A stretch of 64,000 nt of DNA from an uncultured Rhizobiaceae bacterium (lineage in GTDB: Bacteria > Pseudomonadota > Alphaproteobacteria > Rhizobiales > Aestuariivirgaceae): the NCBI GenBank assembly GCA_964568825.1, contig CAZMSA010000001.1:1945-65944 (forward strand), read 5' to 3'. The position numbers and the translations under genes were made by a program. Each line of letters starts with the position of its first letter. Within the stretch, counting starts at the first letter, position 1. Below are positions 1-64,000 of this stretch, one piece after another. The notes below the pieces were generated by a model. That model saw nothing but the letters and a program-made list of their open reading frames with translations. It did no database searches and was not told the origin of the DNA.

Positions 1-1456
1 CCAGGATGCTCTGAAGGCACGCGGCATCGGCGTCGACACGGACGGCTTCAACGCCGCCATGCAGCGCCAGCGCGCCGAGGCGCGAAAGGCCTGGGCGGGT
101 TCCGGCGAGGCCGCCACCGAGGGCTTGTGGTACGAACTGCGCGACCGGGTGGGGGCGAGCGAATTTCTCGGCTACGCCACCGAGACCGCCGAAGGCGTGG
201 TGCAGGCCATCGTCGCCGCCGACGGCAAGGAGTCAGATGCCCTTTCGGAGGGCGCCGAAGCGGCCGTCATCGTCAACCAGACACCGTTCTATGGCGAATC
301 GGGTGGCCAGGTGGGCGATCGTGGCACCATCCGCACCGCCGACGGCGCCGTCTTCGAGGTGAGCGACACGCAAAAGAAGCTGGGCGACCTCTTCGTCCAC
401 TACGGCCGCCTGGTGAGGGGCGTGCTGCATCGCGGCGACCCCGTGGAACTTGCCGTCGACCATGCCCGCCGCCAGGGCGTCAGGTTGCACCATTCCGCCA
501 CCCATCTGGTGCACGAAGCGCTGCGCCAGGTGCTTGGCACCCACGTCGCACAGAAAGGTTCGCTGGTGGAGCCCGGCCGACTGCGCTTCGACTTCTCCCA
601 TCAAAAGGCCATGGATGAAGCAGAGATCGACCGCGTCGAGGAGATCGCCAACGCCGTCATTCTGCAGAACGATCCCGTCACCACCCGGCTGATGAGCGTC
701 GATGATGCCATCGCCGAAGGGGCCATGGCGCTGTTCGGCGAGAAATACGGCGATGAAGTGCGCGTGGTTTCCATGGGCCGCCAACCCGAGGGCGGTCCCA
801 ACAAGCCGGTCTATTCGCTGGAGCTGTGCGGCGGCACCCACGTGGCGCGCACCGGCGATATCGGCCTGGTCCGCATCGTCGCCGAAAGCGCCTCGGCGGC
901 CGGCGTGCGGCGTATCGAGGCGCTGGCCGGCGAGGCGGCACGGCGCTATCTGGAAGACCAGGATAACCGCCTTGGCCGCATTGCCCACCTGCTGAAAGTC
1001 CAGTCGGGCGATGTCGAGGCCCGCATCGGCCAGCTTCTGGAAGAACGCCGGCGGCTGGAGCGTGAACTCGGTGATACAAAAAAGCGCCTCGCCATGGGCG
1101 GTGCCGGCGGCGCTGAAAGCACCCCGGAAGACGTTGGCGGCATCAAGGTGGTGGCCCGCGTCCTTGAAGGGATCGACCCCAAGGAGTTGCGCAACCTCGT
1201 TGACGAAGCGCGCAAGCAACTGGGCTCGGGCGTCGTGGCGCTGGTGACGGTGAACGACGGCAAGGCAGCTGTCGCCGCCGGCGTCAGCCCCGACCTCGCC
1301 GGTAGCGTCAACGCCATCGACCTGGTGCGCGCCGGCGTTGCGGCAGTCGGTGGCAAGGGCGGCGGCGGTCGGCCCGACATGGCCCAGGGCGGCGGCCCCG
1401 ACGGCGCCAGGGCCGCCGAGGCGATCGCCGCCATCAAGGCAACAATCGGCGCATGA
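1..1456 (+). CDS. alaS: alanine--tRNA ligase, C-terminal part (5' end lies outside the window)
   Basis: The frame is open from the window edge to TGA at 1454-1456. Editing-domain metal motifs HSATHLVH and ELCGGTHV are present, with a C-terminal [15 protein letters not shown] tail typical of AlaRS. Confidence 0.9.
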
Positions 1457-1565
1457 TCGCCTCAATACCGGCAACATTCCGCCCAGATTGTGCCTCTCAT
1501 TTGGGCAATCGATCAGCATTGCCGGGCATCGCGTCGCTACCGTGGCGACGTCGCAATGCGGCCGA

Positions 1566-2819
1566 ATGCGGGACGTGGTTCACACGATGGCGATGCGCGA
1601 CGACGGCATCTTGCGGGAACCGCTCCCCATGATCGGCATGACGGCTGCCGAACCATTCAGGCGTCGGCTTTTTGACGTCCTGGAACGCAGCCGCCGCGGC
1701 GATGCCGTGGTGCGCGCCTTCGACATCGCCATGGTCGCGATCATCATTGCCAACGTCGCGGCCTCGGTTGCCGATACCGTTGCCACCATTCATCAGGTCT
1801 ATGGCACCGCGCTGTTGTGGTTCGATCATTTCTGCGTCGTCATCTTCATCGTCGAATATGCGGCCAGGATCTGGACGGCGCCGGAACATCCCGCCTTGCG
1901 CCAGAGACCTGACTGGCGGGCCCGGCTGACCCACGCCACCAGCCCCATGATGCTTCTCGACTTCGCGGCCATCATGCCCTTCTTCATCGAGATCTTCTTC
2001 GGGCCCAACCTGGCCGTGGTGCGCATCCTGCGCATTATCCGCTTCTACCGCCTAGCGCGTTATTCGCCGGTCCTCGACACCATCATCGGGGTGATCGCTG
2101 CTGAATGGCGGGCGCTGGCCGGAAGTGCGCTGTTGTTTGCCGGGCTGCTGCTGGTGGCGGGCGTCGCCATGTTTCTGGCTGAGGGAACGGCGCAGCCGGA
2201 CCGGCTGGGCGATGTGCCGAGCGCCATGTGGTGGGCGGTCGTCACGCTGTCGACGGTGGGCTACGGCGACGTGGTGCCCATCACCGTGGTGGGAAAGATG
2301 GTCGCCGGCTTCACCATCATCTTCGGCATCCTGTTCTTCGCCCTCCCGGTCGGCATCATCGCCACCAGCTTTCAGGAGCAGATCCGCCGGCGCGACTTCG
2401 TCGTCAGCTTCGCCATGGTGGCGCGGGTGCCGCTGTTTGCCCGTCTCGATGCCGCCGCCGTGGCCCGGCTTGTCGGCCTCCTGACGGCGCGCCGGGTGGC
2501 CGCGGGCGATGTCATCATCACCAAGGGCGACGAGGCCGAGGCCATGTATTTCATTGCATCGGGGCAAGTGGAGGTGGAGACGCCCTCCGGCCCCATCCGG
2601 CTGTCGGAGGGCGACTTCTTCGGCGAGGTAGCGATGATCTCGGAGGACACCAGGCGCACCGCCACCGTGTCCGCGGCGCGCACCTGCGAGCTTCTGGCGC
2701 TCAGCGTGCGCGATTTCCGCCGCCTCGTGCAGTCCAATGCCGAGATCGGCGATGCTGTGCGCGAGGTGGCGCGCCAGCGCCTTGAAGCCATCAACAAAAG
2801 GAATCCGCCGCAGGCCTGA
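1566..2819 (+). CDS. cyclic-nucleotide-regulated, voltage-sensor-type K+ channel (MloK1-like)
   Basis: It has an S4-like RILRIIRFYRLAR segment, the K+ selectivity filter TVGYGD and a C-terminal cNMP-binding domain (FGEVAMIS...RRTATV). ATG 1566 was chosen because the upstream part of the 1338 ORF overlaps alaS and is low complexity. Confidence 0.85.
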   Translation: MRDVVHTMAMRDDGILREPLPMIGMTAAEPFRRRLFDVLERSRRGDAVVRAFDIAMVAIIIANVAASVADTVATIHQVYGTALLWFDHFCVVIFIVEYAARIWTAPEHPALRQRPDWRARLTHATSPMMLLDFAAIMPFFIEIFFGPNLAVVRILRIIRFYRLARYSPVLDTIIGVIAAEWRALAGSALLFAGLLLVAGVAMFLAEGTAQPDRLGDVPSAMWWAVVTLSTVGYGDVVPITVVGKMVAGFTIIFGILFFALPVGIIATSFQEQIRRRDFVVSFAMVARVPLFARLDAAAVARLVGLLTARRVAAGDVIITKGDEAEAMYFIASGQVEVETPSGPIRLSEGDFFGEVAMISEDTRRTATVSAARTCELLALSVRDFRRLVQSNAEIGDAVREVARQRLEAINKRNPPQA

Positions 2820-3308
2820 TTACGGCTTGAGGGGCGGCCACTCGGCGGTATCGAAATCGGGATGCTGCCGGCTTTTCAGCCGCGCCAGGTCTTCGGGCGA
2901 ACGGTTTTCCGCCGTCGTTTCGCGCGGCAGGGCGCTGAGGCTGGCGAACCACGACAGCTCGCTTTCCACCCCGACCTGGTGATCAGGCACGGCGGCTTCT
3001 GGATCATCAAGGCTGCCGATGGCGATCTCGTAGTGGGGATCGCCGTCCTCGCTCATGTAGAGCGGCGTCCCGCAGTCACGGCAAAAGCCACGCGCCACGA
3101 TGGCCGACGAGCGATATTCGCCAGGCTGGCCGCGCGTCCACACGAGATGACCTCGATCGACACTGACCAGCGCCGCTCCCCATGAGCCGAATGCCTTCTG
3201 GCACATGCGACAATGACAGATGCCCGCATTCCCCAACGGCCCCCCCGATATGCGGTAGCGCACCGCCCCGCACTGGCATCCGCCCGACATCGTCACGGCG
3301 TCGGCCAC
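2820..3308 (-). CDS. GFA/CENP-V family zinc protein (glutathione-dependent formaldehyde-activating-like)
   Basis: Cys motifs GGCQCGAVRY, CHCRMCQK and FCRDCGTP match the GFA fold. Confidence 0.8.
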   Translation of the reverse strand: MADAVTMSGGCQCGAVRYRISGGPLGNAGICHCRMCQKAFGSWGAALVSVDRGHLVWTRGQPGEYRSSAIVARGFCRDCGTPLYMSEDGDPHYEIAIGSLDDPEAAVPDHQVGVESELSWFASLSALPRETTAENRSPEDLARLKSRQHPDFDTAEWPPLKP

Positions 3309-4105
3309 ACCACCGGAAACCAGTCTTCCGGCAACTGATCGCCCATGGCGAGCTTGAGGCCCATCTCGGGAAACGGCGGCGACACTTCATGGCTGCGCTC
3401 GACATAGCGGCAATCCTCGCCGAGGAAGCGGAAGCTCACCGCCCGCCGCCGCCGCCCAGTCGAATTGGGCGGGGCGTTGTGCAGGGTATGGTAGTCGAAA
3501 GCGACCGCATCGCCGGGCTCCAGCGCCCAGGCACGCAACGCGGTCGCATCGCGTTCCTCATCGATGTCGGGGAACGGCTCATAGGTGGAGGTATCGCCTT
3601 CCAGAGGTTTGAGCGTCTTGAAACGGCGCGGCACGAAGGTGACCGCCCCCTTGTGGCTGCCGGCAAGGAAATGCGGGCAGACTTTTTCCGAGACCGGATC
3701 GAGCGGCACCCAGATCGACACCGTCTGGGTGCCATCCATGCAGTAATAGGGCAGATCCTGATGCCATGGCGTCGGATCGGCGGTGCCCGGCTCCTTCACC
3801 AGCACATGCTCATGGAAAAGCTGCGCCCGCCGCGCGCCCATCAGCACTGCCGCGATGGCGCCCAGCGGCCCCTCGTCGCACACCTGGCGGAATTCGGGAA
3901 AGCGCTGCCAATTCGCATAGTCGCCGAAATAGGCACCGGGCCGGCCTTCCTCGGTGTGGTTCTTGCCGTAGGGGCCCGGGCTCTTGATGTTGGCTTCCAC
4001 CGCCGCGGCAAGGCGGTCGAGCCACGTCGCGTCCAGGACGCCGCGCAGCACGGTGGCGCCGTCGCGGCGAAAGGCTTCGATTTCCGATTGAGTGGGCGCG
4101 GACAT
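3293..4105 (-). CDS. phytanoyl-CoA dioxygenase (PhyH) family Fe(II)/2-oxoglutarate oxygenase
   Basis: The N-terminus reads EIEAFRRDGATVLRGVL, a WHQDLPY (HxD) iron motif is present and there is a distal His near the C-terminus. ATG at 4105 (MSAPTQ) is the likely start. Confidence 0.7.
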   Translation of the reverse strand: MSAPTQSEIEAFRRDGATVLRGVLDATWLDRLAAAVEANIKSPGPYGKNHTEEGRPGAYFGDYANWQRFPEFRQVCDEGPLGAIAAVLMGARRAQLFHEHVLVKEPGTADPTPWHQDLPYYCMDGTQTVSIWVPLDPVSEKVCPHFLAGSHKGAVTFVPRRFKTLKPLEGDTSTYEPFPDIDEERDATALRAWALEPGDAVAFDYHTLHNAPPNSTGRRRRAVSFRFLGEDCRYVERSHEVSPPFPEMGLKLAMGDQLPEDWFPVVWPTP

Positions 4106-4286
4106 GGTGCTTTGATCCAGGATGAGGGCTGCGTACGGGCGATTATGCATCTCGTGCCTCACCGCGCGCAAGCACTCCTTATCGAATCAAAGAAGCCCGG
4201 CACCAGCGACTGCGGATCACTTGGATGCCGGGCCAACCCCCAAAAGCGCCTGCCCGCGGGCGGCAGACAGACGCCATTCAGGGATT

Positions 4287-4790
4287 TCAGGTTGCCTTGA
4301 TGGCGATCTTCTTGACCGGCTCCACGGCGCCCTCCTTCTTGGGCATCACCACCCGCAGCACGCCCTTGTCGAACTTCGCGTCGATGCGTTCGGCGTCCAC
4401 CGTGTCAGGAAGCCGGAAGCTGCGCTGGAAGCTGCCGAAGCGCCGCTCCACCATGTGGACATCGTCCTTGTCATCGACATGCTCGTATTTCTTCTCGCCC
4501 TTGAGGGTGAGCATGCCGTTGCGCACGCTCAAATCGACGTCGGATTCATCGAGGCCGGGCAATTCCGCCGTCAGCGAAACCTCTTTGTCGTTCTCGGTGA
4601 TATCGATGTCCGGCACGATGAAGCCACGCCCATTGGCTGCCGCCGGCACACCAAAGCCCATCTGTGGCGCAACCGAACCGCGGTCGCCGAAGAAGGCATC
4701 GAACATACGGTCCATCTCGGCACGATAGGCCTGGAACGGATCGTTCCACCCCCCTGTGGTTAGCGCTTGCTTGCTGGCTTTGTTTGGCAT
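4287..4790 (-). CDS. Hsp20/alpha-crystallin small heat-shock protein
   Basis: Alpha-crystallin domain motifs are present: DITENDKEVSLTAELPGL, ERRFGSFQRSFRLP, GVLRVVMPKK. Confidence 0.9.
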   Translation of the reverse strand: MPNKASKQALTTGGWNDPFQAYRAEMDRMFDAFFGDRGSVAPQMGFGVPAAANGRGFIVPDIDITENDKEVSLTAELPGLDESDVDLSVRNGMLTLKGEKKYEHVDDKDDVHMVERRFGSFQRSFRLPDTVDAERIDAKFDKGVLRVVMPKKEGAVEPVKKIAIKAT

Positions 4791-4867
4791 TTTTCAGTCC
4801 TCCATCTTTCGAAAACTGACCAATTCAACTGAGAATAGTATTTTCGCGCGCTCAAGCTCGCCTTGCA

Positions 4868-4881
4868 TTGATCCGGATCAA
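4868..4881. promoter_or_regulatory. perfect FNR/FixK-type box TTGATCCGGATCAA in a divergent intergenic region
   Basis: This is an exact TTGAT-N4-ATCAA palindrome, read directly. It lies 78-91 nt upstream of the hsp20 ATG (4790) and about 90 nt upstream of the plus-strand ATG at 4971. Confidence 0.55.
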
Positions 4882-4970
4882 TAGGCACCATTCCCGGCGA
4901 GGCCGACGGACGGCTTCAATCGCCTTTGCCGTCGCCCCAAGGCGGTGGTTTCCACCGGCCCCGAAACATC

Positions 4971-6089
4971 ATGCGACGCCAATCGAAAGTTGCGGTCATG
5001 CACCTACGATCGACCCGTTCGAATCTCTACCCCCGGCTGGCGGCCGCCGTTGCCGCGGCCGTTGGTTGCTTTTTCGCCGCCGCCACAGCCATCGCCGGCG
5101 AGGCTCTGGACACCTTTGCCGAAGGCACCGTCGACACCAGCCTGTGGCGCACTTGCCAGGCCGACCCGGCGCTTCTCAGCTTCGGCGTCGATACCGCAAC
5201 CGGACGCCCCTATCTGGCCATGAAGATCGACGGCAGGCACGAGGATCCCGGCCCGTGCATGTCCGTTGCGCAAGGCGATCTGGTGGCCGAAGCCGACACC
5301 CTTGGCCCGAGCTTTTTCGCCAATACCTCGACGATGGCCGCCATTGCCGGCTTCGACTGCCCGAAGCCCGAGCGGCGCAACGGCGAGCCCATCATCCAGC
5401 GCAACGAGCTGCGCTTTGCGCCCGCCGACCTCTATCCCGCTATCGGCCAGGACACCTGGTATTCCCTCACCTTCAGGCTCAAGGGTTATGGCGGCGACAC
5501 CATACCGGCCTGCGGATCGGCGCGCTGGGTGATCGGGCAATGGAAGTACCAGCACATGATGCCCGGCTTCAAAGGCAGCCCGTTCCTTGCCCAGCGCTTC
5601 GACAACGGCGTCCTCCACCTCACGGTTGAGGACGACGGTTGCCGCTGCATGTTCGCCAAGACGGGTGGCGATCCGGACTTTTCAAATGCTCCAGAGAATA
5701 CCACGCTGGTGCCGGTACCGCCTCTGCAGTGCCGCTATTCGGAAGGCGACAGGATCGGCCAGCGCTGCCAGCCCGTCCATCTGAAACTCAAGGCCGCTGA
5801 TCTTTCCACCCTGGCGACACTGCCCGACCCCAAGAACGGCTGGGTGCGCATGACCTACCGCATCCGCGCCGGCGGGCCTCAGGGTGCCCGCATCGATGTC
5901 TACGCCAACGACCGCTTCATCGTTCGCGCCGAGGGCGACATCGATCCTCACATCCCCGGCAACCGGGTCAAGTTCAAGATCGGCCATTATCGCGACATGA
6001 TCCCGGTGAAGGCCGAAATGCTGTTGCAGGAGGTGTGCGTGTCCGCCACCTCAAGGGCCTGCGATCATGGTCTCGCGCCGCTGCCGTAG
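4971..6089 (+). CDS. secreted protein, possibly a polysaccharide-lyase-like (concanavalin-fold) enzyme
   Basis: It has a signal peptide (LAAAVAAAVGCFFAAATAIAGEA). Motifs QRNELRF, VIGQWKY and KFKIGHYRD recall the heparin-lyase-I/PL20-type Polysacc_lyase family. The start is ambiguous (4926, 4971 or 4998). Confidence 0.4.
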   Translation: MRRQSKVAVMHLRSTRSNLYPRLAAAVAAAVGCFFAAATAIAGEALDTFAEGTVDTSLWRTCQADPALLSFGVDTATGRPYLAMKIDGRHEDPGPCMSVAQGDLVAEADTLGPSFFANTSTMAAIAGFDCPKPERRNGEPIIQRNELRFAPADLYPAIGQDTWYSLTFRLKGYGGDTIPACGSARWVIGQWKYQHMMPGFKGSPFLAQRFDNGVLHLTVEDDGCRCMFAKTGGDPDFSNAPENTTLVPVPPLQCRYSEGDRIGQRCQPVHLKLKAADLSTLATLPDPKNGWVRMTYRIRAGGPQGARIDVYANDRFIVRAEGDIDPHIPGNRVKFKIGHYRDMIPVKAEMLLQEVCVSATSRACDHGLAPLP

Positions 6090-6164
6090 CCTTCACCAGC
6101 CGCCCTTGTCGCCATGCCTGCGACGCTTGAATTCCTTGAAACCCCATGTTACCGAGCAGCCGAC

Positions 6165-7058
6165 ATGCCCCCCCATCGCATCGCCATCTTCATCAAGACA
6201 TTCAACCGGCCAAACCGCCTGTTGAAGTGTGTCGAGCGCATTCAAGCCTACTGCAATCAGGACTACCGGATCTACATCGCCGACGATGGAGAAAGTTCGC
6301 CAGCCGTCGCCGATCTGTATCGCACCCTGACCGCCGGCGGACATTTTGTGCGCACCTATCCAGGCCGGGTAAACGTGACGACGGCCCGCAATGAACTGGT
6401 GGGCGAGCTGCGCGATGAGCGCTATGTCCTGCGCCTCGACGACGATTTCAATTTTTCCGAGCGCACCGACCTCGCCGCCATGCTGCGCATTATGGCCCAC
6501 CGCCCTGAAATCGGGGCTTTGTCCGGCCTTGAATGCCAGCTCGGCGACGGCAAGGGCATCAAGTCGGGCCAGATCAGCAACAAGCAAGGCCACATGATCA
6601 TTCGTGACGGCATTCTTTACAAATTCAGCGTGCCGGCCGACCAATGGCTGTGGTCGAACGCCGATGGTTTGCGCTTTGCCTATGCCAATTACACCCGCAA
6701 TTTCCTGCTCATTCGGCGAGAAGTCTTTCAAACGGTGAAATGGAACGAGGAACTGCCCATTCAGGGTGAACACTCGGCCTTCATGATCGATCTGCAAAAA
6801 GCCGGTTGGGCGTTGGCCTTCACGCCAGAGAGCATTCACGAACACGACGAAACCAGCGTCGATGACACCAGCAAGCAATACAAGAATGCCCGCCATGCCA
6901 CACAGGGCCGCAAACGCCAGCAGGAAGTCTTCCTCAAGTGCTATGGCATCCGCGCCATGAAGGGACTGGATGCCAATGACGCTCTGATCGGGGTTGACTT
7001 CCACAATATCCGCAAAGGGGTAATGCGTTTGGTGACCGGCGGAAGCTGGAGGGTCTGA
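6165..7058 (+). CDS. family 2 glycosyltransferase
   Basis: The N-terminus IAIFIKTFNRPNRLLKCVERI, YIADDGES and the DxD-type LRLDDDFNF motif are present. The ORF is open from 6114, and ATG 6165 sits directly before the Rossmann strand. Confidence 0.75.
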   Translation: MPPHRIAIFIKTFNRPNRLLKCVERIQAYCNQDYRIYIADDGESSPAVADLYRTLTAGGHFVRTYPGRVNVTTARNELVGELRDERYVLRLDDDFNFSERTDLAAMLRIMAHRPEIGALSGLECQLGDGKGIKSGQISNKQGHMIIRDGILYKFSVPADQWLWSNADGLRFAYANYTRNFLLIRREVFQTVKWNEELPIQGEHSAFMIDLQKAGWALAFTPESIHEHDETSVDDTSKQYKNARHATQGRKRQQEVFLKCYGIRAMKGLDANDALIGVDFHNIRKGVMRLVTGGSWRV

Positions 7059-7160
7059 TCCCTCCGCGATGGCCGACGACGCAGTCGTCCCGGGTGCGGC
7101 CTACAAACTATCCATTTCCGCGTGATGACCAGTCAATGCCTGCCGTTTTGTGCCGCGCTC

Positions 7161-8129
7161 TCACTTTATCAGCCGGCAGAACAGGTCCGCATCGACGTTG
7201 CCGCCCGAGACCACCACGCCGATGTTGCGCCCGCTGGTCTCTATGGCGCCTGAGAGCACCGCGGCCAGTGCCACCGCGCCACCCGGCTCGGCGACGATCT
7301 TCAGGTGCTGAAAAGCCGCCCGCATGGCCTGCCCGACTTGCGCTTCGTTGGCCACCAGTCCGCCGGCCAGGCGTGGCTGGTTGATGGCAAACGTCATCTC
7401 GCCCGGCGTCGGCGACAGCAGCGCATCGCAGATCGACCCGGCGGTGCTGGCATTGGTCTGGCGCTCGCCGCTTTCCAGCGAGCGGCGATAGTCATCGAAC
7501 CCTTCCGGCTCGGCGCTGTAGAGAAGCGTTGCCGGCGACAGCGCCTGCAACGCCAGTGCGATGCCAGCCGTCAGACCGCCGCCGCTCGTGTTCACCACCA
7601 CCGCATCGAGGTGGACGCCGCGCGCTTCGGCCTGCCGCGCCATCTCCAACCCGGCGGTCCCCTGACCGGCGATGATATGGGCGTGCTCGTATGGCGGCAC
7701 GATGACCCAGCCCTTGTCGCGGGCAATCGCTGCGGCAATCTCCTCGCGTGACTGGGTGGCGCGATCGTAGTGGACGATCTCGGCGCCCAGCGCGCGGGTG
7801 TTCTGCTGTTTGATGTTGGGGGTATCGGCCGGCATGACGATGATCGCCGGCAGCCCCTTGAGGCGCGCCGCCGCGGCCACCCCTTGCGCATGGTTGCCGG
7901 AAGAATAGGCCACCACCCCGCCGGCACCTTCGAGCTGTGAGATGAGGTTCCATGCACCGCGAAACTTGAATGAGCCGGTGCGCTGCAGGCATTCCGCCTT
8001 CACCAGCACCCGTGCGCCGGTGAGAGCATTGAGCCCGGCGCTTTCAAGCAGCGGCGTTTCTACCGCTTCGCCCTTCAGCCTTGCCGCTGCCGCCTCGATA
8101 TCGCTGAAATCGGGTAATTCGCCCTGCAT
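7161..8129 (-). CDS. PLP-dependent serine/threonine dehydratase or threo-3-hydroxyaspartate ammonia-lyase family
   Basis: It has the PLP-lysine motif TGSFKFRGA and the glycine loop SGGNV, with a fold-type II PLP enzyme layout. Confidence 0.8.
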   Translation of the reverse strand: MQGELPDFSDIEAAAARLKGEAVETPLLESAGLNALTGARVLVKAECLQRTGSFKFRGAWNLISQLEGAGGVVAYSSGNHAQGVAAAARLKGLPAIIVMPADTPNIKQQNTRALGAEIVHYDRATQSREEIAAAIARDKGWVIVPPYEHAHIIAGQGTAGLEMARQAEARGVHLDAVVVNTSGGGLTAGIALALQALSPATLLYSAEPEGFDDYRRSLESGERQTNASTAGSICDALLSPTPGEMTFAINQPRLAGGLVANEAQVGQAMRAAFQHLKIVAEPGGAVALAAVLSGAIETSGRNIGVVVSGGNVDADLFCRLIK

Positions 8130-8333
8130 GATGCCTCATCCTTGATGCCGCAGGCTCTATAGCCCACTCGCCGAGCCCCTGCCACCACCTTCGTTGCCCT
8201 TCCCGGCGGTCATTACGGGTTAAATTCCACCAATTGATAGCCGCCACCGTCGCACTCTTGCATCGCCGGCGGCTTTCAGGTTCATTCCCTGCCGGTGCCC
8301 ACCGGAGGCACTGACGAGGAAAGGACAAAGGCC

Positions 8334-9113
8334 ATGGATCTGGGCATCACGGGGCGCAAGGCGATTGTGTGCGCATCAAGCCGCGGGCTCGGCAAGGCCT
8401 GCGCCATGGCGCTGGCTGTCGACGGTGTCGAGGTAGTGGTCAACGGCCGCGATGTGAGCGTCCTCGAAGCGACAGCCGAAGAGATCAGGAAAGCCACCGG
8501 GGCAAAGGTCATGGCGGTTGCCGCCGATGTCTCCACGCATGAGGGCCAGGCAGCGATTCTGACCGCCTGCCCCGATCCCGACATCCTCATCAACAACAAT
8601 GGCGGGCCGCCTTTCCGCGACTTTCGCGCCCTCGACCGCGCCATGATCCTCGACGGCGTGGTGCAGAACATGGTCACCCCCATCGAACTCATCCAGAAGG
8701 TGTTGCCGGCGATGATCGAGCGCCGCTTCGGGCGCATCGTCAACATCACCTCGGCGTCGGTGAAGATGCCCATCCTCGGCCTCGATCTGTCATCGGGCGC
8801 GCGCGCCGGCCTCACCGCCTTCCTCGCCGGACCCGCGCGCGATATCGCCCACCACAACGTCACCATCAACGGCCTGTTGCCCGGCATGTTCGACACCGAC
8901 CGGTTGAAGAACTCCACCCGCGCCCAGGCCGAAATGAAGGGCGTCAGTGTCGATGAGATGGCCGATACCCGCGCCTCCACCGTCCCGGCCCGCCGTTTCG
9001 GCCATCCCGACGAACTGGGCAAACTGTGCGCTTTCCTGTGCTCGGACGCGGCCGGCTACATAACCGGGCAGAATTTCCTGATCGACGGCGGCCTGTTCAA
9101 CTCAGCCATTTAG
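8334..9113 (+). CDS. SDR family oxidoreductase
   Basis: GRKAIVCASSRGLGKA is a cofactor loop and NITSASV plus a downstream catalytic region are present. ATG 8334 is preceded by GAGGAAAGGA. Confidence 0.8.
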   Translation: MDLGITGRKAIVCASSRGLGKACAMALAVDGVEVVVNGRDVSVLEATAEEIRKATGAKVMAVAADVSTHEGQAAILTACPDPDILINNNGGPPFRDFRALDRAMILDGVVQNMVTPIELIQKVLPAMIERRFGRIVNITSASVKMPILGLDLSSGARAGLTAFLAGPARDIAHHNVTINGLLPGMFDTDRLKNSTRAQAEMKGVSVDEMADTRASTVPARRFGHPDELGKLCAFLCSDAAGYITGQNFLIDGGLFNSAI

Positions 9114-9130
9114 GGGCGGGCCGCTCCCCT

Positions 9131-10021
9131 TCACATATTGCCGTCGGGCCGGTCGAGGAAGTCCTTGGCGCTCGTCACCAGCCGGGTGTCCACCGCGGCG
9201 ATGTTGTCGGGTTCCTTGCCGGCATAATCGAACTTGTTGAGCACCGTCTTGATGCATTCAAGCCGCGCCCGCTTCTGGTCGTTGGAATCGATGACCGTCC
9301 ACGGTGCCTCCGGCTTGTCGGTGCGCGCCAGCAGGTCGGCGATGGCGCGGGAATAATCGTGCCACTTGTGCACGGCGTCATGGTCGATCGGCGACAGCTT
9401 CCAGCCCTTCAGCGGATCGAGCTTCCTTTCATAGAAGCGCTTCAGTTGCTCGGCCCGGGCGACCGTCAGCCAGAACTTGAACAGATGGATACCGTCGCCC
9501 GTCAGCAGCCGCTCGAACACCGTAACCTCCTCGAAGAAGGTCTCAACCTGCGACTCGCTGCAAAAGCCCATGACCCGCTCGACCCCGGCGCGGTTGTACC
9601 ACGAGCGGTCGTAGAGGGTCATGTCGCCGCGGGTCGGCAGATGCGCCACATAGCGCTGGAAATACCATTGGCCCTGCTCGATGTCGGTCGGCTTGGCCAG
9701 CGCCACCACGCGCGCATGGCGTGGTGAGATATACTGAACGAAGCGCTGGATGGCCCCGCCCTTGCCGGCCGCATCGCGCCCCTCGAACAGGCAGATGATG
9801 CGCTCGCCCTTTTCCACCGCCCAGTCCTGCACCTTCACCAGTTCGATTTGCAACTTCTTGAGCTCGCTTTCGTAGGTCTTCTTCTTGATCTCCTTGGAGA
9901 CCACATAATCGCCATGCGGAAACGCCCGCTCGGCGATCGCATCGGGCAGCGCCTCATGATCGAGCGAATACAACGCTTCGGGAAGCGCCTCGGTTGGCGC
10001 GTCGTTCTTCTTCTTGCCCAT
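9131..10021 (-). CDS. ppk2: polyphosphate kinase 2
   Basis: It has the P-loop FEGRDAAGKGG and PPK2 motifs RYVAHLPTRGDMTLYDRSWYNRAGVERVMGF. The start is at MGKKKND. Confidence 0.9.
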   Translation of the reverse strand: MGKKKNDAPTEALPEALYSLDHEALPDAIAERAFPHGDYVVSKEIKKKTYESELKKLQIELVKVQDWAVEKGERIICLFEGRDAAGKGGAIQRFVQYISPRHARVVALAKPTDIEQGQWYFQRYVAHLPTRGDMTLYDRSWYNRAGVERVMGFCSESQVETFFEEVTVFERLLTGDGIHLFKFWLTVARAEQLKRFYERKLDPLKGWKLSPIDHDAVHKWHDYSRAIADLLARTDKPEAPWTVIDSNDQKRARLECIKTVLNKFDYAGKEPDNIAAVDTRLVTSAKDFLDRPDGNM

Positions 10022-10076
10022 CGATTGCTGCTCCCTTGGCCGTTGCCCGCCCATCATAAGCGCGCGGCCGCTACCC

Positions 10077-11423
10077 TCACAACCATTCGTCCCTCACTCC
10101 GAAGCCGGCATAGGCGGCCTTGAGATAGTGGCGCCGCAGGCCGGGCAGCGGAAAGCGCGGTGGAGCCTGCCGCACGATGCCCGGAATGGCTTCGGCCGCG
10201 CCGTCGGCGCCCGCCATCAGGTCGGCAATCAGCCGCCCGGCATAGCTTGCCATGGCGACGCCGTTGCCGTGCCAGGCAAGCGTCGCATAGCCACCGGGTA
10301 TCTGATCGATCTCGCCGACGAACGGCACCAGCCGCCGTGCCAGGCACACAAAGCCCGCCCACGCCCGTTCAGTCTCGACCGCCGCCCAGGCCGGAAACAT
10401 CGTTTCGAACGTCGCCCTGAGCGCCCGGGTGATGGCATCGAGACCCGACGGCGAAGCATCGGTGCCGCCACGCCCGCCGAACATGAAGCGATTGTCCGGT
10501 AGCAGGCGGAAATAGTGTAAGAGGTCGCGGGTGTCATAGGCCATGTCATGGCTGGTCCAGCCTTGCGCCAGACGCTCTTCCTGGCTCAAGGGACGGGTGA
10601 CGATGATCCGTGACAACGTCGGCAGCAGCCGCCCGCCCACCCATGCCGGCACCTCCTCGTCGCTATAGCCGTTGGTGGCCACAAGCACCTTTTTCGCCCA
10701 CACCTCACCGCCCGGCGTCGTCAGGACATTGAGTCCGGCTTCGTGCCGCCAGCCGGTGACCGGCGAATTTCCATGCACGCTGACCCCAAGGTCGATCACC
10801 ACCCGCGCCAGCCCCAGCACATAGCGCAGCGGATGCAGGCCGAAGCCGACCGGGCTCCACAAGCCGCCATGGAACTGCGGCCCCGCCAGCCCCCGCGCCT
10901 CAAGCTCGGAACGATCCGCCAGCATCATGTCGAGGCCGAAAGTCGCTGCCATGAAGTCGCGCTCTGCCTTGAGGCCCTGCATGCGGTTGGCGCGGTGGGC
11001 CAGCGCCCAGTCACCCGCCCCCGAACGCTCGGCATCGATGCCGTGCTCGCTCAGCAGCGCCCCTACATGCTCCACCGATTCAGCCTGCGCGGTGTAGAAC
11101 CGGCGCGCTTCCTCCAGCCCGTAGCGGGCGATCATGTCGCCATAGGAGAGTTTTGAGGAACCCGCGCAGCAAAAGCCTCCGTTGCGCCCCGAGGCGCCCC
11201 ATCCGGGACGCGCCGCATCCAGCACCAGCGGCTTGATGCCGTGCGCGGTTGCCAGCCGCAGCGCCGCGTTGAGCCCGGCAAAGCCCGCGCCGATGATCGC
11301 GACATCCGCCGTCGCCGACCCGTCGAGACGCGGACATTCCCGCTGCAGCGGCGGCGCGGTGGCCTGCCAGTGACTGTCGACGGGGGTGGAGAAATCGAAG
11401 GCTGAAGGATGATAGAGGCGCAT
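10077..11423 (-). CDS. FAD-dependent oxidoreductase (DAO family, gamma-glutamylputrescine-oxidase-like)
   Basis: The dinucleotide-binding motif DVAIIGAGFAGLNAALRLA is present and the length is about 450 aa. The start is at MRLYHPS. Confidence 0.75.
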   Translation of the reverse strand: MRLYHPSAFDFSTPVDSHWQATAPPLQRECPRLDGSATADVAIIGAGFAGLNAALRLATAHGIKPLVLDAARPGWGASGRNGGFCCAGSSKLSYGDMIARYGLEEARRFYTAQAESVEHVGALLSEHGIDAERSGAGDWALAHRANRMQGLKAERDFMAATFGLDMMLADRSELEARGLAGPQFHGGLWSPVGFGLHPLRYVLGLARVVIDLGVSVHGNSPVTGWRHEAGLNVLTTPGGEVWAKKVLVATNGYSDEEVPAWVGGRLLPTLSRIIVTRPLSQEERLAQGWTSHDMAYDTRDLLHYFRLLPDNRFMFGGRGGTDASPSGLDAITRALRATFETMFPAWAAVETERAWAGFVCLARRLVPFVGEIDQIPGGYATLAWHGNGVAMASYAGRLIADLMAGADGAAEAIPGIVRQAPPRFPLPGLRRHYLKAAYAGFGVRDEWL

Positions 11424-11557
11424 GCCGGCATCTCTCGTCCACCGCAACCGCCAACGTCAAGGCCAAAGCGCAACCGAACCGCCACTCAAGGCGTTGCGGC
11501 GCCCCCCCGACTTGTGGCCTAATCTGTGGCGAGAGAGAGCGGGAGATTATTTCCACC

Positions 11558-12850
11558 ATGAGCCAGAAGACCATTGCCTTCTTCCCCGAAGCCGCCTTCG
11601 GGCCGGCGCTGAATTCCGTTGGCATCGCCCAGGCGGCTGAAGAGCTCGGCCACAAGGCGGTGTTCCTGTCAGATCCCGGTTTCCTCGACGTCTACAAGGG
11701 CTATGGATTTCCGGTCCGCGCCGTCAACATGTCCGAACCCATGCCGCCCGAGGAAATGGCAAAATTCTGGGCCGACTTCATCAACGGCCACATACCCAAC
11801 TTCAACAAGACGCCCTACGAGCAGATCGACACTTACGTGCGCGACTGCTGGGAAGTCATCGTCTCCACCGCCGAATGGGCAGAAAAGGAACTGCCCGGCG
11901 TCCTTGCCGAGGTCAAGCCCGACGTCGTTTGCGTCGATAATGTGATCCTGTTTCCGGCCATCAAGCGCTATTCGCGTGAGACCGGAAAGCCCTGGGTTCG
12001 CATCATCTCGTGTTCGGAAAACGAGATCCCCGATCCCGACATCCCGCCGCATCTCTCCGGTTGCGGGGAAAACGACAAGGCCTGCTTTGAAGCCTTCGAG
12101 ACCCATTTCAACGAAGTGGTGAAGCCAATCCACGACGGCTTCAACGGCTTCCTCATCACCACCGGCGAGGACCCCTATCCGACAGGACAGTTCTTCGAGG
12201 CCTCGCCCTTCCTCAACCTGCTGCTGTATCCCGAACCCGTCGCCTTCAAGCGCCGCCACCCGCTCGATCCGGTAAGGTTCCAGTATCTGGAGGGTTGCGT
12301 GCGCGACGAGGCCCCCTATGAAATTCCCAAATTTGCCGACAACCAGGACAAGCCCCTCATCTATGTGAGCTTCGGCAGCCTCGGCACTGGCGATACCGCG
12401 ACGCTCAAGCGGCTGGTGGCGGCGCTGGGCAAGATGCCGGTCCGCGTCCTCATCAATCTCGGCGAAGGCCTCGCGGACTATGGCACCCTCCCCGCCAACG
12501 TGCACGCTGCAAGCTGGTTCCCGCAACCCTCGGTGATCGCCCAATGCGACGCGGTGATCCACCACGGCGGCAACAACTCGTTCAACGAGTGCCTGTATTT
12601 CGGCAAGCCGGCGATCATCATGCCTTATGTGTGGGACGGCCACGACAACGCCACGCGGGTCGCCGAGACCGACCATGGCATCAAGATGCATCGCGGCGAC
12701 TGGACCGACGCCGGCCTGTGGGCCGCCATCGAGACGCTTTTGACCGACAAGGCAATGAAGCGGAAACTTGAGCGAACCTCCCGCCACATGCAATCCCGCC
12801 ACGGCCCCACCAAGGCGGCAACCCTCCTCGATGACCTCCTGAAACGGTGA
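11558..12850 (+). CDS. GT1-family UDP-glycosyltransferase (UGT/MGT-like)
   Basis: It has a GT-B layout and a C-terminal nucleotide-sugar motif WFPQPSVIAQCDAVIHHGGNNSFNECLYFGKPAIIMP. Confidence 0.8.
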   Translation: MSQKTIAFFPEAAFGPALNSVGIAQAAEELGHKAVFLSDPGFLDVYKGYGFPVRAVNMSEPMPPEEMAKFWADFINGHIPNFNKTPYEQIDTYVRDCWEVIVSTAEWAEKELPGVLAEVKPDVVCVDNVILFPAIKRYSRETGKPWVRIISCSENEIPDPDIPPHLSGCGENDKACFEAFETHFNEVVKPIHDGFNGFLITTGEDPYPTGQFFEASPFLNLLLYPEPVAFKRRHPLDPVRFQYLEGCVRDEAPYEIPKFADNQDKPLIYVSFGSLGTGDTATLKRLVAALGKMPVRVLINLGEGLADYGTLPANVHAASWFPQPSVIAQCDAVIHHGGNNSFNECLYFGKPAIIMPYVWDGHDNATRVAETDHGIKMHRGDWTDAGLWAAIETLLTDKAMKRKLERTSRHMQSRHGPTKAATLLDDLLKR

Positions 12851-13222
12851 ATGAAGATGCAAGCCGCCTTTTCCAGTTCCGCCCCCCATCTCGTCCCGGC
12901 GCGCAAGTACGACCACGACCTCAAGGACTGGGGCATCATCCCCACCATGATCGAGGGACACTCGCGCACCTCCGGCGTCATGCTGTCGTGCAATGCCGAT
13001 GGCTCCTCCGAGGTAGGCATCTGGGTGTGCACGCCAGGCTTCTGGGACTGCCACGTGACATCCGACGAGTTCTGCCATTTCCTTGAGGGCCACTGCACCT
13101 ACACCCACGAGACGGGCGAGGTGATCGAGATCGTCCCCGACACCATCGCGTTCTTTCCCAAGGACTGGAAGGGCACTTGCCGGGTGCATGAAACGGTGCG
13201 CAAGGTCTACATGATCCGTTGA
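12851..13222 (+). CDS. small cupin domain protein (DUF861/cupin_3-like)
   Basis: This 123-aa protein has the cupin core GIWVCTPGFW...DEFCHFLEGHCTYTHETGEVIEI. Its start abuts the GT1 stop. Confidence 0.65.
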   Translation: MKMQAAFSSSAPHLVPARKYDHDLKDWGIIPTMIEGHSRTSGVMLSCNADGSSEVGIWVCTPGFWDCHVTSDEFCHFLEGHCTYTHETGEVIEIVPDTIAFFPKDWKGTCRVHETVRKVYMIR

Positions 13223-13255
13223 GCGGAAATTTATGTCAGCAAAGGACTTGCTCCC

Positions 13256-14155
13256 ATGTCTTCATCCGATGTCGCGTGGCCGAAGAAGACCCGCGAGTTC
13301 CAGAACCATCATATGGATTCAACCTTCTGGAACGATTTTCCGTTCCGCGATGACGACATCATCATCGCCACCTACGGCAAATCCGGCACCACCTGGCTGC
13401 AGCAGATCGTCGCCCAGTTGATCTTCGACGGCGCCGAGGGATTGCCGGTGGCCGAGATGTCGCCGTGGCTCGACCTCAGGGTGCCGCCCAAGGAGGTAAA
13501 GCTGCCGGCGGTGGAGGCGCAAGACCACAGGCGTTTCCTCAAGACCCACCTGCCGGTCGATGCGCTGGTGTTCTCGCCCAAGGCCAAATACATCTACATC
13601 GCCCGCGACGGCCGCGACGTGATCTGGTCCATGTACAACCACCACGCCACCGCCAACGACATGTGGTACGACGCGCTCAACAACACGCCCGGCCGCATCG
13701 GCCCGCCGATCGAGCCGCCGCCTGCCTCTATCCGCCAGTATTTCAACGAATGGCTCGAAGGCAACGGCTATCCGTTCTGGCCGTTCTGGGAAAACATCAG
13801 GTCGTGGTGGGAGATCCGCGATCTGCCGAATGTCAAGCTGCTGCACTTCGCCGACCTCAAGGCCGACATGCCGGGCCAGATCCGCCGCCTCGCCGAATTT
13901 CTTGACATCCCCGTCCACGAAACAACATGGCCGGCCATCCTGGAGCATTGCAGCTTTACTTACATGAAGGCCCATGCCAGCGAAAGCGTGCCCTTGGGCG
14001 GCGCCTTGTGGGAGGGCGGCGCCGAAACCTTCATGCACAAGGGCACCAACGGGCGCTGGCGCGACACCCTCAACGCCGACGAGATCGCCGCCTACAAGAA
14101 AACGGCGCTCGCCGAACTGGGCCCCGAATGCGCCCGCTGGCTGGCTGGAGCTTGA
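13256..14155 (+). CDS. PAPS-dependent sulfotransferase (eukaryote-like Sulfotransfer_1 type)
   Basis: The 5'-PSB motif YGKSGTTWLQQIV, the 3'-PB region IARDGRDVIWSMYNH and the C-terminal HKGTNGRWRDTL motif are present. Confidence 0.8.
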   Translation: MSSSDVAWPKKTREFQNHHMDSTFWNDFPFRDDDIIIATYGKSGTTWLQQIVAQLIFDGAEGLPVAEMSPWLDLRVPPKEVKLPAVEAQDHRRFLKTHLPVDALVFSPKAKYIYIARDGRDVIWSMYNHHATANDMWYDALNNTPGRIGPPIEPPPASIRQYFNEWLEGNGYPFWPFWENIRSWWEIRDLPNVKLLHFADLKADMPGQIRRLAEFLDIPVHETTWPAILEHCSFTYMKAHASESVPLGGALWEGGAETFMHKGTNGRWRDTLNADEIAAYKKTALAELGPECARWLAGA

Positions 14156-14257
14156 TGCCGAAAAGTGGGTGCCACTTTTCGGATAACATCATGCTCTGTC
14201 TTATTGGAATCGATCAGGATGATTCTGGATCGACTCGACCCAGAATTATCCTGATCC
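14155..14257 (+). repeat. about 105-bp structured intergenic repeat, copy A (inverted partner at 45294-45399)
   Basis: It contains hairpin 1, CGAAAAGTGG-gtg-CCACTTTTCG. This is followed by the conserved core GGATAACATCATGCTCTGTCTTATTGGAATCGATCAGG and a long second hairpin, GATCAGGATGATTCTGG...CCAGAATTATCCTGATC. Confidence 0.85.
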
Positions 14258-14270
14258 AACGGCGCTGCGG

Positions 14271-14727
14271 TCAAGGCCTGAGGATCACCCAGCCCTTTTC
14301 GGCCAGTTCCATCAGCCTCACGGCGCCCGACGGCACCACGACGGCGTTGGAGACCAGCGGCGGCACCTTGCCTTCCTTCTTGGCCATGCCCTGAAGGGTG
14401 TTGTTGCAGGCATTGAACACCACATTGGGCATCCGACTTGGCAAAGCCCAGGACCCGCTCCTTCACCGGCGAGGTGTCCTCACGCAGCATGTGCAGGCCC
14501 TGATTGAAGGCCACCACCTGGATCTGCACCGCTTCTCCGAGTTCCGCGTAGTGGCGCGACACGTTGGCCGCCACATTGAGCACGGTGTTCATCTTCTGCG
14601 GGTCCTTGTCGGAGATCTGCAACGCCAGGCGATGGACCTCACCCGCCATCGCCGGGCTCACGGCCGCCATTACCACCCACAGCGCCACCAGCAGCGCACC
14701 CGGAAAAATCCTCGCCCATCCGCTCAC
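14271..14727 (-). pseudogene. DsrE/DsrF-like family protein, interrupted by a +1 frameshift near 14433
   Basis: A GTG start at 14727 follows GGAAGGGAG, and there is a signal peptide. The family-like sequence runs up to ...RVLGFAKS. The natural continuation, MPNVVFNACNNTLQGMAKKEGKVPPLVSNAVVVPSGAVRLMELAEKGWVILRP-stop (14271), is in another frame. The in-frame read-through becomes an Arg/Gly-rich nonsense tail. Confidence 0.65.
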
Positions 14728-14833
14728 GTCGTTCTCCCTTCCTGTTACCCAGCCTTGCGCAACGGCGCATCGCCGCCGCCGGATGCCGGTTGCATGCAAG
14801 ATTTATATATATTGAAACTGCTCGTAAGGACTG

Positions 14834-14866
14834 AAAAAGCCGCGCCCGGCCGGCCAACCGGGCGCA
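14834..14866 (-). terminator. rho-independent terminator closing the caspase operon
   Basis: On the minus strand the stem GCGCCCGG-(8 nt)-CCGGGCGC is followed by GGCTTTTTC. It lies 11 nt after the OmpA-like stop codon. Confidence 0.75.
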
Positions 14867-14876
14867 TGATCTAGGG

Positions 14877-15791
14877 CTATTCGGTCTTGTACTCTACCCG
14901 CCGCGACATGGCGTCGAGTTGGTCCTGGGTGTAGCGCGAGGGATCGTCGGCCTGGAACGGCTCTTCTTCGCCGCGCCCGACGACATCGACCTTGCCGGCA
15001 TAATTATTGGCCAGCAGGTAATCGCGCACCGCCGCCGCCCGGCGGATCGACAGTTGCATGTTGTAAGCGGCCGGCCCCTTGGAATCGGTGTGGCCGATGA
15101 GCACCACATGGTCATAGCCGCCGGCCTGCAGATAGCTCAGGATTTCCTTGGCGGCGGCGATGCCGTCGGGCGTCAGGTCGGCGGAATCGAAGGCAAAGCG
15201 GATCGGCACCGGCACCGCCTCGGCGGTAAAGTTGCGGAATTTCGGCGACGCCAGTCCCGACGGCACGCCGCGGGTGGAGCGGCTGGCGATGAAGGCGGGC
15301 GCCAACGCCCGGGCCTCGATGGCGCGCTTGTAGGCGTGGCGCTCCATGTCGGCCGGTGGCTTGGTGGGATTGGCCGTTTCGTCGCGCATGTCGTCGAGTG
15401 TCGTCTCGTAGGCCCTGAAGGCCTTGGCATAGTCCTTTGCGTCGAAGTAGCTGTCGCCCAGGGTGATCATCACCTGCCACGGCTTGGCCAGCGCCGCCAC
15501 CGCCTCGATCTCGGCCGACGACGGGTTCGGGTTGGCGGTGACCAGATGGCGAAAGGCGCTGAGCGCCAGCACCCGCGCCAGGTTGCCGCGATAGATCGCA
15601 TCGCAACTGCTGTCGCTGCGGGCCTCGGCCAAGAGGCCGGAATACTTCGCCACCGCACCCGATTGCATCGCCTGCCGCGCTGCCGTGTCGATCGCCTTGC
15701 AATCGGCCCGGGCGGGCTGGGCGACAGCGAGTGCCGCCAGCAGCAACGCCGCCGGCAGCAACCCTATTGCAACACGCAGCTTCATCGTCAC
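14877..15791 (-). CDS. exported OmpA_C-domain (peptidoglycan-binding) protein with a helical/TPR-like N-domain
   Basis: It has a signal peptide LLPAALLLAALAVAQPARA and the OmpA_C motif VVLIGHTDSKGPAAYNMQLSIRRAAAVRDYL. A GTG at 15791 overlaps the upstream stop (GTGA); the alternative start is ATG at 15785. Confidence 0.85.
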   Translation of the reverse strand: MTMKLRVAIGLLPAALLLAALAVAQPARADCKAIDTAARQAMQSGAVAKYSGLLAEARSDSSCDAIYRGNLARVLALSAFRHLVTANPNPSSAEIEAVAALAKPWQVMITLGDSYFDAKDYAKAFRAYETTLDDMRDETANPTKPPADMERHAYKRAIEARALAPAFIASRSTRGVPSGLASPKFRNFTAEAVPVPIRFAFDSADLTPDGIAAAKEILSYLQAGGYDHVVLIGHTDSKGPAAYNMQLSIRRAAAVRDYLLANNYAGKVDVVGRGEEEPFQADDPSRYTQDQLDAMSRRVEYKTE

Positions 15792-18130
15792 TGCCCCGTC
15801 ACGGTCAGCTTGATGGCCACGCGCGCCACCCCGGAGTGCACCGGCACATCGGAGACCTTGGTGACCGGCGTGGCCTTTACCTGCTTGGCTTCCACCGAGA
15901 TCGCCCGGGTGACGAAGGAGTTGTAGTTGCCCAGGTCGGTAAAGTTCTTCTCCTTGAAGTGATGCACGATGGTGTCAACGGCGCTCGCCTTGGCATTGCA
16001 CAGGGCGATGACCGTTTCCGTGCCGATGTCCTTGAGGCGGAACTGGAACGGCGCATCGGGCCGTGGATACTCGAACGCCTGGTTGGCCTTGATCAAGGTG
16101 TCGTTCTCGAACTTGTTCGGGAACAGCACCGTGCCGGTTCCCTTGTCGTCCACATCGACCAGCGTGAGATGGCAATCGGTGTCGGACTGCACGATGAACA
16201 CCGGCAGTTCGTTCTGGTGGTAGGTGGTCTTGGTGGAGAACAACGACAGGTGGATATCGCCGTCGATCTTGGTATCGGCCGTGTTCACCTTGGCGATGGT
16301 GATGGGCTGATCGTACTGGTTGAACAGCGATTCGCTGTCGGTCAGTTCCGAGATCAGCTTGGGGAACTGAGCCTCGAAGTTGTCACGCGGCACCACCGAC
16401 TGCTGCAACCGGTCGAGCAGGTTGCGGGCATCGCCGCCGCGCTCGCCGGCCACCTTCTCGAAATCATCGAGCTTCATGCCGAAATCGGCGGCGGCGAGAT
16501 TGAGATCGACGTCCTTTTCATACTTGTTCGACAAGGCGTTGATCATCTCGATGCCGTCGAGCTTCAGCGAAGGATCGAGCCCGGCGCGCCGCATGGCATC
16601 ATCGAAGCGCGCGGTGTCGTCGGCGAGGTACTTGTCAACCACCTGGTGCGGCGGATACAGCGCCTCGACCGCCTTGCGGACGTCCCTGGGGAAGTTGACG
16701 TCGTGGATTACATGCTCGCGGATGTCGTCATGCGCCCGGCGGAAGCCGTGGTCGTGGCAACCGAAGCACGAGATGGCGTTGGCCACCGCCAGGTCCTTGC
16801 GGTCCTTGTCGCGAACGATACTGGTCGGGCCCTTGTCGAGCCGCTCACCGCTGGCCTTGTTGAGGTAATAGCCGTTGAGGCCGTTGGGCAGCGTGAACAC
16901 CGTCTCGCCGCCCTGTTCCTGGAAGCCGTCCTCGCCGCCCGGGCCCAACGGGTGTTCGAACAGGCTCTGCACCCCGACGTTGCCGGAGAAGTCATAGGAC
17001 GTCCAGAACACGCCGGTGGAAATGGTGTGGCGCTCGATCAGCCGGTTGTTCTCGCTGACCAGCGACTTCTGGAAGCCGGAACGCACGGCGACGAAATTCC
17101 TGATATCCTTCTCGACATCGACGCCGATCTGCTGCTGCAGCGCCTGGAAGGTCTTCGGCAGCTTCAGGAGGTCGTAATATAGAGGCGGCCGCGAGGCGGT
17201 GAAGGCGAACCAGTCGCCGCGCACATACGGCACCTTGGTATTGAGCTGCGTGGTGACGAAATCGTACTGCCTGGCGTCCGGCTTGACCGCGTACGGGTAG
17301 ACCTGGGCGATGCGGTCCCAGTCCTCGGGCGTCCATTTGACGTCGTCGAGGTTGAAACGGATGATCGTCTGCGCCGGATCGATGGTCTCCAGCTTCACCA
17401 GGTCGGAATTGCGGCTGAGGCTGTTCAGCAGCTTGATCGTGCCCTGGCGATAAACCTTCATCTCCTCGTTGCTGGAGCAGGCATTGTAGAGATTGGTGAG
17501 CAAGATGTAGCGGGTGCCGGCGACGCGGTAATCCTGCAGATGGTTGAGGTCGGCGCTCACCATGTTCAGCACATCATCATTGCTGATGAAGGTGTGGCTG
17601 GCGCACGCCGCGGCTCGTTGATCGCCCAGCGAGGATATCCAGTTGCGGATGGCGGCGACCTCGGATTGGGTCGGCGGATCGATGGATGTGTTGTGATCCT
17701 GATAGTAGTCGTAGGGCATGTTCTTGTTGAGAATCGTCTGCACCAGCTTGGAGCCGTCCGGGTTGCCGGGGATCACCAGGCTGGGGTCCCTGGCCATCTG
17801 GTCCATGTACAAGACGTTGCCGAAGCCGTGCGCCGGCTTCACACGGCCGTCCAGCATGCCGAACTGATGGCAGCGCGCGCAGTTCCTGTCGAGCGCCTGA
17901 TAGGCGGCGGCCTCGATGGGGTTGGTGGGCTTGGGGATCTTGGCGGCGGCGGCCTCGACGTCCTTTTCGCTGGGCGACAGCAACAAGGCATCGGCGCTCG
18001 CTTGCAGCGTTGTGTCCGGCGTCGGCGAAAGCAGGCTGTTATCCTGCGTCTGCCCGGCCCAGCCGGCGTGACTGGCGACCATCGTCAGACCGATGCCCAA
18101 GGCAATCGCGGTAAAGGTTACTTGTCTCAT
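15788..18130 (-). CDS. exported dihaem c-type cytochrome-like protein with a C-terminal DUF4384-like module
   Basis: It has a signal peptide and two CxxCH motifs, CARCH (17867-17881) and CFGCH (16754-16768). IPGNPDGSKLVQ resembles Planctomycete-type cytochrome c domains. The C-terminus reads DCHLTLVDVDDKGTGTVLFPNKF...GTETVIALC. Confidence 0.7.
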   Translation of the reverse strand: MRQVTFTAIALGIGLTMVASHAGWAGQTQDNSLLSPTPDTTLQASADALLLSPSEKDVEAAAAKIPKPTNPIEAAAYQALDRNCARCHQFGMLDGRVKPAHGFGNVLYMDQMARDPSLVIPGNPDGSKLVQTILNKNMPYDYYQDHNTSIDPPTQSEVAAIRNWISSLGDQRAAACASHTFISNDDVLNMVSADLNHLQDYRVAGTRYILLTNLYNACSSNEEMKVYRQGTIKLLNSLSRNSDLVKLETIDPAQTIIRFNLDDVKWTPEDWDRIAQVYPYAVKPDARQYDFVTTQLNTKVPYVRGDWFAFTASRPPLYYDLLKLPKTFQALQQQIGVDVEKDIRNFVAVRSGFQKSLVSENNRLIERHTISTGVFWTSYDFSGNVGVQSLFEHPLGPGGEDGFQEQGGETVFTLPNGLNGYYLNKASGERLDKGPTSIVRDKDRKDLAVANAISCFGCHDHGFRRAHDDIREHVIHDVNFPRDVRKAVEALYPPHQVVDKYLADDTARFDDAMRRAGLDPSLKLDGIEMINALSNKYEKDVDLNLAAADFGMKLDDFEKVAGERGGDARNLLDRLQQSVVPRDNFEAQFPKLISELTDSESLFNQYDQPITIAKVNTADTKIDGDIHLSLFSTKTTYHQNELPVFIVQSDTDCHLTLVDVDDKGTGTVLFPNKFENDTLIKANQAFEYPRPDAPFQFRLKDIGTETVIALCNAKASAVDTIVHHFKEKNFTDLGNYNSFVTRAISVEAKQVKATPVTKVSDVPVHSGVARVAIKLTVTGQ

Positions 18131-18195
18131 GGCAATAGCCTTCCTGTCGGTTTGCTGGGCGTTCTTATGGGGGCGGTGGGCGTTTTCATGGGTTA

Positions 18196-19692
18196 TTACC
18201 TCGGTTTGATTTCATAGCGCAGGGTGGCGACCGACCAATCCGTGGCTGTCGTATTGTCGTTTGGATTGGCGTCGGCCACCGGGTTGCCGAGTGCGGCCGC
18301 GATCTGCGGCAGGAAGGTCGTTACGGCCTCCTGGCGCGGGATCACTTCGATGGCGCGCGTCCCCACCGCCCTTTGCCAGTCGACTTTGTGGCGTGCGACA
18401 ATGGCGATTATCTCGCCCGACGTGGCCGACGTCGCGTTGAAGCGCAAGCCGTAATAGTCGTCGGGGACCATGAGTTCTGCATTCGCTCTCACCTCGCCAT
18501 CGGCGTTCTTGCGGCGGCTGAACTGGTTGGGAAACAGCTGGGTCAGCTGCCCATCGTCGCTCAGGTCGAGCAGGACCAGATAGCCGTCATGCTTGGAGGC
18601 GATGTGGAAGCGGATATCCTTGTCGCCGACGTGCAGCGGACTTGGCGGCGTCTGGGTCAGCACCACGTCGGTCTTGTTGCCCTCGGTGAGATAATCCTTG
18701 ACCGTATCGAGCGACAGCTTGTGCGAGTCAACGGTCGTCTTGGCTTCGACATAGGCCTGATGTCCGAAGGCCGATGGCGGCTCCAGCCGTGGCGTCAGGC
18801 CCATCTGGCAGACATCGGCGCGGCTCGAGCAATAGGCCTTGGAGCCGTCGGTGAGATAGGCGAGCAACTCCGGGTTGGAGATCTGGCCGTTGTGGTTGGC
18901 ATCGGCCTTGCCGTCCCGCAACGCTTCCAGGTAAAGGCTCGTGAAGATGCCGCCGTAGCCGGGACGCAACGGGTCGAGCATGGCCGTCTGGCTGGCCGAG
19001 ACGGCCTCCCACACGGCAAGGTCGAGCCCGGCGGGAAAGTCATGCAGGAAGGCGCCTTCCTGCTTTTGCTGGGCCACCTTGGCCTCGACCACGATGGCCC
19101 GGCTGGCTGCCGCGACGGGCGGTGCGCGGAACAGCACGTTCTGCTGATCGTTGGTGGCGATGCGAGTGACCCGGCCGGAAAACCCGGCATCAAAGACCAG
19201 CGTCACGTGCCGGCCGGTCAGCTTCTTCAGGGCAACGCTGATCTCGTCGCCGAGCACCAGCCCGGAGATGGCGAGCTTGCCGCCGTCTTCCGACATCTTC
19301 GCATCGTAGGGCACCAGCCCTTCGGCCAGTCCATCGGCCTGCGTGCCCCTGGTATCGGGGGTGAAATAGCCGTTGCCGGCGAAATACAGATAGACCTTGT
19401 CACCCGGCTTGCTGCCGGCGACCAGCCAGCTTGCCAGTCCGTCGCGGATGGCTGCACCCGTTGCCGCCTCGTTCGTCAGTACACGGATATCGCTGGCGGC
19501 AAAGCCGAGCTTGCCCCGCAGCAGCGACCGGATCGCCGCCACATCGTTGACGGCAGGGGTTCCCTGTTTCACGTTGAGGCGGGCATCCGCATAGCTGTCG
19601 ATACCGATCAGCAACGCCCGATCGCTTGCAAGCGCACCGCTTGCGGCACCAGCCATGGCAACGAGCACAACAGCGGTGGCCAGGCGGTGCAT
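18196..19692 (-). CDS. exported caspase-like (Peptidase_C14) pseudo-protease with an EF-hand loop and a DUF4384-like C-terminus
   Basis: The fold entry reads RALLIGIDSYAD. The catalytic His position reads FAGNGY (Asn, codon 19372-19374) and the Cys position reads FDAGFSG (Gly, codon 19183-19185). The EF-hand loop is DANHNGQISNPE and the C-terminus reads DGYLVLLDLSDDGQLTQLFPNQF. Confidence 0.8.
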   Translation of the reverse strand: MHRLATAVVLVAMAGAASGALASDRALLIGIDSYADARLNVKQGTPAVNDVAAIRSLLRGKLGFAASDIRVLTNEAATGAAIRDGLASWLVAGSKPGDKVYLYFAGNGYFTPDTRGTQADGLAEGLVPYDAKMSEDGGKLAISGLVLGDEISVALKKLTGRHVTLVFDAGFSGRVTRIATNDQQNVLFRAPPVAAASRAIVVEAKVAQQKQEGAFLHDFPAGLDLAVWEAVSASQTAMLDPLRPGYGGIFTSLYLEALRDGKADANHNGQISNPELLAYLTDGSKAYCSSRADVCQMGLTPRLEPPSAFGHQAYVEAKTTVDSHKLSLDTVKDYLTEGNKTDVVLTQTPPSPLHVGDKDIRFHIASKHDGYLVLLDLSDDGQLTQLFPNQFSRRKNADGEVRANAELMVPDDYYGLRFNATSATSGEIIAIVARHKVDWQRAVGTRAIEVIPRQEAVTTFLPQIAAALGNPVADANPNDNTTATDWSVATLRYEIKPR

Positions 19693-19696
19693 CGGC

Positions 19697-21304
19697 TCAT
19701 CCTCCCGTGCCGGTGTAGATGGAAGCCACGCCGAACTGGAACGGCTGCGAGCCTAGCGCCGCTTCGACGACGCCGCGCAGGCCCACCGCGCGATCCGCAC
19801 TCGACATCTGCTTGAGCGCCGCCTGAAAAGCCGGCAACGGCTTGTCGGTGAAGATCGCCACCAGGTGCTCTGCCCCGAAAGGCGGTTTTTCCGGTGTGAA
19901 CTTCCACTCCGTCGTCTTTTTTCTCCAGTCGACGTTCACTTCATCAGGCTCCACAAAAAACTCCACGCGTCCATTGGGCGCCAGGTTGAACAACGTCATG
20001 TAGGGACGTTCGGCACCCTTGAACAACACGTCGATCTCCTCACCCGGCTTGTAGCGCTGGTTACCTGAACGCAGAATGAACTCGCCCGGTGCGCCGGTTG
20101 CGTGATTGCCCAGCCACTTGAGCGTCGCCCACTTGGCGACGATCGGGATCATGGCATTGGCATCGACATGCTCGGCCACCACCCCGCCGACCACTTGTTC
20201 GACGCTGCCGGTCTTCACGTTCCAGATCAGGTCGGCCTTTCCGGATTGATCAGTGAGCGTCACATCCGGCAACGCCGCCAGCGAAGCGCCGTCGCCGCCG
20301 ATCACCTTGATGGCCAAGGCGTCAGCATTCTTGGGCACCACCTTGGGCCCGGTGGGTTCCGGCGCCGAGGCGATCAGCGCTTCGCCCCGCGTCCTGATCG
20401 GCAGCACCTGCGGGTTCTGCTGGCCCTGCACCAGTTGGAATATTTTCGGCACCAGGTAGCTCACCAGTTCTTCCTGGGTAATCTCGCCATCGTGATTGCG
20501 GTCGGCGCCGCCTTCGATGGCGCGCGCGAACGAATAGCTGAGCGCCCCGCGCATCTGGTTGCCGATCTTCACCTCGGGGATCGTGTGAGCATCATCAGTC
20601 GCCCCCACGAAGGTCAGGTGCTTGAAGTCGGCTGGCGTCGCATTGGCCACCGTCGGTGGCGGCAGCTTGAGCTGATCGTCGGTGATCTTGGGTATGGTCA
20701 AGAAGCGATAGTGGACGCCGTTGTCGGCACCGATTGAGCGATACATGTGCCCAGAGTGGCACGAATCGGCAATGAAGATGGTTTTTATTCCCTTGTCGTC
20801 CGCCAGCTTCAGCCAGGCATTCATTTCGTAGCCGACAACGCGCTCCTTGCTCTGTTCGCCATGCGGAGCGAAACCGCCGAGGATGAAGTCCTCGTTGTAT
20901 TTTTCGCCGTTGGCGTCGGGGCCGCCGGGCTTGGGCTCGCGGCTGCCGTGACCGGCATAGGAAAACACCAGCGTATCGCCGGGGTGCGAACGAGCGACCA
21001 GCTTGGCCCAGTCCTCGCCGATTTGCGCCTTGTTGGCATCGCCATTGACCAGCAAGGTGATGTCCTTGCCGCCAGCCTTGCCGAGCGCCTGGGCAATGTC
21101 GCGGGCATCGTTGACGGCGCCGTTGAGCTGATTTTGCGGGCCCAGGTTAACGTATTTGTCGATGCCGATGACCAGTCCCCTGATGGCCGCTGCTGCGGGA
21201 TGGCCTCCCGGCAAGGCCAGCGCCAGGCCCATGGCTGCCACAAGCAAGGCCCCTCCCCACGCCCTCCCGGCCATCGACCGAATTAGAGACATGATCGCGC
21301 GCAT
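19697..21304 (-). CDS. exported caspase-like protease (Peptidase_C14, orthocaspase type) with an EF-hand loop and a DUF4384-like C-terminus
   Basis: ATG 21304 follows the SD GGGAGG, and there is a signal peptide GGALLVAAMGLALALPG. The catalytic His is in SYAGHGS (20948-20950) and the catalytic Cys in ADSCHSG (20759-20761). The EF-hand loop is DRNHDGEITQEE (20468-20503) and the C-terminus reads PYMTLFNLAPNGRVEFF. Confidence 0.85.
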   Translation of the reverse strand: MRAIMSLIRSMAGRAWGGALLVAAMGLALALPGGHPAAAAIRGLVIGIDKYVNLGPQNQLNGAVNDARDIAQALGKAGGKDITLLVNGDANKAQIGEDWAKLVARSHPGDTLVFSYAGHGSREPKPGGPDANGEKYNEDFILGGFAPHGEQSKERVVGYEMNAWLKLADDKGIKTIFIADSCHSGHMYRSIGADNGVHYRFLTIPKITDDQLKLPPPTVANATPADFKHLTFVGATDDAHTIPEVKIGNQMRGALSYSFARAIEGGADRNHDGEITQEELVSYLVPKIFQLVQGQQNPQVLPIRTRGEALIASAPEPTGPKVVPKNADALAIKVIGGDGASLAALPDVTLTDQSGKADLIWNVKTGSVEQVVGGVVAEHVDANAMIPIVAKWATLKWLGNHATGAPGEFILRSGNQRYKPGEEIDVLFKGAERPYMTLFNLAPNGRVEFFVEPDEVNVDWRKKTTEWKFTPEKPPFGAEHLVAIFTDKPLPAFQAALKQMSSADRAVGLRGVVEAALGSQPFQFGVASIYTGTGG

Positions 21305-21309
21305 CGGAA

Positions 21310-21356
21310 CCTCCCTGGTCAGCGCCGTGCATTGGCGCACCCTCACGCCAGGGAGG
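21310..21356 (-). promoter_or_regulatory. 5' leader hairpin sequestering the caspase gene Shine-Dalgarno sequence
   Basis: The minus-strand RNA reads CCUCCCUGG-CGUGAGGGU-GCGCC-AAUGCAC-GGCGC-UGA-CCAGGGAGG-UUCCG-AUG. A 9-bp outer stem pairs an anti-SD with the SD, and there is a 5-bp inner stem. Confidence 0.55.
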
Positions 21357-21364
21357 AAGTCTAT

Positions 21365-21393
21365 GCAATGAAGGCGGCTCGCGCAATGAAGGC
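21365..21393 (-). promoter_or_regulatory. 11-nt direct repeat (GCAATGAAGGC x2, 18-nt register) upstream of the caspase leader
   Basis: Exact copies lie at 21365-21375 and 21383-21393, immediately 5' of the leader hairpin on the transcribed strand. Confidence 0.4.
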
Positions 21394-21491
21394 CCGACGC
21401 TAGGCAGGCGCTCCCTGCCAGGGTCAAAACGTCAGTTGTTATAAAGGCTTGCCGCAGCAACCTGAATCGGAAACTGAAACCCGGATGCGGC

Positions 21492-21779
21492 CTACATTAT
21501 CCTCAGCGGTCGCGAGAAGAAATCCGGTTGCGCCCTGGACTTGGTGCGCTGTTCCATCGACAGCTTGGCCAGCACGCGCCTGAGGCGGCTGTTCTCGCTC
21601 TGCAGATGCTGCAGGATATCGAGCGGTACCGCGACATTGCCGTCATGCTCCTTGAGCCAGGTCGTGAACACCACCCGGTTGACACCGGTACGTTGTAACG
21701 CCTCCTCCACCGTGTGGCCCCTGGCGATGAGCCGGTTGGTTTCGGTCAGTCTGGCAATAAGATCATTGTTGTCCGACAT
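21492..21779 (-). CDS. orphan IS3-family OrfA-like HTH/leucine-zipper protein (no OrfB, no terminal repeats)
   Basis: The HTH-like region reads LIARGHTVEEALQRTGVNRVVFTTWLKEH. It is followed by the heptad-like LQHLQSENSRLRRVLAKLSMEQ, typical of IS3/IS911 OrfA. Only 187 bp separate it from the next gene. Confidence 0.55.
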   Translation of the reverse strand: MSDNNDLIARLTETNRLIARGHTVEEALQRTGVNRVVFTTWLKEHDGNVAVPLDILQHLQSENSRLRRVLAKLSMEQRTKSRAQPDFFSRPLRIM

Positions 21780-21850
21780 GGCAGACCTCATTTGGCTGTT
21801 CGGCGACGCAAATCCCGCTGCCGCCGATGGCGCGGGCAGTCAAGTTGCAG

Positions 21851-22105
21851 TCATTGGCATTGGGCCCGAACCGCATCGAGGCTGGACACCACATCGGTGC
21901 CCATGTAGCGGGCGGCCGACGGGTTGAGACCATCCAGGCGATGACACAATTCGGCATAGCGCGCGTGTCCCGAATAGCTGACGAAGGCCAGCACATTGCA
22001 GGCAACGAACAAGCCGATGGCGATTCTCCCGAGATTGCGCGCGGTTTCCTCGCGCTCTTCGGCCATGCGCTTCCAGGTAAATTGCAGGTTGCTTGCCGTG
22101 TTCAT
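21851..22105 (-). CDS. small hypothetical single-pass membrane protein
   Basis: This 84-aa ORF starts at ATG 22105 and has one hydrophobic helix, IAIGLFVACNVLAFV. I recognise no family. Confidence 0.35.
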   Translation of the reverse strand: MNTASNLQFTWKRMAEEREETARNLGRIAIGLFVACNVLAFVSYSGHARYAELCHRLDGLNPSAARYMGTDVVSSLDAVRAQCQ

Positions 22106-22338
22106 GTTTTTGTCTCCCCAAAAAACAATCAGTGGGTAACCTTGCTCGGTCATCTCTTGTTTAGCATGATGCTTGGCTCAACACTCTCTTAACCAGAAAT
22201 CGCGGTTGAGGAGCGGTTAACCTCGACGACAGGATTTAGGCAAAATTCGTCGAAAAATTTGCCGCCAATCAGCAGTGTCGCCAGGTGCTTCAGCAACCGC
22301 GCAAGCTGTTCACCTCGAAAACTGCCCGTTTTTTGCCG

Positions 22339-22352
22339 TTGACGCAGATCAA
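22339..22352 (+). promoter_or_regulatory. FNR/FixK-type box TTGACGCAGATCAA upstream of the three-membrane-protein operon
   Basis: It matches TTGA-N6-TCAA, is centred about 85 nt upstream of ATG 22431 and lies in a 277-bp comparatively AT-rich intergenic region. Confidence 0.5.
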
Positions 22353-22430
22353 GGCGCCGCGAGTGCAAATCAATATTGATCGAGATTACCCGGTCACTGG
22401 CGTGATCCGGTCTGCAAGGAGGTAGCAGTC

Positions 22431-22940
22431 ATGAACGTGAAATCTGTTCGAAGCCCCGCTCCGGTTCTCACCGGCAATGCGTGGAGCGCCGGCATAGTGG
22501 CCGGGCTCGCCGGCGGGGCCATCGAGGTGGCATGGATCGCCCTTTACCAGCAGATTGCCGGGGCCGATGGCGCAGCCGTAGCGCGCGGCGTCACCCAGTC
22601 CGTATTGCCCGGCATGGTCTCGGCGCCGGCTGCCGTGCCGCTGGGGCTCGCCATCCACATGGGCCTGGCGATAGCCCTCGGCATTGTCATCGCCGTGGCC
22701 CTGCCCCGCCTGTTGCCGCGTCTTGTCGGCACGATAATGGAGCCGGCAGCCGTGGTCGCCACGCTCATCGGCGTCTGGGCGGTCAATTTCTTCGTGGTTC
22801 TGCCCGCCATCAACCCCGCCTTCGTGACGCTGGTCCCTTTGAGCGCCAGTCTCACCTCAAAGGTGCTCTTCGGGTTCGCGGCGGCATTCGTATTGCGCGC
22901 GGCTCGCCGGCATCGTGCCACCAGTTCGCATGAACTTTGA
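22431..22940 (+). CDS. hypothetical integral membrane protein (about 4 TM), operon gene 1
   Basis: A strong SD, AAGGAGG, lies 8 nt upstream. Four hydrophobic helices are visible. I recognise no family. Confidence 0.6.
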   Translation: MNVKSVRSPAPVLTGNAWSAGIVAGLAGGAIEVAWIALYQQIAGADGAAVARGVTQSVLPGMVSAPAAVPLGLAIHMGLAIALGIVIAVALPRLLPRLVGTIMEPAAVVATLIGVWAVNFFVVLPAINPAFVTLVPLSASLTSKVLFGFAAAFVLRAARRHRATSSHEL

Positions 22941-22951
22941 GGAGGCAACCC

Positions 22952-23419
22952 ATGTCCAAGGAATTGATTTTGATGATGCATCCCACCTTCGGTGTGCTCG
23001 CTTTGATTGCTGCAGTATGGACGTTCGTGGCAACGCTCAATGCCAGTGACGCCAATGTCGGGCGCATCCGCACTGCCGGCGTGCTGACGGCGGTGCTGGT
23101 GTGGCTTGCCTACATCATCGGCGGTTATTTCTATGTGCTCTACTACGGGGCCGACAAGGCCATCATCCTTCAGGGCCCGTGGAAATATTCACACTCGTTC
23201 TTCATGGAGACCAAGGAACACGCGTTCTTCATGCTGCTGATGCTGGCCACCTTTCTGGCGATTGCGGTGCAAGCCAATATCGCCCGGCTCGCCGCGGCGC
23301 GCAGGCTGGTGCTCTACACCTCCGGCCTGGTGGTTCTGATGATATTCGCCATGGAAGGTGCCGGCGCCATGATCAGCATGGGCGTCAAGGTCGCCCTGTT
23401 GGCCAAGCAGGCATCTTAA
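22952..23419 (+). CDS. hypothetical integral membrane protein (about 4 TM, conserved-looking His residues), operon gene 2
   Basis: The SD GAGGAGG overlaps the stop codon of gene 1. Helix-flanking His residues occur in MMHPTFG, YSHSFF and TKEHAFF. Confidence 0.6.
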   Translation: MSKELILMMHPTFGVLALIAAVWTFVATLNASDANVGRIRTAGVLTAVLVWLAYIIGGYFYVLYYGADKAIILQGPWKYSHSFFMETKEHAFFMLLMLATFLAIAVQANIARLAAARRLVLYTSGLVVLMIFAMEGAGAMISMGVKVALLAKQAS

Positions 23420-23432
23420 GGAGATCACCACA

Positions 23433-23762
23433 ATGTCTACCACTAATGCAGTCAACGGTGGCGAAAACGCCGGCACAACCGCAACGGCTTTCGGCATTTC
23501 CTATGCCATCACTGCCCTGTTCAACGTCCTGTTGGTGATCGTGAAGGAGAACATTCCCGGCTTTCAGGACGGGATGGTCGCTATCACCGGGCACCATTGG
23601 GTGACACACGGCCTGACCGACATAGTCGTCTTCGTGGTGCTGGGTATCATTCTTTCCCGCACCAGCGTGGCGAAGATGCCGGTGAGTTCGCTGATCAACT
23701 ACATCGTCGCCTCGACCGTGGTCAGCGGGCTCCTTCTCGTCGGTTACTTCACCGTCGCCTGA
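23433..23762 (+). CDS. hypothetical integral membrane protein (about 3 TM), operon gene 3
   Basis: It has the SD AAGGAGA, a GHHWVTHG motif between helices and hydrophobic helices. Confidence 0.6.
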   Translation: MSTTNAVNGGENAGTTATAFGISYAITALFNVLLVIVKENIPGFQDGMVAITGHHWVTHGLTDIVVFVVLGIILSRTSVAKMPVSSLINYIVASTVVSGLLLVGYFTVA

Positions 23763-23792
23763 TCGACACCCGGCACTCCTGCAAGAAACGTG

Positions 23793-23824
23793 GCGCGGCA
23801 TTTTATGCCGCGCCGCTTTTTTCA
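23793..23824 (+). terminator. rho-independent terminator after the membrane-protein operon (possibly bidirectional)
   Basis: The stem GGCGCGGCAT-TTT-ATGCCGCGCC is followed by GCTTTTTTC. Confidence 0.8.
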
Positions 23825-23833
23825 TGCCCGGTG

Positions 23834-24220
23834 CTACTTGCGATATTTCGCGGCCAGAGTGTCGACGAAGGCCATCAGGTCATCGAGGTCCTTCAGCGTC
23901 AGCTCGAACGGCACGATCACCGGCACGGTCTGCTGCACCTGCGGCAGTTCGCGAATGCGCGTGAAATTGGGATGCGGCCGGCGGTCGTAGAAATTGACGA
24001 AGCGCTTGCGCCAATCCTTGATGTCGAGGCTCACCATGGCCTTGAACGATGGCGACATGCCGATGCCCATGTTGTCCTCGCCTGGCAGCACGTGACAGCG
24101 CGCGCAATCGGTTTGCGCCAATTTCCGCCCGTGACCGGCATCGCCGGCAGCAAGCGCTGGCCCGCCCGCCACGACGAGGATGCCGGCAGTCATCACAGCT
24201 CGTCGAACCCCGATGGTCAT
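23834..24220 (-). CDS. small exported c-type cytochrome-like protein
   Basis: It has a signal peptide MTAGILVVAGGPALAAG and a single CARCH haem-binding motif. Confidence 0.65.
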   Translation of the reverse strand: MTIGVRRAVMTAGILVVAGGPALAAGDAGHGRKLAQTDCARCHVLPGEDNMGIGMSPSFKAMVSLDIKDWRKRFVNFYDRRPHPNFTRIRELPQVQQTVPVIVPFELTLKDLDDLMAFVDTLAAKYRK

Positions 24221-24273
24221 CGGGCAAAATTAGACCATAATCCCCCCGGTTTGGAAGTCGCTGCGCCCCTTTG

Positions 24274-24298
24274 CGCGTCAGCGCGTCAGCTCGTCAGC
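24274..24298. repeat. tandem octamer GCGTCAGC GCGTCAGC TCGTCAGC
   Basis: Read directly. It abuts the stop codon of the TMADH-like gene, in the 77-nt spacer before the cytochrome gene. Confidence 0.7.
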
Positions 24299-26364
24299 TA
24301 CGCCAGTTGCGCCAGTTCGCGGCGGAACGGCAGAGCATCGCCGATGTCGGGCTCATCGAGTTCGCGCGCATAGCGGTGCCCGGCATAGGTGGCCCAGGCA
24401 ATGGGCGCCGGGGCAAGCGCATCGCCGAACAGTTTTACACCCTTCAGCCCCGCCGCCGCCCATTCGTCCTTTCGCGCCACGAGATCGCGGAAAAGCCCGT
24501 CCTTGCCCAGCCGCGCCGTCACCAGGCAGACGCTGTTGCATGAAATATCCTCGCGGCGGCCGGAATAGGTGCAGGCGATCTCCACCCCGCCGGCCCTGAT
24601 GGCGGTGAGGCCGCGGGCTATGCGGATGTCGATGCCCAGATCGATGAGCCGCGCCTGGATGAAGCCCTGTTCCAACGTATTGGCGGTCCAGTCGGAAACC
24701 TGGGTGGCCGGCGTGATGAGCGTTACCCGATTGCCCGCCACCGCCAGCACCTCGGCGACAACGCCGCCCATGTAATAGTGGTCATCGTCATAGACCACCA
24801 CATGGCCTTCGGGTCTGGCACCCGCCATGAGATCGTCGGGCGTCAAGCAGGCCATGCCAGCGGCCACGGCGATGGGGGCGGTGTTGTAGCGCCCTACCCC
24901 GTCGCGACGCCACGTCGAGCCGGTGGCCAGCCCCGCATGATCGACCCCAAGCTCCAGCACGTCGGGTGCGGTCATCGTCGAATCGAGAAACACCTCCACA
25001 TTGGCCATGCGGGCGATCTGCTGGGCGCGGTAGTGGCGCACCCGGCCCCAGGCGGAAAGCCCCAGCAGGCGGCACTCGCGCGCCACTCGCCCGCCCAGTT
25101 CCATCCCCGCCTCGGCGAGCAAGACATGATAGCCGCGATGGCCCAGCGCCCGCGCCGCCTCCAGCCCGGCCGGCCCCGCCCCGACGATCAGCACCTTTTC
25201 GCTTGCCCCCTTCGTCGCGATGCGCTCGGGATGCCAGCCCTTCCGCCATTCTTCCATGAAGGTCGGGTTCTGGGTGCAGCGCGATAGCGCCATGGTCATG
25301 TCGCCGGTGACGCACATATTGCAGCCGATGCACTCGCGAATGTCGTCGACCTCGCCGTTGTCGATCTTTTTCGGCAGGAACGGATCGGCGATGGAGGGCC
25401 GCGCCGCGCCGATGAGATCGAGCACCCCGGATTTCACCTGCCGTACCATTTCATCGGGCGAGGTGAACCGCCCCACCGCCACCACCGGCTTGGAGGTGAG
25501 CGCCTTCATGCCACGAACCAGGCTTTCCATGTGGCCTTCCGGCTTGAAGCGCGAGGTGCCGGAGCACTCTTCCCACGAGCCATGGGCAAAATCCCACAGA
25601 TCGGGCAGTTCGGCCAACATCGCCACCACGTCGCGGATTTCCGCATTGGTGATGCCACCGTCGCCGAGCGCCTCGTCGGCGAGGATGCGGACCGGCACCG
25701 CACAGGTGTCGCCGACCGCTTCCTTGGTGTCGATGATGAGTTCCTTCAGCAATCGTGCCCGGTTCTCGAGGCTGCCACCGTATTCGTCGCTGCGCTGGTT
25801 GATGCGCCGCGACAGGAAATGCTGGATGGTCCCGAACCCGTGGGCGCCGTAGACATAGATCAGGTCGAAGCCGCATTTTTTTGCTCGCACAGCGGCGCTG
25901 CGATGCCAACGCCGCAAGTCGGCGATGTCGGATTTGTCCATGGCACGGGCCTGCACCGGATCGTTGGAAAAAGTCAGGATGGGCAGGTTCATGGGGCCCA
26001 TCGGCGTCTCGCGCGAATACAGATTGGGGCCGTTCATGCCGTTGTAGCACAGCTCGATGCCGGCCAGTGCCCCGCCTTCGTGGATAGCCTCTGCGATGCG
26101 CGTCAGCATCGGCAGGTCATCATCATCCCACAGCCGCAATTCGATGAACGGGGTGATCTCCGAGGTGTGGTGGATCTCCACCTGCTCGGTGCACAAGACG
26201 CCCCATCCGCCCTCTGCCTTGACCCGACGCATTTCAGCATTGGCGGATGGATCGCGATAGCCGGCGCCGTTGCAGTGCGGCACCTGGTAGAAGCGGTTCT
26301 TGACTGTCACTGGCCCGATCTTCACCGGCTCGAACAAGATATCGTAGCGTGGATCACGCGCCAT
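24298..26364 (-). CDS. trimethylamine/dimethylamine/histamine dehydrogenase-family iron-sulfur flavoprotein
   Basis: The N-terminus ARDPRYDILFEPVKIGPVTVKNRFYQVPHCNG includes the Cys that carries 6-S-cysteinyl-FMN in TMADH. A 4Fe-4S motif CIGCNMCV and a dinucleotide fold VLIVGAGPAGLEAA are present. Confidence 0.85.
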   Translation of the reverse strand: MARDPRYDILFEPVKIGPVTVKNRFYQVPHCNGAGYRDPSANAEMRRVKAEGGWGVLCTEQVEIHHTSEITPFIELRLWDDDDLPMLTRIAEAIHEGGALAGIELCYNGMNGPNLYSRETPMGPMNLPILTFSNDPVQARAMDKSDIADLRRWHRSAAVRAKKCGFDLIYVYGAHGFGTIQHFLSRRINQRSDEYGGSLENRARLLKELIIDTKEAVGDTCAVPVRILADEALGDGGITNAEIRDVVAMLAELPDLWDFAHGSWEECSGTSRFKPEGHMESLVRGMKALTSKPVVAVGRFTSPDEMVRQVKSGVLDLIGAARPSIADPFLPKKIDNGEVDDIRECIGCNMCVTGDMTMALSRCTQNPTFMEEWRKGWHPERIATKGASEKVLIVGAGPAGLEAARALGHRGYHVLLAEAGMELGGRVARECRLLGLSAWGRVRHYRAQQIARMANVEVFLDSTMTAPDVLELGVDHAGLATGSTWRRDGVGRYNTAPIAVAAGMACLTPDDLMAGARPEGHVVVYDDDHYYMGGVVAEVLAVAGNRVTLITPATQVSDWTANTLEQGFIQARLIDLGIDIRIARGLTAIRAGGVEIACTYSGRREDISCNSVCLVTARLGKDGLFRDLVARKDEWAAAGLKGVKLFGDALAPAPIAWATYAGHRYARELDEPDIGDALPFRRELAQLA

Positions 26365-26447
26365 GCATCGTCCCCCAAGTTTCTGGCGAGGCGACTTCTA
26401 GTCCCGTGCCGCCGGTTTGTCATCCGGCGATCGGACAGTGGCAATGT

Positions 26448-28466
26448 TCAGCTTTTCAGTTGCCGGATGAGGGCGGCGAGACTCTTCTGGTCGCCCAACT
26501 GCTGGGCGGGCGAGGCGCGCTGGGCAAGGCCCGAGGGCTGGCCGAGGCGCTGCGCGACGGCGGCGGCTGCCATCCGCGGATCGACCGACGACGGCACGAT
26601 GCCGGGATGATGGCCATTGGCCGCCGGTTGCTGCCTGAGGCTGGGCTGCGGCGATGCGGCGAGCCCGGTGGCGGCTGGTTGCGCCTGGACCGGCCGTTGC
26701 GGCGGCTGCCGCACCTGCCCGAAAGTATTTTGCTGCAACCCGTTCGCCTGTTGCGGCGGACGCATCGGCTGGGCGGCTGGTGGGGCTGCCGGTTCAGCCT
26801 GCTCTTCGCTGCCGGGTGCGCTCAGGGCCTGCTGGCGCCAGCGGTTGACCACCTCGACCAGGAAGCCGTCATCCTGGATATCGTGCACCCAGTTCTGTGA
26901 GAACGAGGCGGTGGAACTCTTGGGCAAGGCTTCGGGTGGCAGCATGTCGAACTTGATGCGCGTCGGCAGCGCCACGCCCTCGCCGAAAGTGATGGCCTCA
27001 CCCATGCCCATGGTCGGCATGAACTCCAGAAGCGAAGCGGCGGCATCGGAGATGCCTGCTTTCAGAATTTCCTGGTCGTGCTCGTTCGAAAGCCGCAGCG
27101 AAAAGATGGTGTTGCATTGCGACAGGATGGTCGGGTCGAGCTCGGCCGGGCGCTGCGTCACCAGGCACAGCGACACGCCGTACTTGCGCCCTTCCTTGGC
27201 GATGCGAGAAATAGCCCGCTTGGTGGGCTCGAAGCCGAGCGTATGGTCGATGGGCACGTAGCGATGGGCTTCCTCGCACACGAAGGTGATCGGCACCCGC
27301 CCGTTGCTCCAGAAGCCGAAGTCGAAGGCCAGGCGCGCCAGAACCGAAACCGTGACGTTGATGATCTCCGACGGCAGCCCGCCCAGTTCGAGAATGGTGA
27401 TCGGCTTGCCGTTGACGGGCACCCGGAACAGCCGGCCGAGCACCTCGGCCATGGTATCCTGGACGGTGAGGCTGCCGAACATGAAGGTATAGCGCGGGTC
27501 GCGCGTAATGGTCTCCATGCGCGCCTTGAGACGCTTGTAAGGCGCCAGCTCACCCTTCAGATCGAGTTTGCCGATATATTCGTCCAGCAGGCCGATGAGA
27601 TCCGAGGTGCGATAGGGCACCGGCGTGTCGACGCCGACACTATGGATTTCATGGCCGCTCTGCCTGAGGCTCGCCGCGCGATCGCGCCGGCCGTGGCCCA
27701 TATAGCGCAGCTTCGACATGGGGATCAGTTCGCGCAAGATTTCGATATCGGCATCGCGATTGGGCTGGTCGCCGACGATGATTTCAACCATTTCCTCGAA
27801 GTTCAGCAGCCAGAAGGGCAGATTGAAATTGTCCGGCTTGATCACCTCGGCCAATTGTCCGAAGCACGGCGCATACTCGCGATGCAAATCTAGCAGCAGG
27901 ACATGGGCGTTGGGGTTGCTTTCGAGAATCCGCCTGAGGATCAGCGCCACCGCGCAGGACTTGCCGGTACCGGTGGTCCCCAGAACCGCGAAGTGCTTGC
28001 CCAGCAGTTCGTCGATCTTGACCATGGCGGGAATGGACGAATCCTGCTGGATATGGCCGATCCGCACCGCGGTGCCTGAATTGCAGGCATAGGCCATGGA
28101 GAGTTCGTCCTTGGTGGCCCGCCCTACGACGTCGCCCAGCGCCGGATAGGTGGAAACGCCGCGCCGGAAGCTTATCGGCCGGCCCGTTTCGTCCTTGGGC
28201 AATTCGCCGATGAATTCAACCTCGACGATGCGCGTTTCGTGTTCGCCGGATGTCGAAGGGGTCGGCGCCGACAGCGCCGAGACCAGCGCGAGGGCCAGCG
28301 AGACCGGCGTGTCGACCTTCAGCAGAGTGCCGATTTCGGGGCTTTTCAATTCGCCGTCGCCGGGCAGCGGACCAGCCTGGTCCAACAAGATAATGGCGTG
28401 CCCGCCGGTGACGGCCACGATGCGACCGATCCGTTCTTCTATTTGAAGCTCGCCGTTAGCGTGCAT
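26448..28466 (-). CDS. HerA-like (DUF87) P-loop ATPase with a long Pro/Gln/Ala-rich C-terminal tail
   Basis: It has the Walker A motif AVLGTTGTGKS and Walker B-like HVLLLDLHRE and FVCEEAHRY. The last roughly 150 aa are low complexity (QAEPAAPPAAQPMRPPQQANGLQQ...). Confidence 0.75.
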   Translation of the reverse strand: MHANGELQIEERIGRIVAVTGGHAIILLDQAGPLPGDGELKSPEIGTLLKVDTPVSLALALVSALSAPTPSTSGEHETRIVEVEFIGELPKDETGRPISFRRGVSTYPALGDVVGRATKDELSMAYACNSGTAVRIGHIQQDSSIPAMVKIDELLGKHFAVLGTTGTGKSCAVALILRRILESNPNAHVLLLDLHREYAPCFGQLAEVIKPDNFNLPFWLLNFEEMVEIIVGDQPNRDADIEILRELIPMSKLRYMGHGRRDRAASLRQSGHEIHSVGVDTPVPYRTSDLIGLLDEYIGKLDLKGELAPYKRLKARMETITRDPRYTFMFGSLTVQDTMAEVLGRLFRVPVNGKPITILELGGLPSEIINVTVSVLARLAFDFGFWSNGRVPITFVCEEAHRYVPIDHTLGFEPTKRAISRIAKEGRKYGVSLCLVTQRPAELDPTILSQCNTIFSLRLSNEHDQEILKAGISDAAASLLEFMPTMGMGEAITFGEGVALPTRIKFDMLPPEALPKSSTASFSQNWVHDIQDDGFLVEVVNRWRQQALSAPGSEEQAEPAAPPAAQPMRPPQQANGLQQNTFGQVRQPPQRPVQAQPAATGLAASPQPSLRQQPAANGHHPGIVPSSVDPRMAAAAVAQRLGQPSGLAQRASPAQQLGDQKSLAALIRQLKS

Positions 28467-28521
28467 GCCGGTTTCCTGATGTCTGACGGCCCATTAAGTC
28501 GCCGAGCCCCTTACATTTGCC

Positions 28522-29469
28522 TTAACAATCTTGATTGACGACCGGATTTGCCGCCGGCGGCGCGGCCGCGGTCGCCTCTATCGTTGGTATTTCGGCGTCC
28601 TGGTTGCGATAGATCGGCAGGAAGAGACTGACGCAGGTGCCCTTGCCCTGCTCACTGGCGACGGAAAGATTTCCGTTGTGCAGTCTCGCCAGCGCAAGCG
28701 AGATCGGCAGGCCCAGCCCGGTGCCCTCGTGGCGTTTGTTGAATCCCTGGTTGACCTGGCCGAAGGGCCTGAGGGCCATGTCGACTTCGACCGCGCTCAT
28801 GCCGGGCCCGTCGTCACTGACCGAGATCAGCAGAAATTCATCATCATGGCGGCGTGCGGCAAGCATGACGGTGCCGTTTTCCGGCGTGAACTTGATCGCG
28901 TTCGACATGATATTGATGAGGATCTGCTTCACCCGCAACCGGTCGGCGAACACAAGCGGCAGATCGGCGGCCACCTGGTGGCGCACGGCGATGCTCTTTT
29001 CCCGCGCCTTGGCGTCGATGATCAACAGGCAGCTCTCGATGATCGGCCGAAGGTTCAGATCCTCGCAATCGACCTGCAGCTTGCCGGCCTGGATCTTGGA
29101 CACATCGAGAATGCCGTTGATCAGCGACAAAAGGTGCTCGGCGGCTTCCTTGATATAGCCGGAATACTGGTGCACCCGCTCGGGATCGCTGATTTTCAGG
29201 GTGCCGAGCATCTCCGAAAAGCCGATGATGGCATTCAGCGGAGTCCTCAGTTCATGGCTCATGTTGGCGATGAATTCGGACTTCGCCTTGGAGGCCAATT
29301 CGGCTTCAACCTTGGCCGCGCTCAGGCTGAGGGCCGACTTCCGGCGGCTCGCCGCGCTGCAGAAGTGGTCGGAAAACTCGCCAATCAGCGAGCCCTCTTT
29401 GAACCAATGGTTGCCGTAAGTACGCATGTCGCTCCCCGGATGTGGCGGTGAAGCTATCTGAAAGGCCAT
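28522..29469 (-). CDS. soluble sensor histidine kinase (HisKA + HATPase_c)
   Basis: The H-box is SHELRTPLNAIIGFSE, the N-box NIMSNAIKFT and the G-boxes DDGPGM and GTGLGLPIS. I see no transmembrane segment. Confidence 0.85.
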   Translation of the reverse strand: MAFQIASPPHPGSDMRTYGNHWFKEGSLIGEFSDHFCSAASRRKSALSLSAAKVEAELASKAKSEFIANMSHELRTPLNAIIGFSEMLGTLKISDPERVHQYSGYIKEAAEHLLSLINGILDVSKIQAGKLQVDCEDLNLRPIIESCLLIIDAKAREKSIAVRHQVAADLPLVFADRLRVKQILINIMSNAIKFTPENGTVMLAARRHDDEFLLISVSDDGPGMSAVEVDMALRPFGQVNQGFNKRHEGTGLGLPISLALARLHNGNLSVASEQGKGTCVSLFLPIYRNQDAEIPTIEATAAAPPAANPVVNQDC

Positions 29470-29715
29470 AATTTCAAGTTAAGTTGCACCTCTCAATGCG
29501 ATCTTCTCAGCCCTGCTTTACCTTGAGCGGCAAGCTGCTACACTGCGGCCAACGACATGAATTTCAGGATGATCCGAAGTGCCATCGGCCACACGCGCCG
29601 TGGCATCGCCGGTTGTCCGGGCGGATTGACATTGAACGCTGAGAGCGACGCGGGCGACAGAGTTGCTCGTCCGCGGCCACCCGATGGAGCAGCTGGCTCC
29701 AGGATCGATCGCCGT

Positions 29716-30714
29716 ATGCGCGCCAAATCGCGTAGCGGTGAGGCCAGGCTTTATGGCGCCCTCGATCTTGGCACCAACAACTGTCGGCTGCTGGTGGCGG
29801 AACCGGGCCCGGGCGGGTTTGCTGTCGTCGATGCCTTTTCGCGCATCGTCCGGCTGGGCGAAGGGGCCAGCGTATCCGGGACGCTCGGGGACGCAGCCAT
29901 GGACCGCACCGTCTCGGCCCTCAGGGTGTGTGCCAACAAGCTGCGCTGGTGGGAAGTCGAGCGCTTCCGCCTGATTGCCACCGAGGCCTGCCGCATGGCC
30001 GCCAATGGCGCCCACTTCATCGAGCGGGTGCGCGACGAAGTCGGCCTCGTCCTGGAGGTCATCGACCGCGAGACCGAGGCAAAGCTGGCGGTGGCCGGCG
30101 CCGCGCCGCTCATCGACAGCGTTGCCCGATCCTGCCTGGTGTTCGACATCGGCGGCGGCTCAACCGAATTGATGTGGCTGCGCTGCGAGCCGGGCAACCA
30201 CTGGATCGAGGCCTGGACCTCGATACCTGCCGGTGTCGTGACCATCGCCGAGCGTTATGGCGGGACCCACGTGGACGAAGCCGCCTTTGCGGCCATGCGA
30301 GCCCATGTGCGCCCGCTCATCGAGCAGTTCATCGACCGGGTGCGCGAGCGCATGAACGGGGCCACCGCCGATCCCGACCACCTGCTCGGCACCTCCGGCA
30401 CCGTCACCACCATTTCCGGCGTACACCTCAATTTGCGCCGCTACGATCGCTCGCGCGTCGACGGATGCTGGCTGGACCCCGACGACGTTGCCCGGGTCAC
30501 CGGCGATCTGATGGCCATGAGCCATGCAGAGCGCGCCGCCAGCCCGTGCATCGGCCGCGAGCGTGCCGACCTCGTTCTGGCCGGCTGCGCCATCCTTGAA
30601 GAGGTCCGCGCCCATTGGCCGGCCTCGCGTATCCGGGTCGCCGACCGCGGCCTGCGCGAGGGCCTGCTCACCCAGATGATGATCGAGGACCAGACCTATG
30701 GCGGCACCACGTAA
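29716..30714 (+). CDS. Ppx/GppA family exopolyphosphatase
   Basis: The ASKHA phosphate-1 motif LYGALDLGTNNCRLLVAE and VFDIGGGSTEL are present. ATG 29716 was chosen; the upstream ORF part is Arg/Gly-rich. Confidence 0.8.
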   Translation: MRAKSRSGEARLYGALDLGTNNCRLLVAEPGPGGFAVVDAFSRIVRLGEGASVSGTLGDAAMDRTVSALRVCANKLRWWEVERFRLIATEACRMAANGAHFIERVRDEVGLVLEVIDRETEAKLAVAGAAPLIDSVARSCLVFDIGGGSTELMWLRCEPGNHWIEAWTSIPAGVVTIAERYGGTHVDEAAFAAMRAHVRPLIEQFIDRVRERMNGATADPDHLLGTSGTVTTISGVHLNLRRYDRSRVDGCWLDPDDVARVTGDLMAMSHAERAASPCIGRERADLVLAGCAILEEVRAHWPASRIRVADRGLREGLLTQMMIEDQTYGGTT

Positions 30715-31432
30715 GCCGCGCCGGCCGGGTGCGGGCAAGGTCGGCGGCGCCGGCAGCGGCGAGCGCCGCCTGCATGTGCGCGTCAAGCGGGCCAGAGGCC
30801 GTACGGCTTCCTCCCACGACTGGCTGGAGCGTCAGCTCAACGATCCTTACGTTGCCGCCGCCGCCGCCCAGGGCTGGCGCTCGCGCTCGGCCTTCAAGCT
30901 CATCCAGATCGACGAGCGTTACCATATCCTCAAGCGTGGCGACCGGGTGGTCGACCTGGGCGCGGCGCCTGGCGGCTGGTCGCAGGTTGCCAGCGACCGG
31001 CTGGGACGCATCGAGGGTCAAGGCAAGGTGGTGGCCATCGACCTGCACGGCATCGAGCCCATCGCCGGCGTGACCATCCTCAAGCAGGATTTTCTCGAAG
31101 CCGGCGCCCCCGCTGCCCTGATTGAAGCCTTGGGCGGCGACAAGGCCGATGTCGTGTTGTCCGACATGGCCGCCCATGCCACCGGACATCGCCAGACCGA
31201 CCATCTGAAGATCATGGCGCTGGCCGAGGCGGCGCTGGAGTTTGCCCGCCAGGTCCTGCGGCCCGGCGGCGCCTTCATCTGCAAGGTGCTGCGCGGCGGT
31301 ACCGAGAATACGCTTCTCGCCGGGATGAAGCGCGACTTCGCCAGCGTGCGCCACGTCAAGCCCGAGGCCAGCCGCGCCGACAGCGCCGAACTGTTCGTCG
31401 TCGCCACCGGCTTTCGCGGCGAAGCGCCGTAA
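30698..31432 (+). CDS. rlmE: 23S rRNA (uridine2552-2'-O)-methyltransferase
   Basis: WRSRSAFKLIQIDERY, the SAM motif VVDLGAAPGGWSQV and DVVLSDMA are present. The start overlaps the ppx 3' end. Confidence 0.9.
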   Translation: MAAPRKPRRPGAGKVGGAGSGERRLHVRVKRARGRTASSHDWLERQLNDPYVAAAAAQGWRSRSAFKLIQIDERYHILKRGDRVVDLGAAPGGWSQVASDRLGRIEGQGKVVAIDLHGIEPIAGVTILKQDFLEAGAPAALIEALGGDKADVVLSDMAAHATGHRQTDHLKIMALAEAALEFARQVLRPGGAFICKVLRGGTENTLLAGMKRDFASVRHVKPEASRADSAELFVVATGFRGEAP

Positions 31433-31529
31433 AGCCGGCGATTTGCAACCGGGATGTGCGCGAACGGATCACCCCGCCCCTCGCATGAAGCAATGGCGGG
31501 GCGGTACAATCGCGGCCGGGCGCTGCCTG

Positions 31530-32393
31530 TCACCCGGCCAGGGCCGCCTGCTTCCTGAATTCGCCAAGGGTCGCCAGAACGCACGAGAGGACAGCCCTTG
31601 TGCGCACCCGCAATTCGTCCGCGCCGCTCTGCAGCACCAGGGCCGCAAGGACGGCTGCCTGGCGTTGCAGCCGGGGGGCGGCGATGCGCGTCGACAACCC
31701 ATCGAGTTCGATGGCAAGCGCCCTCACCTTTTTGCGGCACGGACCATCGGCGATGGCGCGTTCCAGGTTGCCGGCGATGGTTCGCAACTCGCCGAGTGCC
31801 GCCGTGATGGCATCGGGCGACAGCCCATTCCCGTTGGCGGCAGGTCCCCGGCTGGCGGCATCGATCAACGGCAGTTCGCTGCGCCTGACCTTCAGCACGC
31901 TGGAGCGGTCGGCGCAGAAATGACCGTCCGGCAGCACCTGGGCCATGGCACTCCATAGCCGGTCAATGGTAACCGGCTTGGGCACTGTCGCATCGAAGTC
32001 TCCCTGCCGGCCTGCGGTTTCGGAAAGATAGCCCGAGATGGCGATGATCGGCGTTTTTGCCATGTCCCCGGGCATCTCCCTGATCCGCCGCGCCGTCGCG
32101 ATCCCGTCCAAGACCGGCATGTCGATATCCAGCAACACCAGGTCGAACTTGAAGATGCCAAGCAGCATCAGCACTTCCTCGCCGTCCTGGGCCACGTCCA
32201 CCTTGAGGTTCATGCGCCTGAGCAGGGCCGACATCAGCACTCGGGCCGCCACGGCATCGTCGGCGAACAGGAGGCGTGGGATCTGGGTCGTCGGACCCTG
32301 CGCGACGTCCACCGCCTGCGCGTCCAGGCGGCCCGGCATGCCCCCAGTGAGTACTGGCTGTTCGATATTCACGCTATGATTGCTGAATGTCAT
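31530..32393 (-). CDS. response regulator receiver protein with a helical Hpt-like C-terminal domain
   Basis: REC motifs are LLFADDAVAAR, DLVLLDIDMPVLDG and TVPKP. The C-terminal roughly 110 aa are helical, with an LDG segment where Hpt domains have HxLKG. Confidence 0.7.
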   Translation of the reverse strand: MTFSNHSVNIEQPVLTGGMPGRLDAQAVDVAQGPTTQIPRLLFADDAVAARVLMSALLRRMNLKVDVAQDGEEVLMLLGIFKFDLVLLDIDMPVLDGIATARRIREMPGDMAKTPIIAISGYLSETAGRQGDFDATVPKPVTIDRLWSAMAQVLPDGHFCADRSSVLKVRRSELPLIDAASRGPAANGNGLSPDAITAALGELRTIAGNLERAIADGPCRKKVRALAIELDGLSTRIAAPRLQRQAAVLAALVLQSGADELRVRTRAVLSCVLATLGEFRKQAALAG

Positions 32394-32609
32394 TTAATGT
32401 CCCTCTGGTTGTGGTCTGTCGCCTGTATGCTCCGTTTTCGTCACCATTCTGTTATTGCCGGCAAGAGGATTTGTTACAAATTCCGACCCGTCTCGCAGCC
32501 CGCCCCATTGCCCGTCGCCATGCCATCAACGCCCTCCCATGTCTCGGCAATTTGATGCGCGCTGCCATCGACCCGATGCCGTCATGATGATAGACAGTCC
32601 GGCGACTGG

Positions 32610-32651
32610 CCTGAATTCGCCGTTGACGACCTCGTGAACAGCGAATTCAGG
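32610..32651. promoter_or_regulatory. perfect 11-bp inverted repeat CCTGAATTCGC-N20-GCGAATTCAGG upstream of the RND operon
   Basis: Read directly. The spacer contains the TTGACG -35-like hexamer, and the repeat ends 32 nt before the adaptor-gene ATG (32683). Confidence 0.5.
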
Positions 32652-32682
32652 CTGCTGTGTTAGGCCGACAAGCGGGAAAGCC

Positions 32683-33873
32683 ATGGCGATGGTGAGCAGG
32701 CAATCCGGAGCGCTCCGAAGCGCTGCACGCACATTGCGCCGTATTGCCGGGATGGTTGCATTGATCATCGGTGTGCAGCTTGCCGGCTGCGGTTCTCCAA
32801 ACCCCGAGGCCAAGCGCCAGGCCCCGCCGCCGCCCGCCGTGATCGTGCAGAAGGCCCACATGCAGGACCTCACCGAGGAGCACAGCTTCACCGGCCGCAT
32901 CGAGGCAATCGACAAGGTGCAGATACGCGCCCGCGTCCAGGGCTTTCTCAAGCAGCGCCTGTTCGAGGAAGGCGCTGAGGTCAAGAAGGGCCAGTTGCTG
33001 TTCGAGATCGAGCCGGACACCTTCCAGAATGCCGTTCTGCAGGCCGAGGCCAGCCTCGCCAGCGCCCAGGCTGCCTTGACTTTGGCGCAGCAGACCTTCG
33101 ATCGCACCAAGGAACTGGTCGCCCGCAGCGCTGTCGCCCAGGCCAGCCTTGACAGCGCCCAGGCGGCGCTGATGCAGGCAAAGGCCACGGTCAAGGGCCA
33201 GCAGGCGATGCTGGATGCCGCCAAGCTCAATCTCAGCTACACCCGCATCACCGCGCCCATGGACGGCCGCGTCGGCCGCTCCACCTATTCCGTCGGCAAT
33301 CTGGTCGGACCGACGAGCGATCCCCTCTTGACCCTGGTCTCCCAGGACCCGGTCTATGTGACCTTTCCGGTGCCGCAGGAATTGTTGCTTGAGGTCAAGC
33401 GGGCAGGCCTCAGCCGCTCGAGCGTGATCGTCAAGATCAAGCTGGCAGACGGCTCCATCTACAACCAGCAGGGCGAGGTCCGCTTTGCCGACGTGCAGGC
33501 CAACGCCTCGACCGATTCGGTCATCGTCCGCGCCACCATGCCCAACCCCAAGCGCCTGCTCGTCGACCAGGAACTGGTATCGGTGCTGGTGATCAGGAAG
33601 CAGCCGGCGCCGCGCCTCGTCATCTCGCAGTCAGCCCTGCTGCTCGATCAGCAGGGCCCCTATGTCCTCACCGTCGGGGCCGACAAGAAGGTGAAGATCA
33701 CGCGCATCGAGACCGGCGAGCAGCGGGCGCCCTTGATCGTTGTCACCAAGGGCTTGAAGGCCGGTGACGAGGTGATCGTCAGCGGCCACCAGAAGGTCCG
33801 TCCCGGCATGACCGTTGCCCCGCAGATGGCGGCCGCTGCAAGCGATGCATCCGCCCCTGCGAAGGCCGAGTAG
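32683..33873 (+). CDS. RND efflux periplasmic adaptor (membrane fusion protein)
   Basis: It has coiled-coil hairpin sequence (QAEASLASAQAALTLAQQTFDRTKEL), the YTRITAPMDGRVG motif and a C-terminal beta-barrel. Confidence 0.9.
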   Translation: MAMVSRQSGALRSAARTLRRIAGMVALIIGVQLAGCGSPNPEAKRQAPPPPAVIVQKAHMQDLTEEHSFTGRIEAIDKVQIRARVQGFLKQRLFEEGAEVKKGQLLFEIEPDTFQNAVLQAEASLASAQAALTLAQQTFDRTKELVARSAVAQASLDSAQAALMQAKATVKGQQAMLDAAKLNLSYTRITAPMDGRVGRSTYSVGNLVGPTSDPLLTLVSQDPVYVTFPVPQELLLEVKRAGLSRSSVIVKIKLADGSIYNQQGEVRFADVQANASTDSVIVRATMPNPKRLLVDQELVSVLVIRKQPAPRLVISQSALLLDQQGPYVLTVGADKKVKITRIETGEQRAPLIVVTKGLKAGDEVIVSGHQKVRPGMTVAPQMAAAASDASAPAKAE

Positions 33874-33879
33874 CCGGCG

Positions 33880-36800
33880 ATGATTTTCGACCTTTTCATT
33901 CGCCGGCCGCGACTGGCCATGGTGATCTCGATGGTCATCACCCTGGCCGGTCTCATCTCGTTGATGGTCATCCCGGTGGCGCAGTATCCCAACATCGCCT
34001 CGCCGACGGTACGGGTGACGACCTCCTATAGCGGTGCCGATGCCGAAACCGTCGAACAAAGCGTGGCGCAACCGCTGGAAGAAGCCATCAACGGCGTCAC
34101 CGGCATGCGCTACATGCAGTCGACGTCGGCCAACGACGGCTCCTACAGCCTGAGCGTCACCTTCGACATCAATACCAATCCCGACATCGACACGGTGAAC
34201 GTGCAGAACCGTGCCAACCTCGCCATATCGAAGCTGCCGCAGGACGTGCGCACCAACGGCTTGACCATCGCCAAGGTGTCGTCCGACATCCTGCAGGTGT
34301 TCATGTTCACCTCGACCAATCCTGCCCACGACCAGCTCTATTTGAGCAATTTCGTCACGCTCAACATTCTCGATGAACTCAAGCGCGTGCCGGGCGTCGG
34401 CGATGCCTCTATTTTTGGGGCCCGCGACTATTCCATGCGCATCTGGGTCGATCCCGAAAAGCTCGCCGGCTACGGACTGACCACCAACGACATCATAAAC
34501 GCGGTGCGCTCGCAAAACGTCCAGGCTGCCGCCGGGCGCATCGGTGCCGCCCCCCTCGGCCCCAACCAGCGCCTCGAGCTCACCGTCACCACCAAGGGTC
34601 GCCTGTCATCGCCAGATGCCTTCGGCAACATCATCTTGCGCGGCGAGCCTGACGGCTCTTTCGTGCGCCTCAAGAACGTGGCGCGCATCGAGCTGGACGC
34701 CGCCAGTTTCGACACCATCGCCCGCTACCGCGGCAGCCCCGTGGCCCCCATCGGCATCTACCTGGCGCCCGGCGCCAACGCCGTGGCGGTGGCCACCGCC
34801 GTTTCCAAGCGCCTTGAGGAGTTGAAGTCGCGGTTTCCCCCCGGCGTTTCCTATTCCTACGTCTACAACACCGCCGCCTTCGTCTCCTCGATGATGTGGA
34901 AGGTGGCGACCACGCTGCTGGAGGCCTTCGCGCTGGTGGCGCTGGTGGTGTTCATCTTCCTCGGCCGCCTGAGGGCCACCCTCATCCCGCTCATCGCCGT
35001 GCCGGTGGCCATCGTCGGCACCTTCGCGGTGCTCCTGGCCTTCGGCTATTCCGCCAACACCATTTCGCTGCTCGCCCTGGTGCTGGCCATCGGCATCGTG
35101 GTCGATGACGCCATCATCGTGGTGGAAAATGTCGAGCGCGTCATGGAGGAGCACCCCGACCTGTCGCCCGCCGACGCCACCCGCCGGGCCATGGGCGAAA
35201 TCTACGGGCCGATCATCGCCATCACCCTGGTGCTGTTGTCGGTGTTCATTCCCGTCGCCTTTCTGCCCGGCTCGTCCGGTGCGCTGTTCCGGCAATTCGC
35301 CGTCACCATCTGCGCCGCCATGGTGATCTCGGCCACCAACGCGCTGACCCTGTCGCCGGCGCTGTGCTCGCTGCTGCTGCGCCCCGGCCCGCCCCTGCCC
35401 GGCATGGGCCGCGTCACCGGCGCCATCGAGCGCATCCGCAACGGCTATGCCTCGGCGGTGGGCGGCCTGGTCAAGGTATCGCTCGTCGGCCTGCTGATTG
35501 TCGCGGCCATGGGCGGGGCGGTCTATTTCCTCCTCAAGCACACGCCCTCCGGCTTCTTGCCGGAAGAAGACAGGGGCTTCCTCATCGCCATCTACAACCT
35601 GCCCCCTGGCGCCTCCATCAACCGCACAAGCGCTGCCGCCGCCAAGGCCGAGGCCATCGTGATGAAGGACCCTGCGGTCGACGGCGTGGTGTCGGTGATC
35701 GGTCTCGACTTCCTCGGTGGCGGTACCTCATCGAGTGCCGGCGTCGCCTTCATTCGCCTGAAACCCTATGATCAGCGCACCAGTCCATCGATGAGCGCAT
35801 CGGCAGTGGCCCGGCGGCTGTTCGGGGCGCTTGCGCAAATTCCCGACGGCACCTTCTTTGCGGTCAATCCGCCGGCCATTTCCGGCATCGGGCGAACCGG
35901 CGGCTTCGAGTATATCCTCGAGGGCCTGCAAGGCCAGCAACCCACCGCCATGGCGGCAGTGATGCGCGGGCTCATCGTCAAGGCCAACCAGGACCCCGCC
36001 CTGTCGCGGGTGTTTTCCACCTACCAGGCTGCCACGCCGGAGGTCCGCCTCGACATCGACCGCGACAAGGTCCAGACCCTTGGGGTCAACCTGTCGGACG
36101 TCTTTGCGGCTCTGCAATCGACGCTGGGCGGCTATTACATCAACGACTTCAACCTGTTCGGGCGCACCTGGACCGTTCGCCTGCAGGCCGAGGAGAAATT
36201 CCGCTCCTCCATCAATTCCATCTATGCGATCCAGGTGCGCAATGCGGCCGGCCAGATGATCCCGCTGTCGTCGCTTGCCCGCGCCAGCTTCGACGTCGGC
36301 CCGCGCACCATCGTGCGCTACAACAACTATCGCGCCATCTCCATCAACGGCAATCCCGGTCCCGGTCATGGCGACGGTGACGCCATCGCCGCCATGGAGC
36401 GCGTATCGGCCTCGACGCTGCCGGCCGGTTATGGCTTCGAATGGACCGGCCAGGCGCTGGAGCAGAAACTGGCAGCGGGGCAGACACCGCTGCTGATCGG
36501 CTTTGCGCTGGTGTTCTCCTTCCTGTTCCTGGTCGGCTTGTATGAAAGCTGGAACATTCCCATACCCGTGCTGCTGTCGGTGGTGGTGGCCATTCTCGGC
36601 GCCATGATCTCGCTGGCCGTAACGCACCTGACTTTCGTGCTCTACGTGCAGATCGGCATCGTGGTCCTCATCGCGCTGGCAGCGAAGAATTCCATCCTGA
36701 TCACCGAATTCTCGTTGCTGCGCCGCGCCGAGGGCCAGTCGATCCGTCAGGCCGCCGTGACGGGTGCCCGCCAGCGGTTCCGGCCGGTGATGATGACCAG

Positions 36801-37032
36801 CCTCGCCTTCGTCTTCGGCATGAGCCCGCTTCTGCACGCCAACGGCCCCGGCGCTTCCAGCATGTTCGCCGTCGGCCTGCCGGTTGTCGCCGGCATGCTG
36901 GCCTCGGCGCTCATCGGCATTTTCCTCATCCCGATGCTGTTCGTCACCTTCCAGACCATGCGCGAGGGTACCCACAGGCATACCCATCACGCGCCCTCAT
37001 CGAGCAGCGGCGACGGGCATGGACAGGCCTAG
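33880..37032 (+). CDS. RND (AcrB/HAE1-type) efflux permease
   Basis: At 1050 aa it starts [24 protein letters not shown], has a duplicated 6-TM plus large-loop organisation and the motif [14 protein letters not shown]. Confidence 0.9.
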
Positions 37033-37246
37033 ATCATGATCCACACTTCCCTCGCCGTCTCCTCCACGAAGGCGAGCTTTTGCCACTGCTCATCCTCGCT
37101 GAGGACGCTGTCCTCCTGGGTGGAAGCAAAGCCGCATCGCGGCGACAAGCCTCGATGCCTCCAAAGGGCGGGATGCGACAAGCCGCCGTTGTACGGCTTG
37201 GCCTTCCTGTGGCACCTTGGCGAACCTTAGCTGTCCGGATCCCACC

Positions 37247-38560
37247 ATGCACCCAGCCCCCGCCCTCGAGCGAGCCGACTTTCTCCCGCTCACCGACATC
37301 GCCCGGATTCAGGCCGAGCGCTGGCGCCAGCAGGCGGCGTGGGTGAGCGAGGCATCACCCTTCTATCGGGCGCTGCATGGCGGCCGTCCGCTCACCGGAC
37401 ACCTTGATGAGCTGGCCGACCTCGGGTTCACCGACAAGGACATGCTGCGCGCCGACCAAGCCGCCCATCCGCCGTTCGGATCGTATCTTGCGGCCCCTGC
37501 CGAGGCCATCTCGCGCATCCACCGCACCTCCGGCACGACGGGTGTGGCCATGAACCTCGCCTTGAGCGCCGCCGATGCCGCGATGACCGCCAGGGTCGGC
37601 GGCCGCGCCCAGGCCGCCGGCGGCCTCGGGCCCGGCCACCGCGTCGTCCATTGCCTCAACTACCAGCTCTGGATGGGCGGCTATACCGACCATGCCACCC
37701 TGGAGGCGACCGGGGCCACGGTCATCCCCTACGGCGTCGGCTCGACTGCCGGCCTGGTGCGCGTCATCCGCGAACTGAAGGTAACGGCGATTTCCTGCAC
37801 CCCTTCCTATCCGGCGGTGCTCGAACGGGTGATCGCCGAACATTTCCCCGGCCTCAAACCCCGCGATCTCGGCCTGAAGCTCGGCATGTTCGGCGGTGAG
37901 GCGGGCCTCGATGAGCCCCAATTCCGCGCTCGGATCGAGGCCACCTGGGGTTTTCAGGCGCGCAATTCCAACTATGGCGTCTCCGATGTGCTGTGCAATT
38001 TCGCCGGCCAGAGCGAAGTCTCGAACGACCTGCATTTCGTCGGCCTCGATGTCCTCTACCCGCAACTCGTCGACCCCGAAAGCGGCACCCTGCGCCCCTG
38101 GGCCGAGGGCGAGACGGGCGAACTGGTCCTCACCCATCTCGCCAAACAGTGCCAGCCGCTGGTTCGCTTCCGCTCCGGCGACATCATCACCCTGACCGCG
38201 ACCGGCACCGCGCGTTGCGGCCGCACCGCCCCGCGCTTCAGGGTCGTCGGGCGCTCCGACGACATGGTGGTGGTGCGTGGTCTCAACATGTTTCCGGCCA
38301 TGGTGGCCGGGGTGATCGCCGGCTTTGCCGAACTGTCGGGCGAATACCGCATCGTCCTCGATACCCCGCCGCCCTACGATCTGCTGCCGGTGGAGGCCGA
38401 ATTGGCCGAGGGCGACAAGGCTGAGCCCGGCCTTGCCGAAGCGGTCGCAAAGCGCATAAAGAGCGCACTCGGCGCCACCGCCCGGGTGCAGCTTTGCGAC
38501 TTCAACACCCTGCCCCGCAGCGAAGGCAAGACCCGTCGCGTGATAAGGACCCATCGATGA
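37247..38560 (+). CDS. phenylacetate-CoA ligase (PaaK)/F390-synthetase family adenylating enzyme
   Basis: The AMP-binding motif HRTSGTTG, YGVSDV and DMVVVRGLNMFP are present. Confidence 0.75.
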   Translation: MHPAPALERADFLPLTDIARIQAERWRQQAAWVSEASPFYRALHGGRPLTGHLDELADLGFTDKDMLRADQAAHPPFGSYLAAPAEAISRIHRTSGTTGVAMNLALSAADAAMTARVGGRAQAAGGLGPGHRVVHCLNYQLWMGGYTDHATLEATGATVIPYGVGSTAGLVRVIRELKVTAISCTPSYPAVLERVIAEHFPGLKPRDLGLKLGMFGGEAGLDEPQFRARIEATWGFQARNSNYGVSDVLCNFAGQSEVSNDLHFVGLDVLYPQLVDPESGTLRPWAEGETGELVLTHLAKQCQPLVRFRSGDIITLTATGTARCGRTAPRFRVVGRSDDMVVVRGLNMFPAMVAGVIAGFAELSGEYRIVLDTPPPYDLLPVEAELAEGDKAEPGLAEAVAKRIKSALGATARVQLCDFNTLPRSEGKTRRVIRTHR

Positions 38561-39318
38561 GCGAAACCACCTATTCCACCGTCCTGTCCAGCCTCGGCGA
38601 CAACGGCGTCAGGACCATCACCCTCAACCGGCCGCAAAACCTCAACGCCATGAACCGCCAGCTCATCGACGATGTGGCGGCCGCGTTTGACGACGCCAAC
38701 GCCGATGCCGCCACCCGCGCCATCATATTCACCGGGGCGGGGCGCGCCTTTTGCGCCGGCGACGATCGCCACGAACACGTCCACCCCGAAAGCGAGGCGG
38801 CGGCTCGCGATCTGGTCGATGCCATCCAGCGCGCCACCCGCGCCATCGTGTTCGGCGACACACCGGTCATCGGGGCAATCAACGGCTGGGCGGTGGGCGG
38901 CGGCTTCGAATGGGCCATCAACTGCGATTTCCCCATCTGGGGCGAGACGGCGCGCGGCTTCTTTCCCGAAGTCTCGCTCAACCTCTTCGTCACCGGCGGC
39001 GTGACGTCGCTGCTGCCGGCGCTGGCCGGCCTCAACCGGGCCCGCGAAATGCTGTTCTTCGGCGAGCGCTACGATGCCCGCACCCTGCTCGATTATGGCG
39101 TTGCCTGGCGGGTGGTGCCCGACGGATCGCTGCTGGGCGAGGCTCAAACGGTCGCCGAACGCCTCGCCGCCCTGCCGCCGCTGGCTGCCCGCGCCATGAA
39201 GCGGGTTCTCAGCGCCACCGCCCAAAGCCATCTGGAGGGCGCCCTGCGGCTGGAAACCGAAGCCACCGTGACCGGCTTCCTCGATCCCGAGACGACCCGG
39301 CTGTTGAAGAGTTTCTAG
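38557..39318 (+). CDS. enoyl-CoA hydratase/isomerase (crotonase) family protein
   Basis: An ATGA overlap links it to the ligase gene. The oxyanion-hole regions FTGAGRAFCAGDD and INGWAVGGGFEWAINCD are present. Confidence 0.85.
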   Translation: MSETTYSTVLSSLGDNGVRTITLNRPQNLNAMNRQLIDDVAAAFDDANADAATRAIIFTGAGRAFCAGDDRHEHVHPESEAAARDLVDAIQRATRAIVFGDTPVIGAINGWAVGGGFEWAINCDFPIWGETARGFFPEVSLNLFVTGGVTSLLPALAGLNRAREMLFFGERYDARTLLDYGVAWRVVPDGSLLGEAQTVAERLAALPPLAARAMKRVLSATAQSHLEGALRLETEATVTGFLDPETTRLLKSF

Positions 39319-39369
39319 TTCACACTCCACTCCAGCAACACGCCCCAGGCCGTTGCAACTACTCCGGAA

Positions 39370-40332
39370 TCACTTGCCTAGGCAATCGACCAGCGCCTTG
39401 GCGTTGCGCTGCATCAAGGCGATGTAGAGGTCCGGGCCCTTGGGGATATCGGCACCCAACGGATCGAGCACGCCGACCCGGGCGCCGGTTCCCTCGCGCA
39501 CCACATCGACGATGGCGGGCGCGAATTCCGGCTCGGAGAAGATGCACCGCACACCCAGCGCCTTGATCCGCTGGCGCATGGCCGCCACCCGCTTTGCCCC
39601 CGGTTCGATCTCCGGCGCGATGGTGATCGATCCGGCGGCGTTGAGAACAAAGCGCTTTTCCAGGTACTGGTAGGCGTCGTGGAAGACGATGAACGGCTTT
39701 TTCCTGACCGGCGACAGTTCATCCTGCATCTGCTTGCCGAGCGTCGCTATGCGATGTTTGAGCTGTTCGGCATTGGCCTGGTAGGCGGCCGCGTCGACGG
39801 GATCGGCCTCGCCCAGCACCGCGGCTATCCGATCGGCCATGCGAGCGGCATTTATCGGATCGAGCCACATGTGCATGTCGGTGGTTCCGGCGATCTCATC
39901 GCCGTCGCTGTCCGGCTCCCAGGCACCGCCCTGGCGCACCCGATAGCGCGCCAGGCCCGGCGTCTCCGACAACGCCACGATATGCGCGTTAGCGGCCAGC
40001 GCCTCAAGCGGTTTGACCAGAAAACGCTCCAGTCCGGGACCCATCCAGAATACCACCCGGGCATCCTGCAGGGCCGCGGCGTCGGAAGGCTTCAGGGTAT
40101 AGGTATGGGGCGAATAGCCGCCCGCGACGATCAGATAGGGCTCGCCATGCCCCTGCATCACCGCCGCCACCAGCGAATGCAAGGGCTTGATGGAGGCGAC
40201 CACCCGCACATCCGCGCCAACCGGCAAGGTCGATCCCGACGCCAGCCACAATGCGCCCAAGAGGCCGGCGGCCGTCACCCGCCGCGTCACCCGCCACACC
40301 GCGCGCCACGACCATCGCATCCTCATCGCCAA
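39370..40332 (-). CDS. znuA: zinc ABC transporter substrate-binding protein
   Basis: It is a cluster A-I SBP (SIKPLHSLVAAV, YSPHTYTLKPSD, DMHMWLDP). It is divergent from znuCB-zur, with Zur boxes in between. Confidence 0.85.
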   Translation of the reverse strand: MAMRMRWSWRAVWRVTRRVTAAGLLGALWLASGSTLPVGADVRVVASIKPLHSLVAAVMQGHGEPYLIVAGGYSPHTYTLKPSDAAALQDARVVFWMGPGLERFLVKPLEALAANAHIVALSETPGLARYRVRQGGAWEPDSDGDEIAGTTDMHMWLDPINAARMADRIAAVLGEADPVDAAAYQANAEQLKHRIATLGKQMQDELSPVRKKPFIVFHDAYQYLEKRFVLNAAGSITIAPEIEPGAKRVAAMRQRIKALGVRCIFSEPEFAPAIVDVVREGTGARVGVLDPLGADIPKGPDLYIALMQRNAKALVDCLGK

Positions 40333-40359
40333 ATCTCCCTCACCGGATCCGATCGCGAT

Positions 40360-40405
40360 ATGTTATGACATAACATTTGTTGTGTAATGCTATAACATAT
40401 GGCAT
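40360..40405. promoter_or_regulatory. two Zur-box-like AT-rich palindromes in the znuA/znuC divergent promoter
   Basis: ATGTTATG-A-CATAACAT (40360-40376) has perfect 8-bp arms. ATGCTATAACAT (40387-40398) has one mismatch from a perfect palindrome. Confidence 0.7.
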
Positions 40406-40439
40406 AAGGGCGCACAACAGCCCTTTCCGGAAGCACCAG

Positions 40440-41247
<808 letters not shown>

Positions 41248-41255
<8 letters not shown>

Positions 41256-42063
41256 TGACTTCTTCGTCCGCGCCCTTTTGGCCGGCATCGGCGTGGCGCT
41301 GGTTGCCGGGCCCTTCGGCTGCTTCATCATCTGGCGGCGCATGGCCTATTTCGGCGATACCATGGCTCATTCGGCCCTGCTCGGCGTGGCCCTTGCACTG
41401 CTGTTCAAGCTACCGTTGGGGCTGGCGGTGTTCGCGGTCGCCGCCGGTGTTTCGCTGGCGCTGCTGGCGTTGCAGCGGCGCGGCTCGCTGTCGTCCGATT
41501 CAATCCTCGGCATCCTCTCCCACTCGACCCTTGCCGTCGGCCTCGTGCTCATCGCCTTGATGACCTGGGTGAGGGTCGATCTCATGGCCTTCCTGTTCGG
41601 CGACATCCTGGCGGTGACGCGTGCCGACATCGCCATCATCTGGCTGGGCGGGGTGCTGGTGGTGGCCGCCCTCGTGTGGCTGTGGCGCCCGCTGCTGGCC
41701 GCAACCGTCAATCCCGAGCTGGCCGCCGCCGAGGGCCTCAATCCGGAGCGATCCCGCCTGCTGTTCATGCTCTTGATGGCCCTCGTCATCGCCATCGCCA
41801 TGAAGATCGTCGGCGTGCTGCTCATTACCGCGCTGCTCATCATCCCCGCCGCCACCGCCCGCCGGTTTGCCGCAACGCCCGAGGCCATGGCCGCCTTGGC
41901 TGCCCTGACCGGCGCCACAGCCGCCGTCTGCGGCCTGTTCGGCTCGCTGAAGCTGGACACCCCCTCGGGGCCGTCCATGGTGGTGGCCGCTCTCGTGTTC
42001 TTCCTCGTCAGCCTGATACCGGGGCTTGCCCGCGGCACCCTGGAGCAAGGAAACCGCCCATGA
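41248..42063 (+). CDS. znuB: zinc ABC transporter permease
   Basis: ATG 41248 overlaps the znuC stop. It is an ABC-3 family polytopic membrane protein (MLDDFFVRALLAGIGVAL...). Confidence 0.85.
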
Positions 42064-42464
42064 CCGACCAGCCCCGCCTCACTCGCAACCAGTCCCTCGT
42101 CTTCAATACCCTTGGCAAGGCCGAAGGACCGTTGAGCGCCTATGGCATCCTCGATGAAGTCCGCGCCGCCGGTATCCGCGCGCCCTTGCAGGTCTACCGC
42201 GCCCTCGACCGGCTGATGGCGCTCGGCCTCGTCCACCGGCTGGAAAGCCTCAATGCCTTCGTTGCCTGCTGTCGTCCCCACCACCACGCCGAAGGCGCCA
42301 TGATCGCCTTTGCCATCTGCGAAGGCTGCGGACAGGTCTCCGAATTCTCCGACGCCGAGGTCGCCCGCCGCCTGTCGCGCTGGACCACGGCCCATGCCTT
42401 CCATCCGACCAAGACCACCATCGAGATCCGCGGCCACTGCCGGGCCTGCGCGACGGCCGCGTGA
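42060..42464 (+). CDS. zur: Fur-family zinc uptake regulator
   Basis: An ATGA overlap links it to znuB. It has a winged helix (YRALDRLMALGLVHRLESLN) and the metal sites CEGCG and HCRAC. Confidence 0.85.
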   Translation: MTDQPRLTRNQSLVFNTLGKAEGPLSAYGILDEVRAAGIRAPLQVYRALDRLMALGLVHRLESLNAFVACCRPHHHAEGAMIAFAICEGCGQVSEFSDAEVARRLSRWTTAHAFHPTKTTIEIRGHCRACATAA

Positions 42465-42558
42465 GGACACCGCGCCCGGACGGCAGCGGCAGGTAGTGTC
42501 TGGACCGGCCCGACCGGAGTGACCATACTCACTCCCACCTCGAACCCCGGCCCGGCAG

Positions 42559-44505
42559 ATGCGACCCCTGATTGCCAAGACCCGAACCATTGCCGGCCTG
42601 ACCATGGCGGGCCTTGTGCTGATCGTCATCCTTGCTGTCAGCCTGCCTTTCGTGCGTCTGGCCGACAACGCCTTGCGCGACTTCCTGCTCACCACCGCCT
42701 CGCCGTGGACCACCCCGCCCAAGGACATCGTCATCGTGGCGATCACCGAGGACACACTAAAGGACTTTGCCTACCGCTCGCCCATCGATCGCGGCTTCCT
42801 CGCCAGGATACTGACGAAGATTCTCGCCGCCGGCCCCAAGGTGGTTGGCCTCGACATTCTCTTCGACCAGGCAACCGAGCCCGCCAAGGATGAAGCCTTG
42901 CGGGCCGTCCTGAAGAGCGCCCCCCACCCGGTCATCATCGCCTATGCCGATGCCGCCAACGGGCTGACATCGCACCAGTCCGCCTATCTCGCCCACTTTT
43001 CCGAAGGCCTGGCCACCGGCGCCGTCGACATCGCCAAGGATCGCGCCGACGGCACCGTGCGGAACTTCTTGCCCGGCCACGACCATGGTGACCAATGGCA
43101 TCCCTCTTTGGTCGCGGCGATGGCGGCAACTCAAGCCATCCCCGTGCCCCGGCAGGCACTGCCCATGACCTACTACCGCAGGCCCGGCGGCGAGCCCTAC
43201 GCTTTCCCCGAATACCCCGCACAGACCGTCGCCTTGCTGCCGACCGCCTGGTTCAAGGACAAATACGTCCTGATTGGCACCGATCTTCCCGCCGACGATC
43301 GCCACCGCACGCCGTTCGCCCTCATCAATGGCCCCGCGCGCGGCACCCTGGCGGGCGTCGTCATCCATGCCCAGGCTCTGGCGCAAATCATCGCCGGCGA
43401 CCACCTCACGCTCGTCCGCGGTCCGCTGATGGGATTGCTGACCGCCTTCCTGGTGGGCCTGTCGATCGCCGTTGCCTACGTCAATGCCAGCCCTTACCGG
43501 CGCGTCTTGCTGGTCCTGTTGCTGCTGTTGGCGCTATGGGGCGCCGGCTTCGCCATGTTCCACTATCGCGGCACCTACGTGCACATGGTGCTGCCCAGCC
43601 TGGCCATCGCCATCGCCAACGGGCTTGCCTCGACCCATCTGTGGTACCGCGACCGGCAGGAGCGGCGGTTCATCGAAAATGCCTTTTCCCATTATGTAAG
43701 CCCCGCCTATGTCCACTCCCTCATCGCCCATCCCGAACAGTTGCGCCTCGGCGGTGAGCGTCGCGAGGTGACCTATGTGTTCACCGACATCGCCGGCTTC
43801 ACCACCCTTGCCGAATCGACCGATCCGGAGGTCATGTCGCGCCTCCTCAACAGCTATCTGGACGGGCTTTGCGGCCTGTTTCTCGAACACGGCGCCACCA
43901 TCGACAAGCTGATCGGCGACGCCGTGGTAGGCTTCTTCGGTGCCCCGATCGAACAACCCGACCACGCCGAGCGGGCCGTCAGCCTGGTTCTGGCGATTGA
44001 CGCCTTCAGCCAGTCGTTCCGCAAGACCCAGGCCGAGAACGGACTGGCGCTCGGCGTCACCCGCATCGGCGCCCATACCGGGCCCGCCATCATCGGCAAT
44101 TTCGGCGGCAAGAAGTTCTTCGATTATACCGGCCTCGGCGACACCGTGAATACCGCCGCCCGCCTGGAGGGGGCGAACAAGGTTTTCGGCACCCGCGTCT
44201 GCGTTTCCGGCCCGGTTGCCGCCCTCAGCCCCGCCCACCGCTTCCGCCCCATCGCCAGCGTCGTGCTGAAGGGCAAGCACGAAGCCGTCGACGTCCTCCA
44301 GCCGCTCGGGCCAGACAGCCTCGATGGCGAACTCGAAGTCGCCTACCGCGCCGCCTACGCCTTGATCGAACGCGGCGACGCGAGCGCTCTGGCTGCCGTC
44401 GAGGACCTCGCGGCGCGCTGGCCGGACGATCCGCTGGTCGAATTCCATCTTCAGCGCTTGCGCCGCGGCGAAACCGGGGTCAGAATCGCCATGACCGAAA
44501 AATGA
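42559..44505 (+). CDS. CHASE2-sensor class III adenylate/guanylate cyclase
   Basis: An N-terminal periplasmic CHASE2-like region is followed by 3 TM. Cyclase motifs are TYVFTDIAGFTTLAE, GDAVVGFFGAP and GLGDTVNTAARLEG. Confidence 0.85.
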   Translation: MRPLIAKTRTIAGLTMAGLVLIVILAVSLPFVRLADNALRDFLLTTASPWTTPPKDIVIVAITEDTLKDFAYRSPIDRGFLARILTKILAAGPKVVGLDILFDQATEPAKDEALRAVLKSAPHPVIIAYADAANGLTSHQSAYLAHFSEGLATGAVDIAKDRADGTVRNFLPGHDHGDQWHPSLVAAMAATQAIPVPRQALPMTYYRRPGGEPYAFPEYPAQTVALLPTAWFKDKYVLIGTDLPADDRHRTPFALINGPARGTLAGVVIHAQALAQIIAGDHLTLVRGPLMGLLTAFLVGLSIAVAYVNASPYRRVLLVLLLLLALWGAGFAMFHYRGTYVHMVLPSLAIAIANGLASTHLWYRDRQERRFIENAFSHYVSPAYVHSLIAHPEQLRLGGERREVTYVFTDIAGFTTLAESTDPEVMSRLLNSYLDGLCGLFLEHGATIDKLIGDAVVGFFGAPIEQPDHAERAVSLVLAIDAFSQSFRKTQAENGLALGVTRIGAHTGPAIIGNFGGKKFFDYTGLGDTVNTAARLEGANKVFGTRVCVSGPVAALSPAHRFRPIASVVLKGKHEAVDVLQPLGPDSLDGELEVAYRAAYALIERGDASALAAVEDLAARWPDDPLVEFHLQRLRRGETGVRIAMTEK

Positions 44506-44547
44506 CCGCAAAAAGCAGTCGAGCCGCTTGAATGTCGGAGAAATACC

Positions 44548-45294
44548 ATGCCGCGCCTCATATTAGCCCTTGTCATGCTGGCCTGCCTCGCGGGCCTCGC
44601 ACCCAGCGCCCGGGCCAGCGAGGTTCTGGTGGTGATCGACGCCGCCGGGACGGGCACCGATCTGCAGCCGGGCACCACAGTCAACTTCGATGATTCCATT
44701 TCGCTGCCCGCCGGCGCCCGCCTGTCGCTGCTCAACCAGGAAGGCCGGCTGGTTCTCGTCAAGGGACCCTTCGACGGCGAGCTTTCGAGCGCCGTTGCCG
44801 CGTCCAAGACCAAGCCGGGCGATGACGGCATCATGGAAAAGATCGGCGGCCTCATGGAGGGCAAGGATTCGGTCGTGGCGTTCGGCGCCTCGCGCGCCCT
44901 GGGCACCGCCCCCACCGACCCGGTGCCGCACCCGACCCTCATCAGCGTCATGGCGCCGGGACCGCGCTGCATCGTCGCCACGTCGCCGCAACTGTGGCGC
45001 AAGGATGCCACCTCGACTGAAAGCCTCAACCTGACTGGCCCCGGTGGCAAGTCCGTCACGCTCACCTGGCCGGCCGGCAAGGACCGCATCGCCATGCCCG
45101 CGGCCTTCATGGTCGACCATGCCAAAATCGAGGCGAGCCTTGCCGGTAAAGAGGTGACCCTCACCCTCAACCTGCCACCGTCGAACGTACGCAACGTGGC
45201 GGAGATCCTCGCCTGGCTGGGCGAGCGCCATTGCAATGGCCAGGCGGCCGCTCTCTTGAAGATCCTCCGTCAGGAAGCGCGCGCCGCCCATTAG
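44548..45294 (+). CDS. exported hypothetical protein downstream of the CHASE2 cyclase
   Basis: It has a signal peptide LILALVMLACLAGLAPSARA. I recognise no family. Confidence 0.5.
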   Translation: MPRLILALVMLACLAGLAPSARASEVLVVIDAAGTGTDLQPGTTVNFDDSISLPAGARLSLLNQEGRLVLVKGPFDGELSSAVAASKTKPGDDGIMEKIGGLMEGKDSVVAFGASRALGTAPTDPVPHPTLISVMAPGPRCIVATSPQLWRKDATSTESLNLTGPGGKSVTLTWPAGKDRIAMPAAFMVDHAKIEASLAGKEVTLTLNLPPSNVRNVAEILAWLGERHCNGQAAALLKILRQEARAAH

Positions 45295-45399
45295 ATCAGG
45301 ATGACTTTGGATCTCGTCGATCCAAAGTCATGAACCTGATCGATTTCAATAAGATAGAGCATGATGTTATCCCAATAGTGGTATCCACTTTTCGGCATC
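45294..45399 (-). repeat. about 105-bp structured intergenic repeat, copy B (inverted relative to copy A at 14155-14257)
   Basis: The reverse complement aligns with copy A through GCCGAAAAGTGG...GGATAACATCATGCTCT.TCTTATTG.AATCGATCAGG. The distal hairpin has different bases but pairing is preserved (ATGACTTTGGATC/GATCCAAAGTCAT). Confidence 0.85.
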
Positions 45400-45410
45400 A
45401 GGCTCTGAAC

Positions 45411-47135
45411 CTATTCCGGCAACCCGGCCCGGCGCAGACCCTCCAGCAAGCGTTCCTGGTCGGCTGCATGACGCACCGGGACGATCCTGGCAACCTGTGA
45501 AATGGTGAGGCCGGGCATGCGCTCCACAAGCTGCTTCAGGGCCGCCGCCGCCTCGTCCTGGCGCCCCAGCATGGCCAGCGCGGCGGCAAGCTGGCGCAGC
45601 GAGGAGGCATAGCCTGGATGTTCGCGCAGGGCTTCATTGCAGATGTCGACGCACTCCTCATAGCGCCCAGCGACGTAAGCGGCGATCCCGCGCCCGCCAT
45701 ACCAGAATACCTTGGAACTGTCGCGCGGACTGAGGGCCATGGCGCGCTCGGCAGCCTGGCGCGATGCCTCGTAATCGCCCGATACCCCATGCAGGACAAT
45801 CAGCGCGCCATGGGCACGCGCATGGTTGGGGTTCTGCTGCACCGCCCGCTCCAGGTACTGGTAGGCATCGTCATAACGCCGTGAAAACAGGGCCGTCATG
45901 CCGAGCGCGACGAGCCCGCCGGCATCGTTGCCATCGAGGCCCACCGCCTGCCGGGCGGCCGTGTCGGCTGCCACGATGGCGGCGACCGGGTCATCGCTCC
46001 ACACGTGCAGCAAGGCATGGATGTGACTGAGGGCAAGCGTCGAATAGGCCTCCGCCAGCCCCGGAGCAGCTGCGATCGCCTCGTTCAGCAGGCCTTGCGC
46101 CGTCTCGTTGTCCTGTTTGGTCAGCTTGTAGGTGTGCCAGCGCGCCCTCAACACCTTTTCCCAGGCGTTGAGGTCTGCCACCTGCTTGAACTGCGCCCGC
46201 TTGAACTCGGCCCCCAGTGTTTCCGGCGCCACCGCGGTGACGATGGCCTGGGTAATTTCGTCCTGCACGGCAAAAATATCATCGAGATCACGGTCGAAGC
46301 GCTGCGCCCACAGATGCGCGCCGGTCTCGCCGTCGATGAACTGTGCCGTCACCCTCACCCGGTTGCCGGCCTTCCTGACGCTGCCTTCCAGGAGGTAGCG
46401 CACGCCCAGTTCGCGACACACCTGGTCGACCTTCACCGCCTGGCCCTTGTAGGTGAAGGTGGTGTTGCGGGCGATGACGAAGAATTCGCGGAAATGCGAC
46501 AGGGCGGTGATGATATCTTCCGCGATGCCGTCGGAGAAATACTCCTGCTCGGGATCGCCCGACATGTTGTTGAAGGGCAGGACCGCGATGGAGGGCTTTT
46601 CACTCACCGGTTTCACCTCGGCATGGGGGGCTTCATGGCGGCTCGGCGACCAGTGGAACACCCGGATGGGCCGCGCGATGTTTTTCACCTGATGCTCGCC
46701 CGCGTCGGAAAAATCAACCTCCACCCGGTTGCCGAGCCCTTCGTGCACCATGCCTGAAACGGCAATGCCCCCCGCCTCGGCCAGCGCCTCCAGTCGTGAA
46801 GCCACATTGACGCCGTCGCCGTAGATATCATCGCCGTCGATGATGACATCGCCCAGGTTGATGCCGATGCGCAGCCTGATTTTCCCCTCGCCTGCCACCA
46901 ATGCCGTCTGAATGGCAAGCGCGCACTCCACCGCATCGACGACGGAGGGAAATTCCACCAGCACCCCGTCGCCCATCAACTTGACGATGCGCCCGCCGTG
47001 TCTTTCGGTTTCCGGATCGAACAGCCCGGCGCGATGCGCCTTCAACGTGGCAAGCGTGCCCGCCTCATCCTCGGCCATGAGCTTCGAATAGCCCACCACG
47101 TCGGCGGCCAGTATGGCGGCAAGTCGGCGTGCCAT
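45411..47135 (-). CDS. class III adenylate/guanylate cyclase with a C-terminal TPR region
   Basis: Cyclase motifs are LAAILAADVVGYSKLM, KLMGDGVLVEF and YGDGVNVASRLE. The C-terminal half is TPR-like. Confidence 0.85.
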   Translation of the reverse strand: MARRLAAILAADVVGYSKLMAEDEAGTLATLKAHRAGLFDPETERHGGRIVKLMGDGVLVEFPSVVDAVECALAIQTALVAGEGKIRLRIGINLGDVIIDGDDIYGDGVNVASRLEALAEAGGIAVSGMVHEGLGNRVEVDFSDAGEHQVKNIARPIRVFHWSPSRHEAPHAEVKPVSEKPSIAVLPFNNMSGDPEQEYFSDGIAEDIITALSHFREFFVIARNTTFTYKGQAVKVDQVCRELGVRYLLEGSVRKAGNRVRVTAQFIDGETGAHLWAQRFDRDLDDIFAVQDEITQAIVTAVAPETLGAEFKRAQFKQVADLNAWEKVLRARWHTYKLTKQDNETAQGLLNEAIAAAPGLAEAYSTLALSHIHALLHVWSDDPVAAIVAADTAARQAVGLDGNDAGGLVALGMTALFSRRYDDAYQYLERAVQQNPNHARAHGALIVLHGVSGDYEASRQAAERAMALSPRDSSKVFWYGGRGIAAYVAGRYEECVDICNEALREHPGYASSLRQLAAALAMLGRQDEAAAALKQLVERMPGLTISQVARIVPVRHAADQERLLEGLRRAGLPE

Positions 47136-47213
47136 CGGTCTTCCCCTTGCGCCCGCGACCTTAGCCGCTGCCCGCAGGTAATTCCAACGTCAAATGGAGC
47201 ATTTCCGGTGCGC

Positions 47214-47954
47214 TCAGCCGATGTTGCCCAGCGCCGGGAACGTTTCCAAAAGCCAGTAGGACATCGACTGCAAGCCCCCGGTGAGGAACAGCACGCCGGT
47301 GACCACCAGCAATCCCCCCATCACCTTTTCCACCGTGCCCAGATGGCGCTGGAAGCGCTTCATGAAGGCGAGGAACTGGCGGATGCCCAGCGCCGCCAGC
47401 AGGAACGGCACCCCCAGACCGGCCGAATAGACCGCCAACAGTCCTGCACCCTGGGCGACGGTGTCCCTGGAGGCGGCGATGCCGAGGATGGGGGCCAGCA
47501 CCGGGCCGATGCACGGCGTCCACCCGAAGGCAAAGGCCAGCCCGATGGCGAAGGCGCCGATGAGGCCCGCCGGCTTGGAATCATGGTGATAGCGCGCCTC
47601 GCGGGATAAAAAGGCCAGCTTGAACACCCCGAGGAAGTGCAGCCCCATGATGATGATCGCCACACCGGCGATCTCGGCCAGAAGATAGAGATGGTCGCGC
47701 AGCAACTGGCCCGCCGCCGAAGCCGTCGCCCCCAGCGCCACGAACACCGTCGCAAAGCCGAGCACGAAGGCAACGGCCGGCGGCATGACGGCGCCGAGTG
47801 GCACCCGAGCCTCGCCCTCCTCGCCGGTCATCTGCTCCAGCGATGCCCCGGTGAGGAAGCACAGATAGGGCGGCACCAGCGGCAGCACGCAGGGCGATAC
47901 GAAACTCAACAGGCCGGCAAGGAACGCCGCCCAGACCGTGACTTCGGCATTCAT
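47214..47954 (-). CDS. ccdA: cytochrome c biogenesis thiol-disulfide transporter CcdA (DsbD transmembrane-domain family)
   Basis: It has six TM helices and the conserved Cys/Pro motifs SFVSPCVLPLVP and GWTPCIGPVL. Confidence 0.85.
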   Translation of the reverse strand: MNAEVTVWAAFLAGLLSFVSPCVLPLVPPYLCFLTGASLEQMTGEEGEARVPLGAVMPPAVAFVLGFATVFVALGATASAAGQLLRDHLYLLAEIAGVAIIIMGLHFLGVFKLAFLSREARYHHDSKPAGLIGAFAIGLAFAFGWTPCIGPVLAPILGIAASRDTVAQGAGLLAVYSAGLGVPFLLAALGIRQFLAFMKRFQRHLGTVEKVMGGLLVVTGVLFLTGGLQSMSYWLLETFPALGNIG

Positions 47955-47982
47955 CGAAATTCACTCAGCTCCATTAATCTGG

Positions 47983-48008
47983 TCCAGCAATCGGCTCCAG
48001 CAATCGGG
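47983..48008. repeat. tandem 13-mer TCCAGCAATCGG(C/G) x2 in the ccdA / DUF1007 divergent region
   Basis: Read directly: 47983-47995 and 47996-48008. Confidence 0.7.
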
Positions 48009-48178
48009 CGGCGCCAACTTGGCCGCTCAGGGCAAAAAGCGCAATGCACAACGCCGTCGCGCCCCCTCAACTCCGCGTCATTGCGCCTCTTGTCCGCTGC
48101 CTTCACTTTTTCGCTGCAATCAGCGAGCATCAAGAACGCTGGAGAATCAACGATACGCTTGGATCGTCGGGGCACGCC

Positions 48179-48853
48179 TTGCCAAAGCTCATATGCCTGA
48201 TTGCCGGCATGGTTTGGTGGGCCGCTAGCGCTTTGCCGGCCGCCGCCCATCCCCACGCCTGGATCACCACCACCGCCGCGGTGGTCTTCAACGCTCAAGG
48301 CGAGATCACCGCCCTCAACATTGCCTGGATATTCGACAAGGACTATTCCCATTATGCCATCGACGGCCTCGATACCGACGGCGACGGCAAGTTCTCGCCC
48401 GGCGAGTTGATGGTGCTGTCCGATGAAAACGTCAAGGCGCTCAGGGAATACGACTATTTCGTCTATGCCCGGGTCGGCAAGGCAAAGCTGCCATGGGGCA
48501 TGGTCGACGATTACGGCATGGGCCACAGCGTCGATGAGCGCCTCGACCTGCAGATGGTCCTGCCGTTCGTCAAGCCCATCGATCCACGCCATGCCGATTT
48601 CAACTTCCGCATCTACGACCCCACCTTCTACATCGACATCGAATTTGCCGACAAGGATCCGGTTACCGTCATCGGCACCCCGCCGCACGGCTGCAAGGTC
48701 GTATTGTTACCCTCGCCATCCGACCAGCGGACCAAACAGACCCGCAACATGCTGGCCGCCAAGCCCAGGGACTGGCAGCCGGACCCGGGCGAGGACTTCG
48801 GCTCCATGTTCGCCCAGGTCGTGAGGGTCGAATGTTCGAAGGCCAATTCATGA
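48179..48853 (+). CDS. DUF1007-family periplasmic metal-transport accessory protein
   Basis: The mature N-terminus AHPHAWITTTA is typical of the family that partners NicO transporters. The start is uncertain: TTG 48179 gives a sensible signal peptide, ATG 48209 is an alternative, and the ORF is open from 48044. Confidence 0.65.
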   Translation: MPKLICLIAGMVWWAASALPAAAHPHAWITTTAAVVFNAQGEITALNIAWIFDKDYSHYAIDGLDTDGDGKFSPGELMVLSDENVKALREYDYFVYARVGKAKLPWGMVDDYGMGHSVDERLDLQMVLPFVKPIDPRHADFNFRIYDPTFYIDIEFADKDPVTVIGTPPHGCKVVLLPSPSDQRTKQTRNMLAAKPRDWQPDPGEDFGSMFAQVVRVECSKANS

Positions 48854-49929
48854 ACCGCATCTTTCTGTGCCTTTGTCTGTTGATCGCGGCGCTCGCCGCA
48901 CCGCTCGCCGTCCGGTCCACCCCGGCGTCCGCCGCCACGCAGGTGGAGCGCATAGATCCCTCGCGGCTTATCGTCAGACCGCGCTCGGCCACGGGTGAGG
49001 ACATCGCCCCTTCCATCTTCTCCGATCCGCTCGGCTGGGTCAGGGTGCAGCAGCGCATCTTCTACGATCTGATGGCCAAGTACATGACCGCCCTGCGCGC
49101 CCATCATGCCACGGCGGCGTGGATGCTGATATTCATGAGCTTTGTCTACGGCATCTTGCATGCCGCCGGCCCCGGCCACGGCAAGGCGGTGGTCTCGGCC
49201 TGGCTGATGGCCAACGAACGGCAGTTGCGCCGCGGCGTCATCATCGCCTGCCTCGGCGCCCTGGTGCAGGCCACAACCGCCATCGTCATCGTCACCGCCG
49301 TCTTGATGCTGGTCGAGCGTGCCGGCTCCACCGCCCGCGCCATCGCCGGCTCGCTGCAATCGGCCAGTTTCGCCCTCATCGCCCTGATGGGCCTCTATCT
49401 CCTGTGGTCGACGCTGGCGCCGCATCGTTTGGCCGCCGCCGCAACGGGCAGCAGCCGCGCACCAGATCACCGCCACCACGGCCATCATGACCATCACGAT
49501 CACGACCACGACCACGCCCACCAAGACCATGTCCACGACGACAATTGCGCTTGTGGCCATGCCCACATGCCCGATGCCCGTGCGCTCAGTGGCGACTTCT
49601 CGGTCCGCCAGGCCGTCACCATCGCGCTGGCGGTGGGCATCAGGCCGTGCTCGGGCGCCCTGCTGGTGCTGCTGCTGGCCAGCGCCGTAGGGCTCTACTG
49701 GGCTGGCATTGCCGCCACCTTCGCCATGGCCATCGGCACCGCCATCACCGTTTCCTCCATCGCCGTTCTGGCGGTCACCTCGCGCCGGCTGGCGCTGCGG
49801 CTGGCCGGCCGCGACGCCGTGTGGCTCGCCCGCACCGCCACCGGGTTAAAGCTTGCCGCCGGCATCTTCATCACCCTTTTGGGCGCCCTGTTCTTCTGGG
49901 CCTCGCTCGGTCTCGGCGCCATCACGTGA
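48850..49929 (+). CDS. NicO/RcnA-family nickel/cobalt transporter with a His-rich loop
   Basis: An ATGA overlap links it to the upstream gene. It has the signature HAAGPGHGKAVVSAW and the loop HRHHGHHDHHDHDHDHAHQDHVHDDNCACGHAH. Confidence 0.8.
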   Translation: MNRIFLCLCLLIAALAAPLAVRSTPASAATQVERIDPSRLIVRPRSATGEDIAPSIFSDPLGWVRVQQRIFYDLMAKYMTALRAHHATAAWMLIFMSFVYGILHAAGPGHGKAVVSAWLMANERQLRRGVIIACLGALVQATTAIVIVTAVLMLVERAGSTARAIAGSLQSASFALIALMGLYLLWSTLAPHRLAAAATGSSRAPDHRHHGHHDHHDHDHDHAHQDHVHDDNCACGHAHMPDARALSGDFSVRQAVTIALAVGIRPCSGALLVLLLASAVGLYWAGIAATFAMAIGTAITVSSIAVLAVTSRRLALRLAGRDAVWLARTATGLKLAAGIFITLLGALFFWASLGLGAIT

Positions 49930-49936
49930 GGCAGAA

Positions 49937-51376
49937 ATGACCGTCCCGCCCGACCTCGTCATCCGCAACGCCCGCATCTACGACGGATCGGGTGGCGAGC
50001 CCGAAACCGCCGACCTTGCCGTCAAGGGCGAGCGCATCACCGCCATCGGTGCCATCACACCCAACCATGGCGGCGAGGAAATCGATGCATCGGGTCTGGC
50101 GCTCGCCCCCGGCTTCATCGACACCCACACCCACGACGACCTCGCCGTCATCGAGACCGACATGGCGCCCAAGATCAGCCAGGGCGTCACCACGGTGATC
50201 GTCGGCAATTGCGGCGTGTCGCTGAGCCCCCTGACGCCGCACCGCGACCCGCCGCCGCCCTTCACCCTGTTCGGCGGCGCGGAAACCTTCCGCTATCCCG
50301 CCTTTGCCGATTACATCGCCGCCGTCGAGCGTGCCGGCAGCGCCGTCAACGCCGCCTGCCTCGTCGGCCATACCACCTTGCGCATCGCCGCCATGGACGA
50401 CCTCGAACGTCCGGCCACTCAAGACGAGATCGAGGCCATGAAGAAAAGCCTCGCGCAAGCCCTCGATGACGGTGCCATCGGCTTATCGAGCGGCCTCGAA
50501 TATCCGCCCGCCGAACATTCGCTGCCTTCCGAAGTGGAGCAGCTCGCCGCCATCGCCGGCCGCCGCGGCGGCATCTACGCCACCCACATGCGCGATGAAT
50601 TCGACGGCGTCATCGAAGCCATGCAGGAGGCCTTCGAGACGGCACGCGAGGCCCGCGTGCGCCTCGTCATCTCCCACCACAAATGCACCGGCGTCCATAA
50701 TTTCGGGCGCTCGAAGGAAACCCTTGCGCTCTTCGATCGGGCCGTGAAGATGACCGACGCCGGCCTCGATGCCTACCCCTACGATGCCTGCTCGACCATG
50801 CTCAGACCCGAGTGGGTGGCGAACGCCCGCCGCACCCTCATCTCCATGTCGCGACCGCATCCCGAAATGACCGGCCGCGACCTCGACGAGGTGACGCGCC
50901 AATGGGGGGTGAGCCGCGAAGACGCCATCGCCCGCCTGCAGCCGGCCGGGGCGGTCTATTTCGACATGGATGAACAAGACGTGCGCCGCATCCCCAAATA
51001 CCCCCTGACGATGATCGGCTCCGACGGCTTGCAGGGCCAGAGCCATCCGCATCCGCGCCTGTGGGGCACCTTCGCCCGCATCCTCGGTCACTACGCGCGC
51101 GATGTCGGCCTGTTCCCGCTGCACGAGGCCATCCGTCGCATGACCGGCCTGCCGGCTGAACGCTTCCGCCTGAAAGATCGCGGCCGCCTGGCGCTTGGCC
51201 ATTTCGCCGACCTGGTGCTGTTCGACCCGGCAACCATCAAGGACACCGCCACCTTCGAGGCCCCGCAACAGCCCGCCGCCGGCATCCACACCGTCTGGGT
51301 CAACGGCCAGAAGGTCTGGCACGAGCAGCGCGCCGCCGCCGCCCGCCCCGGCCACATGCTGAAACGCGCCGCCTGA
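49937..51376 (+). CDS. N-acyl-D-amino-acid deacylase (D-aminoacylase) family amidohydrolase
   Basis: LVIRNARIYDGSGG, the metal motif GFIDTHTHDD and the C-terminal ADLVLFDP are present. Confidence 0.8.
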   Translation: MTVPPDLVIRNARIYDGSGGEPETADLAVKGERITAIGAITPNHGGEEIDASGLALAPGFIDTHTHDDLAVIETDMAPKISQGVTTVIVGNCGVSLSPLTPHRDPPPPFTLFGGAETFRYPAFADYIAAVERAGSAVNAACLVGHTTLRIAAMDDLERPATQDEIEAMKKSLAQALDDGAIGLSSGLEYPPAEHSLPSEVEQLAAIAGRRGGIYATHMRDEFDGVIEAMQEAFETAREARVRLVISHHKCTGVHNFGRSKETLALFDRAVKMTDAGLDAYPYDACSTMLRPEWVANARRTLISMSRPHPEMTGRDLDEVTRQWGVSREDAIARLQPAGAVYFDMDEQDVRRIPKYPLTMIGSDGLQGQSHPHPRLWGTFARILGHYARDVGLFPLHEAIRRMTGLPAERFRLKDRGRLALGHFADLVLFDPATIKDTATFEAPQQPAAGIHTVWVNGQKVWHEQRAAAARPGHMLKRAA

Positions 51377-51381
51377 AGGAC

Positions 51382-51855
51382 CTATCGGCCGGCGACTGCC
51401 TTTCGCAGCCGTTCAAGGCTTTCCGCCGGCCACAAGGTCTTGCGGTCGTAAATGATATCGAACGCCGGTACCCCTTTCGGCAATTCGACCCATGGCAGCT
51501 TGGTGCGGGTAAAGATGTGGACATCGGGCGCCACGCCAGAAGGATCATCGAGCGTTCCCAGGCGCACGAAGCGTAAAAAGGCGCGATGGCCATAATCGCT
51601 CCACACCGCCGTCTGGCAGTGCGGACAGCGATGGATGTCATGCGGGTTGCCGCTCTCGGTGGGCAGCGGCACTGCCACCGGGGTACCTTTCAGCACCTCG
51701 ATGCACGCCGTCTCGATCATGCCGTTGAGCACGAAGGCGCTGCCGCTCTCGCGCTGGCAGTGGAGACAATGGCAGCAATGCACGAACATCGGCTTGGCCG
51801 TCAGCCGATACCGCACCGCCCCACACGAACACCCGCCTTCGAATTCTTCCGCCAT
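51382..51855 (-). CDS. GFA/CENP-V family zinc protein
   Basis: GGCSCGAVRY, CHCLHCQRESGS and IHRCPHCQT are present. The start is at MAEEFEGG. Confidence 0.8.
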   Translation of the reverse strand: MAEEFEGGCSCGAVRYRLTAKPMFVHCCHCLHCQRESGSAFVLNGMIETACIEVLKGTPVAVPLPTESGNPHDIHRCPHCQTAVWSDYGHRAFLRFVRLGTLDDPSGVAPDVHIFTRTKLPWVELPKGVPAFDIIYDRKTLWPAESLERLRKAVAGR

Positions 51856-52171
51856 TCGACCACTCCTTCCATCATCCGGTTGTCGATGCCAGCATGACCG
51901 GTCGTGGACCACAAGTCCCGGCCGCCACAGCGTGCGGTTATCCCCAGAAACGCCCGCCGCCACCCTGTCAAATACTTCTGGTTGCGGTGCGGGTCTTGCC
52001 ATCGAGCGGCCATTTGCGTCAGATTGGGACACGCAGGGAATCGATCGGGAATCAGTGTCGGCGCGCTCCTGCCGCGGCCGGCTCCAATTTTTATGACGTC
52101 CTTCAAGTCGGCGGAAACCAGGGGAGCCCATGACTCAAACATTGCCGACCTGCCGGACATCGGCCTAGCCA

Positions 52172-53386
52172 ATGCGGCTCGTCACACCGGTTGAGCGGGT
52201 TCTCATCGCTCTCGGACCCAGCCGCAACATCTTGTTGCTCACTCTCGATGCGCCGGTGACGGTAGCCGAGGCGATGGCGCAGGTCATGGCCTGGGTCGAT
52301 TTGTGGCCGCGTTTTGCCATGGTGTTTCGCGACTTCGGCCCCTGGAATCGGGCCGACGAGACCGAAATCGACCTGGCGCGCCATGTCATTGCCGTCGAGG
52401 CTGGCGATACGCCCGTCGAGGACCTGCTGGTCGATACCCTGACCGGTTCGACCGACGAAGACATTCCGCCATGGCGCGTGATCCTGATCAACGCCGCGGA
52501 CGGCGACGCCGAGGGCCCCTGCCGGGTGATCGTCCATTTCGACCATACCATCGCCGACGGCATCCGTTTTGTGAACATCCTGACCGCCTGCCGCAGCCAT
52601 GCCCGCGAGCCGGTGGAGTTCGCCGATGCGGCGGCGCGGGCCCGGCGGATCTCCTACGGCGAGTATGTGCGCCTGCAGCGCGATCAGCGCATCAACGTCC
52701 CCGACGTCGCCCTCATCGCCACCGACTTGCGCGACGACCTGACACCGGTCAACGGCAATCGCGCCGGCGCCACCCGGCGGCTCACCCAGGCCATCACCCG
52801 GGCCGTGGCGCGGGTGTCACCAGGGCGCCGCATCAACGGGCGCTGCGGCATGGTCTCCATGACCGGCAGGCGCCAGACAAGCGAGGCCAACGCCATCACC
52901 GCCGTGGAAGTCGATTCAGGCCCGGATGACCTGCCGGCCCGGCTGTCGCCCTTTGCTGCACTGGTCAGCCGTCTCACCCGTCGGCAATGGTTCATGGTGG
53001 CGGGGCAAACGGTGCTGTCGTTCTTTCCCTCATCGCTCGCCCGACGCCTTACCGCCGGCATGGCAACGCAATGGGACGGGCTCTTGACGCTAATCCCGTT
53101 CGGCCGCCGTCCGGTGTATTTCGCCGGCCGCGAGGCCTGCGATCTGTGGTGCATGACGGTGCCGGTGATGCCGGTGCCGGTGCTGTTGCTCACCGGCACC
53201 TACCGCAATCGCTTCCAGATGTCGGTGATTACCGCCTGGGAGTGGCACGGCAGGGCAAAGGCCTTCGCCGAGGCGCTGGAGGCCGAATTGCGCCGTCCCG
53301 CCGAAGAAGCCCGCGAAGTCCTCAGCCCTGCCGGCTTTGCCCCCCGGTCGCTGGACACGCCCAAGCCAAGCAGGGCCAACTCCTGA
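52172..53386 (+). CDS. hypothetical acyltransferase-like protein (possible WS/DGAT or condensation-type HxxxDG enzyme)
   Basis: VIVHFDHTIADGIRF resembles the HHxxxDG catalytic motif, and the length of about 400 aa fits. This is a weak, motif-only call. Confidence 0.35.
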   Translation: MRLVTPVERVLIALGPSRNILLLTLDAPVTVAEAMAQVMAWVDLWPRFAMVFRDFGPWNRADETEIDLARHVIAVEAGDTPVEDLLVDTLTGSTDEDIPPWRVILINAADGDAEGPCRVIVHFDHTIADGIRFVNILTACRSHAREPVEFADAAARARRISYGEYVRLQRDQRINVPDVALIATDLRDDLTPVNGNRAGATRRLTQAITRAVARVSPGRRINGRCGMVSMTGRRQTSEANAITAVEVDSGPDDLPARLSPFAALVSRLTRRQWFMVAGQTVLSFFPSSLARRLTAGMATQWDGLLTLIPFGRRPVYFAGREACDLWCMTVPVMPVPVLLLTGTYRNRFQMSVITAWEWHGRAKAFAEALEAELRRPAEEAREVLSPAGFAPRSLDTPKPSRANS

Positions 53387-53551
53387 GCGCCTGCCTGCGG
53401 CCCGGCTGGCGCTTGACACGAAGATTGGATTGCTCACCTCCAGCGTCTCGTGCGAAGGCTGCGGCGATCCGGCAAAGCCGTTGTGATCGCGTAGCGGTCC
53501 ATGGTGCTTATCCGGACTGTTGAGGCGCAGCGACAGCGAATGCAGTAAACC

Positions 53552-54407
53552 ATGCTCGAATTTCTGCGCCGCAATATCCGCTGGCTGGGCGCCGGCTTTC
53601 TGCTGACCTTTGCCTCGGCGTTCGGGCAGACATTTTTCATCTCGCTGTTTGCGGGCCACATCAAGGCCGAGTACGGGTTGAGCGACGGCGGCTGGGGCAG
53701 CCTCTACACCCTGGCCACATTGACGGCCGCGGCCCTGATGTTCTGGCGCGGGTCGTTGGCCGACAGTATCCGCTTGTCCCGCCTCGCGCCGGCAATTGTC
53801 CTCGTCTTTGCCATCGCCGCACTGGGCATGGCTTTCGGACATGCGATCTGGCTGCTTGGCCTGTCGCTGGTGCTGTTGCGATTTTGCGGACAAAGCATGA
53901 TGGGCCACATCGCGATAACCGCCATGGGCCGGTGGTTCGAGGCCCGTCGCGGACGCGCCGTTTCGATCGCCAACCTGGGCCACCCGGCGGGAGAAATGCT
54001 GCTGCCGATCCTGACCGTACTGGCCATCGGCACGATCGGCTGGCGACCGACCTGGGCTATCGTCGCCGTGCTCCTCGTTGTGGCGGTGATACCGGCCCTT
54101 TTGTCGCTGCTGGTCGAGAGCCGCTCGCCCCAGGGGATGCAGAGCCTCGCTGAGCGGCCCGGGCTCGACAACCGCCAATGGCGCCGGCGCGATGCGGTGC
54201 GGCACTGGCTGCTGCCGGCCCTGCTGCCGGTCCTGCTGACGCCGAGCTTCATCGGTACCGTGGTGTTCTTTCACCAGGTCCATCGATCATGGCATCGACT
54301 TTCCGACCCAGAGCCAGTTCATGGGCGGATGGTGCTTTTGCCTGTCGTTTGGCTGTGTGCTGATCGAACGGCGGCTGCGGCGCGAACTCGCCCGCCCTGC
54401 CGCATGA
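53552..54407 (+). pseudogene. MFS transporter remnant (N-terminal half plus out-of-frame C-terminal helix)
   Basis: It is MFS-like for about 245 aa (7 TM, up to GTVVFFHQVH), and the frame then degenerates into Arg/Pro-rich sequence. A different frame reads ...GGWCFCLSFGCVLIERRLRRELARPAA-stop (54405-54407), which looks like the last helix and tail. Confidence 0.55.
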
Positions 54408-54410
54408 TCG

Positions 54411-54773
54411 TCAGCGAGCGCTGCCGCTGGCGCAGCGAATGCACGTCGGCACTGTCGGGTCGATCGCCAGCCGTTTGGGCGAGATGTCCTCCCCGCAGGT
54501 CAGGCAGGTGCCGAAATCCCCATCGTCGAGTCGCCCGAGCGTCATCTTGATGCGCTCGATCTCCTGGCCGCGCATGCGTTCCGCCGCCTGGGCCATGGCC
54601 TGCATCTGCATGGCGTCCATGCGTGACAGCCGCCCGACCGAGGCCTGATCGAGCTCGACCGGCTTGCGGCTGTCCGCCGTGCCCTCGATCGACCGGCGCA
54701 GATCATCGAGACGCCGCTCCAGCGCCTGTCGCAAAGCCTTCAGTTCGGTTTCCGACAAGGCCATGCCCGCCAT
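54411..54773 (-). CDS. DksA/TraR-family C4 zinc-finger protein
   Basis: A coiled-coil N-part is followed by CLTCGEDISPKRLAIDPTVPTCIRC. The start is ATG 54773 or 54764. Confidence 0.8.
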   Translation of the reverse strand: MAGMALSETELKALRQALERRLDDLRRSIEGTADSRKPVELDQASVGRLSRMDAMQMQAMAQAAERMRGQEIERIKMTLGRLDDGDFGTCLTCGEDISPKRLAIDPTVPTCIRCASGSAR

Positions 54774-55098
54774 TTCTCCCTTGCCCCGCCCCTTTGCATA
54801 TTCGCAGACCGGAGAAACGTCCAGCCACCTGAATTTTCGATGAAGATATAAGTGGCGGTGGCGAAGGGCGAAGCGATAACTGCAACCGGCTTGATCCCTC
54901 GCCTGGGCAATGATTGCGCCAGTCCTCATGCGAGGCCGTCAAAACACATCCACCTGTGTCGGTTGCCGGCTCGTTGTGTTTGAACGCGAAGTGGCTTTCT
55001 TCTCAAGTTGCGCAGTTGCGGTTCGTCGCACCCGCTGCCAGCATCTCTCCTGACATGGTGGAACTGGCGCCGGGCATCTGCTGGTTTGCCGAGCCCGA

Positions 55099-55929
55099 TC
55101 AGCGCTGATTGCGGTGGGCCACGCCGCTGTTCAGTAGAGCGATCAGCACACCGCCGGCGAAGATGAACGTGCTGAGCACAAACACCTGCGGCGGGATGCC
55201 GGTCTTGACGGCGCCGTATACCCACAACGGGAAGGTCAGCGTCTGGCCGGCGACGAAGCTGGTGATGATGAGATCGTCGATGGACAGCGCAAAGGCCAGC
55301 AGTCCTGCGCCTATGATCCCTGGCAGGATCAGCGGGAAGGTGACGGTCCAGAAGGCGACCCAGGGCGTGGCGCCCAGGTCGGCCGCGGCGCGATCGAGCG
55401 CCCGGTCCAGCACCGAAACACGCGCCCTGATCACCACCACCGCGAAGGCGATGTCGAAGGCGATATGGGCAATGAAGATCGTGAACAGCCCACGCGGCAG
55501 GTTGAGCGTGAGGAACAGCGATAGCAGCGAAGCTCCCACCACCACCGCCGGCGCGGCAATATCGGCGAAGATGACGACATCGGTCACCGCTTTGGCCTTG
55601 AAGCGATAGCGCGCCAGCGCCAGTGCCATGGGCGTGGCCAGTGTCACCGAGACCACCATGGCCACGGTCGCGACCAGGAGCGAATGCCACATCGCCACCG
55701 TCAGATCCTGGACCACGAAGGCGTTGTGATACCACCGGGTGGTGAAGCCGAGCCATTTCAGCGACACCCGACCGTTGGGCGAGTTGTTGAAGCTGAAGGC
55801 GATCATCACCGCGATCGGCACCAGGGTGTAGATCAGGAACAGCGCCGTGTAGACCCCCAGGAGCACCCAGGCGAGCCCGATGCGACGCAGGAAACTGGCA
55901 TGCGTTGTGATTTGGGCCGTAGCGCTCAT
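55099..55929 (-). CDS. ABC transporter permease (PotC/PotI-like)
   Basis: It has six TM helices and an EAA-loop region LDRAAADLGATPWVAFWTVTFPL. Confidence 0.85.
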   Translation of the reverse strand: MSATAQITTHASFLRRIGLAWVLLGVYTALFLIYTLVPIAVMIAFSFNNSPNGRVSLKWLGFTTRWYHNAFVVQDLTVAMWHSLLVATVAMVVSVTLATPMALALARYRFKAKAVTDVVIFADIAAPAVVVGASLLSLFLTLNLPRGLFTIFIAHIAFDIAFAVVVIRARVSVLDRALDRAAADLGATPWVAFWTVTFPLILPGIIGAGLLAFALSIDDLIITSFVAGQTLTFPLWVYGAVKTGIPPQVFVLSTFIFAGGVLIALLNSGVAHRNQR

Positions 55930-56807
55930 GCGGCGTAATCCTGAATGGACTCGGTGCCGAACACCCGGGCGTAGAAGTAGATGGCGATGATCAGGAGGAA
56001 CATCAGGATCGACGACAGCGTCGCTGCCATCGGGTAGTCCTGAGCGTTGAAGAAATTGTACTGGATGATGTTGCCGATCATGCTCGTGCCGGGTCCGCCC
56101 AGCACCGCGGCATTGACGAAATCGCCGACATTGGTGACGAAGACCAGCAGGAAGCCGGCGAAGATGCCCGGCGCCGACAAGGGCAGCACCACGCGCCAGA
56201 AAGCCGAGGCCGGTGAGGCGTAGAGGTCACCTGCCGCGCGCACCACCCTGCGATCGATCTTTTCCAGCGCCACATAGAGCGGCAGCACATAATAGGCCAC
56301 GCTGTTGTAGACCAGTCCACCGATGACCGCCGTCGAGGTCGACAGCAGGTAGGTGGATTGCGGCAACAGCCCCCAGGATTTCAGGGTGCCAAGGATGAGC
56401 CCCTGGTCGGACAACAGGAACTGCCAGGCCAGCGTGCGAATGACGAAGCTGACGAAAAACGGCAGCAGGATGAGGAACAGAATGCTGCCCTTGTGGCGCC
56501 CGCCGTGGAAGGCGATCCAGTAGGCCACGGGATAAGTGAGGACAAGGGTCAGAAAAGTGGCAAGCCCCCCGTACCAGAACGAACGCACGATCTGCAGCCA
56601 GTACTGGTCCACCGCCTTGGCGAATTCGACGAAATGCCAGGTGACGGCATAGCCCACCAGCGGGTTGCCGGTGGCCAGCGACATCGACAGCATGGCCACC
56701 AGCGGCACCACGAAGAATACAGCCAGATAGAGCCAGCTGGGCAGGCTGAGCAGGTAGGGCATTGCCGCCCCCCTGCGCAGCCGCCAGGCTCGCGTGGTTG
56801 TGGTCAT
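55926..56807 (-). CDS. ABC transporter permease (PotB/PotH-like)
   Basis: It has six TM helices and the EAA loop VRAAGDLYASPASAFWRVVLPL. A 4-nt overlap joins it to the next gene. Confidence 0.85.
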   Translation of the reverse strand: MTTTTRAWRLRRGAAMPYLLSLPSWLYLAVFFVVPLVAMLSMSLATGNPLVGYAVTWHFVEFAKAVDQYWLQIVRSFWYGGLATFLTLVLTYPVAYWIAFHGGRHKGSILFLILLPFFVSFVIRTLAWQFLLSDQGLILGTLKSWGLLPQSTYLLSTSTAVIGGLVYNSVAYYVLPLYVALEKIDRRVVRAAGDLYASPASAFWRVVLPLSAPGIFAGFLLVFVTNVGDFVNAAVLGGPGTSMIGNIIQYNFFNAQDYPMAATLSSILMFLLIIAIYFYARVFGTESIQDYAA

Positions 56808-58060
56808 GCCTGCGTGATCGGACTAAACGTGTCGCTCCATTTCTTGTTCTGATCATAGGAGCTGAACACGTAAAAATCGTTCGCCTTGGCGTACATTTCC
56901 TTGGTCGGGAACACCAGCGGGCTGTTGGCCACGTCCGGGTCTTTCAGTTGCTTGAGGATGTAGTCCTGGGCAGATGGCACCGGGCAAATGTAATTGTCAT
57001 AGTCCTCAATCAACCCGGCCATTTCGGGTGTGTAGTAGTAGTTCATCCAGGTCAGCGCGCTCAAGGGGTTGGCCGCGCCCTTGGGTATCATCATGTTGTC
57101 GTGCCACAACATTGCGCCTTCCTTCGGCACCACGAACTTCAAGTCCGTGAAGCCCTTGGCATGCGCCTGGAAGATGTCGCCGGACCAGGCCTGGCTGATC
57201 CAGGTGTCGCCGTTTTCCAGCGCCTTGATGTAGCCCTGGTCGTAGTACTGGCGCACGATGCCCTTGTTCTTCTGGTCTTCGAGGATGGCGGCGGCCTTCG
57301 CCCAGTCGTCGGGTGTCGAATGAACGGGCTTGATGCCGAGCTTCAAAAGCGCGGCGCTGCCCAGCTCGGTCAGATCACTCATCATGCCGACGTGGCCGGC
57401 GAACTTCGGATCCCACAGGTCATCGAACGAGGTAATCTCTCGGCCGGTCATTTTCGGATTGTAGGCGATACCCGTCAGGCCCGACTGCCAGGTGACGGTG
57501 TACTTGTTGCCCGGGTCATAGGCGGGGTTGATCACGCTGGGGCTGGCGTTCTTGAAGAAGTTCGGAAGTTTCTCCTGCCACAGCTGGGTGAGGAAATCCT
57601 GCATCATCAGCTCGGTGAGCTGCCAGCCGTTGGTGATGACGATGATGTCGTTGCCGATCGACTGCCCGGCCTTCAGGACCGGCGCGATCTTGGCGTAGAA
57701 GGCCGCGTTGTCCTGGATGACTTCCAGGTACTTGATATCGATGCCTGTGTCCTTTGTGAACTGCTCGAGCGAAGCATGTTTGCCCGTCTTGTCGTCGGTA
57801 TCGATGTAGTAGGGCCAGTTCGCGAAGACCAGTTCCTTGGTCGGCTTCTGCTTGTCCCAATAGGCCTGCCACTTGGGGTCCAGCTTGGCAGGCATGGCAC
57901 TCGCGGCAAACGCCGCCGGCGGCAACGCCATCGCTCCCAGCCCCAGGGCACCCGCCTCCAGAAACCCGCGGCGCGACAGCCGCGCTTGTGTCAGCCCTCG
58001 CAGCAGTGCCGGATCGTCCAGGCGCCAGCCACTCTTCGATTTGTTTTGATCACTCATCAT
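56804..58060 (-). CDS. polyamine-type ABC substrate-binding protein with a Tat-like signal
   Basis: ATG 58060 follows AAGGGAG. The twin-Arg signal is SRRGFLEAGALGLGAMA, and the body is of PotD/PotF-family type. Confidence 0.8.
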   Translation of the reverse strand: MMSDQNKSKSGWRLDDPALLRGLTQARLSRRGFLEAGALGLGAMALPPAAFAASAMPAKLDPKWQAYWDKQKPTKELVFANWPYYIDTDDKTGKHASLEQFTKDTGIDIKYLEVIQDNAAFYAKIAPVLKAGQSIGNDIIVITNGWQLTELMMQDFLTQLWQEKLPNFFKNASPSVINPAYDPGNKYTVTWQSGLTGIAYNPKMTGREITSFDDLWDPKFAGHVGMMSDLTELGSAALLKLGIKPVHSTPDDWAKAAAILEDQKNKGIVRQYYDQGYIKALENGDTWISQAWSGDIFQAHAKGFTDLKFVVPKEGAMLWHDNMMIPKGAANPLSALTWMNYYYTPEMAGLIEDYDNYICPVPSAQDYILKQLKDPDVANSPLVFPTKEMYAKANDFYVFSSYDQNKKWSDTFSPITQA

Positions 58061-59225
58061 TCGCACTCCCTTGTTGCTCAACTGTTGACGGTGTCACGAT
58101 GAAAGTATGTTCGGGACGCCAGGCGATGCGGACCGCATCGCCGCGCGAAGCCGCGCCACTCACATCGCGGTTCTGCACATAGGCGCTGAAATCCCGGCCC
58201 TGGGCGTCCCTGATCGTGTATTGATGCCCGATACCGGTGTAGACGCTGAGGTTGATGACGCCCTCCAGGCTGTTCCACTCCTTTTCGACGGGCTCGCCGG
58301 CCGGCAGCACCACGAGCTTTTCGGGCCGCACACCGATCTTGACGAGGGACCCATGCCCGTCGAGCCGTTCGCTGCGGATGTGCAGCATATGGCCTCCATC
58401 GAGCCTTATCGATGACAGCTCGCCGTGGCGTGCCGCCACCTCGCCGGACATCAGGTTGGAGGCTCCCAGGAAGCCAGCTACGAACTCGGTGGCCGGATTG
58501 TCGTAAACCTCGTTGGGCGGGCCTACCTGCTCGATCTGCCCACGTGACATCACCGCGAGGCGGTCGGACATCACGATGGCTTCTTCCTGATCGTGCGTGA
58601 CGTAAAGGAAAGTGATGCCCACTTCGGACTGGATGCGCTTCAATTCGATCTGCATCTGCTTGCGCAGTTTGAGATCGAGGGCTCCCAAAGGCTCGTCCAG
58701 CAACAACAGTTTGGGCCGGTTGACCAGCGCGCGGGCCAGGGCGACGCGCTGCTGCTGGCCGCCCGACAGGTTTGCGGGCTTGCGCTGTTCGTATCCCGCC
58801 AGGTCAACCAGGTTCAGTATTTCGCGCACCCGCTGGTCGACCTCACCCTGCGCCACGCGCTTGCGCCGCAACCCGAAGGCAACGTTGTCGTAAACGTTCA
58901 GGTGCGGAAACAGCGCATAGGATTGGAACACGGTGTTCACGTCGCGCCGGTAGGGCGGTAGGTGGCTGACGTCCACGCCACCCAGATAAATGGCGCCGGA
59001 GGTCGGTTCCTCGAAGCCTCCGACCATCGAGAGCGTCGTGGTCTTGCCGCAACCAGAAGAGCCGAGCAGGCTGAAAAACTCACCGCTCTCAATGGTTAGC
59101 GACACGCCATTCACTGCGACAACGTCACCGAACATCTTGGTGACGCCCTCAAGACGCACGTCCCATCGCTCGCCCTTGGAGGCCCACGCGGTTTGAACTT
59201 GTGCCAACGCCATCCCCTTAGCCAT
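58050..59225 (-). CDS. ABC transporter ATP-binding protein (PotA-like)
   Basis: It has Walker [10 protein letters not shown], the signature [15 protein letters not shown], Walker [13 protein letters not shown] and a C-terminal TOBE-like domain. Confidence 0.9.
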
Positions 59226-59638
59226 CGGTGCCTTGAACCGCGCACTCGTTACTTGCGCCGTGGCACCGGACCACGTTCGATCCAACTGGCAATTCAATTC
59301 TTGCCCAGCTTAAGCCAACATACGACCAGTTGGACCCTGCGTCAGTTCGTCGCCGCTGGTCATTTCTCGCACCGAGCGCGGTCTTCCTGCCAATTCCAGG
59401 CCGGATACTTCACCACGGCTCCACACTGTCATGCGGTCGTCTGATCGCCTGGTTTGGGGGTCCTGGAGCGCCGAAGAAAAGGTTCTGGACCTGCACGAAG
59501 TGCCCGTGCCCGTCACCCGGCGTGAATCCGGCAACGCCCGAAGGCGTGGGTTGCGTGATCGACGTCACCGGTGACACAGCCCGGCCCATCCGCACGTGGC
59601 CCTTCGCTACAGCGGAATCGAGGGCTTCCCGGGTGCTG

Positions 59639-61741
59639 TCACCAAAGCAGCTCTGCAATCATCCTTGCAGCCGTTGAAGCGCCACCGGCGGCGACGGGCT
59701 TGGCGATCCGGGGCGAACCCAATTCGGCAAGCATCGCTTCGGCAATGCGTTCCGGGCTTGCTTCGGCATAGATCATCTTCCTGCCCGCGTTGTACCGATC
59801 GAGCCTCCTTGCCACATGAAAATTCTGCTCGAAATGGTTGCGCAGCGGGAAATAGAGAAATGGCGTTCCCGCTGCTGCAAGCTCCATGCATGTGGTCAGC
59901 CCGCCTTGTACCAGCGCCAGATCGCAGGCCGCCAGATGCCGGTCGAGATTGGGGACAAAGGCGCGCATCTCGACACCCTCGGGCACCTCGAACATTTGCG
60001 GGTCGAGACGCGGCCCGGTAACCACGATCATGCGCAAGTGAGGAATGCGGGCCTTGGCGAACGGATAGGCCGCGAGGATCCGGCGGATCAAGGTTGCACC
60101 GACCCCCGAGCCGCCAACGGCGACGATGCACACCTTGCGGCCGTCGGCATAGCCGAACTCTTCGCGCAGATCCTCGCGTGAACCGAACTCTGAAGGGTGC
60201 TGGCCGATGATGTAGTCGGAAAAATCGAAGTGCTTCGGTATCCAGTCCCGCATCTGGGGCAAACCGTCTCCGAACGACAGATCGATGACGTCATCGCGAG
60301 TGCCGACGAAGATCGCCCGGTCTCTCAGTTCCGGATGCCCCTCCACGTGGCCGATCATCTCCGCGTTGTAGTCGGTTGTCAGAAAAGCCTCACGCGACCC
60401 GTTCTCTGCGAAAGGCACCCAGCCCACGAAGTCGGTAAACCAGGCAATCGGCGCCCGCTTGAGATCGGGATACTCGTGCCAGTAGTGATCGACGTCCCAG
60501 GCCTCGTCTGCAATCACCAGGTCATAGGGCTCCTCTTCCAGAATTTCCTGAAACGCCATGAAGTTCTTGATCAGGATCTCGTCCATCGAGCGGATCGCCT
60601 GGAACGCATGCAGGTCATGTTCGCCTGCTTCTTCCTCGATGTGCGAGGACTCGTTTGCCAGCAACCGGCTCGCCGGATGGATGCGCTCGTCATTGGCGTT
60701 TAGAAACCGTGTCACCGGGTCCTGCGCCAGCCAGTCGACTTGCAGGTCCGGATGCAGCTTGCGCAGTTCGCGCGTCACGGCGAGATCGCGCCGGGCGTGT
60801 CCCAGCCCGATCGGCGACGACAGATAGAGCGCCCGCTTGGCCCGGCTGGTGCGTGGCTTGCGGGTCGGCTTCCACGTCCCCAGGCGGCGGGCCAAGAAGT
60901 CCCGCATCAGCGTATTGACCCTGGCCGGGAAGCGCCCCTGCGGGTTGTGCCCGGCTCCCGGGATGATCACCAGTTCTGCATGCGGCGCCATCCTGGCAAA
61001 GCCCTCTGAAGTGGAAACCGGCGCAATCGCGTCATTCTCGCCGTGAATCAGAAGGACGGGGCAGCGGATACTGCGGTACATGTCTTCCGTCAGCACGATG
61101 TCGTCATCGTAGGTCTCCATGGTCGCAATCAGGGTCTGCGGGTCGCAGGTCAGTGACCAGTTGGTCACGTCCTCAATCTGCTTGGTCGAATGTGGCTCGT
61201 TGAAGACCTGGCCGCTGAACCACTCGACGAAATCGGGATAATCCTTGAGCCAATACTCCTTATTGTATTTCTGCCAACCCTCGTGGGTGTCATAGCTTTT
61301 CGTGTAGTGGTCGTAGTTCTTGTATTCATAAGGTTCGCCGAAAATGGTGTTCGAGCCGTATGAGATGATCGCTTCCACCCGTTCCGGGTGAAGAGCCGCC
61401 ATCGCGGCCACCACCAGCCCGCTCATGGACAGGCCGATCAGGGTTGTCTTGTCGGTCCCGGTCTCGTCCATGACCGGAAGCCCATCCTCGACGTAGTCAC
61501 GCAACCGAAAGCCTTGTGGATCCTTGGGCGTGCCGGAAAGGCCATTGCCGCGCGGATCGAATGTGATGCAGCGAAAGCGCTCGCTGAAATAGGGGATCTG
61601 CGCCTTGTGAACCCTCGAATGGAACATCGACCATGTGGGCAGAAACAGGATGGTGTGATCCCCGTTGCCATAGATCTCGTAATGCAGCGTGACATCGCCG
61701 CGATCGACCGTTCCTGTCGTGTGCGGAAGCTTAGCGCGCAT
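59639..61741 (-). CDS. fusion protein: N-terminal alpha/beta hydrolase plus C-terminal GT-B glycosyltransferase (MGT/GT28-like)
   Basis: The hydrolase part has HYEIYGNG, the nucleophile elbow GLSMSG and a late His in PGAGHNP. The GT-B part has LYLSSPIGLGHARRD and DLALVQGGLTTCMELAAAGTPFLYFP. The start is at MRAKLPH (61741). Confidence 0.7.
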   Translation of the reverse strand: MRAKLPHTTGTVDRGDVTLHYEIYGNGDHTILFLPTWSMFHSRVHKAQIPYFSERFRCITFDPRGNGLSGTPKDPQGFRLRDYVEDGLPVMDETGTDKTTLIGLSMSGLVVAAMAALHPERVEAIISYGSNTIFGEPYEYKNYDHYTKSYDTHEGWQKYNKEYWLKDYPDFVEWFSGQVFNEPHSTKQIEDVTNWSLTCDPQTLIATMETYDDDIVLTEDMYRSIRCPVLLIHGENDAIAPVSTSEGFARMAPHAELVIIPGAGHNPQGRFPARVNTLMRDFLARRLGTWKPTRKPRTSRAKRALYLSSPIGLGHARRDLAVTRELRKLHPDLQVDWLAQDPVTRFLNANDERIHPASRLLANESSHIEEEAGEHDLHAFQAIRSMDEILIKNFMAFQEILEEEPYDLVIADEAWDVDHYWHEYPDLKRAPIAWFTDFVGWVPFAENGSREAFLTTDYNAEMIGHVEGHPELRDRAIFVGTRDDVIDLSFGDGLPQMRDWIPKHFDFSDYIIGQHPSEFGSREDLREEFGYADGRKVCIVAVGGSGVGATLIRRILAAYPFAKARIPHLRMIVVTGPRLDPQMFEVPEGVEMRAFVPNLDRHLAACDLALVQGGLTTCMELAAAGTPFLYFPLRNHFEQNFHVARRLDRYNAGRKMIYAEASPERIAEAMLAELGSPRIAKPVAAGGASTAARMIAELLW

Positions 61742-62360
61742 GAGCCTCTCCTGTGTCTTGCATCTCGAGCAGCCGGATGAGATCGCCGATGCGACGCAAC
61801 GCCGAGCGGATCGGCCATTTGTCTTCACCGATGCCCAGAAGGATCTGCGCCTCGGCGCCGATGAAGGCCGCAGAGACGAGCGCGGCGATCTCCTTTGCCC
61901 CAAAGCCTCCCAACGGGCCGTGGCGTTCCAGTGTCCGCGCCGCCACGGACTCCAGAATATCGTTCCAGCCCTTCACGCTGGTGATCATCTTCTGGCGGAT
62001 TGCATCGTCGGCCCATCCGGCTGCAACCAGCTCCTGAAACACGCGGACATAACCGCTTTCGATGTCCTCTTCGAGGTAGTCGCAAGCCGCATCCCACTGG
62101 TCCGACAGTCTCAGTACTTCCGAGGCGTACATGGCCGATTGGCGTTTCAGCAGATCCCGGTTCATGTCCTCGAAGAGGGCAAGGAAGAGCCCATGCTTGG
62201 AACCGAAGTGGTACTGGATCTGGCTCATCTGGGTACCGGCGGCTTCGGCGACCCGGCGGGTGGAAAGGCCGGCAAACCCGTGCATGGTCAGAACCCGTCG
62301 GGCCGCATCCAGCAGTTCCCGCCTGGTTTGCGCTACCCGCTCTGATGTGACACGCGCCAT
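61731..62360 (-). CDS. TetR-family transcriptional regulator
   Basis: The HTH reads LLDAARRVLTMHGFAGLSTRRVAEAAGTQMSQIQYHFGSK. ATG 62360 follows AAGGAGG, and the 3' end overlaps the fusion gene by 11 nt. Confidence 0.9.
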   Translation of the reverse strand: MARVTSERVAQTRRELLDAARRVLTMHGFAGLSTRRVAEAAGTQMSQIQYHFGSKHGLFLALFEDMNRDLLKRQSAMYASEVLRLSDQWDAACDYLEEDIESGYVRVFQELVAAGWADDAIRQKMITSVKGWNDILESVAARTLERHGPLGGFGAKEIAALVSAAFIGAEAQILLGIGEDKWPIRSALRRIGDLIRLLEMQDTGEAHAR

Positions 62361-62377
62361 GCGCCCCTCCTTTGCCA

Positions 62378-62389
62378 ATTTAATTAAAT
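62378..62389. promoter_or_regulatory. perfect 12-bp AT palindrome ATTTAATTAAAT (candidate TetR operator or promoter element)
   Basis: Read directly. It lies 18 nt upstream of the TetR ATG and is a conspicuous AT island in GC-rich DNA. Confidence 0.45.
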
Positions 62390-62567
62390 CGTTCGACCGA
62401 ATTAGTCAACAATCATCCGGAGACGGATCAAGGGCGACGTCGTGCGGGAGCGTTGTCACCGCTGCGCGCCAGTGTGCTCCACCCGCAAACGCGTCTCACT
62501 CTTGACTGCGTGTTGTCAGGCGCGCAGGCTTAGCCGTTATTTCCAAGGTCAGCCAAGGAGCGATGAA

Positions 62568-63026
62568 ATGTACCAGGTACAGAGGCGTACGTTCCATGCA
62601 TTTGTGGTGCTCGCTGCGGCGTCGTTGCTGCTGGGGGGCGGTTCGGCCGCGATGGCCGCCGCGAAAAGCAATCTCGTCTTTAGCGGGGACGCTTCGTTTA
62701 ACGGTGCGCATGGCGGGCAGGCCATTGCCGTGGCCGTCGTGCGTGTGAAGGACGGCAAAGTCGTGGCCAAGAAGTCCGGGACCGTGTCGAAAACGGCAAA
62801 CCCGTCGTTTTCCTTCACGTTCAACGGCGTGCTGGAGAATGGCAAGGCCTACGACGTGGATTACTGGATCGACTCCAACTTCGGCGGTGGCACCAAGGGT
62901 GTCTGCGATTCCAAAAACCACGATCACCAGTGGCGCGTGTCACTCGGCACTGTAAGCGGCAACGTCACGCACACGGAAAAACACAGGCCCGCCCAAACCG
63001 CGGATGTCTGCAACGCGTTCAAGTAG
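62568..63026 (+). CDS. small exported hypothetical protein
   Basis: ATG 62568 follows AAGGAG. It has a signal peptide VVLAAASLLLGGGSAAMA and a beta-rich mature part with two Cys. I recognise no family. Confidence 0.55.
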   Translation: MYQVQRRTFHAFVVLAAASLLLGGGSAAMAAAKSNLVFSGDASFNGAHGGQAIAVAVVRVKDGKVVAKKSGTVSKTANPSFSFTFNGVLENGKAYDVDYWIDSNFGGGTKGVCDSKNHDHQWRVSLGTVSGNVTHTEKHRPAQTADVCNAFK

Positions 63027-63232
63027 CCTTCGCGCTGCCAATGAGACCATTTCCGGCGCGGACCGTGGCGCATCGCGGTGTCATTGCACGCTGTCCCTGA
63101 TCGCCCCGTCGATACCGGACAGGCGCGAGGCATTGGGCGCTGGCCAAATCGTTCCCTCGACGCCAAGCGCTGGATTTGCCACACTGGGATCGTTTCCCAC
63201 TTACCCTGTCCGACTGAAACCAGGAGGAAATA

Positions 63233-63667
63233 ATGGCTGAACACAACGGAGGATGCGAGCACATCCACACTCATTCCAGCGCCGAGCCGATCGACAATCA
63301 CATGTGCCACTGCAATGTCTGCAAGACCGTGACCGGCCAGCAGATGACGCATGTTGCATTCTTCAACTGGGCCGATCTCGAGGTCGACCATCCGGAGCTT
63401 TTGAACCGCCAGCCGTTCAACAAGGACAATCCGAGCGGAGCACTGGAACTGTGCACCTGCCGCGTCTGCGGCACACCGATCATGCTGGACGACAAGCAAA
63501 GGCGGATCCGCGTCGCGGTGCCGAACCTGATGGGCTATGAGGCATCCTTCCCCGACGCTGGCTATCACGCGTTCTACGACGATACGCGCGGTTACCCCAA
63601 GCCCGATGACGGGCGGCCGGTCTACGAAGGCTTCCGGCCGGAGTTCAAGATGCCGCAGCCAGCCTGA
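63233..63667 (+). CDS. GFA/CENP-V-like zinc protein (divergent)
   Basis: ATG follows AGGAGG. The Cys motifs are CHCNVCK and CTCRVCGTP. Confidence 0.6.
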   Translation: MAEHNGGCEHIHTHSSAEPIDNHMCHCNVCKTVTGQQMTHVAFFNWADLEVDHPELLNRQPFNKDNPSGALELCTCRVCGTPIMLDDKQRRIRVAVPNLMGYEASFPDAGYHAFYDDTRGYPKPDDGRPVYEGFRPEFKMPQPA

Positions 63668-64000
63668 GTGCTGCTGTCCCGCGATTGGCACAGCGATGCT
63701 CAAGAGCCTGGCGTCAAGCAAGTAGAACTGGACCCGCAAGGTCTGCTGCCTGGCACTGCCCCGGCCGAATGCCGCAGGCAGGGTTGCAGATCGACCGGCA
63801 CGTTTCAGGCCAGGGCGCGTTGACATGGTGAGGGAGACATATCGGGCGTGATGCGGCCATTCAGACTGGAGAGCCCGCCCCGCCCGGCAGGCCGTCACCG
63901 TTACGCACAAACTCTAGAGCGTCCGCCAATCAGATAGGACCATTTGACCGCATTTTCTGGTTTGCCGGCTAGGAGGTAGATTGGGCAGCCAGTATAGACA

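Follow-up and report, generated by a model that had tools for sequence, protein, structure and literature searches.

The bacterial proteins closest to the caspases described here are the orthocaspases and pseudo-orthocaspases, the latter of which are concentrated in Rhizobiales and in some cases have DUF4384 as C-terminal partner (Klemencic et al., 2019, PMC6426788). Among the published pseudo-variants YS, YA, FS, QC and HA predominate, and those with DUF4384 have a trypsin domain (PMC6426788). DUF4384 also makes up the C-terminus of certain Csx30 proteins; Csx30 is the substrate of Csx29, a caspase-like protease that controls an ECF sigma factor, and the domain is often fused to proteases (bioRxiv 10.1101/2022.08.17.504292). 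The locus analyzed here lies in a window of 64,000 nt (the whole stretch under analysis) from an uncultured Rhizobiaceae bacterium, and holds two caspase genes (C14a and C14b) in a row with genes for a two-haem protein (CYT) and an OmpA-like protein (OmpA). No operon combining caspases, a two-haem protein and an OmpA anchor has been described previously, and our literature search found no paper assigning a function to the combination, in line with what a sequence-only reading of the window had stated. The features of the locus are:

21358..21390, minus strand, probable promoter/operator: direct repeat TTCATTGC-N10-TTCATTGC, then TAGACT
21310..21356, minus strand, leader hairpin with arms CCUCCCUGG / CCAGGGAGG, pairing with the C14a Shine-Dalgarno
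19697..21304, minus strand, C14a: predicted exported orthocaspase-like protease, 535 aa, start MRAIMSL
20468-20503, within C14a (residues 268-279), putative EF-hand loop
19838-20053, within C14a (residues 418-489), DUF4384-like beta-sandwich
18196..19692, minus strand, C14b: predicted exported pseudo-orthocaspase, 498 aa
18394-18621, within C14b (residues 358-433), DUF4384
15788..18130, minus strand, CYT: predicted exported two-haem protein, 780 aa
17867-17881, within CYT (residues 84-88), CARCH of a PSCyt1-like cytochrome c domain with invariant Met138
16331-17683, within CYT (residues ~150-600), unnamed core domain, holding CFGCH 455-459 (16754-16768)
15998-16198, within CYT (residues 645-711), DUF4384
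14877..15791, minus strand, OmpA: OmpA-like peptidoglycan anchor, 304 aa
14832..14866, minus strand, rho-independent terminator: 11-bp stem with 8 GC pairs, then a T run

C14a resembles the orthocaspases in its p20-type fold, His/Cys dyad and metacaspase-like DxCHSG motif. It matched Pfam Peptidase_C14 (PF00656; 41.4 bits, cut-off 21.4, E=1.7e-10), and the catalytic pair, His119 (20948-20950, in SYAGHGS) and Cys182 (20759-20761, in ADSCHSG), is retained in 27/27 orthologues, which bears out the earlier description of a caspase-like protease with an intact dyad. A caspase/haemoglobinase fold is supported by the AF2 model (pLDDT 84) and its Foldseek matches, which include GSU0716 at 5.6e-12, metacaspases 4 and 9 and the MALT1 caspase-Ig3. 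As in the MALT1 paracaspase, the caspase domain is followed by a beta-sandwich, and the model aligned to caspase-Ig3 over ~480 columns; however, identity is 10-12% with a large rmsd, and C14a is bacterial, predicted to be exported and has an extra middle domain. Because its DxCHSG motif is of the metacaspase type, C14a probably cleaves after Arg or Lys. The EF-hand loops DRNHDGEITQEE and DANHNGQISNPE of C14a and C14b fit DxNxDGxIxxxE, are kept in orthologues, and are placed by the model in a helix-loop-helix between helices 254-266 and 277-291; their Pfam EF-hand score is under the cut-off of that family. An identical 535-aa product is present in public collections, and a longer, TTG-started version of the open reading frame extends to 21460.

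C14b is a dyad-less paralogue that has YFAGNGY and DAGFSG at the positions of the C14a dyad motifs, with His replaced by Asn107 (19372-19374) and Cys by Gly170 (19183-19185). Its caspase domain is recognized by NCBIfam (6e-08) and PADLOC (1.4e-18). The N/G pair differs from the published pseudo-orthocaspase variants, as do the predicted signal peptides on both caspases, and the C14b orthologues have other substitutions. The claim that both catalytic residues are replaced stands for the protein in the window, but not for the whole family: Cys is lost in 12/14 orthologues, while two of the 14 keep both residues and three more keep His. Methyloceanibacter-type clusters have a separate 630-aa pseudo-caspase family 3' of CYT, and together with the Cys loss in C14b this means that pairs of active and dead caspases have originated more than once.

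At its N-terminus, each of the four proteins shows a basic n-region, a hydrophobic core of 12 residues (mean Kyte-Doolittle 2.2-2.7) and an AxA-like site for cleavage. This heuristic assessment, made by eye and hydropathy, agrees with the proposed Sec-type signal peptides, and the four proteins would thus be exported.

Behind its predicted signal peptide, the OmpA protein has a TPR-like N-terminal half (TPR_2, E=0.0011) and an OmpA_C domain at residues 198-284 (14940-15200). It was correctly described as a peptidoglycan binder, as it reaches 60.9 bits against PF00691 (cut-off 27.2, E=1.6e-16), matches NCBIfam OmpA-type anchors and has the Asp/Arg binding motif GHTDSKG...NMQLSIRRA of the GHTD...LSxRRA type. 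The TPR-like half is one reason to consider a wall-anchored protease/adaptor for envelope housekeeping, similar to NlpI-Prc or LbcA-CtpA, in which the TPR/OmpA protein would bring proteins associated with peptidoglycan to the caspase to be turned over, with the haem protein as substrate or accessory. Peptidoglycan binding is found in every cluster type, as OmpA_C, PG_binding_1 lipoproteins or PG_binding-like caspase N-termini, and C14 and S8 proteases are interchangeable, both of which would suit such a role. However, housekeeping leaves unexplained why the two-haem CYT is constant while the protease varies, and there are no conserved peptidoglycan hydrolase genes near the clusters; we regard this explanation as rather unlikely.

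The first three proteins were proposed to end in the same module. This holds for CYT and C14b, in which DUF4384 (PF14326, cut-off 27) scored 49.9 bits (E=3.3e-13) and 47.1 bits (E=2.6e-12), whereas C14a is marginal and under the cut-off at 16.7 bits (E=0.008), and just one of 120 C14a relatives reaches PF14326. Profile-profile alignment with hhalign linked the C14b domain to the CYT module at 97% probability (E=6e-11) and the C14a module to that of CYT at 88% (E=3e-6), while C14a versus C14b was weak (27%). Apart from this sub-threshold C14a module, the assignments to C14, DUF4384 and OmpA are borne out by the profile searches. By analogy with Csx30, DUF4384 may be a docking unit, although such docking would not be general, since the S8 partner found in other clusters is without DUF4384.

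The Craspase system (Csx29, Csx30, Csx31, RpoE) shares with our locus a caspase-like protease and a DUF4384-bearing protein, and an ECF sigma factor is likewise present in Afipia-type sister clusters, although the ECF pair is absent from the window. Craspase is, however, cytoplasmic and RNA-guided with a TPR-CHAT protease, while the set in the window is predicted to be exported and is without CRISPR; the resemblance is a functional analogy only. The presence of DUF4384 in the type III-E substrate Csx30, and of caspase-fold proteases as effectors in several bacterial immune systems, could also be read as signs of a suicide or defence system, where an exported caspase wrecks the envelope upon a stress or phage cue. 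The nearest NCBIfam model, an EACC1-associated caspase, points the same way, although the match is far under its cut-off. Against this, PADLOC gave generic caspase-domain and MotB/OmpA-domain matches alone and none for CYT, and the cluster has no partner gene for an NTPase, a nucleic-acid sensor or a toxin. In the nearest relatives the cluster is also kept collinearly and by vertical descent and does not lie in a variable island, and its GC content is that of the surroundings. We consider a defence role very unlikely.

CYT was described as a 780-aa protein with two CxxCH haem c sites, and both sites, CARCH and CFGCH, proved invariant in 26 homologues. From these motifs c-haem is predicted to be bound covalently, and the two sites are ~360-370 aa apart in distant relatives too. 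The CYT of the window is under every cytochrome Pfam cut-off, with sub-threshold matches alone; weak Cytochrome_CBB3 matches occur in 25/26 members, and the PSCyt1 threshold is passed by half of the wider relatives. The N-terminal CxxCH...PGxPxxS...MP domain resembles PSCyt1, the 'Planctomycete cytochrome c', and FoxE, which is the sole PDB sequence match (weak, E=0.13). In contrast, the core is unlike the DUF1549/DUF1553-type modules usual on PSCyt domains and has no Pfam or PDB match. The AF2 model (pTM 0.78, core mostly pLDDT >90) had no fold match in the PDB reaching E<=0.001. The core family comprises 3,377 representative clusters, and its invariant polar residues are found in the motifs NNRLIERH, WTSYDF, HDGGE and LPNG.

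In relatives, the PSCyt1 and core unit is located beyond the single TM helix of Ser/Thr kinases and DnaJ proteins, and has FGE-sulfatase, TPR, WD40 or DUF4384 behind it. Its extracytoplasmic position on receptor-type Ser/Thr kinases suggests that the haem module is a sensor. A Met haem ligand is typical of electron-transfer haems and less so of ligand-binding ones, and the invariant Met138 of haem 1 thus weighs against a ligand-sensing haem. It would suit CYT as a periplasmic redox enzyme, oxidoreductase or peroxidase-like and fed by c-type cytochromes, with the caspase-fold proteins and OmpA serving its maturation, turnover or anchoring and not signalling. The two invariant haem sites and dense invariant polar core residues hint at an active site, and most other lineages have a membrane-anchored di-haem cytochrome (342 aa) directly 5' of the cluster, often with cytochrome c'. 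Because of the polar residues and the upstream cytochromes, a redox enzyme fits CYT as well as a sensor does. There is additionally a weak, sub-threshold CCP_MauG similarity in 7/26 members; the CYT of the window scored 14.1 bits (E=0.078) against a cut-off of 25.6. However, the upstream di-haem cytochrome and cytochrome c' are absent from the window, known redox enzymes gave no fold or family match, and neither the receptor-like topology of the kinase, DnaJ, TPR and WD40 fusions nor the linkage to ECF sigma/anti-sigma and FecR genes would be expected of such an enzyme. Overall, we find a redox enzyme somewhat unlikely.

The order C14a-C14b-CYT-OmpA is found in five of the seven CYT subclades of Hyphomicrobiales, including Parvibaculaceae, Methyloligellaceae, Hyphomicrobiaceae, Bauldia, Labrys and others, and the set is kept across Alphaproteobacteria from soil and water. 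The four genes, whose co-occurrence the sequence-only reading had proposed to test, are syntenic in many related genomes with conserved 4-nt overlaps. The CYT/OmpA 4-nt overlap is kept in six further loci; in other genomes the CYT to OmpA junction overlaps by -4 or -1 nt and the C14a to C14b gap is -4 to +14 nt. In 50 of the 58 loci whose flanks are complete, a protease gene (31 C14, 19 S8) lies within four genes of CYT, and OmpA or PG_binding_1 partners are common. Additional cytochromes or a pair of ECF sigma and anti-sigma genes often accompany CYT as well. The Afipia-type subclade has the order ECF sigma, anti-sigma, S8, OmpA, CYT, the sister clade of the window has a FecR protein 3' of CYT, and in some clusters a pseudo-caspase alone is found beside CYT. 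The window itself has no sigma/anti-sigma pair and no other obvious signalling output.

With evidence obtained in silico and many of the loci from related Hyphomicrobiales, the genes might be adjacent through descent alone and have no joint function. This is extremely improbable, as start/stop overlaps are conserved, five CYT subclades that are ~50% identical to one another share the order, and CYT has independently re-associated with caspases of varied architecture, with an S8 protease and with more than one kind of peptidoglycan binder.

The locus was described as four close-set minus-strand genes (14877-21304), and the open reading frame coordinates agree. C14a and C14b are separated by 4 nt, C14b and CYT by 65 nt with a GGAAGG Shine-Dalgarno, and at the CYT/OmpA junction, CAGTGACGATG, the stop (TGA) and start (GTG) codons overlap in the 4-nt GTGA. 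An alternative ATG start for OmpA is found two codons downstream of this GTG. The set ends, as had been predicted, in a terminator, which is strong and has its stem and TTTTT at 14866-14841. A single operon is suggested by the short gaps and overlap, the terminator at the end and the recurrent junction overlaps in other genomes. Upstream, the repeat at 21358..21390 is a probable promoter or operator, and is kept 5' of the C14a orthologue in two relatives (L002 and L003, 84% and 73% identical). The structured leader of the sequence-only reading is a real hairpin in the window (arms 21356-21348/21318-21310, -26.6 kcal/mol) that masks the Shine-Dalgarno. However, it folds only marginally better than shuffles (z=-1.92 over 61 nt and z=-0.08 over 106 nt) and its 5' arm is neither kept nor compensated in the same two relatives; a regulatory role is thus doubtful.

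Our preferred reading is that the four genes are one operon encoding a periplasmic, peptidoglycan-tethered module for haem sensing and proteolysis, to which we jointly assign a probability of roughly 0.4. Directly observed are the order of the genes, their domains and catalytic residues, their conservation and the partners that recur. The near-constant adjacency of CYT to a protease and a peptidoglycan binder, the EF-hand loop kept in both caspases and the extracytoplasmic haem module of receptor-type Ser/Thr kinases would fit a protease module that is exported and linked to haem or Ca2+, and the protease may be gated by haem or Ca2+. In such a complex, CYT would be the input, with two c-haems in the PSCyt1 domain and core reporting redox state or a small ligand, and C14a, as a metacaspase-type orthocaspase that may bind Ca2+, would be the output. 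C14b, catalytically dead, would regulate C14a or serve as its scaffold, the OmpA protein would tether the assembly to the cell wall, and the DUF4384 beta-sandwiches of CYT, C14b and the divergent C14a would join the parts or offer substrate. The signal would then run from haem to the irreversible cleavage of at least one envelope protein. In a sister lineage, the CYT and OmpA pair would work with an S8 subtilase beside an ECF sigma/anti-sigma pair. Such sister clusters resemble the regulated proteolysis in the envelope by which DegS/RseA and Prc/FecR activate ECF sigma factors, where a periplasmic protease is linked to an anti-sigma/ECF or FecR-domain gene, but those proteases are S1/S41 and not C14/S8, the window is without sigma/anti-sigma, and cleavage is hypothetical here. 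Since some clusters have only a pseudo-caspase beside CYT, the output that is conserved may be something other than proteolysis.

A narrower version of the haem-sensing protease module, in which the c-type haem protein CYT directly gates the periplasmic caspase-fold C14a, its redox or ligand state switching the protease on via DUF4384 contacts and the active/dead pair, is decidedly unlikely. If true, a cytochrome would be coupled to a caspase in a prokaryote, within the class from which mitochondria arose, and the unnamed CYT core would constitute a novel family of haem sensor domains located outside the cytoplasm, with ~3,400 representative clusters.

The four genes follow one another in the same direction on the minus strand, in an operon whose GC content equals that of its surroundings:

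19697-21304, minus strand, C14a, caspase-like protease, 535 aa from MRAIMSL
18196-19692, minus strand, C14b, caspase-fold paralogue of C14a, 498 aa
15788-18130, minus strand, CYT, protein with two haem sites, an unnamed core domain and DUF4384, 780 aa
14877-15791, minus strand, OmpA, OmpA_C peptidoglycan-binding protein, 304 aa

The tight junctions described in the sequence-only reading are all seen in the sequence. These are a 4-nt gap between C14a and C14b, a 65-nt gap between C14b and CYT with a GGAAGG ribosome-binding site inside it, and an overlap of the CYT TGA stop with the OmpA GTG start, two codons downstream of which an ATG provides an alternative start. The terminator proposed in that reading is strong, with an 11-bp stem containing 8 GC pairs and followed by a T run (14866-14841). 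The same 535-aa C14a product is present in public collections.

A scan of CYT loci with one genome per species gave 346 loci, essentially all from Hyphomicrobiales, in genera including Afipia, Bradyrhizobium, Labrys, Methyloceanibacter, Microvirga, Methylocella and Bauldia. In a set made up of the best 80 of the 346 loci and L001, the order C14a-C14b-CYT-OmpA occurs in at least 12 (L002, L003, L006, L014, L016, L027, L030, L036, L047, L070, L077 and L081). L080 carries an insertion, and rearrangement is seen in L071 and L022. Locus L080 belongs to Labrys okinawensis DSM 18385 (NZ_CP178864.1, about 1.259-1.277 Mb) and L071 to Bradyrhizobium sp. LjRoot220, both of them cultured. As this order is found in 5 of the 7 CYT subclades, it is probably ancestral. 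The tight spacing is also conserved, with C14a to C14b gaps mostly from -4 to +14 and an overlap of CYT with OmpA of 4 nt in six loci and 1 nt in two. Adjacency of the four genes by chance is essentially excluded, and the cluster, which is real and conserved, is almost certainly a functional unit of exported proteins.

The gene content around CYT varies between lineages. A protease gene is found at most four genes from CYT in 50 of the 58 loci with complete flanks (31 C14 and 19 of the subtilase family S8), a minimum figure given the crude gene calling. Most lineages have an extra upstream membrane-anchored di-haem cytochrome of about 340 aa, often together with a cytochrome c'. In Methyloceanibacter-type clusters, a 630-aa protein predicted to be exported takes the place of C14b and OmpA, and combines a PG_binding-like N-terminus with a caspase domain in which the catalytic Cys is replaced (LLE[ST][ED][YF]G). 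Members of this family (roughly 570-740 aa) follow CYT in L046 (10222-12132) and in 16 similar loci (e.g., L015, L017, L025, L028, L034 and L035), and represent a second pseudo-caspase lineage which arose independently of C14b. In the Afipia/Bradyrhizobiaceae-type subclade, the genes run ECF sigma factor (PRK12515 type), anti-sigma factor, S8, short OmpA, CYT and TIGR03809-family protein (at about 4100-10200 in L032, L033, L060, L075 and others), and the Asp/His/Ser triad of the S8 subtilase is intact. Cultured carriers of this S8/ECF variant are Afipia birgiae and A. massiliensis. In the sister clade of the window, the C14+PG_binding_1 gene is divergent and CYT is followed by a FecR-domain protein. 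A tblastn search of the window for the 342-aa-type cytochrome (cytochrome-342), cytochrome c', S8, ECF, anti-sigma, FecR and the 630-aa pseudo-caspase found none of them.

Caspase homologues are numerous in bacteria, above all in Rhizobiales. To our knowledge almost none of them has a known role, and the bacterial roles we are aware of are all cytoplasmic, i.e., gasdermin activation, CBASS and type III CRISPR. The profile search places C14a in this superfamily as claimed (Peptidase_C14, E=1.7e-10), and the dyad is intact (His119 in SYAGHGS, Cys182 in ADSCHSG) and retained in 27 of 27 orthologues. In the C14a model (pLDDT 84, pTM 0.83), beta-rich domains come after a caspase/haemoglobinase domain. 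Foldseek matched this model to GSU0716 (5.6e-12) and to plant and yeast metacaspases, and aligned it with MALT1 caspase-Ig3 over about 480 columns; the sequence search agrees with these structure matches (metacaspase-1 at 7e-06). C14b is recognized by caspase-domain models from NCBIfam (6e-08) and PADLOC (1.4e-18). Its description as a dyad-less paralogue holds for the window protein, which has Asn and Gly at the dyad positions, but not for the whole family, as two of 14 orthologues (L077 and L022) keep both residues. The Cys is lost in the other 12, three of which keep the His, and C14b is therefore a paralogue that has decayed into a pseudo-enzyme. The two caspase-fold proteins each contain one putative EF-hand loop of canonical type (DRNHDGEITQEE and DANHNGQISNPE), which is conserved in orthologues and predicted by modelling to form a helix-loop-helix. 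PADLOC gave generic domain matches only for the cluster, and a role in suicide or defence is highly improbable.

The proposed DUF4384-like module common to three of the proteins was recovered in C14b (2.6e-12) and CYT (3.3e-13), whereas C14a scores 16.7 bits against a Pfam cut-off of 27. Profile-profile comparison shows that the C14b and CYT modules are clearly related (probability 97%, E=6e-11) and supports homology of the C14a and CYT modules (88%, E=3e-6), while the match between C14a and C14b is not convincing (27%). The OmpA_C domain was identified with E=1.6e-16 by profile search, and the N-terminal half of the same protein has a weak TPR signal. The cluster with this peptidoglycan-binding protein could also be a wall-housekeeping protease-adaptor system, which we consider improbable. 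Judged by charge, hydropathy and AxA-type sites, all four N-termini resemble Sec-type signal peptides. Attachment of c-type haem by cytochrome c maturation needs export.

Across 26 homologues of 47-84% identity, the CYT haem sites CARCH (84-88) and CFGCH (455-459) do not vary, and neither does Met138, a likely sixth ligand of haem 1. In the CYT model (pTM 0.78), a small helical cytochrome domain at the N-terminus precedes a large core (about 150-600, mostly above pLDDT 90), which is followed by a C-terminal beta-sandwich. Foldseek against the PDB gave no match for this model at E<=0.001, and the weak matches listed all fall on macroglobulin-, Ig- or CBM-like sandwiches, i.e., on the C-terminal domain. 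The sole match of the CYT profile to PDB sequences was FoxE (E=0.13). In Pfam scans, cytochrome c profiles matched the 26 family members consistently but below threshold, and the core had no match; membership of the CCP/MauG family was rejected by these scans. Close homologues number in the hundreds, and all are unnamed or named "DUF4384 domain-containing protein".

With the core alone as query (residues 170-600; 16331-17623 in the window), the number of representative clusters matched was 3,377 for E<=1e-3 and 1,426 for E<=1e-30. The core is without a Pfam model, and from these counts the domain family is large and unnamed. Longer relatives (e.g., P0169, P0191, P0194, P0258, P0188 and P0166) have the architectures Pkinase, one TM helix, PSCyt1, core and FGE-sulfatase; Pkinase, TM, PSCyt1 and core; DnaJ, TM, PSCyt1, core and TPR; or PSCyt1, core and TPR. 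In a sample of 50 relatives, WD40 comes after the core in 9 and DUF4384 in 8. The spacing between the two CxxCH sites is always about 360-370 aa, and both sites are beyond the TM helix. A published kinase atlas also lists DUF4384 and FGE-sulfatase on Ser/Thr kinases. The PSCyt1-core topology on kinases is that of an extracytoplasmic input domain of receptor kinases. The main rival reading takes CYT to be a redox enzyme supplied by the neighbouring cytochromes. We regard this as rather unlikely, and prefer CYT as a sensor mainly because its module has this input-domain topology in relatives.

Upstream of C14a, the leader hairpin exists as described (21356-21348 pairs with 21318-21310) and masks the Shine-Dalgarno sequence, but compared with shuffles its stability is barely higher (z=-1.9 for 61 nt, z=-0.08 for 106 nt). 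In relatives whose DNA is 84% and 73% identical, the 5' arm of the hairpin has changed and there are no compensating changes. A regulatory hairpin was rejected on these grounds, and an Rfam scan of 14000-23000 (E<=1) gave a chance IRES match only and thus neither a known leader nor a known riboswitch. A direct repeat, TTCATTGC-N10-TTCATTGC followed by TAGACT (21358-21390, minus strand), is kept upstream of C14a orthologues in the close relatives L002 and L003 and is likely the promoter or operator of the operon.

Several other ORFs flank the cluster:

21492-21791, minus strand, 99-aa ORF just upstream of the operon, weak HTH_Tnp_1 match (E=1.2e-4)
21851-22153, minus strand, 100-aa ORF just upstream of the operon, one hydrophobic segment
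22431-23762, plus strand, three small membrane-protein ORFs with no family match, between the operon and the next two genes
23834-24220, minus strand, small class-I cytochrome c, 128 aa, CARCH, adjoining the next gene
24298-26364, minus strand, OYE-like FMN/FAD oxidoreductase, 688 aa
14092-14799, minus strand, 235-aa ORF without a family match
12851-14155, plus strand, cupin (EutQ-like) and sulfotransferase genes downstream of the operon

The 99-aa and 100-aa ORFs are kept only in the closest relatives (L002, L003 and L082). A recent IS insertion that broke the cluster was rejected as an explanation of the 99-aa ORF, since L002 and L003 have this ORF in conserved, collinear form. The L002 counterpart of the 235-aa ORF changes reading frame at residue 122, and this ORF represents either a fusion of two frames (frameshift or pseudogene) or an ORF call that was extended too far. 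The cupin and sulfotransferase genes, collinear with L002 and L003, probably have nothing to do with the cluster.

Taken jointly, the predicted properties of CYT, C14a, C14b, OmpA and the DUF4384 domains suggest, tentatively and with a probability of about 0.4, a peptidoglycan-tethered sensing and proteolysis module. CYT would sense via its haems, C14a would be a Ca2+-dependent effector modulated by its dead paralogue C14b, OmpA would anchor the assembly, and the DUF4384 sandwiches might mediate assembly or substrate presentation. All functional steps past gene content, conservation and domain identity are ones we infer.

Public names of the cluster proteins go no further than "caspase family protein" and "DUF4384 domain-containing protein". 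Literature searches found nothing on the four-gene operon or the CYT core, nor on caspases that are exported and accompanied by cytochromes, and a broad search for caspase and cytochrome gave eukaryotic apoptosis papers only. Pseudo-orthocaspases are reported to be concentrated in Rhizobiales, and DUF4384 comes after a trypsin-pseudo-caspase architecture (Klemencic et al., 2019; PMC6426788). DUF4384 is also the C-terminal domain of some Csx30 proteins of type III-E CRISPR; Csx30 serves caspase-like Csx29 as substrate and has an ECF sigma factor as partner (bioRxiv 10.1101/2022.08.17.504292). The parts of the cluster thus belong to known superfamilies, and Rhizobiales pseudo-orthocaspases are already published; no characterised system matches the combination of an active and a dead caspase, both exported, with a wall anchor and a two-haem protein whose core is unnamed. 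Were haem gating of a caspase true, the system could be categorically new.

Exported caspases hereby gain a fixed genetic context, in which an active and a dead copy go together with a two-haem protein and a wall anchor, which makes their role testable by experiment in cultured Labrys, Afipia and Bradyrhizobium strains. The large unnamed haem-binding domain family, being common to receptor Ser/Thr kinases, could be a widespread class of periplasmic sensors. If sensing does lead to proteolysis, the module would transduce envelope signals by a new route and would bear on the long-standing idea of alphaproteobacterial roots of the apoptotic machinery.
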